From assembly GCF_964188315.1 (NCBI RefSeq), contig NC_135656.1, positions 81,406,001 to 81,470,000 on the forward strand: a stretch of 64,000 bases of DNA, written 5' to 3'. Both the position numbers and the translations under genes were made by a program. This document shows, in pieces, positions 1-64,000 of the stretch. The notes under the pieces are model-generated. The model ran no database searches. It was not told where the DNA came from and saw nothing but the letters and a program-made list of their open reading frames with translations. This DNA is from Podarcis muralis (taxonomy: Eukaryota). Position 1 is the first letter of the stretch, and each line of letters starts with the position of its first letter.

Positions 1-533
1 GTGCCTGGTTGGTTCTGCCAGGAAGCAGAATGCCAGTTTTAAATGCATTTGTTGTATTTGTGTTTTAAACTGTTTTTAATTATCTTATTAAGGTGCAAAT
101 CACCTTAAGATGGTGGTTAAAAGACGATTAATAAATTATTATTATTAATAATAATTCTGTTGCATGCAGCTATATCTTGGCATGATTGTCCTGCAGAACT
201 GGGCAGTAAAGGGGCGCAGCAATTATAAGCTCAGAAGTTTGGGTAAAATGGAAGGGGGATGTAAAAAATGCTTTTCCTTCAAGTAACCACAGGGGTCCAG
301 TAATGGGGATGGAGGGGGTAAAGTACTTGTTTGAGGAGGCGACAAATGTATGCCTGCCCCCGCTCCCCCAGTACTGCCTATGTTACAGTATTTGTAATAC
401 AACTGATTTTTCCTCCCCCCCCAAGCTTTCCTTTCCACCATCACTACAAATACCTGGGTATATGTCAATGCATGTCACACACTTCCTCCAACCCCCGAGT
501 AGCCCTAGCCTAAAGCAAAGAATCAGCCCTTTG

Positions 534-651
534 GGTTGTATCCAATGCTAGTCCTACTCAAAGTAAACTTATTGCAATTAATGGTCATGATTAACTTCCA
601 GTCCATTGATTTAAATGGATCTATTCTGAAGAAGACTCAGCTGAATACATT
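534..651. mobile_element. ~120-bp palindromic MITE-like element (GGTTGTATCCAA-type ends)
   Basis: Imperfect palindrome ggttgtatccaatgctagtcctactc...ctgaatacattc; related copies at 657, 14960, 42487 and 52945. Confidence 0.65.
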
Positions 652-656
652 CGTTT

Positions 657-1020
657 GAGTTGTATCCAACAAAATCCTACCCAGAGTAGATCCACTGAAA
701 TTAATGACCGTAAGTTAGTCATGTCCATCAAATTCAATGAGTCTAGCATTGGATAGAAGAAGAAGAAGAAGAGTTTGGATTTGATATCCCGCTTTATCAC
801 TACCCGAAGGAGTCTCAAAGCGGCTAACAATATCCTTTCCCTTCCTCCTCCACAACAAACACTCTGGGAGGTGAGTGGGGCTGAGAGACTTCAAAGAAGT
901 GTGACTGGCCCAAGGTCACCCAGCAGCTGCAGGTGGCGGAGCAGAGACGCGAACCTGGTTCCCCAGTTTACGAGACTACCGCTCTTAACCACTACACCAC
1001 ACTGGCTCTCAAATAGAACC
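657..1020. mobile_element. Second palindromic MITE copy, right end split by a SINE insertion
   Basis: gagttgtatccaac...ttggatag at 657-756; the end resumes as atagaacc (1013-1020) after the SINE. Confidence 0.55.
756..1009 (-). mobile_element. Squam3-type (Ther1/MIR-derived) tRNA-head SINE
   Basis: Minus strand begins agagccagtgtggtgtagtggttaagagc (A-box-like); core gctgggtgaccttgggccagtcac; L2-like tail ending in (TTC)n; atagaa duplicated at 753-758 and 1013-1018. Confidence 0.85.
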
Positions 1021-3366
1021 GTTTGGGCCAATTCACTTTACTGGCTCTGCCAGCGGAAGCCCATAGAAGGACTTATGCTAGCACAATGGGGCTTTCTTCT
1101 TCCCCTGTGTGCTGCTACTCCCCACAAACTGGCTCTGTGGAGGAGGGGTAGGGGAATTCTTCGCGGTGTAGCATAAACTGGTCAGCAAGATAAGCCCAGT
1201 GAAGGTGAGTAGCGAAGAGATTCCTTCCTTATGCTCTAGGACAGGCAGAATCTACACGTCTAGTGAAGTTTCCCCTTCCTTTAAGGTACGATGACGAATA
1301 AATGTCAAAGCTGGTGAAAAGGACCAGAGTCACGAAAAGTCCAGCAAATTTGCTTGCTTGTGAAATAAAAAAATCTAAACTAAAATTAAAGCTTGGATAC
1401 AAATCTAAACGGACTGTAGCTCAAGAGATAGACATGATTTCAAAGGAGGCGAATTAGGAATACTTGGATTGTGAGGTAATATATCAGAGGTTACAGTACT
1501 TAAGTTATCGTTTGCGGTGAATCCAGAGAAACTCCTCGGATCAAATGTCTCCAGCTAATATATTCAGTGGGTTTGTCAAGGTTTCCTTGTCTCCACAGGC
1601 TTTTGAAGGCAGGATTTCTACCTTCGCAGGAGATGAAGAGTGACAGGGGAAAGGGGAGGAGGAGAGGCCACAGAGAATCAGGGAGGATTACATTTAATGC
1701 TGGTTAAGTGAATAACGGTAACCTGCTCAGTGAAATGTATTCGCTTACAGAAATGTGCCTCTCCTTATTATGTGTGCTCCTGGGCTGAAAAGCCTTTAAG
1801 GCAAGGTAATTTTCAACAATTCAAAACTCCTATTGATCACTAACACAACTCTTTGAAGGAACACATGCCTCACACCAGTTGTGAACAGAAACTGCTGTGA
1901 AAGCAGGCAGAATATTCCACACAGCTGATAAAATAATAGCTGGCCGGTAGTGCCAAGGAAAGAGAGGATTATTCCCCTCCCAAGAATTGTCGCGCTACCC
2001 ACTGATCATTTACCCCATTCATTTCTATGTCCCTGGTTTCAGTTTATATGCAGCTATTAAAAAAAAAAAAAAGGCACCTTCCATTTCGTATGAATAGAAT
2101 GAAGGCCTTGCCTGCCCTCAAAATTTACAGTGGTTTGTCAGTGCCAAGATGGTGTAAACTCACTGCAGCAAAAACATCTGGAACCAGTATGCAATTTTTT
2201 TACTGGGAGGATTGGGCAAAGAAAAATCGCACGCAGTTGGGGCACACTTTGTACGATCGTGTGGATAAACTCTATGTAGAATTATATTTCACACCAGGTT
2301 TCCAAATTATTGTTTTTGGAGCACGGAGCTCATATTTCAGAAATACGTTGGGGCACAGTTCATTCACTCATTATTTTTCTCTGATTAATTTACATGAGGA
2401 AGAGCTGAGCACACATGGTTGCCAACTCTTCAACATGCCTGTGTAATCGTGCCTTTAACAGCAGCAGATTATAATGCTGATTTCCAGGACATGAACAATT
2501 TCACCTTCTAATTCCTGTAGATAATATTTGTAGGAAAGGCGCAACTACAGAGGGTGATTTAAACATTGGCAACCCTGTAAGCCCATGTTTAACTCCCCCA
2601 CTAAAATCAAACGGATTTAGAAGTGCTTAATTTGGCTGGATTGCACCCTTGATCTTAAATACTTAGACACAGAGCCACAATGAACAGAGCTCTGTTTGAA
2701 ATTGTTTAGTGCATTTGAATGTGGAGGTTTCCAGCTGTACACTGGTGAACCACAAGACTAGTGGGGATTAGAGCTGAGCACAGTTTTTAGCTTTAATTTT
2801 GCATCCATTCAAGAAGCTTCAAAAATGTGTCAAGACGCTTAGAGAATTTATGGCTGTCCTTTTCTTTGTCACAAAGTTTGCCCTCCAAACCAGTGTTCTT
2901 CCTTCCTCTTCAAGGGTGACACAGATGTATTGTACAAACATTTGCTTTTGATCTCTGGTCCATTAGTTAATATTTCTGAATAGGGAAACAATGAGGCTGA
3001 CCCACCCTTTCCCATTTTTAAAATATGGTTGACATTTCAGAGTCATTAATCCCATATGTATAGAAGGGTTGAATGAACAGATTATGAAACAATGAGAAGT
3101 GGCCTACAGCTCCCTTTTTAAAAATTCCAGTCTTTGTCTTATTATTATAATTATTATTTCTAAAAAAAACCCCACATGAACATTCTCAATGGTTCCCTGT
3201 TCCAGGACCTCTGAATAAACCTTTGGTGTAATTAACTATTCTTCTACTTCTCGTGAATAGCATTGGTCAATACAAGCAATTGTCTTTCTGCCACAACTCT
3301 TTTCCTTATAAATGGGACACAGGCTGCAACAAATTTGTTCAAGAGTTAGTCTACATTTTCTATGTG

Positions 3367-3367
<1 letters not shown>

Positions 3368-3422
<55 letters not shown>

Positions 3423-3768
3423 TTTATTTATTTATACCCCGCCCATCTGGCTGAGTTTCCCCAGCCACTCTGGGTGGCTTCCAATCAAGTGTTAAAAACA
3501 ACACAGCATTAAATATCAAAAACTTCCCTAAACAGGGCTGCCTTCAGGTGTCTTTTAAAGAGAAGATAGCTGCTTATTTCCTTCACATCTGAAGGGAGGG
3601 TGTTCCACAGGGCGGGCGCCACTATCGAGAAGGCCCTCTGTCTGGTTCCCTGTAACTTGGCTTCTCGCAATGAGGGAACTGCCGGAAGGCCCTCGGTGCT
3701 GGATCTCAGTGTCCAGGCTGAACGATGGGGGTGGAGATCCTCCTTCAGGTATACAGGACCTAGGCCGT
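3368..3768 (-). mobile_element. L2 LINE 3' fragment with (ATT)n tail
   Basis: Minus ORF 3509-3805 reads LRSSTEGLPAVP..QRAFSIVAPALWNTLP..LKAALF, typical of the L2 ORF2 C-terminus; (AAT)n at 3368-3420. Confidence 0.9.
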
Positions 3769-3925
3769 TTATACCCCGCCCATCTGGCTGGGTTTCACCA
3801 GCCACTCTGGGCGGCTTCCAACAAAATATTAAAATACAGTGGTCTGTTAAACATTAAAAGCTTCCCTAAACAGGGCTGCCTTCAGATGTCTTCTAAAAGT
3901 CTGGTAGTTGTTCTTCTCTTCATTA
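3769..3925 (-). mobile_element. Second short L2 3' fragment abutting the first
   Basis: tttataccccgcccatctggctg...cttccctaaacagggctgccttcag repeats the sequence at 3430-3547. Confidence 0.85.
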
Positions 3926-4286
3926 AAGGTAAAGGTAAAGGTACCCCTGCCCGTACGGGCCAGTCTTGCCAGACTCTAGGGTTGTGCGCTCATCTCACTC
4001 TATAGGCCGGGAGCCAGCGCTGTCCGCAGACACTTCCGGGTCACGTGGCCAGCGTGACAAGCTGCATCTGGCGAGCCAGCGCAGCACACGGAACGCCGTT
4101 TACCTTCCCGCTAGTAAGCGGTCCCTATTTATCTACTTGCACCCAGGGGTGCTTTCGAACTGCTAGGTTGGCAGGCGCTAGGACCGAACGACGGGAGCGC
4201 ACCCCGCCGCGGGGATTCGAACCGCCGACCATGCGATCGGCAAGCCCTAGGCGCTGAGGATTTACCCACAGCGCCACCCGCGTCCC
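3926..4286 (-). mobile_element. Full-length Sauria SINE
   Basis: (ACCTTT)n tail, B-box ggttcgaatccc, 5' gggacgcgggtggcgctgtgg; 17-bp TSD tg(t/c)tcttctcttcatta at 3909-3925 and 4287-4303; CpGs retained. Confidence 0.95.
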
Positions 4287-5029
4287 TGCTCTTCTCTTCA
4301 TTAGACACTAATAAATCTAGTTATAGATTCCCACCAATGTGGTATCCCAATGGGGGTGATTCTAGGAAATATTAGGACTGCATTTAGTGTTACTGGGGAG
4401 ATCAGCCTTCTGAAGTCTGCCCTAGCAACTTGTCTCCATGTTGCCTGTGAGTGGTATATCAAGCAGAGACTTGAGCGCTAAGGAGAAGCTGCCCTGTGAC
4501 AGGCTGATAATACTGTTTGGTGCTATAGAAATCCCCATGCAAATAAACTTGTAGTCCTCCTTTAGTATGTACGCTGAGAGGTACCTCAGGAACATGGTTT
4601 TCTCTTTCTGCCTGACCTCTAACTCAACCAAGCTATCCCAAGCACATCCTGATTTAACCTACTTCTGATCAACATTTCCACATGGAACTTTATTTGCACA
4701 TTGTATGTTTTCGCAGTCATTACCCATGGAGCGAAAGAGATCCCAAAGGTACACAGCTCTATAAAGCCAGCCAGCCTGGAGACTGGCATCTCCCCTCCAC
4801 CAGAGAAGACTGTGGAGAGTGCTGTAGGGAACAGGACCCTGGGTGGGCAGGTAGCATTGGGAACACCTGCTGCCCCAGCTGGGCATGCACCAGCTGCTGG
4901 GGCAGCTCTATAAAGTCACCACCGATGGGGCCACCACCGATGGGACAACATCAAAGAGAACCGTCCTTTCAGGGGCAGCACTTTGGGATGGAATGAGAGT
5001 GTGGGCCAGCCAACCTTGTGGTAAAACAT

Positions 5030-5420
5030 AATGTTACATGTTGTGTGCTCCTTTTACATGGTTATGTATGTATTGTGGTATTTTATGCATTGTGACTTGC
5101 TGTTATTTTTATTGATTATAGTTTAGTAATTATTTGATATAATGGTTAAGAGTGAATTTCTGTTTATTATTTGCTGATATTTAATTCTATTGTGTACTAT
5201 TATAATCTAAAGGGTTATTGATTATTTCATTTTATATAAGTTGCTTATTTTAAAGTTATGCTTTTATTATGAATTTTTGTATTGGATCAGATTGTTATAA
5301 GGTGTGTGGTCCTTTTTGTATAAGTTGTTGTTTCTTCAGCTTGTAAACCACCTTGTGTATCGTAACATAGAAATGTGATATACAACTTAAAAGCTAAATG
5401 AAAAAATGAAGTAAACAAAA
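5030..5420 (+). repeat. AT-rich decayed LINE (L2-like) 3' UTR
   Basis: T-rich tract ending cttgtaaaccaccttgtg...aaatgtgatatac..aaatgaa, resembling L2 3' termini. Confidence 0.4.
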
Positions 5421-5428
5421 TACACATA

Positions 5429-6184
5429 CAGTGGTACCTTGATTTAAGACTGTAATCCGTTCCGGAAGTCCGGACTTAAAACAAGGTATGGTTTCCCATA
5501 GAAAGTAACTGAAAATGGATTGATCCATTTTAGACAATGAAAAACACCCCCTAAAACAGAAATTTAACACAAATTTTACTGTCTAACAAGACCATTGATC
5601 CATAAAATGAAGGCAATAATCAATGTACTGTACGATAAAAAAAAAGACAGTATTGTAGATGAAAAAAAATTACATTTATTTTTTTTCTTATGTGCACTGA
5701 TGATAGTCATTGTTTGGATGGGGGGGGCGGGTATCCATTTCTGCAGTCACACAATCAACCAGTAGCTGAACTGGGTTCCGCACAGTCACAAAAGCAAGTC
5801 ACAAAAACGAAGTCACAAGCCACAGTCACAGGTCTGTCCCATAAAATGAAGTCACAGTCAAAAAACCAAAAAAGCCACACAAACCAAAACGCAAGAAAAT
5901 AGCAAAAACAAAACCTCCAAATATCACTTTTGTGTTGCATGGGTGCTTGGGACTCAACAGCTGGCAGACTCAACAGGAAGCCTCTGATTAGCAATGAGGG
6001 ACTCAATTAACAAACGAAACATACTCAGCAGGAACCAGACGATGAAAAGCAACCCCTAAAACAGCAGCTGGGCCCGACTTATATAAAAAAAATGACTCAA
6101 CCCGGATCACTCTTTTTCGGGTTGCAATTGGACTTAGTCCAAAACGGACTTATAATAGACTGGACTTTAGTCAAGGTACCACTG
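5429..6184. mobile_element. Non-autonomous Tc1/mariner (Tigger-like) MITE, 756 bp
   Basis: TIRs cagtggtaccttga / tcaaggtaccactg flanked by TA; no transposase ORF. Confidence 0.9.
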
Positions 6185-9100
6185 TACTTAGATGCAACTG
6201 GTATTCTATGAAACTTTGTTCCCTAGAAAACCCTCAAGTGATAGAACTTAAGAGGTCCTAAGATGCATGGATGGGGAACAGGATCCAGATGGAAGGCCAG
6301 AGCTTCATGTCTGCCATTTTGACCTAGGGTGGCATCACCCATCTGTCAATCCTCTGACATCACAACTACATCAGATGACACAAAAGCACTTTTTTCTTTG
6401 TGTGTATAGCTTGTGCTATGCTTGTAGAAAAGTTTCCTTGACATTGCCAGCTTGAATTCAAGCCACAGGTAAAATCAGGAGCTCATACAGAGTATACTTC
6501 CAATTCGTTTTTCCTGTAGCTACAGTTTGAGGTTTCCTGCACCTGACGTAATATATGGCACCAAGCTGAGGAAAGTTGGACATGGTTTGTTAGACTGGAT
6601 TAAGCAGCTTAGTACTCCTTCCTGCCTCCTCTCCTCGGTGTTCTCTGACTCACTTCCATCTCCATCATTTTTATTAAGTAGGAGAGGTGCACCATACATG
6701 CATCTCCCTTCATTGCAAGAATAGTTCTGTACAATATGGGGCTCTAGGAAGCTCTCAGGGGCACAGCCTGTGCTTGGTCTCCTATAGCTGCTTTTTCTCC
6801 GAATGTTTCTGAACAAGAGGCATCTTGTTGTCCAAGAACCTGGATGGGTTGGGCAAGACACAAAGTTGCAAGTCATGGTGTGTTTGCAGGAGAGTCAGAA
6901 GAAAAGGGCAGGGGAAAATTGGGATAATCCCAGCTGACATGTCATGGTTAAAACGTTAGAAAATTGGCAGGATGCGCCATTCCACCTAACAATCACTCAT
7001 AAAGCACACAACTTCCCTGACACAAGCAAATTCATAAATATGTGGGAAACTAGCATTCATTTTGCCTCTTGGCCCAGTCAAGTTTCACACGAAGGTGGAT
7101 AGGTTAGTAATGCCCTCTGCTCCCTTGGGAAATCTGCCTCATAACCCAAGCATGCTTTTCTATAAAAGCCAATGCATATAGGCTTGTACTTTTGATCTTT
7201 GCCTCCTTTGGCATGGTAGAAAGAATTCAGGAGGTGCAGTTTTGCTGCTCCAAGCTCAGATCAGTGGCAGAACAGATGGTTTGGTATGGTAGCATTCAAA
7301 AGATTATCCATATGAAATAATATTAAAGAAAAAAGGCTGCAGCATGCTGTAATTTTTCTTTTTCTAAGGAGCTAACCCCTTTTATACCACTTATAATGCT
7401 AGCAAAACAGAGTGTTTCTATTCACCTTTTCTTCTTTGTTTGTCTGTTGAAAATCAACACTGCTTTTATCGAGCTTTTTCAGAACCACCACTAAAAATTA
7501 TATTTTTGGATTCAAACAAAACTCTCTCTCTTTTGTCCTCATATGGCTAATAATAAAGACTTGAGGTAAATCTCCCTACAGCTGCTTTCAGTTCATTTTA
7601 AGTCAATGAAACCTATATAATCCTGTAATACAGTCAATTGTTTCTTTTCTACTAGGCCTGTAGGGCTGCAGGCTTAGAAAGAGAAGAATTACTGTTTTCC
7701 TTTTAAGCACCTATTAATATTTTGCCCCTCCAGCATTTCATTTTTTCCTCTCTCTCCTTTGAAGGCTTTCCCCTCCTGCTACATTAATGTTTAACAATTA
7801 AATCAAGCTGAAAGAGATTTGGGGCCATCTAGACAATTACTTATTGGGTAGAAGAACAGGCCTTTAATGTAAATGGGAAACATCTCTGCAATGATGGTAT
7901 GAGACCCCACAACTAATTACATAATGTTCTGCATCTGAGAAAACACAGATGAGAGAATGCAAATAGAGGCACTTGTAATATCAGGAAGAAAAGCTGGAAT
8001 TGTAATAGCAACCTATTATCCGTGAAACTAGAGTAACTTGTAGGATACCGGGCTTTTTGCTACCAGATATTTCTGGTGGGGGGAGGGGAGTTTGCAAAGA
8101 AAAAGGAGGATGATAGAAATAAACAAGTGTACCTGTGCCATATTCCCTTGTATTCTCAGAAGACTGACCCTAAGGTGGAGAGAAGTGGCAGCTGTGTGCC
8201 TCAAATTCTTGTGCAAAGACTTTGTCCCCACCCCACCTGGACTCAGATTCTACCATGATCGTCTCTTTCATTGATACACATAGACCACCCACCTCTCTCT
8301 CTGTCTCTTAGACTTACACACACCACATCACACATCTAGACTCTTCTCCTCCTCCCTCTTTTTCACGTAAGCATAGCCATCCCTCTCAACCCAGAGTTAT
8401 CACTCTCCCACCCTGAATACCTAATTCATTCTCTACCTAATCTTCCTGTCCTTAATTCTCTCACACACATTCACACACTCCTACACCCTACTGCGCAGAC
8501 AACGGTATTCCCTACTCTCAGTTGCTCCCTTCTAATACCTCACCCAGCTCCCTCATCCTGACGCAATCTACTCCAACATATGGTCTCATGCTGTGATTTT
8601 GGCATTTCTCTATTTCTCTCAAGACTCAGGTTTCACCTTTCCCTCTCTGTTATCTAACCACTCCTGCCCCCTGGGACTAGTTGCCAAAGATTTCACATGG
8701 CTAGCCTATTCTGCGGATAGAATGGAACCAGGAGCACACATGCGCACACAAACACAGTATTCTGGTCAACGACAGCAAAGTCTGGTTTCATCACTCTCAT
8801 TGACCCTAAAAGACTGCATTTATACAGAATTATATTTGACAAATTTTCCTAGTGGTTATTGAAGTCAATGCGAAATTTTAGCAAAGTTTTTGTTAAAAAT
8901 ATTTTATTGAAAGATCTGGAGTTTTACAGTTCATTTGGAGGTTGTGAAATTTAAAATGTGAATATTTCTGTACACCTTTCATTAATTATAAACATTTAAT
9001 TACATTGTCACTAGCATCCTCATCACACATTTATATGTATGTTCCATTGGCAGAGCTCTTAGTTTAGCAGAATGCTAAATAGTTCCATATAATAGTTAAC

Positions 9101-10424
9101 TTTGTCTTGATGTGTTAGCTCTTAAGTTGACGGAACCTCATATTGCCTCTGAAGTGAATCCTGGAACTAAATTGTAAAAATCTGAAAATGACGTGTGCAT
9201 AAACCAAATATGCCTTTGGACAGGGCCCCATCACTGTCTACATTTGCTACAACATGTTCCACTGTGCAGAAAGGTTCACCATAATTAATGGCGCTGGATG
9301 GTTCACAGCCTAGCACATTTATAGCTTTTCAACACACACACACATGCAGCACACCACAAAAGATGATGCAGATGGCTCCCACTGGTGTTCTTGCAATGAA
9401 GAAACAGTGAAACAGTTAAGGGAAATGTGGTTCTTTGCCAGTTTGGCTCCAAATGTTACCTATAATGTTTCTACAAGTGGACATCTTTCATTCTTAAAGA
9501 ATCAACCTCTGACTAGTCCTGCTAACTCTGCCATTCTGAAATTATCTTCTTTTAAATTCTCTATACTCCCCCCCCCCGCCCCGGTTCAGCCTCTCCTTGA
9601 TGCCAGAATATTCTTAGCAAAGTTCCTCTAAGCAGATTCCAAACCTGTGACATTTCCCTAAGCACTTCAGCTATATCTTTAATCATTTCTTGTAACTAGG
9701 CAAGTCAAGAAATTCCAGCAACTTTGGTTTTTGAAGTGTTATAGCTCTGACTAGCAGAACAGAATAAAAGGGTACAAATATATGAAGGAAATATTCAAAA
9801 CAAAGTTATACTTTGCCAGACAGCAGAGATTAACTCGAACTTAGGGACAGATTATTGTATGTGGGGGAAATCATTTTGTTTTTGAATGTCACTGAGCTAT
9901 TCCATAGTTTTAGTTGGAAAACAACACCCCAGTGCTATATAATCTCAGTCTCACTGCAACGAAAAATCTTTTTGGCTTGAAATTTGAATTCCATCATCTT
10001 TTTCTTTTTAAAAAAAGCAAACTGGAAGATGACAAACAGACTACTATACTGTAGGTATTCGGCCAAACAAAAACCATTATGACACTCCCAGGAATTAAAG
10101 CCCCTTGCTGCTGTAACAATAACAGCAGAAAAACATCAGTGACATAAGATGGCTGCACTTTCCAGCTTTTAAATCAAATATATATGCCTGTTTGTTACCT
10201 GCAAATTGTCCATCAATGTTGGCTGAGTTACTGTGATGTCAACAGAATGTTCTAATATCACGGAACATATTAACTGCTAGGGAAGAAGGTGTAAACAACA
10301 GGCGGTTGATAAGATGCACAGCTTGTGTGGCAGAGGGTGGAGAAGAAATCTTACACAATGCCTAACAGCAATAAGAACAGTGTGCTATTAAGAAGGAGGG
10401 GAGGGGAAGGAGATAGAAATTGCA

Positions 10425-11102
10425 TGAGACACAGGACATTGGTACTGGGACGAAATAGGTCACGAATTTAATAATTACAGATGTAAACCAGTTTTGGAAA
10501 AGGCCAAATCCACGATTAACCAACCTGCCCGATGGTTAACAATGTATGGGTTGGCCCTGAGACAAGGAAGCCACCCCCCAATATACATTGAGTGTGGCCA
10601 TCTGTCTAGGTCCATCTCTCAAAGGGGAGCTATGACCCATCGGCCCCAGTGTGGGCTCCGGGACAGCACTATCCCTTCATGGGCCTCTTTAATGGGGCAC
10701 TCAGATGTTAAAGATCCAGACCCAATGCCTTAACTGCCAAAGTTGTGACAACTGCTATGAGGCAGGTGAAAACCTGCAGATCGGCTAATTAGTCTGCAGG
10801 GGGGGAACTCCCTGGCCCCAAATATGGTGACCGAGTCTTCCATAGCAAGGTCCTCACTCGTTCCAGCCCCCTCACCTTTGGGTAGGACTGCAACGTTTTG
10901 GGGTAGGAGGGTGGGGAATCCCACAACATCTGGTGAAGGAGAGAAGCCAGAGTCCTGCCATTGCTCCCTTTTAAAGGAAGGAGGTGGGGTTCTACTCATT
11001 TGCAGGCTGGCCTTAGCTCTCCTGATGACTTTCTTAATGGGTCTTCACCCTTCCATTTTGTCCTCTTTTAATGGCACCTCTCTCCAGGCAATTTCCTGAA
11101 CA
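10425..11102 (-). mobile_element. Probable solo LTR
   Basis: TG...CA ends; ATTAAA about 40 bp before the minus-strand 3' end; GC-richer than its flanks; only a weak 4-bp TSD (tgca/tgaa). Confidence 0.55.
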
Positions 11103-12909
11103 TGAAGAAAACTGGTTTGGCCTGTATTATATTATTTGGCTTGCTAAATTTGGTGTCTGGCACTCAGGAGTGAAAAGGGGAGTCCAGGAATTAGAATGGG
11201 AGCCCAAGTACCCCACAAACTCATAACAATACCACTTGCGTCTTGAGAACATGCTTGGGTATGTCCTCCCAGTTGCTGCTGCTTGCATCATATTTAATCT
11301 AGTTCTGGAGGGTTCCCCACCCTAAGAAGTGGCTTTGTTGGGGATACACAAAGGGTGGCTGTTGGAAGAGAGAGCCATCAAGGCTTCCATTTAAACAAAT
11401 GTTTTTTTGCATGATCCTTTGGACTTCTGCCATACATTTCATCTTACCAAATAGTAAGAGTTCAACAAACCGTGAAATTGAGATACCCAGCTCCTTCCTT
11501 AGGTGGATTGAGCTCAATATTCTACAGGAGACATTCAGCCAGCTCGTTGGAAAGATACTCTCAACATTACTCAGTTTTCATCATTAAATAAATACTGGAC
11601 AGAGATAAATGCAACAAAAATACTCCTAAGATGCCATCACAATTAAAACATCAAATTTTGGCTGACTCTGATGAGTGTTGGCAGTTTGGTAGTGGAAAGG
11701 ATGGACTGAGACCCATGATTTGGGACTGACAGATTATAACAGTTTTTGGCAATACATATTTAGATGTTTTAATTTGGTGTTGGGGACCACCTGTTCCTTT
11801 ACAAGCTATTCTAGGCATTCTTCCTAGAATATGGGGTTGGCTTGACAAGCAACAACTTTGGCTTCACCAAGGTTTTCTTGTTGCAAAGGAATTAATATTA
11901 AGATGTTGTAAATCTACATAGCTTCCAAATCGACAAGACATGCCAATCTTATACTTGCCAAGGTAAGTAACACTTGACTTCACTGGGACTTCCTACTGAG
12001 TAAGTGCACATAGAATTGCAGTATGAATCAATAAATGTGCCAGGAATGTGCATATTAGGCTCTTGGGGAAAATCTGAATTATTTGAACAAATTTGTGTTA
12101 TAATACATTAGTAGCCTCCTCGGCTTGTGAACTGTATTGACAGCTAAATTAATAATAATTAGAGGGTAATGATGTGGCAATTAGTTGTTTGGATGTGACA
12201 ATAAGTCATGGTATAGCATGATGGGAACAAACTTAAATGACTCCCCATCTGGTGCAGCCACATGGAGGACTTCAGAAGCTTTAACTTTATTATTATTATT
12301 ATCATTATTATTATTATTATTATCTGTAGCTTGTAATATCATCCAAACTAGTGCTGAAACCTCTCCTCCAAGTTTCTTCTCCTAAAAAAAGGCTCCTGAC
12401 AGGGCACAACAGAATAGCTTTGCAATTGTGGTGGGTGTGGGCTGGAATGTATCATTGTAAAGTGGCTGTGTGTTTTTTTCTTTTCATTAAACATTTATCT
12501 AGTTCTCTGCAGCCCACCAGGCTGCTTGTACCTCCTGATCTGTAAAAGCCCCATGGGAAGAATTACCTCCTGATTTCTTCCCCTGGGATTCGATTAAATT
12601 GTGAGAAGTTGGGAAGACTGACTACTAACCACCTGCGATCAGTGAGTGTGCTGATTTTGTTTTTAAGGGAAGTCCTTACTTTTAACCTTTTCAAAAGATG
12701 TTTCTGCACTAATTTCTTTAAAAGTTAACTTTTTAATTAAAAAACAGGTAACTGCCAGGCACACGGTAGACAGCCCTGTGCCATGCTGTCCGCTGAGCTA
12801 ACAGGAAAGTCCAGCTGATAATGTAATGGGGTTTTCAGGATGCATGGGCACCCAGGAGGGCTGCAGAACGCAGGCCAGTAGAGAAATGATTTGTAAAAAA
12901 CAGGATTGC

Positions 12910-13465
12910 TGTCAGGGACTGGCAGGACTCCAAAGAGTGTGAGGCAAGAGAGGGGAGCAATGGTTTATGGGGTTTGACACTGCTTGCAAGGCAGGAGCCA
13001 GGGGAGGGGGGAGAGTCACAGCGGTCTGTATTGGAGGAAGGTGTGCCAAATGTGACAAAAAAAGAGGCTGCTTAGTTGAAAGATAGACAGTAGATTCCCC
13101 ACTTTCCCCCACCCCACTGTCTCCTACAACCAAGAAGGGCTGGAAGCAGAAAAGAGCAGCAGTGATCACCATGCAGGAGAAATCTCAGGTTATGGGTGTG
13201 CAACCCGTCAGTTGAGGGTATATAAAACGGCAGAGGGGTGGGATCCCACTGTTGCTGCAACTACTCCACAGTGCCTAGAAGCTAGAATTGTGTGTATACG
13301 TGTATCCAGAACACTGTGGAAGCTGTGGTAAGGGCTTTTCTTGTCAATAAAGCTGGGTAGGGCCAGGACAATTATTCACAACCCCCCATGGCCATTTCCT
13401 GATGTAGATGTGGTTGCAGCTGATCAGGGGGACCGGACCCCTGTTCTTTTCATGTGCCGTTAACA
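12910..13465 (+). mobile_element. Solo LTR
   Basis: tgtca...ttaaca ends, TATATAAAA at 13219, AATAAA at 13346; first 13 nt match the LTR at 43241 at 12 positions; no clear TSD. Confidence 0.7.
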
Positions 13466-13809
13466 GCAGCTTGATCTGCAGAAAGCTTTTCAGGGCACGG
13501 AGGAGAAATTGCTGGCTAATGTCCACAGATCAAACTGCTCTTAAAGGAGTGGGGCTACTAAAGAGGTTGGCAACCCAATATGGAGTTGAACTACGCCACA
13601 CCTACCAATGGAATCAGGATGACGATGAGGAGGAGGAGGAGATTAAATTTGTATACCACCCTTCATCTGTAAATCCCAGGGTGGTTCACAGCATAAAAAT
13701 ATGATCAGGATCTTGCCAAAAACGTTTCACCAGGATAGATCAAAAGAGGTAACATTCTTAAAACATCAGTTACATAGAACAGGGAGATTTGCTATGGAAT
13801 TCTTGAATA

Positions 13810-14040
13810 CAGTGGTACCTCAGGTTAAGAACTTAATTCGTTCTGGAGGTCCGTTCTTAACCTGAAACCGTTCTTAACCTGAGGTACCACTTTAGCTAAT
13901 GGGGCCTCCCGCTGCTGCCGTGCGATTTCTGTTCTCATCCTGAAGCAAAGTTCTTAACCCAAGGTACTATTTCTGGGTTAGCGGAGTCTGTAACCTGAAG
14001 CACCTGTAACCCGAAGCGTCTGTAACCCGAGGTACCACTG
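13810..14040. mobile_element. Tigger-like MITE, 231 bp
   Basis: TIRs cagtggtacctc / gaggtaccactg with TA on both sides. Confidence 0.9.
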
Positions 14041-14959
14041 TACTACAAAATTCATAAAATTCCAAGCATTCAGCAACCAATCCATTAATGATTATAGCTC
14101 TTTGTGTGATATTTGTGGACATTTGGGAACGAAGTATCCTGTTAAGAAGAAGTCATTTGAAGAGGCTAGGTGCTTAGGAGTTGCTAATGTTCAAGATCCA
14201 TGACAACTGAGTAAAACTATTCTCTGAATTTAGCAGTCAAGCATCTTGCATTCCAGACACTCTTCACAATCTGCTGAAGGGATTCCAGTAGTCAGGATGA
14301 AAACACAAGACAAAATAAAGTCAAATATAAATTGTTTCTGTTGCTTTTGGACAGGTTTGTCTGGAAACGGGGCCAGCGTCTGATTTTATTCCAACATCCA
14401 AGCAATGAAGAGAACCTTTACACTCGGCAAACAAAAAACTCAAATGCTACTTTGGCATTCTTTTTTCGTATCCTGTTACACTGTGAGCATGTGTTGTGTT
14501 GGCTTCTGTGGACAAAGCAGATAGGGCAGATTTTTAAACTGGAACTTTCTGCAAGCGCCAAAGGCATATTTTTGTCAACGATAACTTTTAAAAATAGTGC
14601 TGTAGGGTCTGTTTATACTGAGTGTATGTTTTTCTCCTACAAAAATCTGCTGCTTAAAAAATGCAATTCTGTTATCAGAATCAACCAGCTGCTAACCACA
14701 GAAACAAGGGAAAGTTATGAGAAGGACCCATTGTCTAACTTTCTCTTATCTCCAGGGCTGCAAACAAGGTTGTGTGCCCATTTCAATTTGAAGACAGTTA
14801 AGGAGACAGTTTCCTGCCCCCTTGGTAGAATCAGCCCTTCCTGGGATCTAAATATCACACAACCCTGCCAGAAGCCTCTGCCACCCCAGTTTTATGGCTG
14901 AAATCATCTGTGAAATCCACTTCCTTCCTAGACACATTGGAAGTTTCCAATGCTTGCAT

Positions 14960-15065
14960 TCAAGTAAGTTTCATAGAGTAGACGCATTGAAATTAATGAA
15001 CATGACTAAGTTTGTTCCATTGATTTCAGTGGGTCCACCTGAAGAAAATGTAGTGGAATACCACC
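14960..15065. mobile_element. Palindromic MITE copy (degenerate)
   Basis: agagtagacgcattgaaattaatg...cattgatttcagtgggtccac, same family as 534-651. Confidence 0.55.
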
Positions 15066-15749
15066 CCAAGTAATTCAGGTCTATGGTGGTTGACTTGATT
15101 TGGACCAGACAACCTTGATCATCTGTTTCAGATGTTGCAATATGATACCTGACAGAATCATTATAGAGCTTTCCATTTTCTCTTGCACTTCCTCTGTGCA
15201 TGTACACTCTCTGGGAATATGATACTGGTAACGTTAAGGTAAGCTGGACTGCATGATTACAGTAGCTATAGGGAATTAACATAGCTTTCATAGGAGGATT
15301 CAGAAACCAGTTGTGATCCATTCAAAACAAATTATCTTGTCTCAGTTCAAGAGTGCCAACCAGGAACTCCATGTGGTACAAGGCAGTGGGAGACAATTTC
15401 ATTAATACATATTAATTCTGCAAAGCTCTTAAAGACTTGTTTCTTTGTTCTAATGCTGGGCTGTTTATTTTTAAGGCTTATTGTTGCAGCAGGGTTACTT
15501 TGAAACAATGCCATTGGCTCCCAGGGGTATCCTTATTCAAGTTCACTCAAGTAGGATGTAATGAGAAACATTTTTTGTCTTTCCTATTACAAAATAGATC
15601 TATTTTCTTGTTAAGAAGCTGGCGCTCAAATGATTAAGACTACTTAATCCCACCTAGAATAGAAACTGCACCACCCCAAAACGTCTGCTTTAAATGACAG
15701 AACAAAAGGCAGAACAGAATGTGGCAGCCTTGAACTCAAAGGCTTAGAA

Positions 15750-15883
15750 CATGGGTCGACAACATGGTAGCCGTCAGATGTTGTTAGGTCACAACTTCCA
15801 TCAGCCCAGCCAACATGGCCAGATGTCAACGATGGTGGGAGTTGTAACCCAACATCTGGAGGGCACCAAACTGGTTATCCCTG
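15750..15883. mobile_element. hAT-like MITE (degenerate)
   Basis: Family core ..catcagcccagcc..gggagttgta..caacatctggagggc; near-TSD (c/t)ttagaac. Confidence 0.6.
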
Positions 15884-16167
15884 TTTAGAACTCAGGGTGG
15901 GATGGGGGAATCATAGTTCAGTCCATTCATGTTTGGTGGGTGGGTGGCATTTGACAACACATTTTCTCTCTCAAATCTTTATTGCATTGAAAATAATGCC
16001 ACCCAGCAGGCGCCAAGATCTTTCTCTTAAAGAAGGCGGCTGAAGGAAGGAATCCATTGAGGAAAGAGATTGTGGTGGCGGTGAAAACTACAACACGTTA
16101 AAAAAACCAAAATACTCACTTTGGATATTTAAGATTAAAGTGCAAAACAATAACAAAAGCTCAATAA

Positions 16168-16332
16168 TTCCTTCCAGTAGCACCTTAGAGACCACCTTAG
16201 AGACCACAAGTGTGCATGCACAGGGAAGCTCATACAAATAACAAACTTCGTTGGTCTCTAAGGTGCGACTGGAAGGAATTTTTTTATTTTGTTTCAACTA
16301 CAGCAGTCCAACACGGCTACCTACCTGTAACT
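16168..16332 (+). mobile_element. Penelope-like element terminus with short inverted tail
   Basis: ttccagtagcaccttagagacca is inverted relative to tggtctctaaggtgcgactggaa; ends aacacggctacctacctgtaact; 13-bp TSD aaaagc(t/g)caataa; same family as 25994. Confidence 0.75.
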
Positions 16333-16397
16333 AAAAGCGCAATAAGAACATGTGTGTGCATGTAAAAAAGAATGAAAGCGATGCTATCAGTATAGAT

Positions 16398-16533
16398 CAG
16401 GCTTCCTCAAACTTGGCCTTTCTGATGTTTTGAGACTACAATTCCCAGCACCCCTGACCACTGGCCCTGCTAGCTAGGGGTCATGGGAGTTGTAGGCCAA
16501 AAACATCTGGAGGGCCGAGTTTGAAGAAGCCTG
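16398..16533. mobile_element. hAT MITE, 136 bp
   Basis: TIRs caggcttcctcaaact / agtttgaagaagcctg; perfect 8-bp TSD gtatagat. Confidence 0.9.
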
Positions 16534-17230
16534 GTATAGATCACCCAACCTATGAAACACAGAATGACTTGTGCCTTTGTCATGCATACCTAGCACAAAG
16601 GCCTGCCTCACTGTCTATATCACCAAAGTACTTCCATGTTACAGAACCAGTAAGCAGACTGGAGAAAGAGTTGCTGCTGAGGATTGATCACATGGTCCGA
16701 AACAAGTGACAGGCGATGCCCTGCTTGCCAACTACACACCCAAGAGGCAGCATAGGGATGGTTTTAAAGTAAATATTCCAGCCTGCCATTTCCCGTAAGA
16801 AGGCTAGAAATCTCAACTGTGAGTAGAGTTGCTGACATGGCGAGCTTGAGCCTCCTGCTTTATGCGCTTACAAGTCGATGTGCAGAAGCAATGACGGTTG
16901 TGCGATCGAATCCACCCTTTTCAAAAACAGAACAACTTCCCCATTGACGGGGGAAATGGAACCAACGAAAGGTTCCATTGCAGAAGTTCAAGCCTTGTAA
17001 CAAGAATCAGAACCCGATTCTCTCAAGCAGATCTGCTAGCAAGGGATTCCACCGTCTGGTTTGCAATGGCAGGCAGGGTTGCCTACCCATGAATGCACAC
17101 CCCAATAGTGTCATTCAAGTGGCACACTGTGTCCAGACATTATCAGAACTTTTAGGGGGGAAGTGCACACCTCTTTAACTATCTATGGCTTCTCATCATG
17201 CTGGCTACACGTGATCGCTAGGATCAGAAG

Positions 17231-17733
17231 CATAGCTGTCAACTTACAGATTTGAAAATAAGGGACCAGCAGCCTCGAAAATACGGGATCAGCAGCCAAA
17301 ATAAGGGATTTTCTGGGCACAGGTATGTTCGACTTCTGAGCCCCTCCGAGCCAAAGGCAGAAAGCCCAGCCAGCAGCCAAACGAAGCCTCAAGTGGTGGT
17401 TCCTACATCACAGCAACCCGGCAAAGGGGATGCAGCAAGGAAAACCACCATCACAAAGGCGAGTCCCCAGGCAACACGGCCAATTTGATCGGCACAAGGC
17501 ATGCAAGCTCCACCCCCTAGTCGTTCTTAGACTCCTTATTGGGTGAGCAACGCAGCCAAGCAACACAGTTGGAGACTTTCTTTTTCCTGGCCGGCCGGCA
17601 GGCAGGGAAGGAGAGGAGCTGCTTCCTTTGAAACCCGGGAAATTTAAGGGACATCATCAATAAGGGACAGCAGCAGGACACAGCTCTGGGATAAGGGAGT
17701 TTCCCGCCAAATAAGGGATGGTTGACAGCTATG
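17231..17733. mobile_element. Non-autonomous DNA transposon, 503 bp
   Basis: Perfect 13-bp TIR catagctgtcaac / gttgacagctatg; subterminal ATAAGGGA repeats at both ends. Confidence 0.85.
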
Positions 17734-20310
17734 ATATGATCAGAAGTTGGCATCTGGTCAGCCACTATGGGACAGAGGCTGTGGAACTGGATAGGCCTTT
17801 GGTGTGTTCCAGCGGGACGTTTCTTATGTTCTAATGTTCTTCCCACCCTTATAAGTGATTCTGTCCAAGGTGTGGTTTGGATTTCGCCAGCTTTTTCTGG
17901 AATATATCCAGAGGGGAAACAGCCAGTGCAGACACACCCTAAAGGAAGCTGGCATTCCCTAATGGGAAGGGCCTAGGAAGGACAAGGCATGACAACAAGA
18001 GCATGATCGCTGAAGAGGGATTTGGAAATTCAAGAAGGGAAAAAAGAAAACACAAATGGAAAATTTAAGACAAAGTGGCAAGTGGCCAAGAAAGAATCAG
18101 ACAAAACATTTCTGAAAAAGAACAAGGTTGCATGGAAGAAAAATGTCTGTTGCTCTAATCATCATAGGGACTGTAACACCATATGCAACAGGAAATTGAA
18201 CCATGGCACTCAACTGTCTTATTTTCCCTTTGATTTTAAATGTTCTGTGGAACCATCCTTAGACCACAGATTATTATTTTTGAACAGGAAGAAGAATTGA
18301 GACATTGTATTGAGGAATCAGCCCCTCTTTTTACAATGTACTGTGAGATTAAAAGTCAATTGGGGAGAGGTCCCTTTAAGCATTACCCTGGACGTGTAGG
18401 AGCAACATTTCCTAAAAGGCTAGTGACATTTAAATGGTCCAACCATGTGGGCCAATTTGCATTGGCCACAATTACTAAACAGGACCCAGGGAAGGGGACT
18501 GATTCAGTGGAAAGAGCTATAGCAATCAGTTACGACTCGTGCAGTTGGGTCATTTAAATGTTACCCCGGCCATGTAGAAGCCACTCATGGAAAAGTGGCG
18601 TGCGTATGCCTATGGTAATGTATAAGTTCCTCTCAGAGATCTACAGCCAAACCAAATTCTAATGAAAAAATGCACATTCTGTGTTATCAACAGGCTTTCT
18701 TCTATTTACCAGGAAACAAGGAATAGAGGAGAAATTTGTTTGAAAGAATGAGGAAATGCCATCTTATGTGTACAGCAAGACCCCTTACCACTCAAACATC
18801 CTGAATTCTGTGATTGCGAATGCTCCAAATGAATACCAACATTACTTCTTTGCTCCTAATATAAGAAAAATTCACAAAATATACTCAGTGAAGTTGTACC
18901 TGCTTTCCCATAGGTACAGGAATGTTACTTTATATAGGTTCCTTAAGAGTAGATGAATTTAAAGGACAAACATATTTCTGCAGTAGCTCAGGCAAAATAT
19001 TCCTTTCCTCTACAGCAATCCAATGGAACACATTTTGTTTAACAGAAGGAAAGCATACCAGCGTATGGTCAGAGCTTAATTATCTAAGCATTTACACAAT
19101 TTTAATGAATAGCTCCAGCAATTTTGCACATAAATATCTGACCCTAGGGTTGTTGTAATTTATAGAGTTTCCACTTATGGAAAGTATTCTAGCATTTTCT
19201 GCATGACCTCTATATACTGCTTCTGAACTTCAACTGGGTGTTCCCTTTGTTGCTAGTTCATCCGTTTTCACTTTTTCCATTTTCTTGAAATATGCTCACC
19301 GTATCTGGAACTGGCCCTCCAAAATGATCTAAGGAGTCTGAAATCCTAAAGATTCTTCCTAGGAAAATACGTTTTATGAATGAAACTCAGTGCGACCTCT
19401 GAATGAACAATGTGGAGTGTGCTGTATAGCATGGGAAAATGCAGAATAGGTAGAGATTTTCATTTATTTCACAAGTACGACTCATTGTTAAAACCGTGTT
19501 TATGGAAGACAATCTTACTCGGCTATGCCAAAGAAGAAGAAGATGCTATCAGAAGTCAAGAACTTTACAAAAAAACCAACCCCAAATTAAGCAATGTTCA
19601 GCCCAACTAATTTCTATAGAAGACTTTAAGTGTATGCTTAAATATTCACCACTCTATATTAGTGGGAGATTTCAGCAACTGAAATAAGAGCTCGGTCAAA
19701 TTTTGAGGGGTTTTGTCTTGCGTGTTAGAATTTTCATGTTCTGTGTGAGAGAGCTTTTCCTGAATGGCTAAGCAAATGGCACAAACATCAAAAGAAATTT
19801 TCCGTTGTTCCCCCGAGTCCTGGACACCAACTACAGCTCAGATACAACTATGTCAAAGACCCTCCTGTTTAAATTAACAGTAATTAAATTTAACAGTAAT
19901 TAAATTTAAATTAAATTAATGTTTAAATTAACCATGCGGCCCCATGCTGGGCTGTGGGGCAACACGCAAAGAAGCTCACAGGCTTTGAGTGCAAGGGAAC
20001 TATGCAATGTTTCAGTTTTCTGGCAAAGTTTGGGAAAACTCCTAAATCCAACTAAGCGAAGCCTTAGGCAAGCTCTTTACAGACTCTCTGTAAGCCCTCT
20101 TCCTTGGCCTATTTGCTTGGCAATGACCCCACTCCCCAGACCTCCTACAGTCAAATGGGTGGGGCAAGTTTAGAGAGAGAACATTAAAGGATTCTGTAGA
20201 CCTTATTTTGTCAGAGATAATTCCTAAGCATGATGAGACCTCAGGAACTGAACGGCTCCCTGGCTGCAAATTCTTTCCTTAACTGTGTCTTGTGGGACCA
20301 CACTGTTCCA

Positions 20311-20512
20311 ATTTATTTATTTTTTTTACTTATTACATTTATATCCCACTTTTCCTCCCAGTTAAGTCAAGGTGGCATATATGGTTCTCTTCCTCCAGGT
20401 TAGGGCTAAGAGACTGACTGGTCCAAACTGACCTAGTGAGCTTCGTGGTTGAGCAAAGATCTGAGTCCTCTTCTCCTAAGTCCTAGTCTAACACTCTAAC
20501 CATTACACCACA
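20311..20512 (-). mobile_element. Degenerate MIR/Squam3-like SINE
   Basis: Minus 5' end tgtggtgtaatggttagagtgttagactaggac; 3' end gggatataaatgtaataa; homologous to 756-1009. Confidence 0.7.
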
Positions 20513-21324
20513 TTTGAATTATTGTATGTCGTGTGTGTCCAGGACATGCACATATTTTTTTTAAGAGAAATTCAACCTACTGAAATTTATATAGATGGGC
20601 CACTCAAACAGGGTGGTCCTTTTTGACAGTAATAAAAATGAAACTGAAATGAGATTGTTTTGATTTGGCTCCATTTGAAATCAACTAGACTTGAAGGTGC
20701 CTTTTCTTTCTTTAAAAAAGGACTGTTTCCAGGGTCTTTTGTCAATTTCCTCAACTGATCTTAAAAATGATATAATTAAGCATGTGCCTTTTTTGGTATT
20801 CTCACACTTTCTTTTAAAAGTAAATAGTTTTTATAGATCCTTCCAACAAATTTTGACCCTTCTGAAAATGCCAAGCCTTGAAATGTGCTAATGACTAATG
20901 TCAATGTTTGGGGGGTTATGGAAATTCTTACTGAATTAAAGCTATGCCAAAAATATGTTTGCATTGTCTAAACCAGTATATAAATTATGTTACCCAGAAC
21001 CTTGTCATATTAACATTTTAATTAAAAAACTACTATATACCGGTTATGAACAAAGTGCAACACGCGTCTTCTTTAATTCTGAACCAGAGTAATATGCTGA
21101 TCATCTTCGTAATCAGAATATTTTAAAACAAAACACCAAGTGTGCTTTAATTAATATTGGGAAGGTTAAAAAGAAATTAGGGAGAAAAAGAGGTTAGAAA
21201 AGCTAATGATTATTTGATCAAATACCATAAATGTTAAAAAGACAATATTTATTTGATAAGGTCTGGTTTGGAAATGAATCAAGGAACAAAAGTAGTAGCT
21301 ATGAATGAATAAGCGATAGTGATA

Positions 21325-21578
21325 CCGTGGTACCTCTGGATGCGAATGGGATCCATTCCGGAGCCCCGTTTGCATCCTGAGTAGAACGTAACACGTGACT
21401 GTGCATCTGCGCATCTGCGGGTCGCATTTCACCGCTTCCGCTCATGACGTCATTTTGAGTGTCTGCGCATGCGCGAACGGCGAAACCCAGAAGTAACGCA
21501 CTCCATTACTTCCAGGTCGCCGCGGAGTGTAACCTGAAAACGCCCAAACTGAAGCATATTTAACCCGAGATATGACTG
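21325..21578. mobile_element. Tigger-like MITE with degenerate ends, ~254 bp
   Basis: ta-ccgtggtacctc ... cccgagatatgactg; CpG-rich interior. Confidence 0.7.
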
Positions 21579-21580
21579 TC

Positions 21581-21625
21581 TAGCTATAGATACAACTATA
21601 GCTATAGCTATAGACATAGCTATAT
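21581..21625. repeat. (TAGCTA)n-like microsatellite
   Basis: tagctatagatacaactatagctatagctatagacatagctata. Confidence 0.8.
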
Positions 21626-22219
21626 CCCCCTCCACAAACAGCTTTGACAAAAACACAATATGTAAAAACGGAAAATGAAGAAAAGGCTCCAAGAATGTTT
21701 TCTCTTTTTTTAAGTAGAAAGAATTTCTCCGTTCTTAGATAGAAGATGGAAGCCCTCCCTTCTAAACAATTAATCTTGTTTGACGAAGAAAGAGTGGAAT
21801 GAGGGGTGTCCAAAGACACAGTAGTCAGCCAAAGATATGTTTGCTTAACTTTTATTTGTCTCAGAGCCAATGTAAAACACGCTATAGTGCTAATATGAGT
21901 TCTTTCAAAATATGTTTCCGCTCTTTAGGGAATATAGCAGAGGAGGATTGTTTAGTTCAAAAGGGAGGATTACAACGTCTCGTATTATTCTTCTTCATTA
22001 CAATAGCAGCAAGAGAACAGAGTTTCTTATGGGCTCTTCTTGTGTTTAGTGCTGCAAGAAGCTGTTCTCACCCCCCCCCCGCCCCCAGCCAGGAACATAT
22101 TAATTCAAAGAGACAGAGGAAGTGAAGGATAGAAAGGAATATATGGGAAAATAATAGCTTGAGTGCCACATTAGACTCTGGACTTTAAAAGTAAGAAGTC
22201 AAGAATATACCGGTAACTA

Positions 22220-23356
22220 CAGTGGTGCCTCGCAAGACGAAATTAATTCGTTCCGCAAGTCTCTTCGTCTTGCGGTTTTTTCGTCTTGCGATGCACGGTT
22301 TCCCATAGGAATGCATTGAAAATCAATTAATGCGTTCCTAGGGAAACCGCCTTCAGACCAGGTCCGGGGACAGTCTGTCCCCCGACCTCTTCTGAAGGCT
22401 GGGGGGGGGGGGACAAGGGCTTTTCTTCCCACTGCCAGCCTTCAGAAGGCTGTTCTGAAGGCTGGCGGTGGGAAGAAAAGCCCTTCTTCCCACCTCCCGC
22501 CCCGCAAGCTCCGGGGACAGGAGGGCTTTGCTGCCGACCGCCAGCATTTTAAAAGCCCCTGCTGTCCCGGGGCGATTTTAAAATGCTGGCGGGCGGGAGC
22601 GAAGTCTCCGCTGCCCCGAGGAGATTTTAAAATGCTGGGGGTCGGCAGCGAACGCTTCGCTCCCGCCCGCCAGCATTTTAAGATCGCCCGGGGCAGCGGA
22701 GAAGTCTCCGCTGTCCCAGGAAGGCAGGCGGGGGGAGCAAAGACTTTTGCCCCCGCCTGCCTTCAGAAGAGGTCCAGGACCTCGTTCCGATGCCCGGCGG
22801 CGGGGTGAGAGGTTCCCGCCCCCCCCGCCCCGCTTCGGGGCAGCGTTCCGAAGCGGGGCGGCTGGGGCAGGTGTTCCCGCCCCCCCGCCCCGCTTCGGAG
22901 CAGCGTTCCGAAGCGGGGCGGCGGGGGCAGGTGTTCCCGCTGCCCCCGGACCTCTTTTGAAGCAAGGGGCTGCGGGGAGATCGCTTTTCCCCGCAAACCC
23001 TTGCTTCAAAAGAGGTCCGGGGGCAGCGCGAAGCGCTTCCCGCTGTCCCCGGACCTCTTTTGAAGGAAGGGGAGGTGGGGAGAAGCGATCTCCCCGGAGC
23101 CCCTTGCTTCAAAAGAGGTCCGGGGGCAGCGGGAAGCGCTTCCCGCTGTCCCCGGACCTGGGGCTGCGGGGAGAAGATCGCTTCTCCCCGCCGCCCCTTG
23201 CTTCAAAAGAGAAGACCCGCTGTCCCCTGGGCAAGCTTCGTTTTGCGAAGCAAGCCCATAGGGAAATTCGTCTTGCGAGGCAACTCGAAAACGAAAAAAC
23301 CTTTCGTTTTGCGAGTTTTTCGTCTCGCGAGGCGTTCGTCTTGCGGGGTACCACTG
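22220..23356. mobile_element. Tigger-like MITE, 1137 bp, with GC-rich internal hairpin array
   Basis: TIRs cagtggtgcctcgcaagacgaa / ttcgtcttgcggggtaccactg, TA TSD; internal 60-bp and ~103-bp palindromic units. Confidence 0.9.
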
Positions 23357-25993
23357 TACTTGAAAATTAGAATCTAATAACTGGTTCCAGTCAACATATA
23401 GTTTGTGGGGTGTTGTTGTTTTTTTAATAAATTCTACTTTTCTGATCAAGTAGCAAATCTGCTTTTTGTAAAGTGAAATTGAGCACAAACTTAGGTCTGT
23501 TTGCACCTCTGTTTATGTCTAAGAACTAGGAATGCCTGGAGGGACGTATGGGAGAAGTGTTGCCTTGGGCTCACCACACATCTAGTGACTGGATTCCATG
23601 TTGCTGAAGTGAACAGTTGATTTTGTCTTTTTTTTCTAAAACTCCGGTTATGTTATACATCATTTCAAGAGTGAAATTTTGTAGCCTGAGTGGTTCATCA
23701 CAGAGATACTACTCACACTAGTTTCTCAGTCCTGGTGCTTGCGATCCTATCCTTCAAATGTTACCGGAGCCCTATGGGATCCATGGGAACAGCAACCATT
23801 TCACCCCAGCAATGCACCAGCTGAGTCAGAGAGTAGAACCTGAAGACTTCAGGTCTGCAGGATCTGACTCATTTTACCTGAGGATGAGAGAACTACGTAG
23901 AAGGCATTGTAATAGACATGTGACCATCAACTTTTGGACACAGCATTAAATGGGATATGAAAGATACTTGGCACATGGCATGACAAGAGTGCTCTGGCTA
24001 TGGTTTCCTAATGTCACTCCTGTGATCTGCAAAGCCACAGAAATTTGTGGTTCTCTCCAAGTTGTAACTGATGCTGAGTACCAGAGCTCCGTCTGCAGTA
24101 TCAGAGGAGTAATCTGTATGACTCCGCTCATAAAAACAGTATGCATATCAAAGTGAAAGCTTGTGGCATTTAGTAGAAATCTTTGGTTATTGTTTTTTTT
24201 TAAAGAAAACATACAATGAACACTTTAGATGGGGTAAAAATCAAGGTGGGATAAATTCTAATTCTAAATGAATTAGTGGGATAAATTCTAATTCTAATTC
24301 TAAATGATGGGGCAGAAGACTGAAATATATGAGCTTTCTAATGACACACTATGTCACTGCGTCTGCAACTCTGTTTCCATTTACTTGGGAGTAAGGACCA
24401 CTGAACCCAGTGGGACTTCCTTACTGGGTAGAGATAATATATGATTGCACTGTAAGGCATGCTGTCTCTTACATAAGGCATGCATTAAAAATAGTTGTGG
24501 TTTTTTTTCAAGAACGGAGACAAATGCAACACTAAAAATGTTTTAAAAGAACTTTATATAAATTGTGGTGTGTGTGTGTGTGTAGGGGGCAGGATAACAC
24601 AGTGAGCATTTGAAACATTTAAGGCTCTCTTTTAACTTGAGCAATATGATGGGGTAATAGACATTCATCCAAGGTTTTTGTAAGACTAGAAGAATGTTCA
24701 GCCTTTAGCTTCCGTCTAAACTGAACTTGGTCAGCACTTCAACATGAAAATTGGACAATTTCTTAGGTTTTCTTGAGAGCCCTTTGGGATGCCTGTTCTT
24801 GGAAGTGTGTTCAATTTGTGCTTTGTTATGCTATGAAACCTGGCACAACCTAGCACAACATGCATCATTCTGCAGAAAATGGGAGAAGAAAGGAACTACT
24901 AATTTGGTTGTTTATATGGATGAAAAAAATGAACTGATTGTAGAAGGGAGTTGAAGCTACTATGCATCTTGGACAATCATGCCTTATCAAAGAGATAGGA
25001 GCAAATTATGCAAGCCAAAAGCCTGGCCTGGCAATGAAAGCTGTTACTGAGCTACATGTGATCCAGGAAAAATTCTTAACTTGTGCATGCTCTCTTATCC
25101 ATTAAAATATCAAAGGAAAACAGCTTTTTTTTAAAAAAAAAGACAGCTAATTTGCCACAAATCCATAGTTTCTAGTAAAGGATTTTTACACTCCTTGTGC
25201 CTTAAGATTCCTATACAATTGAATTTCTTCTTCGATTTTGGAGGTTTCAGGTTGTCTGAGTTTTTATTTTTTATTAGCACTGATCTGTTTTTGGTATCTG
25301 GGTTTTGTTCAGACCATTAGGCAGGCACAGTTTTTCAACTGGCATATATTTTCCTTTGTTACAGATTACCAATGAGTGTGCATGCACTCACACCAATATT
25401 TTGTTTTGCACCGTGATTTAATCCCATTGCAATGCACTCATGTCCACCAGGTTAACCTGTGTAGGGAAAAGAAAAGACTAACGGGAAACTTCAGCAAATT
25501 GCACATGTCCCAATTCTGTAATTAATTTTAGAAGTTCTCCATTATAAACTGGAAGACAGACAGAGCAGAACACAAGACAGAGCCAAGCCAAGCCACAGTA
25601 TAATAACAACATGAAAGTGGAGGATATCTGCACATTCTTAATTGTCCAACTATAGCTAAACACAAAAGCTAAGTAAGGAGGCAGGTAGAAGAAAGCAAAA
25701 GAATATGGGAAACTGTTGACAGGTAGGTGAACCTGTCTTCTCACCCTGCACAAACTGATGGAAGAAAATGGAAGAAAACCACTTATCCCACCAGCTGCTT
25801 ATGGGATGTTTAACCCCCCACCCAAGGAAGTGCACGAGTAAGTTATTCAGAGCTTCTGTGCTTGCATAGAGTACTGGTCCAGGGTCAAGTTGTTAGCAGA
25901 CATGGAAAAGATGGGTAAGAAAGAAATTTTAGGTGGCACAACATAACAACTAGGAATTTAGCCCTGGGATTTCCCCTAAAGCAAAAATATGAG

Positions 25994-26209
25994 TTCCAGT
26001 TACAGATGGGTAGCCGTGTTGGTCTGCCATAGTCAAAACAAAAAAAATTCCTTGCAGTAGCACCTTAAAGACCAACTAAGTTAGTTCTTGGTATGAGCTT
26101 TCGTGTGCATGCACACTTCAGATACACACTTCTTGTGTATCTGAAGAAGTGTGCATGCACACGAAAGCTCATACCAAGAACTAACTTAGTTGGTCTTTAA
26201 GGTGCTACT
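25994..26209. mobile_element. Penelope-like element terminus as a head-to-head inverted duplication
   Basis: ~77-bp inverted arms at 26052-26128 and 26136-26213; perfect 13-bp TSD gcaaaaatatgag at 25981-25993 and 26210-26222. Confidence 0.8.
26137..26174 (+). ncRNA. Minimal type I hammerhead ribozyme motif (Penelope-associated)
   Basis: GTAT-CTGAAGA-A-[GTGTGC AT GCACAC]-GAAA-GC-TC-ATAC: stem I gtat/atac, CUGANGA and GAAA cores, stem II, palindromic AAGCT in place of stem III; activity untested. Confidence 0.65.
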
Positions 26210-26254
26210 GCAAAAATATGAGGTTCATGCTTAGGCAAAACTTCTGAGGAACTT

Positions 26255-26637
26255 AAAGGTAAAGGTATCCCTGACCGTTAGGTCCAGTCGCGAACGATTC
26301 TGGGGTTGCGGCACTCATCTTACTCTATAGGCTGAGGGAGCCTGTGTTTGTCTGCAGACAGCTTCTGGGTCACGTGGCCAGCATGACCAAGCTGCTTCTG
26401 GCAAAACCAGAGCAGCGCATGGAAATGCCATTTAAGTTCCTGCCAGAGCAGCAGCGCATGGAAATGCCATTTACCTTCCCGCCAGAGTGGTACCTATTTA
26501 TCTACTTGCACTTTGACATGCTTTCGAACTGCTAGGTTGGCAGGAGCAGGGACCGAGCAACGGGAGCTCACCCCGTCACGGGGATTCGAACAGCTGACCT
26601 TCTGATCTGCAAGCCCTAGGCTCAGTGGTTTAGACCA
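26255..26637 (-). mobile_element. Sauria SINE (different subfamily, 5'-truncated)
   Basis: aaaggtaaaggt tail, gggattcgaac B-box; internal ~25-bp duplication gagcagcgcatggaaatgccattta; imperfect TSD ctga(g/a)gaact. Confidence 0.9.
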
Positions 26638-29600
26638 CTGAAGAACTAAAGGAGTTTTGATCAAGCTAGTGATCTGTAAGTTGCTATCCAAGTTTACATG
26701 AATTACATAAACCTTTAGCATTCTTACTAGCACGGATGCTTTCATTTCCTCGAGTGTTCTGTGCTTCAAGTTGTCTTTGACTATCTGAAGCTTATATGGC
26801 CAAGTCAAGCCACTGTCCACCTGGCCCAACGTTGTCTTCTTTGACTGACAGTGGCTCTGGAAAGTCTTTGGGAGACCTTCTGTATTCAAAGTACTGACCA
26901 CAGACTCATGTAATTTGTTCTAGTTATGGATTTGAAGGGGCACATGGGAAACCACAGAGCACCAAAAGTTGCAAGATGCATTCTCATTACTCAGTATATT
27001 ATTCTGTAATTTTTTGCCTCTTGTTATGACTGTAGGAGCCCTTCCTTCTCCACCTAGTTGCAAGGGTGTTACTTTACTTTCAGCTTTACTGAAATAAAAA
27101 GAAGACATAAAATAAACAAATTAAACAAACATAAAAATCTAATATTTCACACTGGCAGAGGAAGGAAGCAGAAAGAGAAAGGCAATGGTATAGGTCCCCC
27201 TTCACTGACACCTGGGAGAGTTTCTAGGGCTTGGACCCGACCCCCCAGCTCCTGAATCTGCTATTGGAAGTATCACTGAGAAGTTGCAAGGTTGCTCCTG
27301 AGGACTGTATAGGCAGAAGCTTCATGCCCAGCTAAATCCACTCCAAAATACAATCTTGAATTGCTCTCACTTCTTTGACTACATGGAGCCCTTGAACTCT
27401 GTTCTACCTCTATTAGAGGTTGCTATTCTTCTTGATCCTGAATGTTGCTTGTGGAGATTTTTGAGCCCATGGCATTATCTAGGGTGGTAGAAGTGTTTTG
27501 GCCCAATTCCACAATGAAGCTTATCTAGCTGAAACCTCCCCCCCAAAAATTCCTGTTTTCAGCTAACATAGCTGCCCTTGAGCTGTGCATTGCTGATTAG
27601 TGAGCTGCTTGTCATTAGGAAGATGCTAAGATTCACAGGGGTGGTGATATCGTACTACCATGGGAGGTTATTTTAGTATACACCATGAATAATATGTTTT
27701 GAAAATCCCTTTGGGGTGAACACTTAATTAGCACTAAATCATCTCTGTGCTATGCATTTGATTACTGAAGTGCTTTCTTCAGTCACATATATTTTATAAT
27801 AAGCATACCGCGGGGTGAAATGTACCTCCAGTAATAATCAGCTCAGAACTGTTTCAGAAGGCACATTTTCATCTCTCAATGGTCCCTTTCTAACAACCTA
27901 CTAATCTTTTCATTAAGCAGGCTTTTCATCAGCTCTGTTTCACACATCACTGCAACCTGAAGAGTTAAACAACCTAATTACAAAGGAGATGTTTCCACTT
28001 TTAAAGGCACATTAATTGTTGTCTGGAGCATTCAGTATACAGCACATTCTTACCCATGGATCAGTTTCTGACATTTACTTTACAAACAGGCAGTGACTAA
28101 GCTGCAAGAAACAAATGTCAATACAAAGCCTAGCAACGACCTACAATGTGTACAAACTCGAGAAACCTGCTATCATGAGAACGATGCTGTGCCAAATCAA
28201 AGTCCTAAAGAGCATAGAATGCAATAGGCTGTGATTTTTTTTCCTCCAGTGCAATCCAGAAACACTGGGAAATGTTGCTCATCTCAAAGATTCACACAAG
28301 TGATAAACATATTTGCACATTGTCATAAGGCTATAAATCTTGTCTCTAGCTTTGAATTTCATTGTTCTGTTCTTTGTCTTCAGACACTATGCGTCTGAAC
28401 TCTAAATTAGTAAAAGCACAAGCAAAATTCATCATGTTCTGGTTCTTCATTTTCTCTTACTAATAAGCACCAGACTTGTTTGTTCATTTTCTTTCAGACA
28501 CATTTATTTCTTGTGGCTTGCATGTCATTACTTGTGATGGACAAGTCTCAAGAGTTTAGTAGGTTCAGCTAAGCCCTTAAAGGTCTGGACAAATAAATAG
28601 GGATTATCTGAAGCTTTGGAGTGCATGTCTCCCGATTATCTATATTTCATTTGTCTTCCTTTTCTTTTTTTCTTTTTACATCTACTTTCTTCACTTGTCT
28701 TCTTAACTCATGAGTTACAAGTAGGTTCTAGAGGGCCAACTGAAAATAATCTTTCACAGCAGCCCATATTCATGGTGCAGTACTGATGCCAGTAGCTGGT
28801 CTCACACTGGATCTGAAGAATAAAGTCACTGTTGTTAGGAAGAGTAGCAAGCAGCTATTCAAGTGTTCTATTCAATAGCTTGATGGTGACTAAGTCACAA
28901 TCATGTGTCAATGTTGAGATCCAGACCCAATAACCAACGCAGAAGCAGCCATCAACTGGGCTGGAGCTGTATATGCCTTAGGTAAAGAACAAATTTATAA
29001 AGCAAGAAAAATTCTTAGAACAGGATAAAGACAACTTCCTAAGATTATCCATGCTATATGTGGGTGGCAAAATGGGGAAGAAGGTGAATTTGCCAAATAT
29101 TTCCAATGGTGGACTGAAATTCTCTTAACAGTTCAGGAGGAGATGGGGGGGATCCAAAGAAGTCAGAAAATTCTTTTGGGAGAAACATCTGGTCACTTAC
29201 TTTTGAAAGAAACAATCGCTAGCCCATTTGGGTGGCTAAAGGACGAAATGGGGTAAACGAAAAGAACTGGAAGGAGTAACAATTAAGCCTATTTCTTCCT
29301 TCAACAATATTAATAGTAAAAAGTATTAAAGTTGGTTCCACAGCTGGATCCAAAATTGACAAATGGCAAAAACAGAGGCCATTTTACTGAATATTTGGGG
29401 GGGAGGAATGACATTCTCTAACACCTCAGAAGGAATTCATTTTCCCTCAAAATCTTTGTCAGATAATTATTTTCTGAGCAATTTCAGCATGGCTCTAGCT
29501 CTGGTAAATGGGAGGTATCCATCTCCCCATGACAGCAACACTTTGCTGTCTCCTTTCCCTGTTTGGCTTCATAAAATCACATTGTTTGTGACCATTTGAA

Positions 29601-30648
29601 TGGTTCGCTTAGAAGTGAGGCCAGGCCCATCAAATGGACCCAAATTCCATTGTGCTGTATCCAATATGTTCACAGCTTCTTGTGAAACGAAATGTCTACT
29701 GGTTTGGAGTCACACTGTGATCTCAGGAGAACTGAGCCAAAATTTCTCAGAAGATATTTTGCTGGAAAAAAATGCCTGAGCTTCCCTGGCCCCTCATCCC
29801 CACTAGAGAAAGGCGACTTTGTATAATCTTTTCCGCCATTTTTTGATGGCAGAAAAGCACACCCCAATGCCATGGAACAATGCCAAGCCTAGGGCAGTAT
29901 GGAGGATGCAGATGGCGGGCAGGCTGCCAGCACAGTTGGCAAAATCACTACTTGAAGCAGCATCAGCAAGGGCAACACACACCCTGCAAAAAACAAGGGG
30001 AAAGGAACGAGGAAAAAGAATATGTGCTACTGCCACTGCTTATAGTAAGCCCCACCCCCAAGAAACTATTGGAGGATTTCATATTCTCTTGGAGAAACTC
30101 AGTGAAATGGTTGCCCCAATTTCTACTTCCACAAATAGGGTGGAAACTTTGAAGAGGCTGTTTGTACAGGAGCTCTAGATCTCTGTTTCCTGCCTGGGAG
30201 GAATCTGTGGTCACAGACACAATCAACACCAGAAGGATAAAAGATATATTCCCTGAGTTGTGTTTTCTCATCTTTCACCACTTTAAGCCACCACAGCACT
30301 CTTCAGAGGGAGATGTAGCCTCTGGTATGGATACCTGTAAGCCTGACTGAAGGTCTCTAGGAACTACACTTGCATTAGGTTCACATCCATCAGAAAGTGG
30401 ATATTTTTGCACCTTAAATTTAGGGGTAACAGAGAGTTCTCTACTTGGAGTTCTCTACTTGGAATAGACTCAGAGAGAAACCACCATTACTTCTCTGCCC
30501 ACATCCCCAGACTTTATGTCCCCCATACAGACTAACCAGGGATAGATTGTGACTATCAGCAGCAAAACATCTTCCTAGCTAGTACATTATATATCCAGGA
30601 CTTAGTTGGGAAACAATGTATACCTGAGATTTATAATAATGGTGGAAA

Positions 30649-30649
<1 letters not shown>

Positions 30650-30684
<35 letters not shown>
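30650..30684. repeat. (CA)n microsatellite
   Basis: Perfect dinucleotide run. Confidence 0.95.
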
Positions 30685-30692
<8 letters not shown>

Positions 30693-30705
30693 TAAAAAGA
30701 ACTGT

Positions 30706-31460
30706 GAAGTTATGGTGGTGGTAGTGATTATTTTATTTCCTGCCCTTCACCCTAAGGTCCCAGGGTGGGTTACAACAATTCAAATACAACATTTAAACAG
30801 TTTAAAACAACTTATAATCACAAACATTGGGGGAATCCTAAATAAACATCTCAGGTGTCTAAGGCCCTGGAGAAGACAGAGACATTTTCAAACACTGCAT
30901 AGTTCAGCAACTGCGTGTCACTGAAAACTGTAAAGTTTCCAGATATGCCTCTGTGGGGTACAGATTCCACAGCTTAGCAGGGGTCAGCAAGCTTTTTCAG
31001 CAGGGGGCCAGTCCACTGTCCCTCAGACCTTGTGGGAGGGGCGGACTATATTTTGAGGGGGGAAATGAATGAATTCCTATGCCCCACAAATAACCCAGAG
31101 ATGCATTTTAAATAAAAGGACACATTCTACTCATGTAAAAACACGCTGATTCCTGGACCATCCGCAGGCCAGATTTAGAAGGTGATTGGGCCTGATCCAG
31201 CCCCTGGGCCTTAGTTTGCCTACCCATAGAGGCTGCCACAGAAAGTGTCTGTCCCAGGCCGTCACCACCCTAAGCTTCTGAGGGTGAAATGTCCAAAAGG
31301 GCTCCCTCTGCTGCTCTTAATACCCAATGGGATCTGCAGAGAAGGAGGTGGTCTTCCAGATACACGGGAATATGAAGTAGTCATTATATCACAATTGCCA
31401 GAAAGATTCCTCAAAGTCAATGATTTCCAAGGCAGAGTGGGAAGACAGTAAGCCCCTCAA
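30706..31460 (-). mobile_element. Decayed L2 3' fragment interrupted by a MITE
   Basis: ttatttcctgcccttcaccctaaggtcccagggtgggttacaac is an L2-type terminus; L2-like sequence resumes after 31228. Confidence 0.6.
30978..31228. mobile_element. hAT (Charlie-like) MITE
   Basis: caggggtcagcaagcttttt ... ttagtttgcctacccat(a)g terminal similarity; TSD not clear. Confidence 0.7.
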
Positions 31461-33626
31461 CTTCCATCTGTCTGCATTGATGCTGCAGAAAAAAAACTAC
31501 TTGTCTAATTGCACCCTCAAATGTGACACTGCACAGAGGCCATGTAACAACCATTAGACACCAGGGATAAATTATCTGAGAAAATGCAGAAATGGGAGAA
31601 GACTGAAAGGGGGAAATATAGCAATAACAGGTAGGACTTGCAGCAAGCCTTGCTAAAGCATTCATTTCTGTGCATTTTTGAACTTCTAGTTCCTGATTAA
31701 TCTTCTCTGTAGGTTTACCAAAAGAGATTTGACTTGCGCGTCTATCTCTTTAAAGAAAAACAGATGTGCCTGAGGAAGCCATTAGTGCTCAATAAGGTGT
31801 CCTATGTCTGATGAGCAAACTGACCACAGTACCGCTTCCTAACTATTCTGATTAAACAAATAAAAGAGGAATACAGAGCTGGCTTTCAATACTAACGGTT
31901 TTAAAAGCCCTCCATAGAGATCATTATCTTGGCAAGATCTGTGAAGAGAATCTTTGCAGAGCCTAATAATGTGGCAGAGGTAAGCACTTAAGAGATTCAT
32001 CGTTTCAAAAGAGACCCCAACGCAGAGGACTGGAAGGGAACGTATATGGAACCTTCAGCCTGGAAAAATACTTTAATGAGGGGTGAGATATAGCCCAGAC
32101 TTGTGGAAATGTTTCTCTTTGAGGATCCTTTTTTTTTTAATACCAATTACTCTTCAAAGCTATCACATTAACATTTTTTGGCATAAGATGGTAATTAAAG
32201 TAGATGAGTGGTTTGTCCAGTGCTTTTGCATGTGATGTACTCAACAACACTCTTTTCTGACACTCTTAGGCTGTCACACACATTTCTTACTTTGGCACGT
32301 TATATAAACACTGATTTCAATTAAGTCAAGAATCTAAAAACATTTCAGACTATTCATCTTTTCTCTCTCTCTCTCCCTGAAGACATGACAAATTATTAAT
32401 TACAGTGATTGTTGTTCCTTGTTTTCAAAACCTTTTGCACACTGGAGGGGAAAAATTGCCAGCAATTTTGTGTTTTCCTGTTTCATCTTACAAATTCATT
32501 TTTATTTTAGCTCAAATCCTCTGAAGGATTAACAGTGACTGTTTTTCATTCTGCTTCTCATAACTGCTCAAAACCCTTCCTTGTTTTCATGTGCTTCTGG
32601 TAACACCACAGTAAAAAACAACACTGCAACATTAAAGACTTGGACACAGATGAGGACTAAACAGAGCCCACAGAAGGATGAGGCATAGGTCTCAACGTTT
32701 GTTCATTGGTTTTGTTTGTGCATCAATTCTTGTGCTCACAAAATGAACACTTCTTCCCTTAAGTACCTTTGCATTTTAAAAAATAACTTACAGTCCTTTC
32801 ACTGAGTTCTGCCACCTCCATTCTGTCACAGGGGGATCCTAGGGCATTTTCTATTGCCCTAATCGGTAAGAGACTTCCAATTATGTTTCTGGCTAGCTGT
32901 GCCCCAGGACAAACATGTCAACCATGCTCCCTAGATGATGCAGGATTGGTGCAATTCTGAAAGGAACTGTGGATATGTGCACCTAGGGCTCCCTGTAGAG
33001 GGATGTGAACCCTAACTGACCAGCTGGGAGGGAGCAATACATATACAGGTATTGTGTGTTGCAGGGTGTGTGGCTGGCACACTGGCAGTTCTATGATTTT
33101 TAGTAAATAGTAAATAGCAGCCACCAGGGTTGATCTGGATTGAGGTGGTGGTGGTGATGATGATGATGATGATGATGGGGAGGAGGGGATGGAAGCCCTT
33201 TCTTGTGACTACTATTAACAGAACAAAATATAATCATTGCCAGTTTTGTGTTCATTGTCATGCCAACTTAAGGACAAGGCCTTTTCTACAGTGGCATCAA
33301 AACTAAGGAACCATACTCTGGAGGAAAACTGTTTCATCCCTTTGACATTGACTTTCCACTAACAGGCAAAAAGACTGGATTGTTGTGAATCCAAAGCCAC
33401 TTGAGTGGTAGAGGGGATTCCTATATTTAGCTCTTTGTCTGACTCTCAGCTCCCTCTGCTGGCTTTAGTTTTTTTGCTTATTTTTATAGTTTCCCGTTTT
33501 CAACTTTTAGGTTTTTTAAAAAATCACTAGCCATATTGAAGAACCTTTGGCATAAAAGGGAGAATACTAAAAGTAAAGAAAAAATAAGACACACAAATCT
33601 TTGACCATTTTATTCTCCTCTTAATA

Positions 33627-33980
33627 AGGTAAAGGTACCCCTGCCAGTACGGGCCAGTCTTGACAGACTCTAGGGTTGTGCGCCCATCTCACTTAAGAGG
33701 CCGGGAACCAGCGCTGTCCGCAGACACTTCCGGGTCACATGGCCAGCGTGACGAAGCTGCATCTGGCGAGCCAGCGCAGCACACAGAACGCCGTTTACCT
33801 TCCCGCCGGTAAGCGGTCCCTATTTATCTACTTGCACCCGGGGGTGCTTTCGAACTGCTAGGTTGGCAGGCGCTGGCACCTAACGACGGGAGCGCACCCC
33901 GCCGTGGGGATTCGAACCGCCGACCATGCGATCGGCAAGTCCTAGGCGCTGAGGTTTTACCCACAGTGCCACCCGTGTCC
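33627..33980 (-). mobile_element. Full-length Sauria SINE
   Basis: Closely matches 3926-4286; 10-bp TSD cctcttaata. Confidence 0.95.
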
Positions 33981-34577
33981 CCTCTTAATAGGAACACATA
34001 ATTTCTTTTCCCCCCATTTTAAACCTCTCTCTGGGTTATCTGTGGTGGTAGTGGCAACAACAGAACTCCTGTGTTAGTCTGGCCACTATTTTATTTTCCA
34101 TACAGTGTCCAGACATAACATTATTGCAGGGCATTGTAGAGTAAATGACAGATGCGGAGAAAATAGCAACCTACTGGGACATTGTGGGGAAATCAAAATG
34201 GTGGCTTTGGCACCAGCATGGAAACCCATCTGTTGCACTGACCAGAAGATTCAGATGGGACCCCAATCCAGTGCTTAGGAAAATCGCTACCTTGAGCTGA
34301 AGTGGTTTGGAGGCCTGGGGGGAAATGAAGGTTGTTTCCCCCTCATTCAGTTTTGGGATATTAAAAAAATGTCTATCACTTTCTTCCCTTTTGTTGTAAG
34401 TAGCCAAAATTTGCAAACACAGTAATTTATAAAGCCTGCCAAATTACAGGCAGACAGGGCAATATCTGTGTGTGCTGGGGGCCTCCCAAAAACATTTTTT
34501 TAAAAGGAATCCTCTATAACATTTTTATTTTTTTACGATAAAAGTTGACGAAAGTTGCTGTTTTTAAGGGCGTGTAT

Positions 34578-34860
34578 ACAATACAATATAACAAATAAAC
34601 AATATAATCAAAGCAAAATAAAACCTAAAACCAATAAAACAGCAGTATAAAACATATAAAAGCAAATAAAACGAAAATTCAGGGGATTCAAGTACATAAA
34701 ACAGGGTCAAATTTTATTGGTCAGGGAAAGCCTGGGCAAAAAGATAAAGTCTTTATAAGACATCTGAAGCAACTGATAGTTGCTGCTTCACATATGGCAG
34801 AGAGAAGGGCATTCCATGGCATGGCTCTTTTCAAGGCAACACCCTATGATATTCTGCAGG
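34578..34860 (-). mobile_element. Decayed L2-like 3' fragment
   Basis: A-rich tail followed by gaaagcctgggcaaaaagataaagtcttt..gggcattccat, similar to other L2 ends in the window. Confidence 0.5.
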
Positions 34861-35419
34861 GTGTGGTGGCACAGGTAGAGTTCTGGTGTTGCTGCTCCCT
34901 CACTGTGTCCCTGGCAGAGCTGGTGGCTTTTAAATGTAAAAAAAGGGAGATGCAAAGGTAAAAAGTCACATACAGGATTTAAGCCCTTTCACCTCCCCTA
35001 AAGTCTGAGTGATTCATACTACTACCTTCTTCCTATTGTGAGATTTGTCAGAAATGAGTGAAATAATTTTTTTAAAGCCTATTTTTTAAACTGAAAGGAA
35101 GACCCTTAAAATATAATGAGTATAAGCATCAGGATAAAAGAAAATGGAGTGGGGGAGATGAATTGGAGTATGGCACTTATTTTCTTTCTTTTTATCTTTG
35201 TCTGTTTGCCAGAAAAGTAATGGTAGTAGACTGAGTCAAGGGTGTCCCTTGCTCAAATTCCTATCTTTCTCCTGCTTTCATCTGCAAACCACAAACCCAA
35301 GAGTGTGCCAAACCAGACAAGATAGAAATAAGATGGGGATATCTCAAGGTTTCTGCTTGCTTGCTTGTAAAAATATCAAAGTAGCCCCAACCTGGATCAG
35401 AATCAAAATGCTAGGAAAG

Positions 35420-35421
<2 letters not shown>

Positions 35422-35457
<36 letters not shown>
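35422..35457. repeat. (GT)n microsatellite
   Basis: Perfect dinucleotide run. Confidence 0.95.
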
Positions 35458-35458
<1 letters not shown>

Positions 35459-36415
35459 ACAATCTGAATTGTCACACCTGAATTTTTCCTTCAGGGGCAA
35501 ATGGTATATTCAGATATGGAAAATGGTTCTGCCTTAAAAGGAGATACAAGTTAATTCTAACATTGTTCTACCATCTAGTAACATACATTGCTATGAAACC
35601 TAGGTGTCTTTTTAATTCTGTTTCAAGTATCCACACATTCCACGTTAAACTGCAATGCTTAATTTAATATCAGCATGGCAATTGTGTGGGTATTAAACAA
35701 CAGATTATATCACCTGAGGGACATAGAAATAGAATTCAGAACGCGCTATGATGACTTTGAAGGATGGTTGCATTTTTCATATGAGTCAGAAAAGCAAAAG
35801 CAAAGAATCTCAACCACATATGAAATGAACTAATGCAGACGCTATGTTGAACACACTGCCTGCGGCACTCGTTCCCCGTCAGGATGAAAAAGATGTCCAC
35901 ACCACTGTCATGGTCCACAGGCTACAAGCGTTCCCAATGTAGCTGATTACTCAAAGCTTTCTGACAGCAGAAGGTCAGCAACTGTGGATCACTGGATGTC
36001 TGAGGGGCAATAATTTTGCATTTTAATGACCTAACTGCCAAAACTTTATCAAGGAAACAGCAAAGCCGGAGAACCAAGGGACAAGATGGAAAATATATCC
36101 AGACATCTTTCTTTGCTTAACTGCTGGTGAGAATGGAACAAATAATACCACTCCAAATTCCACTGACTTGTAAAAATTGTGGGTTCCCCCAACCAACTGA
36201 AAAATATTAATTTTTCTGCTACAGTGAGGTTGACCACATCCACACATGGAATCAGCCATCTGATTATTTGGATACTTTGTGACTGCCTACTGAAACTGCA
36301 GTTCTTTCTATGCCCTTTTCATATGTGCATACTAAATACATAGAGGTGGAAGCAGGATGGCACCCACAAGCCTCACCCCAACCTGCATGTCTTCAGTGGA
36401 AATGGGGGTCTATAT

Positions 36416-37209
36416 TAGGGTTACCAGATGTCCCCGTTTCCTGGGGACAGTCCCCGGATTTGTGAATAAGTCCCCCAACAAATTCCATCCCCGGAATGTC
36501 CCCAGATTTCATCCAATGTCCCCAGGAAACGCAGCAGCCTTGAGCAGTTGGCTGTGACAGGCTTCAGGAGCTGCTCGGAAGTCCCCATATGATGGTGGTG
36601 CAGGGGCTCTAAGATGCAGCTTCCGGGCTGCCTCCACCTTCCCGGACCCCAGCAACTAAGCTGTGAAGGGAGGCTTCCCGCTGCCTATCAGAGCTTGCAT
36701 GCAAGCAGGAGGGGCAGGGATCTCTCAGTTAGGCAGTGTGAAGCTTCCCTTCCCAGCTGAGGGATATCCCCCCCCCCGCTTGCACACAAGTAGGAATGGG
36801 ATCGGGGCTGCTGTGAAAGGCAGTGTGAAGCCTCCCTTCCCAGCTGGGGGTTCACTGCCCCCTCCTGCTTGCATGCAAGTAGGAATGGGATTGGGGCTGC
36901 TCCAATGGGAAGGGAGCATCACACTACCCAAGCCTCGTCGCCGCCACTCTCGGCCCTCCTTCTCCATGCCTGACCCACCGCGCTCCGCTTCCCCACCACC
37001 ACCGAAGAACCAACAACTCAGGGGCTGCCCAGGCTCATGGAGAAAGGAGATAGAAGTCTCGGAGGAAGGGGAAACATGGTGATTGAGGTCAAGGCAGCGC
37101 CACACCTCTGCCACCGCCATTGCTGCAGCATCAATGTCCCAAATGTGTGGCAATTAATTAATTAATTAAAGTGTCCCCGGATTCATTGAAAAAAAATGTG
37201 ATAACCTTA
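36416..37209. mobile_element. Non-autonomous hAT element, ~794 bp
   Basis: Ends tagggttaccagat / atgtgataacctta; 8-bp TSD gt(c/a)tatat; subterminal GTCCCC repeats; internal ~90-bp duplication. Confidence 0.8.
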
Positions 37210-38176
37210 GTATATATGCATCCAAATGTATGGGTGGGAGTCCTCTACGAGAATGGAAATGATGTGCGATCAGGGCTCCTGATCATGGAGGAACTTAAAG
37301 GCACACAGTTATATGTGTCTAGAAGCCTATTTCATACTTCCACTGAATGTCTAGAGTTCAAGAGTGGAGTCAGCAGGCATGGCCCTGCTGCCCTTTCTGT
37401 CCATTCAGTATCCATTTTGGGGCAACAAGTGAATACAGATCCTATTTCCCAAATAATGACAAGCCAGGGATTTGCACCAAACTCAACTTCTTGCCAACTC
37501 AGTGCTGCGTGGAAAAGAAAAGAAAAGAATTATGCTTCAGTCTTTCCTTTGAATGATTGCTTGCTCCAACAGAAAGAGGAACTGAACTGGGCCACTGGGG
37601 AGAGAATCTGAAAAGGGGATTTTACTACAAGAAAAATAACCCTTGCTGCTCCTCCTTTCTGCCAGTAACAACTTTCTTCTGAACAACAGGAATGGAACAA
37701 GTGAGTGAGAAGATGCTGAGGAGGAGAACAGCAGCAGCAGCTGCCACCACCACTGAAATTTGCTCACCTCACCCACTCACCCTCTGGATGGCTCTAGAGA
37801 TCAGGTCCGTCTTCCCTCCTCAGTGCTCATGCAGTTACCTGTTCGCATCCTTGTTTCTAAGCTGATTCCAACATATAGGAAACCAGGAGCACATGGATCC
37901 AGAAGATAGCACAGAATCTTCATTTTTAGTAACATGAACCTTCAGTTTTGACATATCAGGAAATACTTGATGATTTAGCAGAACACATTCATATCAAATG
38001 TAGACAACCAGTTCATCAGCATAGTGCAGCATCCACCACTCTGATCCAGGTGGACCAGTATTTTTGTCAGGTGCTTCTCCTTCATGAAAGCCAAACAGCA
38101 TGACAAGAGCAATTATTTCTGCTTACCTATCTCTATGAGCTAGTTTTCTGCATTTTCTCATCAACTACTACCAAAC

Positions 38177-38315
38177 CAAGGGTGGAGAACCTTTGGCTCA
38201 TCAGATACCGCTGGACTAAAACTCCTATCATCACTGGTCATTGGTCATACTTGCTAGGGCTGATGGGAACTGCAGTTCAACAACATCCAAAGGGGCAAAA
38301 AGTTCCCCACACCTG
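38177..38315. mobile_element. hAT MITE (degenerate)
   Basis: caagggtggagaacct ... agttccccacacctg; 6/8 TSD match; same family as 15750 and 16398. Confidence 0.65.
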
Positions 38316-40330
38316 TACTAGACCAGACTGGAGTAAAAAAAATTTTTTTTAACCTATCTTCATTAATAGTCCCAGGGATATAAATGCTTCTGCAATCACG
38401 ACTACTTTTAAAAACAAACAAACATTTAGTCCCTTTACTGAACTACTAATACGTATGACACTAGCTAATATGTAACACAAAGATCATAGACTGGATGAGC
38501 AAGAGTGATTTTTTTAAAAAATCCTAATTGAAGCCTGGTATCAGGAAACAGGATTTAGTACTGACAAAGATTGCTAAAACATTTAAAATACACATGTGTT
38601 TTATTTAAATGGTGCTGGATTTCTGGGCATGCTTTCCAAATTCCTTTAGTATGCTTCACAATTAGAATCAGATTTGGCACATTTCTGTAACAATGCTGGA
38701 TAAAAAATTAAACAACAACTCATATGTATATACCATAACTATAAATGAATACGGGGCTTGCTATAAACTTGGGATGGCTATGGAAAGTTACTACCTCAAG
38801 TGAAAAAGTGTGAATTTTTAAAATGCCGTTTGATTATAAGCAACCCATGTCAGATGGAGCTAATGTCGACCCACTCTATTGAAGAGCCTGTTTAAGCAAT
38901 ATTTATTTCATTAACAGTTTGCTAAGTATTTCTGGAGAATTAAACCATATTTCATTTGTTCCTAAAATAACATGCTCATTAACAACAGACCAGAACAAAA
39001 GCAATCCTATGGGGAGGGTGAGGAGAGTTCGTGAGAAGGAATCACTAGTTGTTGAAGTGCCGCCAGACTTACTCCAGCCAGCACAGAAAGTAGGTGCACG
39101 TCTTCTTTCCTTCCTTTCATTCCTACACCCTGTTTTGCTTTTTAATTCGCCCCCTCCCATTATTTCAATTGGGAGGTGGGGGACAGCCATCGTCACCAGG
39201 GTTGGTGTATTTATTTTTTCCTTGTGTATGTTTGGGGAATGGGCAAGATCTGGATCCTGCACATCTATGGTGTCCCTTGATGTATCCTTTACTAGGTATG
39301 GAAGGATCTACCAATCTTGGTTCTCTCAGTTTTTCAGTTTTCCAGTTCTCCGAATTTTGAGAATTGAACAAAATTGTCAGGAAAATTCCGTCAGCATTTC
39401 AGTATGAATTTCTTCCAACGAACACATTTTTATACGCAATTTTAACTAATGTACACATTTTGCAAGCAATTTTGAATGCTGCTTTTACTAATATATCCCT
39501 TTTTATGCACACTTTCAATCTATTTTTGTAAACATTGTTTGGAAAACAGAATCACAAAATTCAGATAAGCATGAATTTCAAAGGCTAGTTGTTCACACAA
39601 TGCTTTGGAAAGTCTCCACTTCTACTTTGACACACCCCTTTTCTTCTACTGCCATTGGAGGTAAAGTTTTCCACTGCCATCCCAAGGAGGTCTTCAATAA
39701 TGGAGGTTTTCTCTACAGCCACCAACCCAGACAGCTTCAGATTTCCTCCTAAGTCATTCAACAGCTTTGTTGAATAATAGGGATCCTGCTTTCTGAAAGT
39801 GTCCATGCCTTGAACCTGAGTTTCCCCACCCATTATTTTTTTTTACTAACCCATAGCAAATCTGAACAGAAAGTTGGCAGGTAATTCCCTAACACTTTCT
39901 CACAATGTAAAACCCCAACTTTTAAATTCAAACTGTTGTTTTTTCTATAATAAAAATGTTGACACACATGCGCACACTTAGGAAAAGGGCAGAGAAGTAC
40001 ATAGTAGGGAAATCAACCAGGGGATAGATATGATCCCAATCTGTCCATGCAAGTTATACAGCACCCAAACCCTGTTCAGCAATGTGTGGTAGGGCATAGT
40101 GATGGGAAAGGAAAACAGTCACAGTGGAAGAAGTGCAAACACACCCATGGTAACTCAGGTCTGCTCAGGTCAGGCCCCTACTCTTGACGACCCTACCATT
40201 AGGTAGAGGCAGCTGCTTCACGGGGTAGGTGCTAGAGGGTGGCAAGCATGGAACAGTGTAGGACAGAGCTGTTTGTGCCAGATGACCTATGCTGAGCCCA
40301 CTAACCAGTTGTCCTCAGGTGTGGTGGAGG

Positions 40331-40459
40331 CAGGGCTTTTTTCCCAGCCTGAACTCACAGGAACTCAGTTCTGGCACCTCTCAGGTGGGTGCCATTGTCA
40401 TTATTAGAGAACAAGGGAGGTGTTCGTGGTGAGTTCTGGAACCTCTTTTTGTAGCACTG
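40331..40459. mobile_element. hAT MITE, 129 bp
   Basis: cagggcttttt...gtagcactg; perfect 8-bp TSD ggtggagg. Confidence 0.85.
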
Positions 40460-40667
40460 GGTGGAGGACTCTGTCCCCTTGCCAGTGTTAATGTAAACTG
40501 AAGTTGCTAATTCACTTCACTTTTGTATATGGGCACAATCTGGTTCTGTGGCTCAGACAGCAAAATGTTTCAGGCTAGTCTTGCCAGACAGGACCCTTGG
40601 ATGTCATAATGTATGTGTCTTGCACTACAACACACCTCTGTCTTCCATCCCCTCACACTTCCCACTG

Positions 40668-40879
40668 CGGCAGGAAGGTAAATGGTGTTTCCGTGCGCTC
40701 TGGCTTCCGTCACGGTGTTCCATTGCTCCAGAAGTGGTTTAGTCATGCTGGCCACATGACCCAGAAAGCTGTCTGTGGACAAACACCGGCTCCTTCGGCC
40801 TGAAAGTGAGAGAATCGCCACAACTCCATAGTTGCCTTTGACTGGACTTAACCGTCCAGGGGTCCTTTACTTTTACCTT
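40668..40879 (+). mobile_element. 5'-truncated Sauria SINE
   Basis: ggaaggtaaatggtgtttccgtgcgc...gactggacttaaccgtccaggggtcctttacttttacctt; cttccatcc occurs on both flanks. Confidence 0.85.
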
Positions 40880-42099
40880 CCATCCACACACACTCAAAGA
40901 TTCAAACAGGTGAAGATGGCTGACATTGTTAGGATGTAACATTTCACCTTTGTGCTTGTCCAAAGTACCTTACTGTAAGGACAAGCTAAAATAATATATT
41001 CACTGTACAGGAAATACTCTTCCTTAAGTCATTGAATGAAACCCTTTCGCATACAATTTTATCTGTCATTGTGTGCTTAACCCGTTTTGAATCTGGTACT
41101 CACTTATCCTATAGCTTCTCAGAATTTTAAGTACAGGCACATAATGAAATGTGTAGCTTACTTCCATTGGATAGACAAAAAAATTAATGATGATCAGTAA
41201 ATAAGAAATTATAAATATTCTGTTCCTATAATTCAAAGATATAAAGCTGAATCAAAAATAAAGAAATAGAAGGGTAAAAATCAGACAGGTATTTTAGTGC
41301 TCGAGAATAAAACACAAGTAGATAGGTTTCAAAATGTCAATAATTCATTGTTTAAGTACAGCATGTAAATTCTCATGAGACAGCTAAAATATACTTTTTG
41401 CAAGATTTACAGCAGATAAAGCTTGGCGATATTTTAGCAAGTGTGGCTAGAATTCTGACACTTTTCAAATTAATGGGAAATTTACTTTTTATTTAGTGGG
41501 ATAAGGATTTAATGAATAAGTTATGCCTTCACCATTTACTGCTGTTCTAAGCAGGTGGTTTTGGATTGTAAAGTGCTATATTAACTGTGAACTAAAACAA
41601 TAATAGCAATTCTTAAACACCAATATTTCAATACCACATTGCAAAAACAGTACAATGTGCAAAATTGCAATCCTTTAACATTAATCATTCATTGGAGACT
41701 ATCTGGCAACAGAAGGGCAGGGCATTTTCAGAAATCCCTTCTCCTTCCTGCAGTGTCCCATACCTCCTTTAAATCTGCTCCAGATCCTCTAGAACAGATT
41801 AAGGGGGTGTGGTACTGCAGAAAGGTGGAAAGGATTGCAGAAAACTGTTTTTCCCCATTTCACTGATGGATTCCCTTCTGTCACTGGACAGCCACCATTG
41901 GCTACCATGCTCTTACTTTATTTGTTTCTTTGTTTAAAACATTTTTTTAAATGCCCTTAGAAGTTTATTGTAAGGACAATGAACTCAACAAATTACTTGC
42001 ACATCATAAAAAGAACAGGCAAAAATACAAATGATCCAATTTGGACTGGGTTGGAACATGTCTTACCTACACAAGAATTTGTGAATTTTAGTATTTTAA

Positions 42100-42460
42100 A
42101 ATCTTATTTAAATCTAATAATCTAGATTATCTCAACTGTTTAAATCTCCCAGATATGGACAAGATAGATCAAAGGAAGCTAAACAAGTTAATAATGGAAA
42201 AGAGGTTTGCAAGTAATAACCTAAAAACAAACAAGATTGTGTGTTCAAATGGAGGGATAAGGATGTATATCTTTGTTGATATTTTAGCCAAAACCACTCA
42301 AAAAATTGTTAATGATATTACTATAGATCAAAAGATACAAACTTCCTCGTTAGATTCTAATTATAATTTTATTCTTAATGAAGGAATAAACATGATATGT
42401 GTATTGGTAACATTTTTCAGGCTGGTATCATTGTTAAATGATGTCTATAAACTCTAATTC
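42100..42460 (+). pseudogene. Decayed L1/Tx1-like ORF2 fragment (pre-RT and start of RT)
   Basis: YLNCLNLPDMDKIDQRKLNKLI ... DILAK ... RLVSLLNDVYKL resembles the L1-clade motifs LNLP..LN.PI and RPISLLNxDYKI; frameshifted. Confidence 0.6.
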
Positions 42461-42486
42461 TAGCTTATAGGCATACTCAACATTAT

Positions 42487-42590
42487 GGGTGATATCCAAC
42501 ATTAGCCATAGAGTAGACCCACTGAAATCAATGGACAAGTTATCTGACTATAGATTTCAATGGGTTTGCTCTGAGTATGACTAATTTCGG
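42487..42590. mobile_element. Palindromic MITE copy
   Basis: gggtgatatccaac..agagtagacccactgaaatcaatgg..atttcaatgggtttgctctgag. Confidence 0.6.
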
Positions 42591-43240
42591 AGATCAGTCT
42601 ATATAGTATGTGAACCTGACCCAACAGGGTTTATCTGGAATAAGCAAATGAAAGAAAATATTACAAATATTATTCATGTAGTCAATGAGGTTAGCAGTTG
42701 CAAATAATTTCCTTTAGTGTTTCTTATTACCCAAAAAGCTTTTGATAATACTGAGTAGCTCTTTCTTTTTAAAGTACTAGACATCTTTAATGTTGATATG
42801 AACTAAAAAATAATAATGATTCAGAGTGTTTACATGAGGTATCAACCAAGCAATTGCTTTAATTTTATATGGTCAAAGGATATGGGATGACATTTCATCC
42901 CACTTTCACAATGGAAATCTTGCACAACAAATCTTCCTGTTTCTCATTACTGCCTGCAGCTTCCCTCCTCATGTGCTCCCAAAATCTGCTTTAGATGGTA
43001 CCTAAAGCCTTCAGAGCATATTTAGGAAGTACATAAGAGGCTGCAGGGGAAACTCTGTGTTAACACACAGAGAAAGAAACAACACTTCTACAATCTTTAA
43101 GAGATTATTTTCACTTCAGAATTTTTTGCTGCTTCAGAATTATTTCATGTTCTGTTTTAACCAGAAAAAGTTAGCAAGTGCTAGCAATGAAGTCGACCGC
43201 TGGTGCTCTTTCATTATTATTACTTTTAAATATCATTAGA

Positions 43241-43838
43241 TGTCATGGACTGGTTGGACGCAGAGGAATGGTGAGAGGAACCAGCTGGGGAAGCACCAAG
43301 GGAAGAATACTCAGAGCCTGGGGAGTGGTGGTAGGACAATGATGAATGGTCAGAGGAAGAAGGCGAAGAAGACTGGCAAAAGGCGGTGTGGGAAGCTGAA
43401 GAGGTAACAGGACTCAATAAGCTGGGAGAGGCAAAGAATCAGAGGCAGGAGCTGGAGCTGGAGCAGGAGGGTGGGAGGAGAGAGGCCAAGAGGCAGAGAC
43501 GAGTCAGGCTGGTGAACAATCACGGATGTCTCCCCCTCCTGCTGCAATAAGCTCCCCTCTCTCCTTGCCTCCCAGAACCAGAAGAGGCATGAAGAGAGCA
43601 GATGAGAGGTTGGTTGCATGCAGGCGCAATCTCCAATTGCTTGGGAAAAACACTGGAGAGGAAGCGACTTAGATGGCTGTGCGGAGGTGGGGATTTTCAG
43701 TTTCAGCAACTGTTCCATGGGACTCAAGACCTATCATTAGGCCTGACAGTCCACCAAGTATGCGCAGATTGTGTTTTTGCTAATAAAGAGTTAATTCCAA
43801 CTTCAATGCTGTGATTTATTGCCAGTTTCCTCCCGACA
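43241..43838 (+). mobile_element. Solo LTR, 598 bp
   Basis: tgtca...cgaca ends, AATAAA at 43782, 5-bp TSD tta(g/t)a. Confidence 0.8.
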
Positions 43839-45469
43839 TTATATGACCTGCCTTAATAGACAGGTAAAACCAGCCTCATCCAAATATTGTTATAAAATAG
43901 AATGGTTTGTCAAGCTGAATTTGATGTAGAACCTTTGCTATTGTTTCGCAGTTCTAAATATATTTAATGATTCACATATATGAATGATAATGCTTCAGTG
44001 CCTTATATTGCACTATATTTTCCTGCATTACTTACTACATTTTACCTTCGGGATTCTATATTAAAAAAAGTATATAGTTGCACACACAACCACTTTAAAA
44101 TATTAGTTTTCCCCCATATAGTGTTTTCTCCATGCAGCATCCAAAAAAGGAGAAAAAAATATTTTACTGAACAATCTCTCTATATAGGATGAATGAGGTT
44201 AAAAAAGAAAACCCAAAGTTTAGTAACTTATTTAGGATGCTTGCTTAGAATATTTGTACAATGTATTTCTGTGTGATAGGGTTTTTCCAAAAGATTCTGC
44301 CTGTTATACATTCTGTCCCACTCCACTTCAAAGAACTCTCATTGAAGAAAAAGATCATTATCCTTTCCAATAAAACTTCTGCTAAACAAGTAATTTTCAG
44401 TTTAGGAGCAGGTGACACTAAGATATCTCCCAAGGGCAGTGTATTTAGTCTTTATACATAACCAAACAAAACAGTTACGATGAAAGCCGGATGTTCTTCA
44501 GCCCTTGGATATAATGAAAACGTCAGCATTGTATGGAGTTTTGGAACTAGCAGTTTTACTAGAACCATTTAACATTTATCATCACCTTCTACAAGTGAGT
44601 TCTCAGCAACAAGAAAAGTTACATAAAGCAAACCATTCCTTCCTTTACTGTGCCTTCATGAGGAGGCAGATCTGTTTTTAATTCATTTGCATCTCTTTTT
44701 TTGGTGAAAACCGCCTGTATAATGAATTTTCTTGCTGTATGAAGGAAATGAAGACAAAAGACTGGTGAGAAGCTCTTGCTGTGTGGTAGCTTTGTCTGCT
44801 CATTGTTATTTGTCCTGCTTTTCCCATTTCTTCTCTCTCACTTTCCTCCTTTTGCCATAGTCTCATAGTTTCTTTTCCCCACTCCTGTCAAGTGAATGTT
44901 CTCTTGTTCCGTTCCCATTGCTCCTCCATCTTATGTGTCATATTGTCCCCACACCTCCATAGACCTGTTCAGTAAGTCATTGAGGGTGCAAATGGATTTC
45001 TGAATTGGGACTGTGTCCCCTGGCTCTACTCTCAAGCTCTAGGATTGTGAAAGAGCAGACCTACAGTATTCAAGGCTCCAACACATGTAGGTTCCCCTTG
45101 CATGACCCCTGCACAGTAAAAATGGAAGCTGCAAATCACACAAATAATTACAAATATCAGCCTCTAAGTGAGGACGGGAGAAAGGGCTTTCTCAGTCATC
45201 ATGGAACTCCTTTCCACTTCAATCACTTTGAAGGGAAAATGACTCAGTGCTGAATCTGATTCTGTGCTGAATTTGATGGCACAATTGATTTAGGTCGGTT
45301 GGAGGTCTAAGGAGCAGCATAAAACTACACCTTGTGGAATCAGTTTCAGTTGTTGCAGCCTCAGGATATAGGCAGGATGCTTGCAGTGATGGGGCCAACA
45401 ATATGTCCTCTTCATCCCTGCCCATTATGGCTGATAAAATATAGTAGGAGGGGATTGATTGGATGGGTC

Positions 45470-45645
45470 TAGGGAGTTCCTCGCTTCAGGAGGAGTTTTG
45501 CCCTATGCCTTGAAAGAGGTGGTGGTACAGCCTCTCTTGAAATGGTTTTCTCTATATGCGGAGGTTTTCGAAAACTACCATACAGACTCTAATATTCATT
45601 TCCTGGGCAATGTGATCAAAAGGGTTATGACCAACTAGCTGTAAA
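45470..45645 (+). pseudogene. Decayed L2 reverse-transcriptase fragment
   Basis: SLASGGVLPYALKEVVVQPLLK..ENYHTDSNIHFLGNVIKRV resembles L2/CR1 RT SG.FP..LK.AVV.PLLKK..NYRPISNLPFL.KV.E. Confidence 0.75.
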
Positions 45646-47604
45646 AAAAAGTGCTGTGGGTGGGTGGTTCCCATGTCTAGAGATTAGTTCTGGGAGGGGA
45701 TGCACTCCCCATGAAGGAAGACTTTCATCTTTGGGAGTTATCCTGAATTCCAATGTGCCACTGGAGTCTGGAGTTACCTCTTTTGAGGTAATTTGTAAGT
45801 GGCCATCCTACCTTGAAGGGGGCCACTTAATGATCTTCCATGGTCCATCCAGTCATATGTTTGTGAATCTGTGAGGCTCCACTCAAAGAAGTAAGTGAGA
45901 AAACATTTATCTTTTGGTTGTGCACTACACTAGAAGGTTCCAGTTGTGAGAAGAAGTAAGAACACATCATATCTTGTCTAAAGCTCTGGAGGTTCCTGGA
46001 ATGGAGCCATACAGAGTCCACGCAGAAGAAGCAAGCCTAGAGAAATACCATAAAAGTTATTTATATAAATGCCTAAGGAACTGCTTAATTTGGAAGGGAG
46101 CACATTACTCCAATCACCATATTAACTGACCAACATGATTTACGTTTACTAGTAATGCTAAGGAAAAGTTGGTTCTACAAAGTGGTATGTCTGGATTCTT
46201 GAAAGAATGCCAGGGCAAGTGAGATGGACGGTGCAAAGAAATTTCCATAAAAAAAAATACGCTGATGTTCCTATTCATTGCACTTTCAGGACTCTAAAAA
46301 CAATGATATTAGAATACAAGAATGAGGCCTCATCAGGCTAGCTGCACGTTTTGAATATTCTATAAGACAATAGAATGATTCTTAGTTAAAACAGATGGAA
46401 AAATGGTTTTGGAACAGAGCTATAGAATATATGTTAATTCATTTAGTGGGACTCCTGCTCTTCCTCATGCATTTTGTTTCTTCATGCTGGCTTTGATTGA
46501 GAATGTTAATATGCTGAATGGATTGCTATACAAGAAGACAGATTTCCACAAGCCCTTTTGCAAAACATTATTTCCAGAAGTGTAGCTTTTTGTCATTAAG
46601 TGTATTTAAATTTTGTGTGCCTACATAATGAATTCATGAATGTATAATTCACTTCCTTTACTCTAATCAGTCATTATTTTGGAATCCTGCCTGCATGAGA
46701 AAAAACAGATCTGCACAGAGATTTACCAGTATACCACTTAATTAGAATACAAAATGCAAAACTGGTGGTGAGGCATCCTGACATCTTAATATCTGCTTGA
46801 AATCTGCATCTGGGGATTTAGTTAGGTTAGATCCAATGTATAGTCAAACAAGAGCTACAAAAATAGGTAACTGAAGGTGAATGGTTACTTATGAACACAG
46901 CTCCATTAAAGGGAGCACCATGGGTTGGATCCAGACCTGCCAGGAAGGAAGCTTTGCTGCTGGTGGAGGAAGGTGTTTTTAGCTAATTCCTCTTTTCTCT
47001 TGTGGTTCTTTGTGCCTCCACAAAACTTGCTTCAGAGGCTTGGGAGATCCTTCAGAAGTGTGGGAGTTTGCTTGGAGGCAGTGGCAGAGGGAAGATGGAG
47101 TTGGTGAAATTGCTATTCTCCCATCCTCCAACCAGTGTCCCTTATGAGAAGGGAAGGAATTGTCAACATGTGGTGATTAATCTGTGATTGTTCATTCACA
47201 CTTTGTTTGTTTGTTTGTTTGTTTGTAGCACTGTATCCCACTCTTCAGTCAAAATGTCTCCCAGAGAAGATTACATACAATAAATTAAAGGCCGACCCTA
47301 CTTGGCAGGCTTAGAATCTAATAAACATGACACACGAGGGACAAGAGACATGCAACTCATGTGAACAGGCTCTGAATCTCTAGCAACTCAGCTAATTAGA
47401 CTGAAAGCCTGCCACACACAGTGAGGCCAAATGAGATGCGCTTTTAAAAATGTTATAGAATGGCTGACCACCTTACTTTCTCTCATTCTTTGAAATTAAA
47501 TGTTGGAAATATATATTTAATGTTTGACCTGACATTTCTAGAATTTCTTTTTTGTGAAATAACAATTGACAGCTGCTTGATTACATATCCAAGATACATT
47601 TCCA

Positions 47605-47650
47605 TCAAAGAAAAGAAAAAGAAAAGAAAAGAAAGGAAAGGAAAGGAAAG
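47605..47650. repeat. (GAAAA)n/(GGAAA)n pentanucleotide repeat
   Basis: Direct reading. Confidence 0.9.
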
Positions 47651-48392
47651 TGGTTGCATAGCTGTTGATGAATTAGAAGCACAACATATAGAGCTGGATC
47701 TAGACATTTCTAGGTATGTTTCTCCTTAAATATAAAATACAACATTATTAAAAGCAGAAACAAAACAAAAAAACAAAACAAAACAGAAATTTTGCCAATA
47801 TTAATGGAAATATATCTTCACTGTGTGAAGTTATGGGCAGCTTTCAGTCTAATCAGCTGGATTCATATGTGCATGTCCATTGCTGACTGTAGCAATAAGT
47901 GATGACTTTCATGTGTGAATGCACAAACCTCAACTAATCACCACAGGTAGAGCATTCCCAACATCTGGTGTTATGTGAATGTGCAGCATTTTCTGATGGT
48001 GACAGTTCACACATCTGATTGAGAGTCCACCATTCTTGATTTAATGACAGATATTTAGGGGATGAAAGTGCACGTCCGAAGTAGCTAAATATCCATTTGG
48101 AAATAGACGATTCCCACTGTCTGGAGAAACGTGTGTGTCTTAATCACCCCAGTCTTATTGGCTTAGGTGGACGTGGCTAGACCACCCACTATTTTACGTG
48201 CTTGCATAATGCATGTTTATGAATATACACAACCCTAGCCACACAGCTCTAAATTCTTTATTGAAAAAGTATAAAACTATATAAAACCCAGGTACCTGTT
48301 TAATGCTAGCCATGTGAACATATTGCCTTCTAAATATGTGATGAAATAGTGCTTTGCCTTCAATCAGCATAATTACAAACATGCGTAAGGGT

Positions 48393-48450
48393 ACACATAT
48401 GAAATCACTATCGACCTAGAAACACATATGAAATCACTATCGACCTAGGA
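48393..48450. repeat. 29-bp tandem duplication
   Basis: acacatatgaaatcactatcgacctag present twice, period 29. Confidence 0.95.
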
Positions 48451-51400
48451 ACAAAATGTTTTGCTGCTCTTAGGTAGCTTTCTAGGAAAATTATTTCAAG
48501 GGGAGTTTTGTGATGGCTAATCTTTCTGTTCTTCGCTAATTCATTGGGGGCAGGGGGACTCTTTAAGTTATTCTGGTTTTACTTAACACTTAAAAAAAAC
48601 CCTAACCCCTGCTACTACCACTTAGGAACAAGCCCACCATATTTCCAAGTAAGAAAATTACTTTCAATTCTACTGCTTGTAAACCAGAATGAGGCACCTT
48701 AAATGAAGCAAAAGAAGGAAATTAGCCCCAGATACAGCTGAATGCCGGCCATGTGTTTCTGCAGAGGGAATCTACAGCTCTCCTAGAGCTCCCTCATCAC
48801 CAGATCACTAGACATATAAAATGTGCAAATCAAGACATAATCTGGGAAAGAGTCTGTTGCAATATAGCAGACAGGAATACATCATATTTTTTGGCTTACA
48901 TACTCCCCCCTCCAAAAGGGCAACATTTGGCCAATGAATAGAATGTTTTAAAAGACCCTACCAGCCCCCAGTTTATAATGAAAGCTTTTCCATGTTTGAG
49001 ATACTATATTTACTTAGTTCAAATATTTATGGGTGCAATGTATATACAGTATTGAACAAAACAGAAACCAGATTCATTCCTTAATGAGTGTGAAGGAATA
49101 GACTACATACAGAACTAAATATACCATAGTGTGAAAGGGGGGGGGGGCGGGAAGCTGCTTGGCTAATACTTTGTTACGCAGCAACCCTAAGAAAATGAAA
49201 GTCTTAACAGCTACCGGACTGAAGAACAAAAACCAAATAAATTGGTATTAGTTTTTGTTCATTATCAGATTCCACCCCCCACCCCCAAGACAAAGGTTAG
49301 AATGTTCAAAACGTCTCTGAATTTATTCAGCTGTCCTTGTGGTCTCATGTTTCAGAAGTGGCTGCTGTGCTGTCTGTGTTCCCATATGACTGGATTAAAG
49401 CTATCTGGCAGGCTGGGTAAAGTTCTTAGGCCAGCACTGCCGTGCTTGTTCAAAACCTCAGTCATCAGCCATTGACAAGCTGCTAAATGCAGGATAACAT
49501 CTCCATTTTTTTAAGCAGCAGAACCGCAAGGCCAATACATCAGTGAGGGATGTATTCCTCAGAAATACATCTACATGCTACTAATTAGGGGAAGAGGAAC
49601 ATTTGCAGAAGTAAAACAACGACAACAACGACCAACAGTACTGATAATCATCATTGAATCTGATGCATTTATATTTTGTGCTTCCCATGAGGATCACAGA
49701 ACAATGCCTTTGCCTCACAACAATCCTGTGAGGCAGGTTGCTTGCTTGTCGCAAGGCCATTTTGTCAGTTTCACACCCAAACCCACCATTTTGGGCTGCC
49801 TCCCTAGAGTTTATGGTAGCCATATGTCTTTGCCATTTGAGGACTGAAAAAGCTTTGCTTGCCAATAGGAGCTAAAGAATTGGATGGGATTTAGAACACA
49901 CACCTTGCTTCAAGCTTGCATCAGAAGTATGCCTTATTGTACACAGAGGCGGCTATGATTGCTGGACTTCCAAGCCTACCTGTCCTGTATATTCTGGAAT
50001 AGCTGTCCAGATGATGGTTTCCCAGGCAGGTAAGTTATATAGGGGGAAATATCTCTCCACCCCCACCTTGAGTGCAACATCTGTTACTGTTTGTGAGTCT
50101 ATTCAAAATTCATAATGGATTCCATCTGTCTTCTAGTGGAAAAATGAACATGTCAAAATTACATTGCAAATGGTGTCTTTGTAGATCATCTCAGAAGGAA
50201 GTATGCACAGAAATGGTGCAAATGCAAGTCTGAGCATGGTCCGTTAGATTTAATCTTGGCACTGTTGAGGACTCTGTATTTAAAAGTATTTCGATTGTCA
50301 CAATCACAATTAAATTACCACATGTGTTTGTCTATTTCTAATTGCGCATCTCTCTAGAAAGCTTTTCCTGTTCCCAGCATGCATTTCAGCCTACAATCAG
50401 AAGTGCATGAAACAAAATGGACAAGAAAACATAAAATACAATGCAAGGTTTTCATGCTACTTCCTGCTTCTGAAATGCATAAAGCCCACGCAAACCCCAC
50501 AATTTTTGACATCAGAGCACAGGGCTCAGGGACACAATATGACCAATAGGCCTTGGATGCAATGATTGAACATGCCCAGAGACAGAAAAAATAATTATTA
50601 AAGAGACATTATTGGCCATCTATGATTGTGTTCAACCTAATAAAAGCTTAGATTTGGTCTCAGGAAATTTAAGCTAGTGTCCTAGTATGAAACAAGAATT
50701 TCAGTCAATTCACTTCCACCCACATGCACACATTAGTTACTATTTCCACATACTTTGACTGAGGAAAGAGAGGGTGCTTAAGAAGGTAGCTGGCCCTGCT
50801 CTACTCATCAAAACACAGACAATGTTGAAACACATCTTTGTACTGATAGAAACTCAGGAACTATGCCTTGGAATGATATTCTGGGTCTGTCATGAAAAGT
50901 GACCCCCTCCTTGACAGGGTCCAGTGAATATCTGAAAAGTGCATGTGAAAACTAACACAAGCTGCAAACTAAAATTAATATTTTGTGAAAAATGCCTTTT
51001 AAAGATCCATATTAATACGGGATTGCTAATCATGTATGTAACGTATCCAATTGTAAGTTACCAACAGCTAAACACTATATGTATACTTGGGTTGGTCGCA
51101 TTGAGTTCAATGGGGCTTGCTCCCAGGTAAATCAGTGTAGGATTTCAATCCTGCTTTGCTTATTTCCCCTGATTCTCACTTGCTACAATTTTCACTTTGT
51201 AATTCTCACCCCTTTAATACAACACCATGACTCTTGTTGCAAAGCCTGGGTTTGAAATCCAAACAATAAAAGCGTTCTTATTAAAACATGCACTCCACAG
51301 GCATTTTTAAGTCTGGTAGTCCATTTCGGATACATAACCCTGAAACTTTCATCTGCCTGAAAGTGTCCTTCTAAGTATATTAGCAATATCTCAGGTATGG

Positions 51401-52944
51401 AAATGTTATATAAAATATCAACACATTTACCCTGTCACGCCATCTGTGTGAGCTGCAGTCTCCACAACCAAACCTTTTACACACTGAAATCATTATCTCT
51501 CTGAAGTCTGCAGCTGGCATTTAAAACTTATTGATGGCATGGGTATCAGTGGCTCAGTAGGCAGCCCTTTTGCCTGAGGCTCACGAGGTCACAGGTTCAC
51601 ATTCTGCTCAGAGGAAAAGCTGGACATATTCCAGGATTGTGTGTGGGCTGTGCTAGACTCCTAGGGGGCAGTCCTTAAGTCAGTAAGTGAAACCATGTAT
51701 GCCTTGTAGATATCAAAGCTTTGTGTTCCTAATGGCAGAAGAGAAAGCGGGCAAGGAAGCTACATTCTGTATGCTTAGAGCAAGTGAAAAAATATATAAC
51801 CAAGTCTTGGATTCTTTCACTAGTAAATGCTACATAACAGTTACTATCACCAATCTGGGGGTTTCTGAGGAAATGACTATAATAATTAAGCACAGGTACA
51901 CATTCACAAACATCACCTGCGGGCAAAAAATCTGCAAGGGGTGGGATGTGAAGTAGAACACTATGATAAATTTGAATTTAACCTGCTCTGGTGTTAATGC
52001 TCTGATGCTTGGTTATCCCAGATGTCTCCCTCCTCATCTTCTTTATAGACAGGTAAAGTTGGATCTCTTGAAGGAACTGGGGATCACACTCTAGGCAAAG
52101 GTTGGACAGGTGATCAATGTACAGCATGAGATTTTGCTGTGGCAATGTGCCTCCAACAGTGACTGGATCATCTAGTCAAAAGAAACAAAACCAACATGAA
52201 ACATTTTGCTTGAGAAAGAGACCAAACAAATCCTATGCATAATGGCAGAAAGTGGCATTTCCAGCAAAGAAGGATTATAAGCATTTAATTGAAAGGGCTG
52301 AAATATTTGGAGACAATTTCTTGCATTTGTTAGGACGTAAATGTTGCTACTCAGGAGTTTCGTAACAGAACCCATTATTTTTTTTGAGAGTGATGGTTAG
52401 AGGGACCCAATTATTATCAGAACTTCATTGTACGATTGGTGGGAGAGTTAATATTTAGCCACAGAGCTAATTCTGCAACTTACATTGTCCTCCCCCAATG
52501 CTGTTATTATTTAACAAACAAAATTTTATTCAAAAAATTTATATATCCCTCGATTGTAAAAAAAAAGTCCTCTACGCAGTTTGCAGAAACTCAAAATAAA
52601 ACATTAACATTATTGATAAAATCAGTTTAAACCAGTATTTAAAAATATTCAAAAGATTATTAAAATAAACAGTAGATAAAAGGAAATAAAACACACATAA
52701 CTTCTACATGTCTGAATAGGCTTGCCTATTTTATTTAGCCACAAAGGGGGAAACATACAAGCCCCAATCCAAATTGCCCTCCAACAGCTGATGAAACTGC
52801 CATGCAACATATAGCTTAGCCCTGATTTTGTTCTTCAAAATCAGGTTTACTTACTAATAAGGAGAAACTGGTATCAAGCTCCTCTTTCCTCTGTTAGTTT
52901 TCTGCTTGCATCACTTTGACTATCACATCGTACTCTAGATCAGT

Positions 52945-53048
52945 GTGTTGGATCCAGAATTAATCATGCTCAGAATAGGTTCTGACTATCATAAATTCCA
53001 ATGATTTAAATGAGTCTGCTCTAAGCACCACTAAGATTGGATCCAAAC
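52945..53048. mobile_element. Palindromic MITE copy (degenerate)
   Basis: ttggatccag..ctcagaatagg..atgagtctgctctaagc..ttggatccaaac. Confidence 0.5.
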
Positions 53049-53231
53049 CATCATGTGTAATATTCTGATTTAAAGCCGACTGGATGGAATTCAATCCACT
53101 TGCAGAAGCACCAGATCATCTCCTGACTCAAAATACTATTGAATATTATCTTTCATAAGAACATTAACAATGATGGTTTCCTGTTTTTAAATTTTGCTGA
53201 TTTTGTTAGTATATTCCCCCCCCCCATTAAG

Positions 53232-53234
<3 letters not shown>

Positions 53235-53270
<36 letters not shown>
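53235..53270. repeat. (CA)n microsatellite
   Basis: Perfect dinucleotide run. Confidence 0.95.
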
Positions 53271-53272
<2 letters not shown>

Positions 53273-55419
53273 TAATAAACACAGAGAAAGGATCACTTTC
53301 TTCCTGAAGACAGTTCTGACTAGATATGCTGCTATTTGAGATTAATTTTTTAGGCTCCAAGTACACTTAGATGAAAAACCCCTCAAAATATTTATTCCTC
53401 GAAGCAAAGTCAGTGGATCTATGAATTAAAACGATCAAATGCTTTCAGACTCATAAAACAAGCACAGAGCAATTTCAAGTTTAGCCCTGGTAAAGGTAAA
53501 CTGAGCTTCCTTTGTGATGCGAATGTAATGGAAACTTGAAAGCTCAGTAACTGACTTCTCTGTTCATTCTCTGCAAAATTATTTCTGCTCCAGGAATATG
53601 CACGATCATAGGTTTGCACTAAGCCATGGTTTGGCTTAATGTTATGTGCGAACTGAACCTATGCGTAAAATCAATAAACATGGGACAAAATTGCTGTGAG
53701 GCGATAGGCAAGTTGCTGATTATGCAGAGAATGAACAGAGATTTTAGATTTATATATATATGCACATCACGAATCAGTTCACCATGACACTTGTACCATG
53801 ATAACCACACACCCCCACACACAGTGGACATATTTGGATAAATGGGAAAAGCATGGCAAAGAAAGAAACCACAGCTTGTTTCAGAAACAATAAAAAGTAA
53901 TACAGAATTTAGGTTGCAGGCTTATTCAATGGGACTTACTTTGAGTAGACATGCATAGGATTGCACTGCAAACAGATTCAGGTTATAATCCAAAATCTAA
54001 CAACAATTTCCTCCTGGATTCTGGCTTTAAAAAGTCAGTGTAATTGAGGTTTCTACAGCTTTAGTGTGTCAAAGAGCCATTTGATACACCAAATATGCTC
54101 CATAGAAGGTTTAAAAAGGAGGCTGCATTCCAGAACTTTGATACAAAATAGAAAAGGCTACACAGTAAAACAAATGCACTTCACTACATAACAAGAACAC
54201 ATTTCATAAAGGAGCAGAGCATGTCCTCTTAACCTGTGACAACAAATTTGTTTATTTAGTTTTCTTCTTAGTAAGAAAGCAATTGGTTTTTTCACCCAAT
54301 AAAAATATCCTTATGCATTTATAAACACTACTGGTAATTATGTAATTACCCAGCCCAATCATGTTAAATTGCTGTCAGTTAGGTTCCCACCACTGATTAC
54401 CCATGTAGTGCACTAAATCTAAATGAAGCCTTTGCTAAAGTGCACTTAGTGATTTACAAAGGTGTCTCTATGGTTCTAAAAACCATAACAGCACTATATT
54501 ATTTGCTATAATCACTCAGTGTCCAAGGTCAAGGATAGATCTCACTGAATTTCTTGTATAAAAATGGAAAGAAACACAGAATTAAACACATGGCTTATTT
54601 TTGTGTTCCTCATCATGACTTCTGCATCTAATGGTAACCTTTCACCTCCACACATTTAAAATGCTATAATTATGTAATTAAAACCAATTATGTAATTTTA
54701 CCCTATGGATTCTTATCCTACAGGATCCAAATCAATTATTTTGTTCAGTGGCCTTGAAAGATTTTGTAATATGAAACAAACAGTGAGGTTTAAAATTAAG
54801 GAGTAGGAAAATTTACAAATTAATCAAATTAATCCTGCCAAAGGGCTACTTACATGTAACTCAATGTCAAACAAATCCTGTGATGATGTTCAGCTCAGAA
54901 AGCAACCAACAATATATTTTACAGTCCTTTATAAATTGTAAGAAATATGAATGCCTGCTAAGACTTGACAAGCCAAATCGGATGACAACAGATACATTCC
55001 TGTACAGTTGTTCAGTCTCCATCCTAATTTCCAAGGTTCATATAATAAATAGTGGAAAAATCCAAAGTAATGTCATCATAGACTGGCTGACATTGCTACA
55101 GGGGAGATTAATGAGGGATAGGGGAATTTCTCCTTCCCTTTGAATGCTAAAAAATGGTCTGGCTTGTGGGCTTCCCAAGAAGCATTTGGGTTGCCACTGT
55201 GGGTAATGGGTTGTTGGACTCGATAGGTGTTCATTCTGATCCAGTGGGTCTCTTCTTAAGTTCAGACCTAACAACAACATGTAAAATCAGAAGGAACTCG
55301 GGGGGGGGGGGGGGGCGGACTGATCTGACTCAGAATGACAATTCTTTACAGGTGCTTATAATATCAGTGGAAAAAGTTGGTAACGGCCTTCAATTTTAAC
55401 CTGAAGATTGCCCCTTGTC

Positions 55420-55558
55420 CAGTTTTAATTTTAATTTGTTTGAATTAATTGTGGGATGTATCTTAATTTAATGATCGCTTGTTTTTATGCATTGTCTTAC
55501 TTGTATGATGTTAGCCGCTCTGAGCCCGTCTTTGGCCGAGGAGGGGGGATATAAATAA

Positions 55559-55598
<40 letters not shown>
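55420..55598 (+). mobile_element. L2 LINE 3' end with (ATT)n tail
   Basis: gttagccgctctgagccc..ggggatataaataaa(tta)n. Confidence 0.8.
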
Positions 55599-55599
<1 letters not shown>

Positions 55600-56026
55600 C
55601 TTTTCTATATTTTCTTTCTCTGCTTTCCCAACAATCATGAGAACAATCTTCCAGAAGCTGAAATAAATCACAGGAGCTGCTGGTCTCTCTCTTACTGCTT
55701 CCACACCCCACACCATTCTCCACCTTCCTATTATATGAAATGATTTGACATTTCAGAAGATGCTACATCTACTTAACCGTGCAAAGAGCATCTCCTGGTT
55801 TAGCAAACTAGTGAAAACAAACAAAAAGTGAACAATATTTCTCTCCTCATCTCCACAAAAAAAACACCTTTCTACATGAGACCAAATTTTAAACAGAAAT
55901 GCAGCGACTTGTCATTTGGAGGCTACGATGTTGAGTTGCAATACCATATATCTGAATTCGAATTCCTTAAATAAAATAAATAAAAACAATGGTATATGCA
56001 TCTGCTAAAACTATATGACATATACC

Positions 56027-56181
56027 CAGTGCTTTTTTCTAAGGGGGGGGGGGGATGCAGGGGTATGCATACTCCTAAAAATTTTGTGAATCTAAGTTTG
56101 GCCTCATTGAGGGGCAGTATTTCAATATGAATAGGAAAATGAGAACACCCCTAAACATTTTTTTTAAAGAAAAAAGTGCTG
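56027..56181. mobile_element. hAT MITE, 155 bp
   Basis: TIRs cagtgcttttttct / agaaaaaagtgctg; 8-bp TSD catatac(c/g). Confidence 0.85.
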
Positions 56182-58089
56182 CATATACGAAATAGCATCT
56201 CAATCACATTGTACTGTTAAATTACAATTAAAAAATGACTTTTATCATCTTTGACTATGCAGTTTTGGGGGGCAAGTATATCATTCACTTAAAAACTCCC
56301 CCCCCCCAAAAAAAACCTCATAAAGGTCTAAGCAGCAATGAACATTATGAATAAAACTATGGTCCTTCTTCAACGGGATTTGCTTCTAAATCAAATGGAG
56401 TTTGTTACTAATCAGATTTCCTCATTTTAAAATTTATCTTTATCCAAGCAAAGGTGATTTATATCTAAGAATACAAAGTTTTTTCCATGAGGTCAGCATG
56501 TCCAAACAGGTAAGTTCAAATAAAGATAATGTACCTGAAAGTCTTAAGTTGAACAAATCCCCTTATCCCACCACAATGAATAAAGTTTCCTAAGCGGTAT
56601 ACAGTACAAAAATTAAACACTGACACAGGTCTTGCCCCCTGGTATGTAACAATAACAACAACAATAATAATTTACTGAATGAAAAGGGCATGGGGAAGGG
56701 AAGGGGAAACAAATAAATTCAGATACCCAAACTTTCTTGTCACATAATGACAAGGTGCAACGGCCACTGAAGAAACAATTGAGAGACAGGAGGAGCCAAA
56801 TTGCAGTTTGTCACAGCAGAGTCAAGGGAGCAAAAATGTTTGAGGATTTACATGTACATATGAAACTTCTGATCTGTGCTGACCTGATCCACCCCTCCCA
56901 GCAACAGGTAAGAATTAAAAACCATTATGAGGGAAGCAGTCTTGATACAGAATAATAGCACCAGAGTCTTGGTCTTGGGCTCACTTTGATCCTTTCCCAG
57001 TCTTTAAGATTATGATTCCTTACTCATTCAAATTAGAAAAAAAAAATCCTTTCAAAATATGGAGCTATATACTTAAACCAGAGCATTTGCAGAATCCCCA
57101 AACCAAGTTCTCTCTAAACATAAAGCATACATTTATCAGCTAAACACCCCGCCTCATCCCCCATTTTGCTTGCAATATGTCACTCATGTCTGCCACGAAC
57201 AAGATCCTGCTGTTTTTAAAGTTGAACCCCTGCTGCAATTTGGCCACTCAAAATATTCTGTCATAGTTCATCTAATACAGAATTTTTCAATATATCCATA
57301 TTTGGATTCCTTTGCAAATTCTTTTTCTGCTCTGTGTGTGAAGTTCCATAAGCTGGAAATAAAAGTTTTAATGTGCTCTTTCAAAACCAAAAGAAAGTGA
57401 AAGAAATAGACTACAATCCCCCTGGTAAAAAATTATCACACAGTATACTGTTCAGTTTTGCTTTATGGTTCACAGAACTGGCAGGTTATTTTAATTGCCT
57501 CTTTACTTATTTTATAAGTCAGATATAGTTTGGGTTTTCTTTTCTTTTTTTACTGATGATGACTGCTCACTAGGTTTTCACTTCTATTTTGTCAAGTACT
57601 GACCTTCATCTTTCTAATCTTCATCTACAAAGCAATTATTAAATTTTCTAAGAAGGACAGTTCATCTCAAAGTAAAGGAATTACACCTTTGTGAATTCCC
57701 ATGTGGCAAAAGCATCACTATTGTTTTTAATGGCTGCTTCTTTGGCCCACAAACACCTCTTCAAAATCCTGACACTGGTCCACACATACAACAAAAATGT
57801 AAACAAAGAAAAATCTGTGAACTAGATTGTAATATACAGCCACTAATATTTGGCAGCCTTGAGATATACATCTATTTTTGTTGTGATACAGCCAAGCAGC
57901 AAAATGATCATCTGGTTAAGTTGGCAACCTAGAATAATAAAAAAATTAAACTGGTGAACTATAACTACAGCAAGATGATAATCCGGTTAAACTGGGTGAC
58001 CTATAATATCAATTCCATTCCTTCTCATTCCAATGGTAGTTTCTGTTTCTCATTCATGTCAAAATCATGATTGACCTGAAATTGTAGAG

Positions 58090-58348
58090 CATGGATGGGG
58101 AGCTTGTGTCCCCCTCAGTTGTTTTTGAACTAGAACTCCTGTCATCATGCTAGCTGGGGCTGATGGGAGATATATGGAGAGCCACAAGTCCCTACTGCTC
58201 CTGTAATGCAGGAACAGGGAGCATGTGTCTTTACAAGTGTTGTTGGACTTCCAACAGCCCATCATCCCTAGGCCAATATGGCCAATGATCATGGAAAATA
58301 GGAGTTGTAGTCCAACAACACCTGAAGGCCTGTAGGTTCCACATCCCT
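58090..58348. mobile_element. Two adjacent degenerate hAT MITEs
   Basis: Each has the ggggctgatgggag / ggagttgtagtccaacaac family core. Confidence 0.6.
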
Positions 58349-58899
58349 AATACAGAGGAAAAAGTGAAAAAGAAAATATGGGTCAGTCTTCATGCCAATC
58401 ATTACACAACAGTAACTGTGCCTTTAAAAGTTCCCTGTTTTCCTTGATTCCTTTCTTCTGAGGTGTATTCAAAATTGATTTACAAAGGACAAGGCGACTT
58501 GGACTCATTCGTGAAAAGTTAGATACAGAATGCTGCTTTCCTGTCACATGTCTCTTATTTATTTAATTATTTATTTACTTACTAATTAGTATGCCTCCCA
58601 TATTAAATATCTTTTGGATGACAGGTCTAGTGATATTACACTGGCCGTGGCAAAGTTTCTCTTGGAAGTTAAAAGAAACAAGGATCATTATGCTTGAGAC
58701 ATAACAAAATGACCGCCTCGGTTCCTCTCTCTTTTGTGGTTGGCTGTCTTAACTTTATTTTGTTCTGAAATTGTTCGATGGGTCTTTGGACCGCAATAAA
58801 GATTTTATTAATTAGTTTAAAGCCTACCTTTTTCTCAGTAAAAATATAACATGAAACGATAGCATATCAGATTCGCATAAAATTGTAAGCCAGAAGCTA

Positions 58900-59555
58900 T
58901 ACATCATAATTAAATCCAACCCCTAAGGGCCTCCTAAGGAATCAGTGCAAACTGTACAATAATGGAGCCAGGTAGGCCTCCTTAGGGAAGGCATTTCCCA
59001 ACAAAAGTGCTATGATGAAGGAAAGGCCCTATATTTTATTTCTCCATACCAAACTTCAGATGAAATGGCCTATGCTACTGGCAGTACACAGGGAAGTATA
59101 TTTCATTTGAAGTATGTTTTGAAGGACCTGATGTATCCAGGTCTTAAGACCATTTAGGGCTTAGTGGTAAGAACCTGAATGGTGGGTTGAGCCTAGAAAG
59201 AAATATGCAACCAATGCAGGTAAGGAGTATCTGGGAAACTATACTTCCCAAGTGATATTTGCAGGCACACAAGCTGCCATCACTCAAACCATCTAGTGCA
59301 GTAGAAGCTGGGCTCTAGCAAAGGTTGAGTTGGTTGGGGTGAAAATACAGTGGTGGGCGAAGTGGGAGAGGGTTGAAAGAGAACTCTTCTCCAGCTTGGT
59401 GTCATGACCAAGTATTATGAACATCCTTGAGCGAATACTTCGGAATCCAGAAGAAGCTTCCGAACTCTATCACAGCTGAAATTTCTGAACACTTTTCAGA
59501 GGCAGCCTCACATAGGACACATTACAATAGTCCAACTTGGATGTTACTAAGGATG
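58900..59555 (-). mobile_element. Old L2 ORF2 3' fragment
   Basis: ggcctccttagggaaggcattt..ccaggtcttaagaccatttagggctt..ttttcagaggcagcc..cattacaatagtccaac are decayed L2 landmarks. Confidence 0.6.
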
Positions 59556-61794
59556 CTACTAACGGCTGAGGAAAGGTATCCACAGGCTGTTGCATAAGCA
59601 AACCACAGCCTTATGTTCATTTCTGTAGAAGGATGACTCTGAGTGTGGGTAAAAAAAAGCAAATACAAAGTATGTGAATATACTACAAATTGTGTGCTTT
59701 TTCCAGTATTTGCTTTTTGGCCTTTCCTCAGTCCTCTTCAAATCAGCCCCAGAGGGAGGACAGCTGGAGTAAGATAGACTAGCATTGTGGGAGCCAGAGG
59801 GCTTTTTCACTCTTTGCTTTTCAAAGGTATGAGTTATAATTTTTTGCAGATCCCATAGTCTTAGCCATATATAGTATTGTGCCTCAGTTTTTGGATGCTG
59901 TATGATTAACTCCTTGCCCTACAAAACACAAAACAGAGTTATCCTCACCCTTATTAGATCTTTTTCTTTACTATGATCTGATGCAAAATTATTTTTGTTT
60001 GGTCTACTCTATGCTGACAGCAATTAATACTAAGGCCTAAAACTTAAAGGGATAGAGCTAACACATGTTTTTAATCTGTAAGCAAGTTATCCAATTATTT
60101 TAGGTAAACTCTATGATTGCAACCATTCTACCTACTCTGATATAATGAATTATTTTCTCCCAAAAGGTCTTAGGAGTTGTGTAGCCTTCTTGGTAGAAAT
60201 ATATGGCGATCTCTTCTTTACCAATCATGGGATTATTTAATGACTGTGCATTAATTGTTTGGGTGTAATAAGATACTGGGAGCATGACTGAGGAAAATCT
60301 TGTGTGTGTCAAGATTAGAATTTATCATTATAAATTGAGCCTGTGTGAGTCCTGGGCAAGAGTGACTAATGTGATGGATTGGTGATGATGAAACATAATG
60401 AATAGAATGAATGGAAAAGGTAATATTTTTGAGCATTTTTTGTAATTGTAAAGATGATTTGCCTAATCTGGTGCTCACTGCTTGTTGCTGCTCCTGTAAA
60501 ATTAGGTGTTCCTGGCAGGGGAAAATGAAATGACGACAAACATAACAATAGTGCAACAATTGTGCTGGTTTCCCTAACAGATGGAGAATTATAATCTACA
60601 CTTTAATATTTATATTCATATAGCTGTCAAAAGCAGCAGCAGCAACAGAAGTAGTATTATTGAACAAGTCCCTTATTTACATAGCAGCATCCCTTGATAG
60701 GCATAGATATAGAAGGTTTCTTGGTGTGGTTCTAAACTATGACAAAATATTTTAATTGAGGGGTATGCAAATAAATATATAAGCAAAGATTTATTTATAA
60801 CAATATTTATATCATCATGTTTTATTTTAGGATTTTACTATCACCTCAAATATTGTATATGAGGTGGAATTAAATAAGTAATAAATTCACTGTATAACCT
60901 TTATAACATTTTGGGCTATGTGCCTGCATTTATCCTTTTTGGCAAATTCTTCTTCATATGTCAGGTTTGCATATATAGACAGCCAGTTTGTCTGATATTT
61001 ACAGCCATTCTCTTCCTTTGCTTTCTCAACAACAACCGTGATATACAACTTGGTCGTCACTATCATATATCTAACTATGGTATAGAAATTCATGTGTCTC
61101 AGTCTTGCTTCCTCTGTATGCAATCCTCCTGAGTTTTATAGGATGCTCTTAATAAGAAGCACATTATTCTGAAGAGGAAATCCTTGAGCAGACGTTGCAA
61201 AGGAGTATGGCAAATTAGTTTCAGTATGTGGAAGGTCAACTCAGAAAAAAAGCTGAAATATGCATTTCTATAGCTAAAAAAGAGAACTAGTACGCTGCTA
61301 ATTCTGTGATGTTTATATAACTCTTGCATTAGAATCAAGAGCAAGAGTCAAAATGTAGGGGTTATCTCCTTAATGTCAACTCTACTACTCCAAGTTCAGA
61401 AAAGCTAGGATTTCGATCTGTACATTTTGGTAGAAGGCTCCTGATTTAAGAGAGAGGCAACCAAACCAAACCATTATTCAAAAACAAAGCAAGGGATACT
61501 GAGTTAGATACAGAGAACCTTCCTCTATTGGAAAAACTTTCTCTGTTTGAAGGAGGTGCTTTCTCCAATGAACAAAGTGGTCCTTTGATAATTAAAAAAA
61601 AACACACACACACACCTTGAAGGAAGTTTGTTGGAGTATGATTTTCTGGATCCACTCCGTTAAGACGAAAACTGGGCTGCTTTGCGAAAATGCAAGCAAG
61701 TCTAAGATCTCACAAATCTAAAGAAAGTTTCCTCTTAAAAGCCTTAAGTGCACTGCTGAAAGCCTATACCCTCTGAGTTATTCTGGTATGCAGG

Positions 61795-62486
61795 TGTTAC
61801 CAAATGGACTTGGGCTGGTGCATATGGCTTGCTTCTTAGGAGTGATGATCTGGTATCCTAGGGCCAGTCTTCATCAGCAAATGACCTCAGCAAAGGTTCA
61901 GGGGAAGCGGTGCTAGCTCCACAGCACCCAATTATGGAATCCAGGAACTCTACCGAGGTACGATGGTAGTAGATAAACAAGAAAAGAGGCCTGAAGCAAT
62001 AGTTTCTCCTTCTCATGGCATCATGACCCAAGGACCATGCACTGTCCAGTGGAAGACTCAGAGGAGGGTAAGGCTCCAGCTTCATCCTGAGTGGAAGAAC
62101 TGCCAGGACTTTTTTCAGGAGCCCCTCAGTCGCAGGACACAGCTTTGCCAACTGCTCTGATTCAGTGCAGAAGTCTCTCAAAGTGCCCCAGTCTCCCCAG
62201 TCTTGCAGAAGGCAAAAACTGCAAAATAAGGGAAGGGCACTTTAAGAGCTAGCTGGCTCTTCTGGGGAGGCGGGTTTTTCTACACTACAGGTCTAGTTAA
62301 CTGTATGTTAGGCTTCAGATGTAGCTTGGTGCATGCTGAGCAGTTTCAGTAGGACTCTGGGAGCTCTCCAAGGTCCTGCACAATCCTGCTGTTGTCTTGA
62401 ATTTTGGACTTGGCCTCTTGCTGAGACACTGAAGGGGTTCACCTGTGAGCCCCGCGCTCTTGCAGAACGCACAGGACGTTACCACA
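61795..62486 (+). mobile_element. Possible decayed solo LTR
   Basis: TG start, CA end, GC-richer than flanks, gaagactcagagg motif resembling one in the 43241 LTR; no TSD or clear poly(A) signal. Confidence 0.35.
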
Positions 62487-63502
62487 TGATACACTGCAGC
62501 TGCTGAAATGCCCTGTTTCTGCAGCTGTTAAAAGTGGAAGAGCCTGTCCTCATTACCTTTATTTTTCAGGACATGTGACTAGCATTAGTCAATATGACTA
62601 AAAAGGCAACATACTCATTTTATTCTCTAAAATAAGTAGCATTTTATTCTTCCAATCGTATTTTTATTTCATCTCTGCAGGAAATGTGACAGTTAATTGC
62701 TAATATTTCATTAAAAAACACATTCTAGAAAAAATGTTTAAAAAAATTCTAGAAATACTCAAATTTTCTTTTAATAAACATTTCATGCATTTCTTCAAAA
62801 ACAGCAACAGCTGGCCCTCCCTGTACCACTGTTTTTAAAAAAACAAACCTTTGCTCTTAATTTTCAGTATTATGCTATGGTCCTATTATACCCTGTGCAT
62901 AGTTCTAAAGAGTATCATTTTTGTTTCCTAGTACACATAATCACATTTTCTTGGCAATATATGATTAATTTTCAGTCAACTATGGCTACAAGTGTGCTGC
63001 TCTGCACTAACATTCTTTTTTGCTTGAGTACTTTGGTGACAGCTTCTCTTAAGGCTCCTTACCTTTGTCTGAAATTTACGGTCATTTATCCACCAGTGGA
63101 ATTTTTAATATGGCCCTGTCTGTTCAGTGGTTGTGTGTTAAATGCCAATAAACTGGCTAGAAAAGAGCTGAGAGACTAATTGCCTTTTATCTACAGTGTG
63201 ATGATTATCAGATGCGGGTGGGAGGAAAGACTCCTGCAGATTTAACAAGCTTAACTGACTACCATTTTAACATACTTTGTCTGTATGTATTTACTAATAA
63301 GCTAAAACTTTCAGAATGCTTTATTTTCCACACCATGCTGTTCAGATTTAAAATCGATGTTTTGCTTGCTTTGATGGAACTGGTGGTCTATCAGGTAATC
63401 ACTTCTTACACAGGTCTAGCTTTCAGCTGTACACAGCCTGAAACTAATGTGTCTGGAAATGTGAACCACTTCCCAGGTATACAGCTTCCTACCAGGTATA
63501 CC

Positions 63503-63930
63503 TAGTGATGTATGGAAGTGAGAGCTGGACCATAAAGAAGGCTGATCGCCAAATAATTGATGCTTTTGAATTATGGTGCTGGAGGAGACTCTTGAGAGTC
63601 CCATGGACTGCAAGAAGATCAAACCTATCCATTCTGAAGGAAATCAGCTCTGAGTGCTCACTGGAAGGACAGATCCTGAAGATGAGGCTCCAATACTTGG
63701 GCCACATCATGAGAAGAGAAGACTCCCTGGAAAAGACCCTGATGTTGGGAAAGATGGAGGGCACAGGGAGAAGGGGACGACAGAGGACGAGATGGTTGGA
63801 CAGTGTTCTTGAAGCTACCAGCATGAGTTTGACCAAACTGTGGGAGGCAGTGGAAGACAGGAGTGCCTGGCGTGCTCTGGTCCATGGGGTCATAAAGAGT
63901 TGGACACGACTAAACGACTAAACAACAACA
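63503..63930 (+). mobile_element. Bov-B (RTE clade) LINE, 5'-truncated
   Basis: Uninterrupted ORF2 C-terminus MYGSESWTIKKAD..FELWCWRRLLRVPWTARRSN..GRQRTRWLD; (AAC)n tail; perfect 12-bp TSD accaggtatacc. Confidence 0.97.
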
Positions 63931-64000
63931 ACCAGGTATACCAGCCCCAGCCTCCAGAATTATTTGGTGTGTTTGTGTCATGGGCAGGCTGCTCTTACAG

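Follow-up and report, generated by a model that had tools for sequence, protein, structure and literature searches.

The solo LTR and its broken reading frame

The 64,000-nt stretch of Podarcis muralis DNA analyzed here (the window) carries at 43241..43838, on the forward strand, a 598-nt solo LTR with TG...CA ends that belongs to an old, high-copy family, likely of Tf1/sushi-type chromoviruses. The element that had been predicted at this place is bounded by a 5-bp target-site duplication, TTAGA on the left (43236..43240, forward strand) and TTATA on the right (43839..43843, forward strand), with one mismatch between the two, and an AATAAA at 43782..43787 (forward strand), 51 nt before the LTR end, is likely its polyadenylation signal. 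The locus has no internal region and its LTR recurs in many dispersed copies, which together define a solo LTR. The start of the window copy fits the Sushi-type motif TGTYANR and its 3′ end is off CNTNACA by one base; many other copies of the family match both. These are the end motifs given for the Sushi LTR model, and are common to rGmr1-type LTRs (PMC3601003).

A reading frame is open from LTR base 2. Its 5′ part, which is acidic, Trp-rich and 74% purine at the DNA level, occupies 43242..43429 (forward strand). The original prediction started the frame at an ATG at LTR base 5; this ATG is present at 43245, but it is the second codon of a frame that is already open. The acidic, Trp-containing peptide quoted there was recovered, with in-frame stops at 43272 (TGA) and 43332 (TAG). 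The 3′ part (43433..43672, forward strand) consists of an acidic linker, a Ser/Pro stretch and a basic segment, and ends as predicted at the TAG at 43670-43672, a codon that is a stop in 82% of 51 family copies. Within this part lie a basic PRTRRGMKR stretch (43571..43597, forward strand), similar to a Pro-basic stretch in the LTR of the decayed chromovirus L273, and the sequence RRNLQLL (43622..43642, forward strand), which sits at the position of the RRSARL of chromovirus family B and bears a weak likeness to it (both elements are described below). The two parts are separated by a loss of register that had been placed at 43480-43520; pairwise alignments with four natural copies locate it instead at about 43429-43438 (forward strand), where the window copy has a deletion amounting to a net loss of 10 nt relative to three of the four.

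As it stands, the window copy is a dead element for which no function is evident. It is matched with 0-1 differences over the listed pieces by contigs from a public run (X3), and the match covers the TAG and the frameshift, with the TGA at 43272 falling in a gap between pieces. In three RNA runs, of each of which 6-12% was read, all 23 reads on the window fit only partly, and its flanks had no depth, a result of little weight. The original prediction saw a similar layout in other LTR-like elements of the window, but a blastn search with 10 LTRs returned no second LTR-length match, only pieces of 20-29 nt, and a scan for TG..CA ends with target-site duplications found no further LTR of this layout.

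Chromoviruses whose Pol enters the 3′ LTR

Intact relatives of the window element have a Pol that runs through the integrase, a chromodomain and the polypurine tract (PPT), and then covers 330-630 nt from the start of the 3′ LTR. It stops near the site complementary to a self-priming primer-binding site (PBS), the predicted start of the RNA. Because Pol stops so close to this predicted start, nearly all of U3 would be coding in these elements.

Family A was reached through an H2C2 profile, with most of the 150 listed places bearing a 1557-codon frame, and a Pol of this length with the same tail was present in all three loci fetched. Two of these loci have clear LTR pairs, 99.7-100% identical, and in both the Pol frame crosses into the 3′ LTR at base 2 and has another 209 codons there. 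Pfam recognizes reverse transcriptase, RNase H, integrase, SH3_Tf2-1 and a DUF4939 Gag; the order along Pol is integrase, SH3 domain, a chromodomain-like stretch (read by eye, with no Pfam call), purine tract and 3′ LTR. The LTR-encoded tail is acidic first and basic last, and lacks RRSARL. Both LTR pairs have a self-priming PBS: 10-11 nt of it can pair with the 756-nt LTR at position 611, roughly 20 nt upstream of the stop. In comparison with a sister element, the tail (209 codons, no indel, dS 0.73) has a dN/dS of 0.28 (p 3e-11) and the core one of 0.08. Family A (L109-L111, L199) is very young and high-copy with identical LTRs, and a 150-residue acidic, Trp-containing linker between its chromodomain-like stretch and the PPT has a dN/dS of 0.53.

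Family B was found with DUF4939; among 20 loci fetched, three had no LTR pair and one lacked the end of pol. A canonical chromodomain lies upstream of the PPT. Sixteen elements have both LTRs and a frame that extends as far as the 3′ LTR, and in 13 of them 111-117 Pol codons lie inside that LTR. From base 2 the LTR-encoded residues start V-M-A-W, which makes the ATG at base 5 an internal Met of Pol, and they close with RRSARL. Self-priming PBSs occur in 11 of 17 LTR pairs. The tail has a dN/dS of 0.32-0.39 in three of four pairs (p 0.0025-0.008); the closest pair gives 0.70 (p 0.65). In the other three of the 16 elements (L161, L172, L175) a shift in a G-run ends Pol at the LTR start, and given these uncoupled copies the tail may not be needed in cis. 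The change in the PPT G-run of these three elements could stem from copying slippage, later mutation or assembly error.

Two decayed elements lie closer to the window LTR. In L185, a purine tract follows an SH3 domain and chromodomain and leads to an LTR that shares its first 13 nt with the window LTR; this LTR reads V-M-D-W, is acidic and has the base-5 ATG. This element is cut by another insertion, its LTR is not alignable beyond the start, and a frameshift separates the chromodomain frame from the LTR frame. In L273, the chromodomain is in frame with LTR base 2, with one stop between them, and the 584-nt LTR matches the window LTR at 12 of its first 13 bases and has a similar end. The peptide read from it was the best of 66 frames against a profile of six window-family copies (10.1 bits, E 0.0029), a score reached by none of 1000 shuffles. 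The likeness to the family B tail lies in layout only: hhalign gave 0.6%, not significant, between it and the window-family tail. Pairwise local alignments of the window tail with families A, B, D and E gave no p < 0.05. Another Gypsy family, seen behind a truncated window-family copy at L201:760-1250, has an LTR that also reads as an acidic, Ser/Pro and basic peptide, frameshifted in that copy.

The element in the window resembles the LTRs of Gypsy chromoviruses and is unlike the endogenous retrovirus (ERV) and Copia LTRs examined. ERV and Copia elements were rejected as owners on layout: from 20 integrase loci found with the rve profile, 10 gave an LTR pair and none of the 10 had such a frame, with one env overlapping its LTR by about 19 nt.

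No full-length parent of the exact window family was found by patterns, flanks, PBS, tblastn or DNA searches. What purine-tract patterns brought up was duplicated flanks and a few G-runs lacking Pol, besides the sister element L185; comparison of shared flanks gave other repeats and duplications only; and 30 of 59 matches to the predicted self-priming PBS pattern were examined and held no parent. Searches with tblastn of Pol and Gag against 155 loci matched only L185, L188 and L037, of which L037 is a different Gypsy element situated behind a window-family copy that is truncated, and hits to an unrelated LTR swamped the first DNA search started from L185. Long open frames in L086-L088 proved to derive from neighboring repeats or flanks. 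Because no element of the same family with internal sequence was found, the Pol junction of the window family is taken from its relatives.

On this comparative basis, the broken frame in the window is probably the fossil C-terminal tail of the Pol (integrase) of a chromodomain-type Gypsy element, encoded in the LTR. Such a tail would be translated only from full-length genomic RNA, through the 3′ LTR, as the last part of Pol. With an RNA start expected near the stop, the frame would be readable only from the 3′ LTR; from a solo LTR, RNA would begin near the end of the frame and the tail could not be made, and the window copy would have decayed neutrally. The tail itself can be pictured as a disordered, acidic-then-basic appendage of integrase.

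U3 coding sequences are familiar from MMTV sag and HIV nef, which are separate proteins made from their own RNAs, and the original prediction saw an LTR-borne accessory gene of this kind starting at base 5. Unlike those genes, the equivalent frame in the relatives forms the end of Pol without interruption. A small accessory protein of its own, begun at the base-5 ATG and made from a spliced or internally started RNA, is improbable, even though this ATG occurs in the window family, family B and L185 and is kept in the three family B elements in which Pol is uncoupled from the tail; selection on the frame is compatible with either model. Families A and E, however, lack the ATG but retain the register; 13 of 16 family B and 3 of 3 family A loci have a frame that runs on from Pol without a break; and the predicted RNA start lies near or after the stop. 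Two stranded RNA runs gave low sense coverage along a family B element, and none of the 709 reads on it, at this low depth, showed a joint into the LTR frame.

Protein databases hold traces of the same peptides. A Pfam search with the window-family peptide returned no family, and neither one peptide nor a six-copy alignment found longer homologs, a null of little weight. Among 1.84 billion representatives there were 17 matches; eight of the nine examined were LTR-peptide fragments without Pol and the ninth was an unrelated repeat protein. One automated UniRef entry from a lizard already holds the family B tail as part of Pol; the other eight UniRef matches to the family B query cover the chromodomain region only (three examined).

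Copies of the window family and selection on the frame

A DNA search of the genome with the window LTR yielded 4196 candidates, and among the 40 scored the best other copies are 73-80% identical. A 24-nt pattern from the LTR start, allowing at most one mismatch, had 1161 genome matches and none in the control, in searches that by their design selected for the presence of the ATG. Matches at 91 loci supplied 47 near-full copies; their median pairwise identity is 77.6%, and the tree they form is star-like for the most part, with some subfamilies in it. The family is old. TG/CA ends with a 5-bp duplication (at most one mismatch, in a permissive search) were found in 13 of 38 near-full copies, and every one of these 13, the copies with clear ends, is a solo LTR.

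Several copies, on four chromosomes (L081-L085, L053-L059), share 160-250 nt of upstream sequence, three of them 3 kb, and are probably duplications in zinc-finger gene clusters. In some of these copies the shared upstream DNA is open in register with the LTR frame for 48-59 codons, and a hypothetical lizard protein (P0019) matches the join of the two. One such duplication adjoins a frame read by eye as a SCAN-type domain.

Over the first 430 nt of 33 copies, all nine of the other stop triplets common to at least half of the copies lie outside the base-2 frame, and the tenth is the terminal stop of that frame (frames assigned from window coordinates). In dinucleotide shuffles, the base-2 frame was free of stops in 13 of 3000 and any sense frame in 40 of 3000. 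Private variants are spread evenly over the codon positions (93/101/97) and private gaps are divisible by three in 27 of 78 cases, as neutral decay predicts. Shared variants behave differently. Shared variants (those in at least 10% of copies) and private non-CpG variants were compared in a Mantel-Haenszel test stratified by transition and transversion; an unstratified version was discarded, as shared variants are rich in transitions. In 78 copies (31 of the 40 additional loci entering as fragments), shared variants are enriched in synonymous changes over private ones in the base-2 frame (OR 2.8, p 1.5e-4), with ORs of 0.74 and 0.78 in the other sense frames and of 1.85 (p 0.02) in one antisense frame. 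The signal is weaker at stricter sharing cut-offs (p 0.013 at 15%, 0.10 at 20%), and the same stratified test on 47 copies was borderline (OR 1.6, p 0.06). Shared indels inside the frame measure 12, 9, 18, 6 and 3 nt, beside four 1-nt indel columns, three of which are filled in five copies each with mixed letters and one of which is a gap in five copies; shared gaps in the 3′ non-coding part of the LTR measure 1, 8, 1 and 1 nt.

Because shared changes are enriched in synonymous variants only in this frame among the sense frames, the frame is taken to have been coding in the active lineage, and it can be concluded from these sequence comparisons that protein-level selection acted on it during the active period of the family and ceased thereafter, with the proviso that the variant test does not separate promoter constraint on the LTR DNA from protein constraint. 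The stop distribution in 33 copies and the shared-variant test in 78 thus agree with the original prediction of a family-wide coding feature that was once under selection.

The original prediction's own counter-proposal, in which purine-rich LTR DNA with a GAG/GAA bias yields the frame as a non-coding by-product, is very unlikely as a whole explanation. The purine content of the 5′ part, the lack of a Pfam family, the neutral private variants and the borderline 47-copy test would fit such a by-product; the rarity of a stop-free frame in shuffles, the respect for the frame among shared variants and indels, and the translation of the same register in relatives at a dN/dS near 0.3 speak against it. 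The least probable reading takes the LTR for that of a non-autonomous or non-chromoviral element, which would have acquired it by inheritance from a chromovirus and retained the frame by descent alone. It could appeal to the 155 loci examined without an internal region and to the shared, non-Pol upstream sequence on four chromosomes, but the latter sits in larger duplications and the synonymous-enriched differences between subfamilies require translation during the family's own history.

Known systems and a possible role of the tail

The Tf1/sushi V-clade (Sushi-ichi, Amn-ichi/ni/san) comprises vertebrate Gypsy elements with a chromodomain integrase and self-priming (PMC2774666, PMC6317226, PMC4131045). 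Families A and B show its self-priming PBS and family B also its chromodomain, a domain that is likewise attached to the look-alike LTRs of L185 and L273. In contrast, the Sushi U3 is described as T-rich, whereas here it is purine-rich and coding, and the portions of the Tf1/sushi descriptions compared contain no coding tail in U3.

A Pol that enters the 3′ LTR is already in print for plant chromoviruses. In CRM group A and Beta Bingo, the gag-pol frame extends into the 3′ LTR, and the LTR-encoded part of CRM group A includes a putative targeting domain, the CR motif (PMC3059260, PMC3605345). The likeness to CRM group A is that Pol runs into the 3′ LTR in relatives A and B, and presumably did so in the window family. 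The CR motif replaces the chromodomain in CRM, whereas family B keeps its chromodomain and adds a tail of 111-117 residues; furthermore, CRM is primed by tRNA-Met in plant hosts, whereas the relatives described here are predicted to be self-priming and live in an animal. For vertebrate chromoviruses or squamate solo LTRs, no description of Pol running into the LTR was found in the accessible full-text literature, though a mention in Butler et al. (2001) or Repbase is possible.

The HMGN motif RRSARLSA binds the H2A-H2B acidic patch (PMC12480509). The family B tail invites comparison with HMGN and Dsup in that RRSARL lies within a disordered-looking acidic and basic sequence, a match of six residues only; in the window family the motif is degenerate (R-x-S-L-x-L-L), and family A has none. 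From the place of the tail after the chromodomain, the precedent of the CRM CR motif and the match of RRSARL to HMGN, it may tentatively be proposed that the arginine motif of the tail would tether the integration complex to nucleosomes in the manner of HMGN. A nuclear localization signal or a nucleic-acid-binding role is equally compatible with the basic stretch.

A broader and similarly speculative view of the integrase tail is that the whole U3 of lizard chromoviruses could be a gene for a second, HMGN-mimicking integrase module, placed after the chromodomain and binding the acidic patch, which would have been kept across families whose LTRs have diverged beyond alignment, in parallel to CRM; solo LTRs might then be the fossil record of the tails of extinct families. 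An LTR-encoded end of Pol would account for the thousands of lizard solo LTRs that translate into acidic peptides and are picked up by gene predictors as hypothetical proteins, and in vertebrate Gypsy elements it would make one stretch of DNA both LTR and selected protein-coding sequence. If the tail does tether integrase to nucleosomes, it would offer a direct test of how vertebrate chromoviruses choose their insertion sites, and the young intact families in this genome allow insertion bias to be measured.

Other repeats were seen along the way. Several endogenous retrovirus families (L089-L101, L104, L106-L108) combine near-identical LTRs with gag, pol and env frames that are open over long distances; contig C20, where intact retroelements abound, carries many of these copies. 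Numerous two-LTR elements of only 2.1-3 kb (L203-L231), whose PBS resembles the one in the Copia elements of this genome, are probably a non-autonomous Copia family. Within the window, direct and inverted repeats of 49, 60 and 103 nt form a GC-rich array (22390-23210) in an element with ends similar to those at 5426, 13807 and 21322, and short MITE-like elements with long inverted arms occur at 25998-26213 and 16154-16332, the arms of the former including 68 perfectly matched nucleotides (26052-26213).
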